Origin: Thermodesulfovibrionales bacterium
GTDB taxonomy: Bacteria; Nitrospirota; Thermodesulfovibrionia; Thermodesulfovibrionales; UBA6898
Length of the DNA: 25,526 nt
NCBI GenBank assembly: GCA_044450345.1
Contig: JBIOIY010000045.1
Coordinates: 1-25,526, forward strand
Direction: 5' to 3'
This document shows positions 1 to 25,526 of this stretch, one piece after another. The position numbers and the translations under genes were made by a program. Each line of letters begins with the position of its first letter. The stretch's first letter is position 1. Below the pieces are notes generated by a model. That model had not been told where the DNA came from, did no database searches, and was given only the letters and a program-made list of their open reading frames with translations.

Positions 1-303
1 CCCTGCGTGTCACCCCTGTTACCCCGGGAGCCCATCTATCGGTTACGGTAGTTATTGTCAAGATAGATGCTGCGGTCTTCCCCCTTGTCGGACGGGGTCG
101 ACAACTCCATTTTGCGTTTCGAGGCTACATCCGGGTTCGCGATCGCTGCGACCCGCAGGCTCGCTCAGTTCCCTTTCGGAACCTTTGTCAAGAAACTTAG
201 TGTTTCAGGTTACCCTTTACACCTCCTTCAAGCTACGTGGGTGAGCTACCGAACTCCCACGGCTGGACTTTAACCAGCAAGTCATACGTTTTACACGGCA
301 TAC
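1..303 (-). mobile_element. Group II intron, 5' portion (domain I), running off the left edge of the window
   Basis: Minus strand begins GTATGCCGTG...GCTGGTTAAAGTCCAGCC, resembling bacterial group II intron 5' ends (GUGYG-like). A CCCC/GGGG stem-loop at 81-97 displays CCGACAA (85-91), the exact complement of the last 7 nt of the 5' exon TTGTCGG (304-310), i.e. EBS1-IBS1. No RT ORF or domain V lies inside the window. Confidence 0.85.
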
Positions 304-529
304 CCGACAAAGTCTCACTTTCAGGAAACCGAAACTCTATCAAAGTTACAACCGGAATAAAACACCCTGCGAAAAACCTGAGGACGACAGTTTCAGCCAC
401 AACTATTGTTTTCCGTCACAAGCCCGCGGCTCCCGATTACGCGATGAAACATATAAATCTGGAAATATCGCTCGGATGGAAGATTTACGGAAGCACATTA
501 TTTCAATAGGCTTATAATGGCTTTTGTTG

Positions 530-559
530 TTGACACGGTCGCTGTTCTGCTTTTATACT
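530..559 (+). promoter_or_regulatory. Sigma70-type promoter for the leader/HMA2/porin unit
   Basis: TTGACA (530-535), 18-nt spacer, TATACT (554-559). Confidence 0.7.
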
Positions 560-608
560 TTAATGTCTTTAAACAAATCATTACTGCAGTCAAAAGGAGA
601 TGAAGCTA

Positions 609-707
609 ATGGACAGTGGCCCGAGTAGTCATAGTAGTAACGGCAATAGACTGATGGGGCGGATACCGGCGTGTTCATTGCTCACCTTGATCGTGAATCT
701 CTCCTAA
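609..707 (+). CDS. Putative leader peptide 1 (32 aa, MDSGPSSHSSNGNRLMGRIPACSLLTLIVNLS)
   Basis: AAGGAG at 594-599 before ATG 609. Homologous in the same reading frame to the ORF at 1209-1313. Too short for the ORF track. Confidence 0.6.
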   Translation: MDSGPSSHSSNGNRLMGRIPACSLLTLIVNLS

Positions 708-824
708 CACATCCTCTATCCTGACACGCTTTCTATCCTGACCCCCTCTGTAGGGAGGGTGCCCATCTGGTTTATTGCCGGCTTGTTATCAATTATTGGC
801 AACAAAACACAGGAGGTACGTGTC

Positions 825-1166
825 ATGTTCTACGTTCACAATGTGCCCGGAAGGGTAAGAATCATTAGTGAGGTTATCAAGAAAAACCCGCGGGCGGCCG
901 ACGAAGTGCGGAAGTGGCTGAGCACGCTTTCAGGCATTGGCACCGCTGATATTAATCTCACTACGGGCAGTATACTCGTTCATTACAATACCAAGACGGT
1001 CAATGCCTCAGATATTGTGAATCTCCTTGAGAGGAAGGGATATTTCGACCCGACCAAGGCTATTTCAAACGATGAGTATTTGAAGAATGGCCTTTCGAAG
1101 GCCGGGGCAATAGTGCTAAAATCCATAGTTGAACCCTTTATCGGAAGCGCCATCGGCCTGCTTTAA
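825..1166 (+). CDS. HMA2 (heavy-metal-associated 2) domain protein
   Basis: YVHNVPGRVRI...GI..ADINLTTGSILVHY pattern of the HMA2 family. AGGAGG at 811-816 favours ATG 825 over GTG 759. Confidence 0.8.
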   Translation: MFYVHNVPGRVRIISEVIKKNPRAADEVRKWLSTLSGIGTADINLTTGSILVHYNTKTVNASDIVNLLERKGYFDPTKAISNDEYLKNGLSKAGAIVLKSIVEPFIGSAIGLL

Positions 1167-1208
1167 ATAACAGCTAATTTTATACCCAGACGAAGGAGGT
1201 GATGGTCT

Positions 1209-1313
1209 GTGGACGATGGCCCTGCTAATAGTAGCAATAACAGAATAGTAAACATATGCTTGCTGGAAAGAGGGGCTTGTTCATTGCGCACCACTACTCT
1301 TCATCTCCCCTGA
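1209..1313 (+). CDS. Putative leader peptide 2 (34 aa, MDDGPANSSNNRIVNICLLERGACSLRTTTLHLP)
   Basis: Strong SD AAGGAGGTGA at 1193-1202, GTG start at 1209, TGA at 1311-1313. Shares MDxGP, the S/N-rich tract and ACSLxT with 609-707. Confidence 0.6.
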   Translation: MDDGPANSSNNRIVNICLLERGACSLRTTTLHLP

Positions 1314-1345
1314 CGCGCGATTTCCTCTTTTTCCGATGCTATAAG

Positions 1346-1428
1346 TCCTTCACTCCAGCAAGCGCAACTACTCCGGGAATATGCCTGGAGCGTGTGACTT
1401 GAAACAAAAACGCTGGACGTGAAGGAGG
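1346..1428 (+). promoter_or_regulatory. Anti-SD / SD-sequestering structure in the porin leader
   Basis: TCCTTCACTCCAGC (1346-1359) pairs with GCTGGA(C)GTGAAGGA (1412-1426), 14 bp with one bulge, overlapping the porin SD. Inner hairpin CTCCGGG/CCTGGAG at 1371-1390. Confidence 0.55.
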
Positions 1429-1434
1429 TCAAAC

Positions 1435-2862
1435 ATGCTGAAAACACAAGAAGTGACAAAGAGAATAAAATATTGTCTGGCATTTTTTTGCTTGATTCTT
1501 TTGTTCAATATCTCGCAAGCAGCTTATGCTGACCCTGGCGTTGCTCAGCCGCCGGCGAAAGAGTCACAAGGGCAGCAGCCGGAACAGACGAAAGAGGATC
1601 AGCCATCATGGATACCTAAATTGCTGGGACTGCAGTTCAATGGCGTATACCAAAACGTTCCCGGCTTTCACAGCCCATATGCCGGAGATCACAGTTTCAG
1701 GACCGACGAGGGCTTCGGACATAACATCACCCATATCTATGGAATATATCTGGGCTCTCAATTAGCACCTACACTGCAGGTCTATCTCGATATCGAAATG
1801 GCAAAAGGCTCAGGAGTGAGCAAGGGGCAGGGCCTTGGCGGGTATGTTAATGGAGATGTAATCAGAGTGGGATCGGTAGACCTCGGAACCGGCCCCTATA
1901 TAGCGCGAGCATATCTGCGCTATTACTATCCACTGTCCGCTGAAACCGAAAAGGCGGAACGGGCAATGGACCAGCTCCCTGGAAACGAGCCTATCAAACG
2001 CATCGATATAAAAGCCGGTAAAATGTCGCCAAGTGATGATTTCGATCTAAACCGGTATGCTAACAACACGCGTAACCAGTTCCTCAACTATGCGTTTATT
2101 TACAATCCGGCCTGGGATGAAGCAAGCGATACCCGGGGCTATAGCTATGGGGTTGTCACAGCTCTTGTTCAGCCGAAATGGAGATTGGCCTTCGGCCTTT
2201 ATATGATGCCGACCTTCGCCAACGGCGCCACATTCGATACACGGATGTTCCAGGCCCAGGGAAGCAATCTTGAGCTTACTGTCAAACCTAATGACTCGGG
2301 AACGGTGATACGCTTGCTGACTTATGTGAACCGGGCACGCATGGGTAATTATGATGAGGCATTAGCGATAGGACTTGATAGTTCTTCGACACCCGATGTC
2401 AGAGCCGATGAGAAGCCCGGACGCACCAAATATGGTTTTGGTCTGAACTTTGAACAACCATTAGCGGACGATGGAGAAACCGGCATTTTTGCCCGATTAG
2501 GATGGAATGACGGGCATAATGAGAACTTTTGCTACACCGAAGTTGACCAGCATCTGAGCCTTGGCACCCAGGTGAGCGGCATACATTGGGGGCGCCGTGA
2601 AGATCGTGTAGGAATAGCTTATGCAGTGCAGGGCATATCAACTCTACATAAAAACTACCTGGCGGCCGGAGGTCTCGGAATGTTAATAGGTGACGGCAGA
2701 CTGAGTTATGGGCTTGAACAGGTATTTGAAGCTTATTATCGCGTCCAGATCGGCAAATATGCTCAGGTTTCCCCGGATTTTCAGTACATCCAAAACCCCG
2801 GGTATAACCAGGACCGTGGACCTGCAAAAGTATACGGCATGCGTTTGCGCCTGAGCTACTGA
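1435..2862 (+). CDS. OprB-family porin, MnoP-like (divalent-metal outer-membrane channel)
   Basis: Signal peptide; motifs YIARAYLR, FDLNRYANNTRNQFLN, WDEASDTRGYSYG, NPGYNQDRGP; C-terminal aromatic residue (RLSY); metal-transport neighbours. Confidence 0.8.
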   Translation: MLKTQEVTKRIKYCLAFFCLILLFNISQAAYADPGVAQPPAKESQGQQPEQTKEDQPSWIPKLLGLQFNGVYQNVPGFHSPYAGDHSFRTDEGFGHNITHIYGIYLGSQLAPTLQVYLDIEMAKGSGVSKGQGLGGYVNGDVIRVGSVDLGTGPYIARAYLRYYYPLSAETEKAERAMDQLPGNEPIKRIDIKAGKMSPSDDFDLNRYANNTRNQFLNYAFIYNPAWDEASDTRGYSYGVVTALVQPKWRLAFGLYMMPTFANGATFDTRMFQAQGSNLELTVKPNDSGTVIRLLTYVNRARMGNYDEALAIGLDSSSTPDVRADEKPGRTKYGFGLNFEQPLADDGETGIFARLGWNDGHNENFCYTEVDQHLSLGTQVSGIHWGRREDRVGIAYAVQGISTLHKNYLAAGGLGMLIGDGRLSYGLEQVFEAYYRVQIGKYAQVSPDFQYIQNPGYNQDRGPAKVYGMRLRLSY

Positions 2863-2881
2863 TGACAAGGGAGGACATGCA

Positions 2882-3034
2882 ATGAATATTTTCACACAGT
2901 TGTATTACAGCTATAGAAGGATCATCAAGGCAATTCAGCTTTTTCTTATTATCTCGGGTCCGGGCATCATCGTCATGATTGCCGACAACGATGCCGGTAG
3001 CATTACGAGAGGTCAACGCATCATTTTGGATTGA
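2882..3034 (+). pseudogene. N-terminal remnant of an NRAMP-related (SLC11; NRMT-like) divalent cation transporter
   Basis: Translates MNIFTQ...FLIISGPGIIVMIADNDAGSIT then RGQRIILD*. GPGxIxMxxDNDAG is the TM1 motif of the NRAMP-related clade. Only 50 codons; good SD (GGGAGG) upstream. Confidence 0.8.
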
Positions 3035-3629
3035 TCCTTACGCCGTCAAGATAGACCTCAAAATCGCGCAGCCCCCAGTAAAATGAACCTGCGTTTCTGT
3101 TGAACCGACCGGCGAAATATATGGGGATAAACTGAAGAACGCTCACCTTTCCTTCAGAAAGAGTCACATCGACTTCCTTCTGTAGAGCCTCTTCAGTTAT
3201 ACCAACATAGATTTTATAGGTGCCAGGCTTCAGCATGATGCGCTTCTCAAGAATATATTTCACGCCTTCGCCCCCTTCAGGATTTCTTTTCTCCTCTATA
3301 GTTTTCTGTTGAATATCCGGCATTCCCTTTGCCAGCCAAGTTACGCCTTGCCCTCCGATGTTAAAGACAAAAGGATATTCGGGTTTACCGTGAAGAGCGG
3401 ACCTAAATTCCAGGGGATAGAAGCCTTTTTTAGGCGTTTTCATCGTGGCTTGGATGGTCAATACACTAAATCCAGACGTAGGCATTCCATCCGTCAGCTC
3501 TTGAAAAACAGCCTCCTGTTCTATAGATTTTTCCCGGATCCGTTCGGTGACGGCGGTATTTGTTGCGCACCCTGCAAGTGCAATGGCAAGGAGCGCCGTA
3601 TAAATAATTGTGGTCTCAAGTATTCTCAT
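3021..3629 (-). CDS. Lipoprotein of unknown function
   Basis: MRILETTIIYTALLAIALAG-C lipobox; GGAG SD before ATG 3629; last gene of the minus-strand metal ABC operon. Confidence 0.8.
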   Translation of the reverse strand: MRILETTIIYTALLAIALAGCATNTAVTERIREKSIEQEAVFQELTDGMPTSGFSVLTIQATMKTPKKGFYPLEFRSALHGKPEYPFVFNIGGQGVTWLAKGMPDIQQKTIEEKRNPEGGEGVKYILEKRIMLKPGTYKIYVGITEEALQKEVDVTLSEGKVSVLQFIPIYFAGRFNRNAGSFYWGLRDFEVYLDGVRINPK

Positions 3630-3663
3630 GAAAATACTCCTTTGGTAAAGCTTGTTTTTCATC

Positions 3664-4542
3664 CTAAGGTCGTAAGCCCTTGGGGAGAATCTTGGCGACA
3701 ATCCACGCTATTGCGTAAAGCACGCCGAGAAGGACGACATCTGTGGGGCCGACGGGAAAGTCATATTGATAAGCGATCCAGAAACCCAAGAACGCAACCA
3801 CACCGCCGACCAGTGAGGCCAACATCATGAACTGGCGCATATTGTGTGCGAAGAGGTGCGCCATCAGCGCAGGGATCAGCAAAAATCCGAACGCAATCAG
3901 TGGACCGACGCTCAGCACCGCCATCGAGACGGTCAGGCCGATCAGTAAATAGAGGAGAATGTCCCAAAAAACGACTTTTTTGCGCAGTATCATCGCCATC
4001 TCGCGGTCGAACGAGACCAGGAGCAACTCCTTATGAAACAGTGCAAGCGTTGCGAGAACGATCGTGAGCGTGGCCGCCGTCAGCACGAGATCGAAATTGG
4101 AGATGGTGATGACCTCTCCTTTCAGCATATCGAGCCAACCGATCTCGCCGTAGGGGTTTTTTGAAAGCAGCAGGATGCTCAGCGCGGCTGCCACGACATA
4201 CGCAGTGCCGAGCCGGCCTTCGGGTTGTCCGTGCCCTCGTCGTTCCAGGAACGCCAGCACCAGGATCGCGGTCAGCGAGAATGTGATCGATCCGCCAAAG
4301 GCGAGCGCATGCGCGCTGTGTGCGCCGTGACCAGCCAGATTGAATCCGAGCCACATGGGAAGCGACAGTGCGACAGCGACGCCCGTCGAGGAAATTTGGG
4401 GCAGCGCCACACCCATGAACACCAGCCGGCGCATTACGAGAAACACGCCGACGAGCGGGCAAGCAAAGCCTATGAGCACGCTTGTGTAAATCGAGTTGCG
4501 CAAAAGAAAATCCGGCGAAAGAATCTGATAAAGCGATTCCAT
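3664..4542 (-). CDS. Metal (Zn/Mn-type) ABC transporter permease, ZnuB/MntB family
   Basis: Hydrophobic ABC-3 pattern (GVFLVMRRLVFMGVALPQ, KELLLVSFDREMA, VGPLIAFGFLLIPA). Start set at MESL (4542). Confidence 0.9.
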   Translation of the reverse strand: MESLYQILSPDFLLRNSIYTSVLIGFACPLVGVFLVMRRLVFMGVALPQISSTGVAVALSLPMWLGFNLAGHGAHSAHALAFGGSITFSLTAILVLAFLERRGHGQPEGRLGTAYVVAAALSILLLSKNPYGEIGWLDMLKGEVITISNFDLVLTAATLTIVLATLALFHKELLLVSFDREMAMILRKKVVFWDILLYLLIGLTVSMAVLSVGPLIAFGFLLIPALMAHLFAHNMRQFMMLASLVGGVVAFLGFWIAYQYDFPVGPTDVVLLGVLYAIAWIVAKILPKGLRP

Positions 4543-4543
4543 G

Positions 4544-5257
4544 TCAGTCGATCCCCCTTTCAAACATTTCAGCCATGCGTTTGGGTGTGAGCAGTTCCTG
4601 CGCTGAACCGTGGAGGACCTTTCCTTCATGAAGCCAGATAACTTGTTCAGCGTGCCGACGCACCTCCGCAAAGTCGTGTGTGACGAGCAGGACCGTTATC
4701 TTCCTTTCCTTGCGGATCTGCGAAATGAACTCCATCACTGCATGAGTCGCATCACGGTCCACACCCGCAGTGGGTTCATCAAGCACCAGGATGTCGGGCC
4801 TCGTTGTCAGTGCGCGGGCAATAAGCACGCGTTGTTTCTGGCCGCCTGAGAGTTCGGCAAACCGCTTGCGGGCAAAATCCTCAGCTCCGGCCGCACTCAG
4901 GCATTCGTGCGTGAAGGCACGTTCGACAGGGGGGACAAGACGCCCCGCACGCACGCGTCCGTACACACCCATCAGGGCAACCTCAAACGCTGTCAGCAGA
5001 TAGATCGGATCGAACTGGATGTATTGGGGCACGTACCCAAATACGAGGGGCGCACCCGCCGATGCGGTATCGATACGTCCCCCCACAGGTGGAAGCAGTC
5101 CAAGCATTGTCTTAAGCAGGGTCGATTTGCCCGATCCGTTTGCGCCGAGAACAGCTGTAAAACTGGCGCGGGCAATAGAGACGGAAATGCCGGATAGAAC
5201 AGCCTGGCCGTTGTAGCCGATACTCAGGTTGTCAAGTGTGATGAGTGTTTCATCCAT
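4544..5257 (-). CDS. Metal ABC transporter ATP-binding protein, ZnuC family
   Basis: Walker A GANGSGKST, LSGGQKQR signature, LVLDEPT Walker B, VTHD. Confidence 0.92.
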   Translation of the reverse strand: MDETLITLDNLSIGYNGQAVLSGISVSIARASFTAVLGANGSGKSTLLKTMLGLLPPVGGRIDTASAGAPLVFGYVPQYIQFDPIYLLTAFEVALMGVYGRVRAGRLVPPVERAFTHECLSAAGAEDFARKRFAELSGGQKQRVLIARALTTRPDILVLDEPTAGVDRDATHAVMEFISQIRKERKITVLLVTHDFAEVRRHAEQVIWLHEGKVLHGSAQELLTPKRMAEMFERGID

Positions 5258-5270
5258 AGTCTGTTGTGTG

Positions 5271-5297
5271 TGTCCGCCCGGAAAATCCGGGCGGACA
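5271..5297. other. Intercistronic hairpin between the binding-protein and ATPase genes (probable mRNA stabiliser/attenuator)
   Basis: Perfect 12-bp inverted repeat TGTCCGCCCGGA-AAA-TCCGGGCGGACA with no U-tract. Confidence 0.6.
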
Positions 5298-5310
5298 TCC
5301 TCTCCTGTTT

Positions 5311-6240
5311 TTATTTTCTGCCTTGTACGGCATTAGCCATCGTGTGAATAATATAGTCCATCATCTTTATGTACGTTTCAGTGTTCGGCACACCGCCAGG
5401 CATGATGGGCAACGTTACCATGGTCGCGCCGGTTTGCTCGGCAATGCGTTTCGGCACCTTTTCAGGAAACTGCGGTTCGCGCACGACGATTGGCACATGC
5501 TGGGCTTTCATTGAGGCGGCCAGTTCCTCGATGTGACGTGCCGTCGGATCGATGCCAGGCCTTAGTTCAATCGTGCCGAAATAGTCCATGCCGAAGCGCG
5601 TAGCGAAGTATGGCCAATGCTCGTGATAGGATACGAACTTCACCCCCCTGAGCGGTTTGACTTCCTTCTCCCATTCGGCGATCTTGGCGTTGAGCTTTAC
5701 GAGATACGCATCGCGGTTGCGCGTGAATTGCGCCTTGTCCTGCGGGGCGAATTCTACAAGCGCGTTATAGATATTCTCGATCGCAATCTTAGCCGACACC
5801 GGATCAAGCATGTAGTGAGGGTTACCGTAGGGGTGAACATCCCCCGCGGAGTGCTCGGTTGACTTGGGCACATCTCGTGGGATGATGCCCCTGGAGCAAT
5901 CCACATAGCCGGACCTGTTTACCTGGATGCGCGGATTCTTGCTCGCCTCCAGCAACGCCGGAAGGAAGGCGTGTTCACAATCCATACCCACCAGGATCAT
6001 CAGGTCAGTCCGGTTCATCATCGGTACAAAGCTCGGTTTCATAGGCACCCCGTGCGTGTCTTCGACGCCGGTGGCCAGGCTGTGGACCTCGACCAAATCA
6101 CCACCCACAGCCCTGGCAAAGTCAGCTAAGTCAGTGAGTGTCGTGACAACACGGATTTTAGCCGCATGGGCCGGCGCTACGCCCATACAAAATACCCCGA
6201 CCAAGATGATCGAGAACAAACAAAACAGTTTTGATTTCAT
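5311..6240 (-). CDS. Metal ABC transporter substrate-binding protein, ZnuA/TroA family
   Basis: Signal peptide, KIRVVTT, His motifs EDTHG, GDVHPYGNPHYMLDP and YHEHW. AGGAGG SD before ATG 6240. Confidence 0.92.
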   Translation of the reverse strand: MKSKLFCLFSIILVGVFCMGVAPAHAAKIRVVTTLTDLADFARAVGGDLVEVHSLATGVEDTHGVPMKPSFVPMMNRTDLMILVGMDCEHAFLPALLEASKNPRIQVNRSGYVDCSRGIIPRDVPKSTEHSAGDVHPYGNPHYMLDPVSAKIAIENIYNALVEFAPQDKAQFTRNRDAYLVKLNAKIAEWEKEVKPLRGVKFVSYHEHWPYFATRFGMDYFGTIELRPGIDPTARHIEELAASMKAQHVPIVVREPQFPEKVPKRIAEQTGATMVTLPIMPGGVPNTETYIKMMDYIIHTMANAVQGRK

Positions 6241-6263
6241 GTTGATATTCCTCCTTTCCATAT

Positions 6264-7730
6264 TCAGCGCTGCTGCCAGCCATGAGAGTGCGAGCCGATG
6301 ATCCACGCCCATTGCACATAAACGGCATTGTCGGGCCGCAGGCCGGATACGGCATTGTGGTCCGTGTAGGTATATTGAAGCCGCAGTTGGTTCCAGTGGC
6401 TGAGCGCCCACGTGATATAAGGAGAGTACTCGGAAGTCTTGGCTTTGTTGTTCTGGGCATCCTCCACAAAGCCATACAAAAACCCGGTTGACCACTGTCT
6501 ATGGAATTTGTAAGTGAGATACGAGTAAAGGCCTAAGGAGCCTACCTTGCTGCCGAGCAGAGCATTGCCTGAGGAATCAGTTACGTCATAACGGTTGTCA
6601 CTGTAAAGCACTTCAGTGCCCCAGGTGAGGCTCTGGAACTGATTATTACGGAGCGGCTTCCAGCTCAGCGCCAGGTCTGCCCCGACCAGACGACGCTCGC
6701 GTTCGGTAAACGTGTTGTTATTTATATCCGTGGGTAGCGGAGCAACGTTAGGGTCCCACTGACCTTTAGTATGCGGATTCCAGAGGCCTGAAACTCCGGG
6801 TTCGAGTGAGATATCGGGTGTCAGGTCGAAATACGTGGACAAGCGTCCGAAGTAATTCCAGCCGCTTAAATGACGGAACTGGCCGACATCGTTCGGTGGG
6901 TTGTCGCCTCCAAACTGATTGCCGACACCCAGCGTGAGACTGATGTAATGTTCGACCGGCAGCAGCCAATTAACCTGTATCCCGTCAGTCCTTGATTCGC
7001 CGCCGATGTATTGGGCGAGCACCAGCGGACGATTTACGAATGGCAGCTCATGATCGTGGATATAGCCTAATCGACCGAACTCGCCAAAGAACCGACCCGC
7101 CTTCACAGTCAGATTCAAGGGCAGCGACTCTGTCTGGATTGCTGCTTCTTCGATGCTAAAAGTCGCTTCGCCGGTGTGTGCATCGGCTGACGCGTTAGCA
7201 ACCACGTAGGCCTTCGCAAAGGGATCCACCGACGCGGCCGTGTTCAGTTCCACGGACCGTTGGAAAGCGTCGAACCCGCCGGGCCGGCTGCTGCCCGTCT
7301 GCGAAGATCCCTTGCTGCGATAGGAGAAGACCGTTTCACCCACGAGCCCGATGGATGGATTGAACTCACTCGGCAAGACTTTCCTCTGCGCTTCGACCAC
7401 CTGATCCATCTGCTCCTTCAACTCTTGAACCTGCTGCTGCATCTGCCCGGCCTCCACAGGCTCGTTGACAGCAGCGCCCTTTGGCTGGACGGAGGGTTGG
7501 TTGTGTTTGACTTCGGCTTGCAGTTCTTCAATCAGCTTTCGCTGCTCACCAATTGTTTGGTCCTGTTTTCTCAGGGTTTCCTGAAGTCCTCTTATTTCTT
7601 GGATAGTTTGCTCCTGCTTCTTGAGGGCTTCCTCAAGAGTTCTTACTCGATCTTCCAGGGTTTCAGCAAATACGCCTGATGAAAACAATGCCAACATAAA
7701 TAGCGTAATAACCGTGATCACAATTTTCAT
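6264..7730 (-). CDS. Outer-membrane beta-barrel protein associated with Zn/Mn ABC transporters (N-terminal coiled coil, His-containing C-tail)
   Basis: Signal peptide, ~90-aa heptad-rich region, FNPSIG..VDPF..GRFFGEFGRL..HDHELPFV, alternating beta-strand pattern, ends WIIGSHSHGWQQR; GGAGG SD. Confidence 0.75.
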   Translation of the reverse strand: MKIVITVITLFMLALFSSGVFAETLEDRVRTLEEALKKQEQTIQEIRGLQETLRKQDQTIGEQRKLIEELQAEVKHNQPSVQPKGAAVNEPVEAGQMQQQVQELKEQMDQVVEAQRKVLPSEFNPSIGLVGETVFSYRSKGSSQTGSSRPGGFDAFQRSVELNTAASVDPFAKAYVVANASADAHTGEATFSIEEAAIQTESLPLNLTVKAGRFFGEFGRLGYIHDHELPFVNRPLVLAQYIGGESRTDGIQVNWLLPVEHYISLTLGVGNQFGGDNPPNDVGQFRHLSGWNYFGRLSTYFDLTPDISLEPGVSGLWNPHTKGQWDPNVAPLPTDINNNTFTERERRLVGADLALSWKPLRNNQFQSLTWGTEVLYSDNRYDVTDSSGNALLGSKVGSLGLYSYLTYKFHRQWSTGFLYGFVEDAQNNKAKTSEYSPYITWALSHWNQLRLQYTYTDHNAVSGLRPDNAVYVQWAWIIGSHSHGWQQR

Positions 7731-7829
7731 GATGGAACCTCCACTTTCAGTTCTTCAGCCGAAAATACACGCGCAAAATGGCTCGTACACGACGCGTGAA
7801 AATAGAATTGAATTTTGTCTTAGAAGAGG

Positions 7830-8126
7830 TTAAACAGGAGGAGCCCGGCAGGGCAGAAGAGAAACCCGTATGGAATCATATAGCAATGACACCTTAGGTA
7901 TTTCATTACTCGAAACGGGGTGTTGATTTGTGATGGAGAAAAATGCAATGTTTGCAGATGAATAATGATGCCCGGCAGCACAAGCAGGGCAGTCGTGATG
8001 TTCGCTGCCGTCTTCGTGATGGTGAAACGCTGTTGCTAAAGTCGCCGTTACGAAAAGAAGCAAGAAGATAAAAGCCAATCTTCCTGTCTTACCAATATAG
8101 CTATTTCTTCTGTATGGTCTTATCAT
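7830..8126 (-). CDS. DUF2946-like leader protein with a His/CxxC metal site and C-terminal RAPP arrest-type motif
   Basis: Hydrophobic segment, HHHEDGSEHHDCPAC, C-terminus PCRAPPV; first ORF of the metal-uptake operon. Confidence 0.75.
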   Translation of the reverse strand: MIRPYRRNSYIGKTGRLAFIFLLLFVTATLATAFHHHEDGSEHHDCPACAAGHHYSSANIAFFSITNQHPVSSNEIPKVSLLYDSIRVSLLPCRAPPV

Positions 8127-8149
8127 GTCATCATAAATAGGACACTGTT

Positions 8150-8178
8150 ATTATCGTGCTTTAACTTTTCTGTGTCAA
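8150..8178 (-). promoter_or_regulatory. Sigma70-type promoter of the minus-strand metal-uptake operon
   Basis: Minus strand TTGACA (8178-8173), 17-nt spacer, GATAAT (8155-8150). Confidence 0.65.
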
Positions 8179-8341
8179 TTGAACTTTTTAAGAAAGACGA
8201 CAAGGGTCTGAGCCCTCGTTGCTTTTTTGGGGAAATTACAATCTTGAGTGAGTCTCAAGATTGCTCTTGCGGCCACCTACTATTGTCCATCTGTCACAGG
8301 CCAGTGGCTCCCGATTATGGGATGACTCCGCATTCTGATAT

Positions 8342-8640
8342 TTAATACTCTATTGCCGCTCCAAATCCAAATCCCCAACTTGGGGCAGAGTTACTCAATC
8401 CTTTCTTATATGAAACGTCTATAGTGAGATGTTTCGATATCTCATAGGTAAACCCGAAAAGCGAAATGTTCTGATACCCCAGCGTTGGATCAGGATGCTT
8501 GTTGCCGTCGAATTCGGTAACAAAGTGGAAGGGCTTTGTCATAGCCCAATCCAAAGCAGCACCATAAAAGAAAAAATTTCGGAGGCTACTGTCTTTGCTG
8601 TTAGTGACAATTGTATATCCGAGTTGGGCATGAATCTCCG
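8342..8640 (-). pseudogene. C-terminal fragment of an outer-membrane beta-barrel (phenol-degradation MetA-like transporter family)
   Basis: HAQLGYT...YGAALDW...FVTEF...LTIDVSY..GL...APSWGFGFGAAIEY strand pattern with terminal aromatic residue. No signal peptide or convincing start; about 100 aa; AT-rich. Confidence 0.6.
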
Positions 8641-8664
8641 ACTCATCTAATAATCTTTTCGCGG

Positions 8665-8762
8665 AAGAAAACAAAGTGGGAGACCGGCTGGGGATCGGGG
8701 ATAACCGGCCTCCCTTGGGGATAGACGGCGATTTTTTGGGGATCTTGGAGGGATCGCCGCCC
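8665..8762 (-). ncRNA. Candidate small RNA with two hairpins and repeated AUCCC(C) motifs
   Basis: Extended -10 TGCTAACAT (8777-8769); stem GGGCGGCGAT/ATCGCCGTCT; stem GGGAGGCCGGTT/AGCCGGTCTCCC followed by ACTTTGTTTTCTT. G-U pairs form only on the minus strand. Confidence 0.55.
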
Positions 8763-8903
8763 GGTCTTATGTTAGCATTTCCTCCTTGCCGATTTGCAAC
8801 TCCTTCAGGCTTAAAATGTAGTTATTGCAATTTGACCTGACAGCCGGTGCACACCGAGAAGGTCACACGTCCTCGATGCAACAGAAGTTGTTGATTATCT
8901 GGT

Positions 8904-8942
8904 GAAACAAAGAAGGGATACATTTAGAGCTGTATTCCCTTC
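8904..8942 (-). terminator. Intrinsic terminator after the 8953-9273 gene
   Basis: Minus strand GAAGGGAATACA-loop-TGTATCCCTTC followed by TTTGTTTC. Confidence 0.6.
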
Positions 8943-8952
8943 CTTGTAGCCG

Positions 8953-9273
8953 TTATTTCTTGAGTTTTTTGATTATGTCCCGTTCTTGATCGGCTCTTCC
9001 TGCAAATGTCTGGAGGGCGGTGACTTCCCAGTCTAAAGATCCCCACATAGGAAGCTCTCGAAGCAGTTCATCCAATTCCTTGTTCGAAGATGCTTCCGCT
9101 ATGAACACAAATGCCCTATCTCCCACGGGAAGCCCCCCGGCAAGAATTTTCTTCTTCTTCTCAAGCCCAATGAGTTTATCAAAACTTGGAAGTACTATTT
9201 CCTCAAGAACCCTGACTGCTTCTTCTGGAGAGGCAAACCCAGGTCCTCCAGAACCGATTACTAAGTATTTCAT
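8953..9273 (-). CDS. Muconolactone delta-isomerase-like / dimeric alpha-beta barrel protein
   Basis: KILAGG...G.RAFVFIAEASSNKELDELLRELPMW..LDWEVTAL resembles the MIase/YCII-like fold; GGGGGAG SD. Confidence 0.6.
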   Translation of the reverse strand: MKYLVIGSGGPGFASPEEAVRVLEEIVLPSFDKLIGLEKKKKILAGGLPVGDRAFVFIAEASSNKELDELLRELPMWGSLDWEVTALQTFAGRADQERDIIKKLKK

Positions 9274-9300
9274 TGCTTTTCTCCCCCTCTTGCTTTCTGC

Positions 9301-9609
9301 TCACTCAACTGAGAGATTAGCAAGGTTGCTAACCTCATATATTTCCCTTGTAGGCGCCGCAGTAAAGACGTCACTTAGTTTGGCCACCCATTCTTTATAA
9401 AATCCACTGGCCTCGCTCGCTATTATGTCTGCTTCTGTTTCCCAGAGACCAATCGAAGTGCCCTTGCCTGTGTTTGGATTTGTCAATAACAACCCTCCCT
9501 TGAATCCTTTGTGTTTCTTTGCTCCTGGAATGACAAACTCCTGAAATAAGCGAGTCACTTCATCTCTCCTCCCTGACTTAATCTGGAAAGTTACCACTTT
9601 TGCATGCAT
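9301..9609 (-). CDS. Antibiotic biosynthesis monooxygenase (ABM)-like domain protein
   Basis: MHAKVVTFQIKSG...GFKGGLLL...G.SIGLWETEAD...YEV pattern; GGAGG SD before ATG 9609. Confidence 0.75.
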   Translation of the reverse strand: MHAKVVTFQIKSGRRDEVTRLFQEFVIPGAKKHKGFKGGLLLTNPNTGKGTSIGLWETEADIIASEASGFYKEWVAKLSDVFTAAPTREIYEVSNLANLSVE

Positions 9610-9790
9610 TGCTTTGCCTCCTCTCACTCTTCAAAAATCTTTCCCTCGCCTTTAGTAGCCCATCCAAGACCCGATGTTTTCCGCCTCCCTCACATGAAGT
9701 GTTTGGTTTTGTAACGACAGCAACTTCCTATCTAACTCTTAACATGAAATTATCCGGTTGTCCAGCAGTAGCGCCCCCGGCCTTCGGCCA

Positions 9791-9813
9791 CCCCCTCTTA
9801 AGGTAAGAGGGGG
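9791..9813. repeat. REP-like palindrome CCCCCTCTTA-AGG-TAAGAGGGGG
   Basis: Perfect 10-bp inverted repeat, preceded by a GGCC-TTC-GGCC hairpin. Confidence 0.65.
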
Positions 9814-9903
9814 ATAGGGGGAGTTATGATCCCCAGAGGTGCAAAAGGAGATTTTATGATAGAAACACAACTATTGCTGGAGACGGACGGATGCTCATCA
9901 GCC

Positions 9904-9974
9904 AGGGCAACCACATAGGGATTGCCCCTATACAATGCCGGAAAAAAAGAAGGACGTATGCCATACGCCCCTAC
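9904..9974 (-). repeat. Two GTAG-type REP-like palindromes
   Basis: AGGGCAACC...GATTGCCCCTAT (9904-9931) and AGGACGTATGCCATACGCCCCTAC (9951-9974); related to the element at 23130. Confidence 0.65.
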
Positions 9975-10013
9975 GCACTGATGTTTTCGAAATAGTCCTT
10001 TCCGCCGTCGGCC

Positions 10014-11393
10014 TTATATCCCAAATTCCTCTCCTCTTGCGGGCACGTGGGTCTTGTACTTGAATTTCTCGTTTATCAGTTTTTGGAAATCAAATGAGGC
10101 TTTTTCTTCGCCGTGCACGATAAATATCTCGGGCGAATTTGTGAACTTCGATATCCAGCCTATCAGTTCGGACTGGTCCGCGTGAGCGGAGAACCCGCCA
10201 AGTGTGTGTATCTGTGCCCTGACCACGATATCTTCTCCGAGGACTTCAACCACCTTGGCCCCGTCGACTATCCGCCTTCCCAGGGTCCCCTTTGCCTGGA
10301 AGCCGACGAACACGATGCTGCATTCCCTTCGCCAGAGGTTATGTTTAAGATGGTGACGCACCCTGCCCCCGTCGCACATCCCTGAACCCGCGATGATGAT
10401 CGCCTCCTTATTGATCCTGTTGAGGGCCATGGAATCTTCCGTACTCGTGGTGAAGTGGATTCTCATCGCATCAGTGCTTTCCGTGCTGAAGAGGAGTCTC
10501 GCCTCCTCGTCGAAATATTCCTTATGAGCTTCATAAACCCTCGTAATCCTCTCGCCCAGGGGACTGTCGATATATACATTGATCCTGAACAGCCTGTCTT
10601 CCTTGACGAGCTTGTTTAGGATAAAGAGCAGGTCCTGGGTCCTTCCCAGGGCAAAAGACGGGATTATCACGTTTCCGCCCCTCCTGAAGGTGCTCCTTAT
10701 CACATCGACCAGTTCGTCTATCGATTCCTGCATGCCCTTATGGTTCCTGTTTCCGTAGGTCGACTCGATCGTAAGATAGTCTGTCTCCTCGACAAATACA
10801 GGGTCATCGACTATCGGGTTGTCCTTCCTGCCGATATCTCCTGAAAAGACCATCTTCCTTTCTCCCCCGCTGTCTCGACACCAAAGTTCGAGGGTCGATG
10901 ATCCGAGTATATGCCCAGCGTTGACGAACCTGTATCTGACATTTTCGCTGAGACTCTGGATTCCGCCGTAATGAGTTCTCTGAATAAGAGGGAGCACCTT
11001 GTCGACATCCCGGCTGACATACAAAGGCTCTTTCGGCTCCATTCCCGACCTTAGTGCTTTTCTGTTATACCATTCCGTATCGGACTCCTGAATGTGCGCA
11101 GAATCATACATAATGAGTTCCGCGATATCTGCGGCAGCGGAAGTCGTGATTATCTTCCCTCTGAACCCCTCTTTTACCAGCTTCGGTACCAGGCCGACGT
11201 GGTCCAGGTGAGAATGGGTGAGAAACAGGCAGTCTATATCTGAGGGTGTGAAATCAAACCCCCTTTTATTCACCTCTTCGGCATCGGGTCCCTGATACAT
11301 CCCGCAGTCTATCAGTATCTTCTCTTTCTCACCGACCACATAAAAACACGAACCGGTCACCGTCCTTGCCCCGCCTAAAAACCGTATCTTCAT
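10014..11393 (-). CDS. MBL-fold metallo-hydrolase with beta-CASP/RNA-specificity domain (YSH1/TTHA0252-like ribonuclease)
   Basis: FLGGARTVTGS, LIDCG, THSHLDH, AGHILGS, FSGDIG, ESTYG, GFSAHAD, VHGE. Confidence 0.93.
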   Translation of the reverse strand: MKIRFLGGARTVTGSCFYVVGEKEKILIDCGMYQGPDAEEVNKRGFDFTPSDIDCLFLTHSHLDHVGLVPKLVKEGFRGKIITTSAAADIAELIMYDSAHIQESDTEWYNRKALRSGMEPKEPLYVSRDVDKVLPLIQRTHYGGIQSLSENVRYRFVNAGHILGSSTLELWCRDSGGERKMVFSGDIGRKDNPIVDDPVFVEETDYLTIESTYGNRNHKGMQESIDELVDVIRSTFRRGGNVIIPSFALGRTQDLLFILNKLVKEDRLFRINVYIDSPLGERITRVYEAHKEYFDEEARLLFSTESTDAMRIHFTTSTEDSMALNRINKEAIIIAGSGMCDGGRVRHHLKHNLWRRECSIVFVGFQAKGTLGRRIVDGAKVVEVLGEDIVVRAQIHTLGGFSAHADQSELIGWISKFTNSPEIFIVHGEEKASFDFQKLINEKFKYKTHVPARGEEFGI

Positions 11394-11486
11394 ATCGTCA
11401 CCCCGTCTGTTCTTTTCAGTCCCGCCCGGACCGCGCATCTCATGGCATCAGAGTATTCCTCTTCGCTTATCCTCCTGTCAAGGGGC

Positions 11487-11516
11487 AAAAAAAACCCCGC
11501 CGGTTGACCGGCGGGG
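11487..11516 (-). terminator. Intrinsic terminator of the alginate-export-family gene
   Basis: CCCCGCCGGT/ACCGGCGGGG inverted repeat followed by T8 on the minus strand. Confidence 0.85.
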
Positions 11517-11548
11517 CATGCCTCGATAACTTTCTCTATACTAACGAA

Positions 11549-12961
11549 TTATATCTTATACTGGAGCTGCAACCTGAAGAAGGTGGCGTTGTCGGCGCTG
11601 GAGGAATAATAACTTCCCGGGATAAAGTATTCAAGCTGCGCCATGCCGTCCAGGCTCTTCGAGAACTTGTGACTCAGGATAGCCATTGGGAGATGTCCTC
11701 TTTCCTTTCCCGTCCCGAACATGGCCGTAGTAAGGCCCGAATTCTCCGGCGCCCATAAATACTGATAGGCAAGAAGAAGACTGGTCTGGGGGCTGAAGTT
11801 AAGCGTCAGCGATGCCTTTAGTATTTCCATGTTCGTCCAGTAGCCTGGAATCCCGCCCCCGCCGAAGGCCGCTGTTTCGTTCAGAAGAGGATAGATGATG
11901 AGTTCGTTCCAGTACGGGTTCCTCGAAAAGAGCGGGTCGAACGTTTCATTCTTGTCGGCAGTACCGGTTTTATCTCCCGAGAGATAGACATATCTCAGGT
12001 CGAACTCCGGCTTCAGTCCGACGTTCTCATATTTCCGCCCCACAAAGACGTATCCGCCGTTACCTGTTCTGTCGTGCCACTTACCGCCGGCGTCGTAATC
12101 TCCGAACTGTGTGGCAAACTCGCCGCCGAACTTCCAGCCGCTGTCTAGTGCAACTACCGCCCTTGCGCCCAGCGTATTCAGTTTTAGTTTCGTGGTAGCC
12201 CCGAACGCCCCCTCTGTTTTATAGATATAATAAGGTTCTACAGTTACGTTATCGCTGACCTTGCTTCTTCCATACAGCATAAAGGCCTGCTCACGTGATG
12301 CGGTCATGAGTTTTTTGTTGTCCACAAATAAACCGCCGTCCACGGAAGGATGAATTGAAGGAAGGAACACATCCGTCCTCGGGTCGTCGATATAGACAAA
12401 ATCAACGCTGTTCTTCGGGTTGATCTTCCACCTCAGCTTGGCCGCGTTAAAATAGAACGTCCTTGACCCGTCGGCGGGCGATCCATCCATAAGCAGGAAG
12501 CCCTCGCCATACATATCCGGGCCGAGGAAATCCTGACGTCCGATCCTCACATCCACGGGAAGACCGAACACATCCTTGGCGTCGAAATAGAGGTTGTCAA
12601 TTACTATTTCGTCGGGGTCATATCTGTCGGGATTACTTGGTCTGACGGGCACGTCATTGAAAGCCTTAAAATTGGTAAAAGGCCCGTCAAAATACTTCAT
12701 CTCATTTACAAGCCTGGCATATATTCCGAACTGCGGGCTGAAATCAGCCCTCGCCCATAGCTGCGTCCTGAGCCGGAAGAAGTTTCTGTCGGCCGCACTA
12801 CCGGTATTGGCGGTGTCCAGGGCCACCACATCGTCCCATATTTCCTGCCGGAGCCTGAAGGCCGCACCGTACTTTAAAGTTGTTTCTGCGTGCGCGACAG
12901 AAACGTACAGAATCGTAGCCAAAAAAAGAACGAACATTACTGCAAAAGATCTTTTAAGCAT
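11549..12961 (-). CDS. Alginate export (AlgE-like) family outer-membrane beta-barrel
   Basis: Signal peptide; FRLRQE, FFRLRT, DNLYFD, RIGRQD, YGEGFLL, YLSGD, FDPLF motifs; AAGGAGG SD before ATG 12961. Confidence 0.8.
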   Translation of the reverse strand: MLKRSFAVMFVLFLATILYVSVAHAETTLKYGAAFRLRQEIWDDVVALDTANTGSAADRNFFRLRTQLWARADFSPQFGIYARLVNEMKYFDGPFTNFKAFNDVPVRPSNPDRYDPDEIVIDNLYFDAKDVFGLPVDVRIGRQDFLGPDMYGEGFLLMDGSPADGSRTFYFNAAKLRWKINPKNSVDFVYIDDPRTDVFLPSIHPSVDGGLFVDNKKLMTASREQAFMLYGRSKVSDNVTVEPYYIYKTEGAFGATTKLKLNTLGARAVVALDSGWKFGGEFATQFGDYDAGGKWHDRTGNGGYVFVGRKYENVGLKPEFDLRYVYLSGDKTGTADKNETFDPLFSRNPYWNELIIYPLLNETAAFGGGGIPGYWTNMEILKASLTLNFSPQTSLLLAYQYLWAPENSGLTTAMFGTGKERGHLPMAILSHKFSKSLDGMAQLEYFIPGSYYSSSADNATFFRLQLQYKI

Positions 12962-13083
12962 GCTCTCCTCCTTTTTATTGAATTCCTTATCGAAAAACAT
13001 CCCAGATGTTATCTTCTGGACTTGCTGTAATTACCGACAACATGAGTGCTTGCAGATAATTCCACCCTTTCAGCAAGTGAGAA

Positions 13084-13113
13084 ATAATAAGCGGACAACC
13101 GAGGCCTTGTCAA
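13084..13113 (-). promoter_or_regulatory. Sigma70-type promoter of the alginate-export-family gene
   Basis: Minus strand TTGACA (13113-13108), 18-nt spacer, TATTAT (13089-13084). Confidence 0.6.
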
Positions 13114-13211
13114 GACCCCGTCTTAGTAAGGGGCAGAGTGTTTCATCATTAAACAAAAATCCCGGACCGCGCTTTCCATTCAGTAAGAAAATTACTTATA
13201 ATAGTCCCGCA

Positions 13212-14021
13212 ATGGATTGGATAATCGACTTTCACACACACGCCTTTCCCGAGGAGCTTGCGGAAAGGGCTATCAAGGCCCTTCTCGAAGAAGGGAAGAA
13301 GAAATCCGCTGTGACGGCCCATCTCGACGGCAGGATATCGTCCCTCCTTTCCTCTATGGACAGGAACAACATCGAAAAGAGCGTCGTCTGTCCGATCGCC
13401 ACAAAACCGTCCCAGTTCGAACCGATCTTTGTGTGGTCCAAAAAGATCAAATCCGAAAGGCTGGTCCCCTTTCCTTCCCTTCATCCGGACGACCCCGACG
13501 CACTGGAGAAGGTATCGAGGATAAAAGGCGAAGGCTTCAAGGGAATAAAGTTACATCCTTACTATCAGAACTTCAGCATCGACGAAAAAAGACTGTTTCC
13601 GATCTATAAGAGGATATCGGCTGAGGGTTTGATCGTGCTGATGCATACGGGGTTCGACCTCGCCTTTGAGAGAAAAAGGATTTGTGATCCTGAGAGGATC
13701 ATACGCGTCCTGGAAAATTTTCCTGACTTGAAATTGGTGACCACACATCTCGGGGCATGGGAGGATTGGGACGAGGTCGAGAGGTTGATCATCGGGAAAA
13801 GGATCTATATGGAGATATCATACTCACTCGATATTCTGGGTGCGAAGCGGGCGAGAAAGATGATATTGGCCCATCCTTCTGAGTATCTGCTTTTCGGCAC
13901 GGATTCGCCCTGGACCGGACAGGACAAGACATTGTCTTTGCTGAAAGGACTTGAGCTCGGGCCGGACAGAGAGAAAAAGGCCCTGAGAGAGAATGCGCTC
14001 ACCCTACTCAATTCGGTCTGA
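13212..14021 (+). CDS. Amidohydrolase family protein (amidohydro_2, TIM-barrel metal-dependent hydrolase)
   Basis: IIDFHTH, KGIKLHP, LMHTG, THLG, LFGTDSPW. The longer ORF from 12594 is antisense overlap; start set at MDWII. Confidence 0.88.
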   Translation: MDWIIDFHTHAFPEELAERAIKALLEEGKKKSAVTAHLDGRISSLLSSMDRNNIEKSVVCPIATKPSQFEPIFVWSKKIKSERLVPFPSLHPDDPDALEKVSRIKGEGFKGIKLHPYYQNFSIDEKRLFPIYKRISAEGLIVLMHTGFDLAFERKRICDPERIIRVLENFPDLKLVTTHLGAWEDWDEVERLIIGKRIYMEISYSLDILGAKRARKMILAHPSEYLLFGTDSPWTGQDKTLSLLKGLELGPDREKKALRENALTLLNSV

Positions 14022-14072
14022 TCTAACTGATCATCGCTGCACAGAGTCCTTGCGGGTCCGGGTGAAAAGCTG

Positions 14073-14102
14073 TTGAGGTTCAAAATACCCCGGTGGTATA
14101 AT
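14073..14102 (+). promoter_or_regulatory. Sigma70-type promoter (extended -10) for iorA
   Basis: TTGAGG (14073-14078), TG-G-TATAAT (14094-14102). Confidence 0.65.
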
Positions 14103-14122
14103 AACGGGCTTACATTATTTTT

Positions 14123-15967
14123 ATGAAAAACAAGAAATTACATCAGAGCATTAAAGGGCCTTCCCTGCTCTCCGGCAACGAAGCCCTGGCCCTCGGCGCC
14201 TTCGAGGCAGGGGTCAAGGTGGCGTCTGCCTATCCGGGCACCCCTTCCACGGAGATACTCGAAAACCTCTGCACCTACAAAGGTGTATATACAGAATGGG
14301 CGCCTAACGAAAAGGTTGCGCTCGAAGTCGCCCTCGGGGCCTCTTTCGGCGGGGTCAGGGCACTTGCGACGATGAAGCATGTCGGCCTCAATGTGGCGGC
14401 AGACCCTCTCTTTACCGCCGCCTATACCGGCGTCCGCGGAGGCCTGGTGATAGTGACCGCAGACGACCCTGAGATGCACAGCTCGCAAAACGAGCAGGAC
14501 AACCGCAACTATGCCTATGCGGCAAAGGTCCCGATGCTTGAGCCATCGGACGCCTCAGAGGCAAAGGAGTTCCTCAAGATTGCATACCGCATAAGCGAGG
14601 AATTCGATACCCCCGTGCTCCTGAGAACGACTACACGTGTCGCACACGTCAAGGGCATGGTCACAGCCGGTCCAAAAGAAGGCCCTGCCGCAATAGCCGG
14701 CATAGAGAAGATGCCTGAGAAGTTCGTTATGCTCCCGTCGAACGCAAGGAAGAGAAGGGTTGAACTCGAAAAAAGAGTGGAACGGATCAGGGAATATGCA
14801 GAGACCTTCGATGAAAACAGGATCGAATGGGGAGATAAAAAAAAGGGTTTCATCACCTCGGGGGTCTCATATCTCTATGTAAAAGAGGCTTTTCCCGAAG
14901 CATCCGTCCTGAAACTCGGCATGGTGCATCCCCTGCCGGAAAAGATGATCAAAAAGTTTGCATCGGAGATAGATGAACTCTATATCGTGGAGGAACTCGA
15001 TCCCTTCATTGAACTGCATGTAAAGGCCATGGGGGTCGCCTGCAAAGGAAAAGAAGTCATTCCCCCGATGGGAGAACTGAACCCCTGGATCCTCAGGAGG
15101 GCCATCACCGGAGAAAAAGGCAGGGTAGTATTTGAGCCCGTGCAAATTCCTATGAGGCCGCCCAACCTCTGCCCGGGCTGTCCGCACCGGGGCATATTCT
15201 ACGCAATATCGAAGCTCGGCGTCTTTGTTGCCGGCGATATAGGATGTTACACCCTCGCAGCGCTAAAGCCCCTCTGCGCGATGGACTCCTGCGTATGCAT
15301 GGGAGCGAGCATCGGCACCGCCTTCGGTATGGAGAAAGCGATAGGGAAAGAGAGCCTCGGCAAGATCGTTGCGGTCATCGGCGACTCGACGTTCATGCAT
15401 TCAGGCATAACAGGACTTATCGAGGTCGTCTACAACAGGGGGTTCACCACCGTCGTCATCCTCGACAACCGGACTACAGGCATGACAGGCCACCAGCCGA
15501 ACCCTTCGACAGGGTCCACGCTGTCCGGCGAGATCAGCGCCGCGGTGGATATCGAGGCGCTCTGCAGGGCTATCGGTGTAAAACATGTCCGGACCGTCAA
15601 CCCCCATAATATCGAAGAGACTCAAAAAGTCCTGAAGGAAGAGATCGAACGGCCCGAGCCTTCGGTCATTATTACAAAGGCGCCCTGTGTGCTTCTGCCG
15701 GAGATGAAAAAAAGGAAGGGCATGCAGCTTTACACGATCGTCTCCTCTAAATGCACCGGTTGCAGATCGTGTCTCAAGCTGGGCTGTCCCGCAATCGAGT
15801 GGGTGCCGCTGAAGGCTGAAGAGGCAAAGAAACTCGGATACAAAGAAAAGCAGAAGGGCTATTCAAGGATCGACCCTGTGCTCTGCGACGGCTGCGGACA
15901 ATGTGCCCCGCTTTGCAAGTTCAAGGCGATCGTGGTCACCGGCGAGGACGATGGGAAAAACGGGTAA
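14123..15967 (+). CDS. iorA: Indolepyruvate:ferredoxin oxidoreductase subunit alpha
   Basis: GNEA, YPGTPSTE, NEKVALE, MKHVGLNVAAD, SSQNEQD, CPGCPHR, GDIGCY, IGDSTF.HSG, C-terminal ferredoxin-type Cys motifs. Confidence 0.95.
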   Translation: MKNKKLHQSIKGPSLLSGNEALALGAFEAGVKVASAYPGTPSTEILENLCTYKGVYTEWAPNEKVALEVALGASFGGVRALATMKHVGLNVAADPLFTAAYTGVRGGLVIVTADDPEMHSSQNEQDNRNYAYAAKVPMLEPSDASEAKEFLKIAYRISEEFDTPVLLRTTTRVAHVKGMVTAGPKEGPAAIAGIEKMPEKFVMLPSNARKRRVELEKRVERIREYAETFDENRIEWGDKKKGFITSGVSYLYVKEAFPEASVLKLGMVHPLPEKMIKKFASEIDELYIVEELDPFIELHVKAMGVACKGKEVIPPMGELNPWILRRAITGEKGRVVFEPVQIPMRPPNLCPGCPHRGIFYAISKLGVFVAGDIGCYTLAALKPLCAMDSCVCMGASIGTAFGMEKAIGKESLGKIVAVIGDSTFMHSGITGLIEVVYNRGFTTVVILDNRTTGMTGHQPNPSTGSTLSGEISAAVDIEALCRAIGVKHVRTVNPHNIEETQKVLKEEIERPEPSVIITKAPCVLLPEMKKRKGMQLYTIVSSKCTGCRSCLKLGCPAIEWVPLKAEEAKKLGYKEKQKGYSRIDPVLCDGCGQCAPLCKFKAIVVTGEDDGKNG

Positions 15968-16571
15968 TATCCTCCTTTGCGGGGTCGGCGGCCAGGGAAT
16001 TCTCCTGGCGGGCGAGATCACCTCATCGGCGCTGATCAAGGCGGGGCATGACGTCAAAAAGAGCGAGGTGCACGGCATGGCCCAGAGGGGCGGCTCCGTT
16101 GTCGCACACCTCCGGTACGGCGAAAAGGTATATTCCCCTCTCATCGAACCGGGCTCCGCAGATATCGCAGTGTCTTTCGAACTCCTGGAGTCTCTTCGCT
16201 ACCTTCCCTATTATCACAAAGGCACGAAGGTGATCGTGAATACGCAGAAGATCCTGCCGGCTCCGGTTTCGACCGGCCTTGATACCTACCCGACCGATGT
16301 GCTGGAACAACTGAACGCCAGGGACCTTGCGGTGTTCCCCGTCGACGCGTTTGATATCGCAAAGTCTGTCGGCGAGACAAGGGCGGTCAACATGGTCCTC
16401 GTCGGGGCGTTGTCGGTGTTCCTCCTTGTCGATGAAAAGATATTCCTCGCCGTGATCGAAGAAAGGATCCCGCAAAAGGTCCGGAGGGTGAACCGGGACG
16501 CCTTTCTGAAGGGAAGAGAGATAATTCAGGCCCGGCAGCCTGCAAAAAAAGGAGGTAACGTTCAGCCATGA
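15951..16571 (+). CDS. iorB: Indolepyruvate:ferredoxin oxidoreductase subunit beta
   Basis: [27 protein letters not shown]; overlaps the iorA stop; start set at MGKTG. Confidence 0.95.
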
Positions 16572-17869
16572 TATGGAACGAGGAATTCGAAACCCTTCCG
16601 CGCGAGGCACTGGAGGCCCTTCAGTTAAAACGTCTGCAGCACCAGATCGAGCGGGTCTATGCCGCAGTCCCTTATTATCGCAACAAGATGACGGAGGCGG
16701 GGGTAAAGCCATCCGACATCAAGAACCTCAAGGACCTCCGCAAACTACCCTTCATGACAAAAGAAGACCTGAGGCTTAACTATCCCTTCGGCCTCTTCGC
16801 CGTGCCCTTCGAACGGGTGGTAAGGATCCACGCTTCCTCAGGCACCACCGGGAAACCGACGGTCGTTGGCTATACAAAGCGGGACATCGATTCATGGGCT
16901 GAACTGATGGCCAGGACACTATCCTGCGGCGGCGCCCATCAGGGCGACATCGTACACAACGCATACGGATACGGACTCTTCACGGGCGGTCTTGGCGCGC
17001 ACTACGGCGCCGAAAAACTAGGGGCCGCTGTTATCCCGATATCGGGCGGCAACTCTAAACGGCAGATAATGATCATGCAGGACTTCGGCTCGACGGTGCT
17101 CATGTGCACGCCTTCTTACGCCCTGAACCTTGCCGATGTGATGAAAGAAATGAATGTGGACCCCGCGTCTCTCAAGCTTCGTGTCGGACTCTTCGGCGCC
17201 GAACCGTGGAGTGAGAACATGCGCGAAGAGATACAGAAAAGGCTGAACCTTAAGGCCATCGACATTTTCGGCCTGAGCGAGGTCATGGGCCCGGGCGTTG
17301 CGAGCGAGTGCATAGAGGAACAACACGGCCTTCATATCTTCGAGGATTATTTCCTGCCCGAGATCGTCGACCCGAAGACCATGGAGCCGCTGCCTCCCGA
17401 CGAGCACGGAGAGCTTGTTTTTACCACACTAACAAAAGAGGCGTTCCCGGTCATCCGTTACCGCACAAAGGACATCAGCATGCTTATTGCCGACACCTGC
17501 TCCTGCGGCAGGACCTTCCACCGTATGGAGCGGATCACCGGCAGGACCGACGACATGCTGATCATCCGGGGCGTGAACGTCTTTCCGTCGCAGATCGAAC
17601 ATGTCCTGATGAGCATCGAGGGCGTTGAGCCTCATTACCAGATCATCGTGGGCCGGGAGGGGTCCCTCGACGTGGTAGAGGTGCAGGTCGAGGTGAGCGA
17701 GAACATCTTCTCCGACGAGGTGAAGGTGCTTGAGACGCTGGGCAAGAAGATAGAACGTGAGATCAAGGACCTCCTCGGGATCAGCTGCAAGGTCAAGCTT
17801 GTTGAGCCGAAGACGATCCAGAGGAGCGAAGGAAAGGCAAAGCGCGTTATTGATAACAGAAAGCTGTAA
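16568..17869 (+). CDS. paaK: Phenylacetate-CoA ligase family protein
   Basis: [73 protein letters not shown]. Confidence 0.93.
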
Positions 17870-17870
17870 A

Positions 17871-18092
17871 AGCGATCAGCATTCAGCCGTCAGCAGGACA
17901 TAAATGAATAAGAATCTCATAACAGTCTGCACATTATTAGCGGTCATTCCCGCGAACGCGGGAATCCAAGGAATACGGACATGGATGCCCGACTAATAAC
18001 TTCGGGCATGACGAATAAACGGCATTTATGCACGGATTCTAATTTGTTTTTTTTGCTTAAGGCTGAAGGCTGATAGCTAAAAGCTGACGGCT
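17871..18092. repeat. Nested intergenic repeat: inverted heptamer arrays enclosing a GTCAT...ATGAC palindromic doublet
   Basis: (AGCNNTC)3 at 17871-17894 and complementary (GCTNANN)5 at 18055-18092; GTCATTCCCGCGAACGCGGGAATCCA (17943-17968) and TGGATGCCCGA...TCGGGCATGAC (17982-18012). Confidence 0.75.
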
Positions 18093-18105
18093 TAAAGGAG
18101 GTTTT

Positions 18106-18537
18106 ATGAAAGTCGAACAGATTTCGGTATTCCTCGAAAACAAGTCCGGCAGGCTCGCCGAGGTGGCGAGCGTACTTGCCGGTGCAGGGATCAATATCCG
18201 CGCGCTCTCCCTGGCAGATACGACTGATTTCGGCATACTCCGGCTTATCGTCAATGACACGGAAAAGGCAAAGCAGGTCCTCAAAGACAACGGCTTTACC
18301 GTGGGGAAGACCGAGGTGATCGCGGTTGAAGTGCCTGACAGGCCGGGTGGACTCGCCCATATCCTTAAGGTGATGACGGAAGAAGGCGTCAACGTCGAAT
18401 ACATGTACGCTTTTGTACAGAGGTCGGGCGGGAATGCGATCATTATCTTCCGTTTTGACGAACTGGAGAAGGCTATACATGCCTTACAGAAGGCCGGTGT
18501 GGTAATTTTGAAGGGTGAAGACGTATACGCCCTCTGA
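18106..18537 (+). CDS. Tandem ACT-domain protein
   Basis: [13 protein letters not shown]...[20 protein letters not shown]...VPDRPGGL...NVEYMYAF; typical neighbour of paaK/ior. Confidence 0.92.
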
Positions 18538-18586
18538 TATTCATATCCATGTATTCCATGGAAAATAATACACAAAGGAGGAATCG

Positions 18587-19738
18587 ATGAGAAAAGGCAT
18601 CCTCTCAGTACTGGCAGTCCTAGTATCCGTCTTTCTGTTGTCCGGAACCACGTTCGCGAAAGAGCCGATCAAGATCGGCGCTCTCTTTTCGGTGACCGGG
18701 GCCGCGTCATTTCTTGGTGAACCCGAAAAAAATACGGCCATCATGCTCCAGGACCAGATTAATAAGTCCGGAGGTATAAACGGCAGCCCGCTGGAGATCA
18801 TCATCGAAGATACGAAGAGCGATGAATCCCAGGCCGTCCTCGCAGCCAAGAAGCTGCTGGACAGAGACAATGTGCTTGCGATCATAGGCCCCTCAACTAC
18901 CGGCGAATCCATGGCCCTCGTGCCGATCATGAACGGGGCGAAGACCCCTCTTATCTCCTGCGCTGCAGGCGCGGGCATCACCCACCCGGTCGAAGAAAGA
19001 TATTGGATATTCAAGACGCCCCAGTACGACACCAGCGCGGTCGAGGCTATTTATACTTATATGAAGAAGCACGGTATTTCCAAGATCGGCATCATCACTA
19101 TATCCACCGGTTTCGGCGACGCCGGGAAAAAGGCACTGCATGAGGTCGCCCCGAGATACGGGATGTCGATCGTCGCCGATGAAAAATACGGCCCCAAAGA
19201 TTCGGACATGACGACGCAGCTCACCAAGATCAAGGCATCCGGCGCACAGGCCGTCATCAACTGGTCGGTCGGCCCAGGGCAGGTGGTCGTCACGAAAAAC
19301 TGGCATGACCTGAAGATGGGCATTCCCCTTTACCAAAGCCATGGCTGGGGCAGCAAGAAAAACATTGAGCTCTCCGGTAAGGCGGCCGAAGGCGTCATCG
19401 CCCCGCTGGGAAGACTTGTAGTCTGGGAGAAGCTCTCCGACAAAGACCCCCAGAAAGCTATCCTGAAAAAATATACGCAGGACTATGAGGCCAGGTTCAA
19501 GAACGAACCCGGAACCTTCGGCGGACATGCCTATGACGCAATCATGATGCTCGCCGAAGCGATTAAGAAGGTTGGCCCTGATAAAAAGAAGATAAGAGAT
19601 TATATAGAGACGAATATCAAACATTTTCCGTGCACCGGCGGAGTCTTTACGATGTCCCCGAAAGAGCACTGCGGACTCGATAAGTCCGCCTTTGAAATGG
19701 TCGTCGTAAAAAACAGCGACTGGGAAATCTTAAAGTAG
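18587..19738 (+). CDS. livK: HAAT (Liv-type) ABC transporter substrate-binding protein
   Basis: Signal peptide, IKIGALFSVTG.ASFLG, INKSGGING, IIGP, AYDA. Confidence 0.88.
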   Translation: MRKGILSVLAVLVSVFLLSGTTFAKEPIKIGALFSVTGAASFLGEPEKNTAIMLQDQINKSGGINGSPLEIIIEDTKSDESQAVLAAKKLLDRDNVLAIIGPSTTGESMALVPIMNGAKTPLISCAAGAGITHPVEERYWIFKTPQYDTSAVEAIYTYMKKHGISKIGIITISTGFGDAGKKALHEVAPRYGMSIVADEKYGPKDSDMTTQLTKIKASGAQAVINWSVGPGQVVVTKNWHDLKMGIPLYQSHGWGSKKNIELSGKAAEGVIAPLGRLVVWEKLSDKDPQKAILKKYTQDYEARFKNEPGTFGGHAYDAIMMLAEAIKKVGPDKKKIRDYIETNIKHFPCTGGVFTMSPKEHCGLDKSAFEMVVVKNSDWEILK

Positions 19739-19744
19739 GAGTCC

Positions 19745-19777
19745 GGAAAGAGGGGAGGCTTCCTCCCCCCTCTTCTT
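19745..19777 (+). other. Imperfect hairpin after the binding-protein gene (stabiliser or partial terminator)
   Basis: AAGAGGGGAGG...CCTCCCCCCTCTT inverted repeat. Confidence 0.5.
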
Positions 19778-19791
19778 CTGAGATACATAAC

Positions 19792-20679
19792 TTGTTTACG
19801 GTCTTTTTACAGTTCCTTTTCTCAGGCCTCACGATAGGGGCGGTCTATGCCCTTGTGGGCGTGGGGTTCAATATCATATATAACGCCACGTCGATCATCA
19901 ACCTTGCGCAGGGAGAATTCGTAGTGATCGGCGGGCTCATGATGTGGTTTTTTTCAGAATCGCTCAAACTGCCCTTTCTCCTTTCCGTCGTCTTCACACT
20001 CATCAGCGCCGGCCTTGTCGGACTACTGATGGAAAGGTTAACGATACGGCCCCTCAGGAACGCAGACCTTCTTCTTATGATCATGGTCACGATCGCAGTT
20101 TCCATCCTCTTGCGGGGGATCCTGATGTTCAAGTTCGGCAAAGACCCCTATAACTACCCCCCATTCACCTCAGGAGAGCCCATTGCCGTGTATGGGGCAA
20201 TCATCCAGCAGCAGACACTCTGGGTAATCGGCATAACGGGCCTGTGCATCGCATTCCTGTTTGCCTTCTTCAATATGACGATCGTCGGGAAGGCAATCCG
20301 GGCCTGCGCAGTTGATCCGGATGCGGCCAAACTCGTCGGGATCAACGTGTCACGCATGGTCATGATCTCCTTTGTCCTGAGCGCGATGGTGGGCGCTCTC
20401 GGGGGAATTGCCATAACCCCTATTTCACTGATGGAATATGACAAGGGACCGATGCTTGCGGTAAAAGGTTTCTGTGCGGCGATAATGGGCGGACTCGGAA
20501 AGAACAGGGGAGCGGTAATCGGCGGCTTCCTTATCGGCATCCTCGAATCCATGACCGCCGGGTATATCCATTCGGGCCTCAAGGATGCGGTCGCACTCGT
20601 CATCCTTTTAGCGATACTCTTTTTCAGGCCCGCCGGCATCTTCGGCAGCAAAGCGATGATACAGATGAGAAGATTTTAG
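19792..20679 (+). CDS. livH: HAAT ABC transporter permease LivH
   Basis: GLTIGAVYALVGVGF, INLAQGE, GKAIRA, GGLG; TTG start uncertain. Confidence 0.9.
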   Translation: MFTVFLQFLFSGLTIGAVYALVGVGFNIIYNATSIINLAQGEFVVIGGLMMWFFSESLKLPFLLSVVFTLISAGLVGLLMERLTIRPLRNADLLLMIMVTIAVSILLRGILMFKFGKDPYNYPPFTSGEPIAVYGAIIQQQTLWVIGITGLCIAFLFAFFNMTIVGKAIRACAVDPDAAKLVGINVSRMVMISFVLSAMVGALGGIAITPISLMEYDKGPMLAVKGFCAAIMGGLGKNRGAVIGGFLIGILESMTAGYIHSGLKDAVALVILLAILFFRPAGIFGSKAMIQMRRF

Positions 20680-20680
20680 C

Positions 20681-21631
20681 ATGGGCAGGGGAAATGTGTT
20701 CACCTTTTCGGTCTTTATACTCCTGATCGGCATCCTGCCGCTGCTGTCGGGCGGGTCCTATGTGATGACGGTGGGCATATTCTCGGGGATCAACGCCCTG
20801 GTGGCGATAGGTCTCTGTGTGCTCATGGGATATGCGGGCCAGGTCTCCCTGGGACAGGCCGGCTTCTATGGCATCGGCGCCTATGTTTCTGCCGTCGTGA
20901 GCGTGAAGCTCGGGGCCCCGGTTCCGGTAAGCATTGCTGCAGCGGCGGTCATAGCAGCCCTGGCAGCGCTCATCCTGTCGGTGCCGGCACTGAAATTAAA
21001 GGGGCATTATCTCGCCGTCGCCACCCTCGGCTTCGGTGAGATAATCAATGTCATCCTGAACGAATGGGGCCCCGGGGGGCCGTCAGGGTTCGGGGACATC
21101 CCCCACTTCGGTCTTTTCGGATACACGTTTATTTCCCCTCAGAGTTACTTTTATCTTATCTGGGGGTTTGTGGCCGCAGCCATGCTCTTCTGTCTGAATT
21201 TGATGAATTCCGGGACCGGCAGGGCGCTGAAAGCGATCCACGGGAGCGAACTGGCAAGTAACGCGATGGGGCTCGACGTCGCGATGATAAAGGTGAAGGT
21301 TTTCGTGCTCAGTGCGGTCTGCGCTTCTTTGGCAGGAGGTCTCTATGCCCATTATGTCACCTTCATCAGCCCATCGAGCTTTTCTCTTTTCTACTCTATT
21401 CTCGTGCTGATGATGGTCGTCGTCGGAGGGATTACAAACCTCTGGGGTGCGGTAGTAGGTTCCGTGGTCATTACGATCCTTCCTGAACTTCTGCGGAAAT
21501 TCGAGGAATTCGACGTGCTTGTCTACGGACTGATCCTTACCTTGTCGCTGCTCTTTTTCAGAAGGGGGCTCGTTCCCCTCCTGATCGATCAATTGAAAAA
21601 GGTGAAAGAGTCTGATGCTGTTGGAAGTTAG
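20681..21631 (+). CDS. livM: HAAT ABC transporter permease LivM
   Basis: GYAGQVSLGQAGFYGIGAY, LKGHYLAVATLGFGE, MVVVGG. Confidence 0.92.
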   Translation: MGRGNVFTFSVFILLIGILPLLSGGSYVMTVGIFSGINALVAIGLCVLMGYAGQVSLGQAGFYGIGAYVSAVVSVKLGAPVPVSIAAAAVIAALAALILSVPALKLKGHYLAVATLGFGEIINVILNEWGPGGPSGFGDIPHFGLFGYTFISPQSYFYLIWGFVAAAMLFCLNLMNSGTGRALKAIHGSELASNAMGLDVAMIKVKVFVLSAVCASLAGGLYAHYVTFISPSSFSLFYSILVLMMVVVGGITNLWGAVVGSVVITILPELLRKFEEFDVLVYGLILTLSLLFFRRGLVPLLIDQLKKVKESDAVGS

Positions 21632-22397
21632 CGGCATAGGAAAGAGCTTCGGCGGACTTACCGCACTTAAAGACATCACCTTCAGCGCGGAGGAGGGGCG
21701 GATTTGTGCCCTCATAGGGCCAAATGGCGCAGGAAAAACGACGCTTCTCAATATCATAAGCGGGATCCATGCGCCGGACAGCGGTGAAGTCCGTTTCTCG
21801 GGAGAGGCTGTCAGCGGTCTTTCTCCGGACAGAATTGCGAGGAAAGGCATCTCCAGGACCTTTCAGCATGTGGAGCTATTCGACGGGATGACCGTCGTCG
21901 AAAACGTCATGGTGGGAAGATACCCGAAAACATGTTCGGGGTTTTTTTCCTCGGGGTTGAAACTCCCCGGTGGTGTCAGGGAAGAGCGGGAAACGAAAAA
22001 AAGGAGCGAAGAAATACTGGAATATGTGGGTCTCAGTCATAGGATGGACGAGCATGCGGCGAACCTTCCCATAGGGGAACAACGCATACTGGAAATCGGG
22101 AGAGCACTAGCCACCGAGCCGAAGCTCCTGCTTCTAGATGAGCCCGCGGCCGGTCTCAACATAAAAGAGACCCGAAATCTCGGCCTGCTGATCAAGAGGA
22201 TACGTGACGAGCGCGGGATAACCGTTGTGCTCGTCGAGCACGACATGGACCTCATCATGGGCATAAGCGACAGGATCACGGTCATAAATTTCGGAGAGGT
22301 GATAGCTGAGGGGACGCCTCTGGAAATCCAGAAAAACACAGAGGTCATCGCCGCATATCTGGGCTTTGAGGAAGGGGTCCCGAATGCTCATCCTTAA
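21615..22397 (+). CDS. livG: HAAT ABC transporter ATP-binding protein LivG
   Basis: FGGL, GPNGAGKTT, RTFQ, LLLDEPAAG, VEHDM, VIAAYLG. Confidence 0.92.
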   Translation: MLLEVSGIGKSFGGLTALKDITFSAEEGRICALIGPNGAGKTTLLNIISGIHAPDSGEVRFSGEAVSGLSPDRIARKGISRTFQHVELFDGMTVVENVMVGRYPKTCSGFFSSGLKLPGGVREERETKKRSEEILEYVGLSHRMDEHAANLPIGEQRILEIGRALATEPKLLLLDEPAAGLNIKETRNLGLLIKRIRDERGITVVLVEHDMDLIMGISDRITVINFGEVIAEGTPLEIQKNTEVIAAYLGFEEGVPNAHP

Positions 22398-23124
22398 AAA
22401 CGTCGATGTCTATTACGGCAAGATCCATGCGGTAAAAAGGGTCTCTCTCCACATAAAGCAGGGAGAGATAGTCGCCCTTATCGGAGCAAACGGGGCGGGC
22501 AAGACCACGCTCCTTTCCACTATTTCCGGGCTGATAAGGGCCGGGGGTGGGAGCATCGTTTACCGCGGGGACGACCTATCGAAAAAAGCCCCTGACCGGA
22601 TCGTCCGGATGGGCATTTCCCACGTCCCCGAAGGAAGGCTTGTCTTTAAGCCTATGACCGTAGAGGACAATCTTCTACTGGGGGCATATCATCGATATTC
22701 ATTAAAGAACAGCCGCGGCATTCGTAGCGACATTGAAAAGATCTATTCGATTTTTCCTGTCCTTCAAAAAAGGAGGAAGCAGCTCGCGGGAACACTCTCC
22801 GGGGGGGAGCAGCAGATGCTCGCCCTAGGGCGCGCACTCATGGCGAAACCGAAGCTTCTCCTTCTGGATGAGCCCAGCATGGGCCTCGCACCTTTTATCA
22901 TCAAGGAGATATTCAGATATATCGTGACACTGAAAGACGAGCTTGGGCTGACCGTCCTCCTCGTAGAGCAGAACGCCAGAAGCGCCCTGAAAATATCCGA
23001 CAGCGGATACGTGCTCGAAACCGGAAGGGTGGTGTTGCAGGGGGCCGCAGAAGACCTCTTCTCAAACAGAGATGTCCAGCGGGCATATCTCGGACGGGAC
23101 CTTGACACAGAGACGCCATTGTAA
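22384..23124 (+). CDS. livF: HAAT ABC transporter ATP-binding protein LivF
   Basis: GANGAGKTT, VPEGR, LSGGEQQM, LDEPSMGLAP, VEQN. Confidence 0.92.
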   Translation: MLILKNVDVYYGKIHAVKRVSLHIKQGEIVALIGANGAGKTTLLSTISGLIRAGGGSIVYRGDDLSKKAPDRIVRMGISHVPEGRLVFKPMTVEDNLLLGAYHRYSLKNSRGIRSDIEKIYSIFPVLQKRRKQLAGTLSGGEQQMLALGRALMAKPKLLLLDEPSMGLAPFIIKEIFRYIVTLKDELGLTVLLVEQNARSALKISDSGYVLETGRVVLQGAAEDLFSNRDVQRAYLGRDLDTETPL

Positions 23125-23129
23125 AACAA

Positions 23130-23159
23130 TGTAGGGGCAATTCATGAATTGCCCTTACA
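23130..23159. repeat. GTAG-type REP-like palindrome
   Basis: TGTAGGGGCAATTCATGAATTGCCCTTACA, near-perfect inverted repeat. Confidence 0.75.
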
Positions 23160-23182
23160 ATTATTTTGACGGGAGGTTTGTT

Positions 23183-24481
23183 ATGTACTGGGAACCTGAA
23201 AACGAGACGATGGGCAGAGAAGAACTCGAACAGCTCCAGCTCGAGAGGCTGCAGTCGACGCTGTCGCGTGTGTACATGAACGTCCCTTTTTACAGAAGAA
23301 AGTTCGACGAGGCCGGGATCGACCCCGACGATTTCCGCTCTCTCGGCGATATGAGGAAACTCCCCTTCACAACAAAAAACGACCTCAGGGACAGCTACCC
23401 CTACGGCCTGTTCGCCGTGCCTCTGCGGGAGGTGGTGAGGATCCATGCCTCATCCGGTACAACCGGGATGTCGACGGTCGTCGGGTACACAAAAAACGAT
23501 CTTAAGACCTGGTCAAACCTCGTTGCGCGGGTGCTTACTGCCGGCGGTATTACCAAGGACGACGTGGTCCAGATAGCCTTCGGATACGGCCTCTTCACAG
23601 GGGGGTTCGGGCTCCATTACGGCGCCGAAAGGGTCGGGGCCTCCGTCATACCGATATCGAGCGGTAACACCGCCAGACAGGTGAAGATCATGCAGGATTT
23701 CAAGACCACGGCGCTCATCTGCACCCCCAGTTACGCGCTCCTGATCGCCGATACGATCAAGGAGATGGGGATCAATGTCAACTCCCTTTCTCTGAGATAC
23801 GGCCTCTTCGGTGCCGAACCGTGGTCAGAGGGGATGAGGCAGGAGATACAGGGAAAACTCAAGATCGTCGCGACCGACAACTACGGTCTGAGCGAGGTCA
23901 TGGGACCTGGGGTCGCCGGAGAATGTCTCGAAAGAAACGGCCTTCATATAAACGAAGACCACTTTCTTGTGGAGGTCGTGGACCCCAAGACGCTGGAACC
24001 TGTCACCCCGGGAGAGACCGGCGAGTTGGTCGTCACCACGCTCACAAAAGAGGCGTTCCCGGTCATCCGGTTCAGGACAAGAGACCTGACGCACCTGATA
24101 CCCTCACCGTGTCCCTGCGGCAGGAAGTTCATGAAGATGAACCGGGTCATGGGCAGGACCGACGATATGCTCATCATAAAAGGGGTAAACGTATTCCCGT
24201 CGCAGATCGAATCCGTCCTGTTCGATATAGAGGGCACCGAGCCGCACTATCAGATAATCGTCGAAAGGAAAGGCGCGCTCGACGACGTCACCGTGAAGGT
24301 CGAGGTGTCAGAATCGATATTCTTCGATGAGATGAAAAAACAGAATGAATTGATGGATACCATCAAGCGGAGGCTTGCGTCGGAACTCGGCATCGGGGTG
24401 GATGTAAAACTCGTAGAGAAAAAGAGTATCGAACGGAGCGAGGGGAAGGCCATAAGAGTCATAGACCTGAGGAAGATTTAG
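23183..24481 (+). CDS. paaK: Phenylacetate-CoA ligase family protein (second paralog)
   Basis: Same motifs as 16568-17869 ([28 protein letters not shown]); GGGAGG SD before ATG 23183. Confidence 0.93.
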
Positions 24482-24545
24482 GACGGCTCCGAGATCTGGG
24501 GCGAGATGATGTGGAAGGCTATGGGAGATAGGGTCTGCACTGCCT

Positions 24546-24571
24546 GGTAGTGTCCTAATTAGGACACTACC
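24546..24571. repeat. Perfect 26-bp palindrome
   Basis: GGTAGTGTCCTAATTAGGACACTACC equals its own reverse complement. Confidence 0.85.
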
Positions 24572-24645
24572 CATTGCTTTCGCACATCATAAATTGGATA
24601 GATTGTTATATACTGTCTATATCCGGTCGAAGGGAGGTAAACAAC

Positions 24646-24858
24646 ATGTTTAGAGGACTATTCCAACCGATGCATTTGATAATTATACTGGCGATTGTGC
24701 TGGTAATATTTGGCCCGGGCAAACTCCCGGAAATCGGTGCGAGTCTTGGTAAGGGAATAAAAGAACTTAAGAAGGCTCTTTCTCATGATCAGGAGGACCC
24801 GCCCGCAGAAGCGAAGAAAGAAATTACCTCGGAAGACACACCAGAAAAGAAGGCGTAG
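24646..24858 (+). CDS. tatA: Twin-arginine translocase TatA/TatE subunit
   Basis: [43 protein letters not shown]. Confidence 0.93.
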
Positions 24859-24987
24859 TAAAATTACCCGCATAATTCTCCTCAGGTGACGGGCTCTTAC
24901 CGGCAATGAGCGGCAACACCACCGCAGGCGGCCGGGACTCGCCGCTAATGTCCTTCCTTGGTTCCATTCCCGGAGCGGCACAAAACT

Positions 24988-25019
24988 AAAAAAAAAGGGG
25001 GACTTGAAGTCCCCCTTTT
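24988..25019. terminator. Bidirectional intrinsic terminator between tatA and the cytochrome gene
   Basis: A9-GGGGGACTT-G-AAGTCCCCC-T4. Confidence 0.85.
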
Positions 25020-25045
25020 GGGTCTGAATTACCGCACAGGCGGTG

Positions 25046-25525
25046 TCAGGACATAAGGAACCTCGCCACCTTCGAAGGCAGGGCATTCATATCCATCCTC
25101 GCAAAGAGGAGGGGCTGAAACTGCCCGGAAGGAGGCGCCGCCTGACCTAAGATCGAATTTGAACCTCCGACACCGGCAAGCGCCGTGGCAATAGCCTGAA
25201 TCTGTGCCGAAGTCAGGCTACTCAAGCCGGACATCTGGCTTACGCCGCCGTGGATCGCCGAGCTAATTTGAGATGCCGAGGAACCTCCAACTTGAGAGCT
25301 GGCAAGCGCACCATGACAACCCGCACAGTAAGTGCCATAAAGAGCAGCCCCGTTAGTTGACGGAGGAGGTGTAGGTGTTGGGGTCGGTGTCGTTCCTGCC
25401 AACGCACTTGCGATCGCTGATATCTGAGCCGATGTCAGGCTAATGCCATTCATCTGGCCTACACTATTAAGAGCATTTGTGATCTGCGCCGCAGTCCGTC
25501 CCTTCTTCGAAGACGATGCAAGCGA
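25046..25525 (-). CDS. c-type cytochrome with repeated small monoheme domains (5'-truncated by the window edge)
   Basis: GAALYGTYCAGCHG...QM..L...LTSAQIQAIATAL. The preceding partial repeat (SLASSSKKGRTAAQITNAL...QMNGISLTSAQISAIASAL) is in frame to the window end; PT-rich linker. Confidence 0.85.
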   Translation of the reverse strand, partial: SLASSSKKGRTAAQITNALNSVGQMNGISLTSAQISAIASALAGTTPTPTPTPPPSTNGAALYGTYCAGCHGALASSQVGGSSASQISSAIHGGVSQMSGLSSLTSAQIQAIATALAGVGGSNSILGQAAPPSGQFQPLLFARMDMNALPSKVARFLMS

Positions 25526-25526
25526 C

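Follow-up and report, generated by a model that had tools for sequence, protein, structure and literature searches.

The window studied here is a 25,526-nt stretch of DNA from a Thermodesulfovibrionales bacterium, and near its beginning lies an operon in which two short leader ORFs are interleaved with genes of metal transport (Table 1). The operon is served by a promoter-like site whose TATACT box is also seen in homologues, at the same distance. Leader ORF 1 precedes the gene for an HMA_2 domain protein and leader ORF 2 that for an OprB-family porin; beyond the porin gene is a remnant of an NRMT-type NRAMP gene that we called by comparison with the full gene in locus L002, a Pfam search of the fragment having returned no match. 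A preliminary description of this DNA had reported two leader ORFs with good SDs ahead of HMA_2, porin and NRAMP-related genes; both ORFs are present with a strong SD each, and Pfam assignment of the downstream ORFs agrees with that placement, OprB being the porin family. The list of ORFs also holds an additional in-frame ATG for leader ORF 1, at position 600.

Table 1. Features of the leader-bearing operon, with positions in the window; H1 to H4 are the RNA helices described in the text.
Feature	Positions	Strand	Details
Promoter-like site	530-559	+	TTGACA, 18 nt, TATACT; 11/12 consensus matches
Leader ORF 1 SD, GGAGATGA	596-603	+	5' strand of H1
Leader ORF 1, type 1	609-707	+	MDSGPSSHSSNGNRLMGRIPACSLLTLIVNLS, stop TAA; 32 codons from ATG at 609
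H2 5' strand, GGCAAUAGACUGAUGGGGC	642-660	+	within ORF 1
H3 5' strand, GCGUGUU	669-675	+	overlaps anti-start
Anti-start of copy 1, GUUCAU	673-678	+	
Anti-SD of copy 1, UCACCUU	682-688	+	
Second anti-SD, UCUCCU	700-705	+	immediately 5' of ORF 1 stop
Anti-RBS box, GACACGCUUUC	723-733	+	H3 3' strand and H4 5' strand
H2 3' strand, GCCCAUCUGGUUUAUUGCC	761-779	+	
HMA_2 gene SD, spacer and start codon, GGAGGUACGUGUCAUG	812-827	+	3' strand of H4
HMA_2 domain protein gene	825-1166	+	Pfam PF19991, E 1.2e-11
Leader ORF 2 SD, GGAGGTGA	1195-1202	+	same letters as the family SD consensus
Leader ORF 2, type 2	1209-1313	+	GTG start, MDDGPANSSNNRIVNICLLERGACSLRTTTLHLP, stop TGA; 34 codons
ORF 2 middle strand, GCUUGCUGGAAAGAGGGGC	1258-1276	+	partner 1345-1363
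Anti-start of copy 2, GUUCAU	1279-1284	+	
Copy 2 segment 3, GUCCUUCACUCCAGCAAGC	1345-1363	+	partner either 1258-1276 or porin RBS
Porin ribosome-binding region, CGCUGGACGUGAAGGAGG, and start codon	1411-1437	+	
OprB-family porin gene	1435-2862	+	Pfam PF04966, E 3.7e-36
NRMT-type NRAMP gene, truncated remnant	2882-3034	+	50 codons; stops just past DNDAG

Searches of the organism's own genome, related genomes and metagenomes with nhmmer gave 83 hits that represent 56 distinct copies of the leader, nearly all of them labelled Nitrospirota/Thermodesulfovibrionales. A third copy in the own genome is found immediately 5' of a full NRMT gene; the canonical DPGN/MPH MntH gene of the same genome is without a leader copy, and none was found in the approximately 4.5 kb upstream of the gene in four genomes with an orthologous NRMT. 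The first downstream ORF of 49 copies belongs to HMA_2 in 20 cases, Nramp in six, OprB in four and the Phenol_MetA_deg outer-membrane family in two, with MgtC and SCO1 once each and 15 ORFs without a hit. The NRAMP proteins have an NRMT-type TM6 (TxxAPW) where it is present (5/6) and DAGG in the four TM1 segments that were read, and none has DPGN/MPH, in keeping with the earlier guess that the NRAMP-related gene is of the NRMT type. The arrangement of two copies in one operon recurs in five loci (L010, L011, L012, L014 and L016), and comparison in this way backs the suggestion of a modular, translated uORF/RNA switch used twice in the same operon.

The element had been described as novel unless an Rfam family should prove to cover it, and in our searches it matched no Rfam family. 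A scan of the window at Rfam gathering thresholds found a group II intron only, with no family for the leader region, and at a permissive E (<=10) the interval 450-1500 gave only a chance snoRNA match (E 6.8). The covariance model of the M-box (RF00380), a Mg2+ riboswitch that precedes nrmT genes of Clostridia and Deltaproteobacteria, matched neither the own genome (0/1) nor any of the 151 genomes of the order that were searched, and that of yybP-ykoY (RF00080) was unmatched in the own genome and the window. The M-box shares with the present element a position upstream of NRMT-type NRAMP genes, but the M-box works as an aptamer without protein and has a fixed architecture, whereas the element has a frame-conserved ORF. 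We regard the leader as a relative, so far uncatalogued, of the known leader-peptide switches. Full-text searches of an open-access library turned up no paper on such a peptide preceding NRMT genes or occurring in Nitrospirota, which is no proof of absence; this would be the first leader-peptide control described for HMA_2 proteins, OprB-like porins and NRMT-type NRAMPs, and also the first of its kind in Nitrospirota.

Reading-frame conservation argues that the leader ORF is translated. The distance from the start codon to the anti-start takes seven values, six of which equal 1 mod 3 and cover 55 of the 56 copies, whereas thirteen non-coding control distances are spread 7/4/2 across the three residues; the frame-preserving differences first seen between the two copies are in this way a property of the family. 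An ORF of 30-38 aa is intact in 50 of 56 copies and begins with ATG or GTG in every copy except the decayed L024. The leader ORF has 31-36 codons, and the position of its stop is conserved along with the frame. The pattern of conservation, as read from the alignments, fits a leader ORF and not a functional protein, because the peptide is barely constrained except for an N-terminal M-D-x-G/D-P motif and small polar residues. Over the whole peptide pN/pS is 0.74-0.78, with equal change at the three codon positions and no third-position excess; at codons 2-5 it is 0.07 in types 2 and 3. D2 and G4 are each recorded in 50/50 intact peptides, P5 in 44 (R replaces it in five and H in one) and DD in 29, position 3 being non-acidic in 21, and divergent copies encode MDGDP with other nucleotides. 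The mean residue volume is 101.9 Å3 over residues 2-10 compared with 132.5 Å3 elsewhere. The motif overlaps RNA helices (AUGGAC, GGCCC), so its conservation may be partly at the RNA level.

These data bear on two readings in which the peptide or its codons would have a different task. A functional small protein, such as a regulator or chaperone of a transporter comparable to MgtR, MgtS or MntS, would also present as a conserved ORF with a strong SD adjoining transport genes, and the peptide has His, Cys, Ser and Asp residues that could serve as metal ligands. Such a product is improbable given the pN/pS values and the even change across codon positions; moreover, the middle sequences of the three subtypes are unrelated, the peptide has no hydrophobic segment and no Pfam match, and even its best-conserved C-terminal part (ACSLLTS, pN/pS 0.65-1.16) varies by substitutions (S/P, T/I) that preserve RNA pairs. 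Every subtype abounds in S, N, D and H at positions 6-11 and the AGU/AGC codons of type 1 are kept at the nucleotide level, as might be expected of an attenuator of the classical type that responds to the charging or modification of tRNA, and not to metal, at Ser(AGY), Asp, Asn and His codons 2-11. However, no amino acid is consistently repeated across the subtypes (type 3 has GNKRNS) and the regulated genes are concerned with metal transport, not with amino acids, so there is little to recommend an attenuator of this kind.

Each copy of the leader is approximately 230-250 nt long and can form four helices. In H1 the 3' third of the ORF can pair with the SD and start codon of that same ORF; in H2 the middle of the ORF is complementary to a segment 60-130 nt downstream; in H3 the anti-start region is complementary to the anti-RBS box; and in H4 that box can pair with the downstream gene over its SD, spacer and start codon. 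The pairing of the start region with a conserved downstream segment, as first proposed, occurs in both copies as AUGGAC(A)/(U)GUUCAU, its six base pairs being standard in 99.1% of alignment cells across 54 family members, and the SD is paired with UCACCUC in 88.4% of cells. When the SD and start helices of H1 are taken jointly, 93.0% of cells are paired, compared with 38-59% for partners displaced by 1-3 columns. The UCUCCU that precedes the stop had likewise been named as a partner of the SD and is paired in 92.0% of cells (54 copies), with slid controls that are themselves high (51-84%) because the region is CU-rich. The single long hairpin with the S/N codons in its loop that had been drawn from these pairings stands in part: the SD and start pairings are real, but the middle of the ORF pairs with the distal segment instead.

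Covariation is seen in H2, where the 10-bp core of type 1 is paired in 95.9% of cells with compensatory change at 4/10 pairs, a result reached by none of 500 shuffles. The type-1 duplex has an energy of -28.8 kcal/mol, against -20.6 kcal/mol for shuffled partners; type 2 has a mean of -28.2 against -19.4 kcal/mol, with 91.5% of cells paired compared with 31-49% after sliding, and covariation below significance in its 10 sequences. Cognate H2 duplexes were better than non-cognate ones in 212 of 272 comparisons for type 1 and 80 of 110 for type 2, and the subtype means run from -26.6 to -28.8 kcal/mol, against about -20 for shuffled partners, except in four long type-2 leaders (-21.0 against -18.7 kcal/mol). 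The duplex of copy 2 in the window reaches -30.4 kcal/mol. H3 is paired in 94.0% of cells, with compensatory change at 2/7 pairs, a level attained by 14 of 500 shuffles, and H4 in 96.2% compared with 36-61% after sliding. The SD and start helices of H1, and H4, show no compensatory changes across the family because both strands are conserved.

H1 and H3 share positions 673-675 and are therefore mutually exclusive, as are H3 and H4, which share 723-729. RNAalifold returned H2 and H3 when the 5' part was omitted and H4 when the ORF was omitted; from an 18-copy core it gave the SD and start helices only, with no covariation, and the informative helices emerged solely from alignments of full leaders of one subtype. 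In copy 2, segment 3 can pair with the porin ribosome-binding site (1411-1428) at -24.7 kcal/mol, and across types 2 and 3 such energies are about 1-1.5 sd better than those of shuffled sequences; the type-2 helix is given as energies only, since an alignment gap shifts the register and makes column counts impossible. A direct pairing of the U-tract segment 3 of copy 1 with the HMA_2 ribosome-binding site was weak (-13.4 against -9.0 ± 3.0 kcal/mol, cognate better in 149 of 272 comparisons), and the anti-RBS box took its place as the partner. The U-run at 771-776 was rejected as the tail of an intrinsic terminator, since these nucleotides belong to the 3' strand of H2, a helix that shows compensatory changes.

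Long-range helices with covariation, a metal-transport context and a genome without an M-box or yybP-ykoY element for the job could also belong to a riboswitch, the RNA itself binding Mg2+ or Mn2+ and the ORF being incidental or a part of the expression platform. We think this improbable, in that the frame is kept through at least six length classes, for which an untranslated aptamer has no need, and every conserved helix is accounted for as a mutually exclusive platform pairing. In addition, the subtypes differ in the sequence and length of the central region, a conserved multi-helix junction was not found, and folding of single copies is not more stable than that of shuffles (z +0.82 and +0.33).

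The ermC and cat leaders are built from four segments that pair either as 1:2 and 3:4, which masks the ribosome-binding site, or as 2:3, which frees it, and a ribosome stalled on the leader throws the switch. They are induced by antibiotic-bound ribosomes, control resistance genes and leave the SD of the leader free. The present element shares their four-segment logic, here predicted from comparison, which supplies a short leader ORF with a kept frame, a strong SD and an ATG or GTG start, followed by a chain of exclusive helices (H1, H3 and H4) that ends on the SD and start codon of the regulated gene. It differs in that segment 1 includes the SD and start of the leader, in having the additional H2 clamp and in governing metal-transport genes. 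Our favoured reading, to which we give a probability of about 0.55, is that the element acts in cis as a translated leader and uses alternative RNA pairings to control how the next gene is translated, as ermC/cat attenuators do. Sequestration of the SD and start by the 3' part of the ORF is also what a type I toxin-antitoxin-like mRNA would show, its 5' and 3' parts pairing to silence a toxic peptide. That reading had been ranked as the less likely one and is now barely credible, because its hydropathy marks the peptide as polar (mean -0.17; 0.95 in the best 15-aa window), the opposite strand has no promoter-like site between 400 and 1500, and the leaders stand in metal-transport operons, twice per operon, with helices that reach the ribosome-binding site of the next gene.

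Pyrimidine-rich, G-poor tracts after the ORFs, which the preliminary description had also noted, are a feature of the family: the 80 nt from the anti-start average 34% C and 15% G, and the C/G ratio exceeds 2 in 35 of 52 copies, a skew shared by about 1.3% of 80-nt stretches drawn at random from the genome. The genome has a rho gene, and the only candidate for an intrinsic terminator is a weak 5-bp stem (767-781), no more than shuffles give. Transcription attenuation by Rho in the style of enterobacterial mgtA, with a C-rich rut site exposed or hidden by leader translation and the stems, was accordingly the output first proposed. However, the C-richness is largely explained by the anti-SD, anti-start and anti-RBS strands, which have conserved purine-rich partners, and the last conserved helix, H4, ends on the downstream SD and start codon, a signature of translational control that favours a masked ribosome-binding site over termination by Rho. 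We therefore regard a Rho output as unlikely, and the two outputs could coexist.

In the translational switch that we favour, naked RNA would form H1 and H4, both ribosome-binding sites would be masked and the gene would be OFF; loading of a ribosome on the leader would be possible only while the RNA is being made. A ribosome that lingers on the first six or so codons would block H1, allowing H3 and the H2 clamp to form, which would tie up the anti-RBS box and leave the downstream site exposed (ON), and a ribosome that runs through and terminates would let H1 re-form and re-lock the leader. Copy 2 would repeat the same logic inside the operon with other helix sequences. In 17 type-1 leaders the modelled probability that the downstream SD is unpaired is 0.11 in the free RNA, 0.40 when the stretch from the SD to codon 6 is blocked and 0.07 when the whole ORF is blocked. 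When every type is included (41 leaders), 17 show an opening of the downstream SD by more than 0.1, two a closing and 22 no change, in a model that is noisy and for which a few downstream starts were mis-picked. This modelling and the conserved N-terminus lead us to infer a signal-dependent stall of the ribosome in the leader.

The downstream HMA_2, OprB porin, NRMT-type NRAMP and MgtC genes suggest by analogy that the signal is scarcity of Mg2+, or possibly Mn2+, sensed as in MgtL; EleNRMT carries both ions, and an NrmT whose gene has no M-box behaved as a transporter of Mn2+. Fe2+, which had also been considered, finds no support. Divalent-cation acquisition may tentatively be assigned as a shared role to the poorly understood HMA_2 and OprB-like genes. 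According to published accounts, ribosomes are more prone at low Mg2+ to abort or pause on early DE/P-rich N-termini of small residues, for which MgtL is the model. The likeness to MgtL seen earlier is reasonable for the N-terminal motif, given the frequencies of D2 and P5, and extends to a short leader ORF ahead of a gene for Mg2+ uptake (the metal being presumed here), to an acidic/Pro motif within the first six codons (MEPDPT in MgtL of Salmonella and E. coli, MD(D)GP here) and, in our model, to a choice between alternative stems that depends on the progress of the ribosome. We can offer only tentatively the idea that the nascent M-D-(D/G)-(G/D)-P is itself the metal sensor, a pause at low Mg2+ unmasking the next ribosome-binding site with neither an aptamer nor a protein regulator. 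The least certain part of the favoured switch is that low free Mg2+ would lengthen dwell on the early acidic/Gly/Pro small-residue N-terminus, as in MgtL, after which scarcity of Mg2+ (possibly Mn2+) would lead to synthesis of the NRMT transporter, the OprB porin, HMA_2 and MgtC.

The differences from the mgtA leader are substantial. The two have no sequence or Rfam relationship, and the present leader masks its own SD and start, sits twice per operon and belongs to a different host phylum. In mgtA, output is Rho-dependent and ribosome drop-off, which an early acidic motif often causes in E. coli, turns the gene on; in the leader described here the last helix would mask the ribosome-binding site and drop-off would restore H1 and the OFF state, the wrong polarity for an importer, so our model needs pausing. 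Were the nascent chain to act as the sensor, Mg2+ sensing by ribosome destabilisation of the MgtL type, known only from Enterobacteria, would have evolved independently in Nitrospirota as a modular device with a translational rather than a Rho output, and the stacking of two copies in one operon would let an outer-membrane channel and an inner-membrane NRMT be controlled gene by gene. The leader would also offer a compact, covariation-supported test bed (approximately 240 nt, 32 codons) for the general question of whether bacteria other than Enterobacteria can sense cytoplasmic Mg2+ by means of early acidic/Pro nascent chains. A further parallel is found in the N-termini of ybeX/corC associated with intrinsic ribosome destabilisation, which are likewise early DE/P-rich with small residues and have a proposed link to Mg2+; they act on synthesis of their own protein, whereas here a separate leader ORF is coupled to a predicted rearrangement of the RNA.

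The element, a short translated leader that occurs twice in this operon with about 230-250 nt of Shine-Dalgarno (SD) sequence, ORF and spacer in each copy, is probably an attenuator of the leader-peptide kind, not yet catalogued, whose leader masks its own SD and start, whose N-terminus resembles that of MgtL and whose output is translational. The preliminary description was exact on the two ORFs, their AUGGAC/GUUCAU pairings and the complementarity of each SD to the bases before the stop. The Rfam gathering scan found no family for the leader region, its sole match being a group II intron domain at the window's edge, and the permissive scan of 450-1500 returned one chance snoRNA match (E 6.8). 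Of the metal-sensing switch with Rho-dependent output proposed in that description, the translated, modular, metal-linked device used twice per operon stands, but the Rho output is unsupported by what is conserved.

Features of the leader-controlled operon and its surroundings
Feature	Position	Strand	Remarks
Group II intron domain 1-4 RNA	12-271	-	RF02005, 71.6 bits, E 2.1e-18; at the window's very edge, 5' of the operon promoter
Promoter-like site	TTGACA 530-535, TATACT 554-559	+	18-nt spacer; near-consensus, 11/12 matches
SD of leader ORF 1	596-603	+	strong SD
Leader ORF 1	609-707	+	32 codons; C-rich spacer 3' of the ORF
HMA_2 gene	825-1166	+	Pfam PF19991, E 1.2e-11
SD of leader ORF 2	1195-1202	+	27 bases past the HMA_2 stop
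Leader ORF 2	1209-1313	+	34 codons, GTG-initiated; second spacer after the ORF
OprB-family porin gene	1435-2862	+	Pfam, E 3.7e-36
NRAMP-type (NRMT) gene remnant	2882-3034	+	50-codon stump where the operon's last gene should be; matches the full gene of locus L002 as far as DNDAG, divergent beyond
226-aa ORF	3021-3701	-	convergent, overlaps the NRMT stump; no Pfam hit
ZnuA / ABC-3 / ABC_tran operon	3664-6495	-	Mn/Zn-type ABC importer, convergent to the leader-controlled operon; no copy of the element
98-aa ORF	7830-8126	-	possible metal-binding protein with a His/Cys-rich stretch, HHHEDGSEHHDCPACAAGHHY; no Pfam hit

Only three copies were found in this genome by nhmmer, the third being 83% identical to copy 1 and lying directly 5' of a full-length NRAMP gene; the working NRMT gene, with its own leader, is on contig C3. 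A blastn search across 317 genomes of the order placed strong matches, at E 3e-6 or below, in nine other genomes; the 53 further members of this genome's own family had none. Pattern scans yielded 31 metagenome stretches and 10 from a collection of species-representative genomes, the latter labelled Nitrospirae, Nitrospirota, Nitrospiraceae, Thermodesulfovibrionales or Dissulfurispiraceae with one exception, Syntrophales. Across all loci, 83 nhmmer hits reduced to 56 distinct copies. The element is so far confined to Thermodesulfovibrionales-type Nitrospirota. Its peptides fall into three subtypes, type 1 (MDxGPSSHSS...GR..ACSLLTS..NLS; copy 1), type 2 (MDDGPAxSSDN...LLERVGACSLRITALNL; copy 2) and type 3 (MDDGPGNKRN...), and divergent MDGDP forms exist outside these. 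The order type 1, HMA_2, type 2, porin is repeated at loci L010, L011, L012, L014 and L016. Divergent MDGDPGG... leaders (L100 2790-2897; L105 2769-2879) lie 3' of an ABC-transporter ATPase-like gene and directly 5' of the porin, with no HMA_2 gene; their low nhmmer scores (26 and 19 bits) indicate that the family extends past the reach of the present searches.

An ORF of 30-38 codons is intact in 50 of the 56 copies; the exceptions have premature stops (L048_602, L029_2478), a frameshift (L063), an extension (L039_1946) or masking (L010_407), or lie ahead of an HMA_2 gene that looks decayed too (L024). Start codon and conserved anti-start (GUUCAU) are separated by one of seven distances (56, 61, 64, 67, 70, 73, 79), six of which, covering 55 of the 56 copies, equal 1 mod 3, whereas the control distance from anti-start to HMA_2 start codon takes 13 values spread 7/4/2 across the three residues; indels of the variable part therefore preserve frame. 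The peptide's pN/pS is 0.74-0.78, and change is as frequent at each codon position as at the others (0.39, 0.39, 0.38). The frequent substitutions in the C-terminal block, the best-conserved one, are TCA/CCA (Ser/Pro) and ACC/ATC (Thr/Ile); both alter the residue yet retain a G-C or G-U pair. To judge from the alignments, this pattern marks a leader ORF in which ribosome passage and stop position would matter and the peptide hardly at all.

The N-terminus, by contrast, is conserved. All 50 intact peptides of the first set have D2 and G4; P5 occurs in 44 of them (R replaces it in 5 and H in 1), and DD stands at positions 2-3 in 29. Residues 2-10 are almost exclusively S, D, G, P, N, H and A, with a mean residue volume of 101.9 A3 vs 132.5 A3 for the rest of the peptide, and codons 2-5 have a pN/pS of 0.07 in types 2 and 3. 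The divergent copies encode MDGDP by other nucleotides (GGA GAC in place of GAT GGC); composition rather than bases is kept here. The conservation could be partly at the RNA level, AUGGAC and GGCCC being helix strands.

Four complementarities are conserved in the leader RNA. H1 pairs the SD and start with UCACCUC and GUYCAU in the 3' third of the ORF, its cells being paired in 93.0% of cases (54 copies) vs 38-59% when slid; it has zero compensatory changes, as expected since one strand must stay SD plus start codon. The alternative SD partner before the ORF stop is also conserved (92.0% paired; slid controls up to 84%). H2 in copy 1 joins GGCAAAAAAC in the ORF middle (642-651) to GUUUUUUGCC (770-779), about 130 nt away. 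In the 17 type-1-to-HMA_2 leaders of alignment A5, from which its column counts come, 95.9% of H2 cells are paired vs 41-65% slid, and both sides change in 4 of 10 pairs (for example, U:A in the window vs A:U elsewhere, and GGU:ACC vs GGC:GCC); none of 500 shuffles reached the observed values. The extended duplex averages -28.8 vs -20.6 +/- 3.6 kcal/mol with shuffled partners, and a leader's own partner was better than another's in 212 of 272 comparisons. This pairing recurs with unrelated sequences in type 2 (GCUUGC...GAGUGGGG with CCCCACUC...GCAAGC; -28.2 vs -19.4 kcal/mol, cognate partner superior in 80 of 110 comparisons), type 3 (-26.6 vs -19.4) and NRMT-linked type 1 copies (-27.1 vs -22.1). 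By columns, type 2 H2 is 91.5% paired vs 31-49% slid, with no significant covariation in its 10 sequences.

H3 pairs GCGUGUY (669-675), which overlaps the anti-start at 673-678, with GACACGC (723-729); it is 94.0% paired with compensatory changes in 2 of 7 pairs, a result reached by 14 of 500 shuffles. H4 pairs the anti-RBS box, GACACGCUUUC (723-733), with GGAGG..ACGUGUC (812-824), a stretch running from the HMA_2 SD through the spacer to the start codon, and is 96.2% paired vs 36-61% slid, with no covariation. Mutual exclusion follows from overlap: three bases belong to both H1 and H3, and the anti-RBS box belongs to both H3 and H4. RNAalifold without the 5' part gave H2 and H3 with the downstream ribosome-binding site free; without the ORF it gave H4. 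In copy 2, segment 1345-1363 has two possible partners, the ORF middle (1258-1276, -30.4 kcal/mol) and the ribosome-binding region of the porin gene (1411-1428, -24.7 kcal/mol); across types 2 and 3, pairing of the second kind is only about 1-1.5 sd better than shuffled.

Translational attenuation of the ermC type is built on a topology of chained, mutually exclusive helices, and the chain H1/H3/H4 has the same topology. The element most likely works as such an attenuator. Naked RNA would adopt H1 and H4, masking the ribosome-binding sites of both leader and gene, and a ribosome would enter the leader during RNA synthesis while the anti-SD is still untranscribed. Were it still at the first codons as the distal segments emerged, H1 would be blocked, H3 and the H2 clamp would form and the downstream site would be free; a ribosome that ran on and terminated would allow H1 and then H4 to re-form. 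Thermodynamic modelling is consistent with this switch in the 17 type-1-to-HMA_2 leaders. There the downstream SD is predicted to be unpaired with probability 0.11 in the free RNA and 0.40 when the stretch from SD to codon 6 is blocked; blocking the ORF middle gives 0.06, and blocking the whole ORF 0.07. The values for 41 leaders of all types are noisy (0.15 vs 0.30; an increase above 0.1 in 17, a decrease in 2 and no change in 22), and some downstream starts were mis-picked.

The first downstream ORF, assigned for 49 copies, is HMA_2 in 20, Nramp in 6, OprB in 4, a Phenol_MetA_deg-type outer-membrane family in 2, and MgtC and SCO1 in 1 each; 15, chiefly truncated N-terminal fragments, have no Pfam hit. 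The SCO1/SenC-family gene (L037 1665-2249), 233 nt 3' of a type-1-like leader (L037 2471-2602), is the sole downstream Pfam hit beyond the metal-transport set. The element-linked NRAMP has 7QIA as its best solved relative (E 3.3e-61 vs 4e-15 or weaker for MntH structures), a structure cited in the Eggerthella lenta NRMT paper, which describes a binding-site signature of D-x-x-G and T-x-x-A with the first His replaced by Trp. The motifs here are DAGG and TTIAPW, the T-x-x-A-P-W form occurring in 5 of the 6 proteins and the sixth being a fragment that ends before TM6; by this relative and these motifs it is an NRMT. No copy of the element lies at this genome's canonical DPGN/MPH MntH. Of the 317 genomes searched in the order, 20 have NRMT orthologues (at least 71% identity), and the element is upstream in at least 13 of these (G000, G070, G316, G119, G123, G122, G140, G118, G120, G116, G115, G114, G137); it was not found within about 4.5 kb upstream in G128, G134, G138 and G145. 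Of the other three, G144 is masked, and G300 and G315 have broken contigs but contain the element elsewhere in the assembly. None of the other 53 searched genomes of the family has the element or the orthologous NRMT, yet G070 (L071), from another family, has an NRMT 94% identical to this one; this suggests that the cassette was laterally acquired.

M-box and yybP-ykoY riboswitches are lacking in this genome, and a search of 151 genomes of the order turned up no M-box. Some nrmT genes of Clostridia and Deltaproteobacteria are reported to bear M-boxes. Early DE/P-rich, small-residue N-termini have been described as pausing or aborting translation, more so at low Mg2+, and MgtL as sensing Mg2+ in this way; the element's peptide has an MgtL-like N-terminus. 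From NRMT identity, downstream-gene context, riboswitch absence and this N-terminus, we infer that the signal is Mg2+ scarcity. Caution comes from reports that EleNRMT carries Mn2+ also and that one NrmT without an M-box acted as a Mn2+ transporter. An early acidic/proline motif is reported often to cause drop-off in E. coli, and drop-off in the element's architecture would mean OFF. This genome also encodes a second NRAMP paralogue (contig C13:12695-13978; L068), which has a DAPG motif and directly follows a gene fragment similar to the cytoplasmic CBS domain of MgtE, an arrangement discussed for some NrmT genes (PMC4072509).
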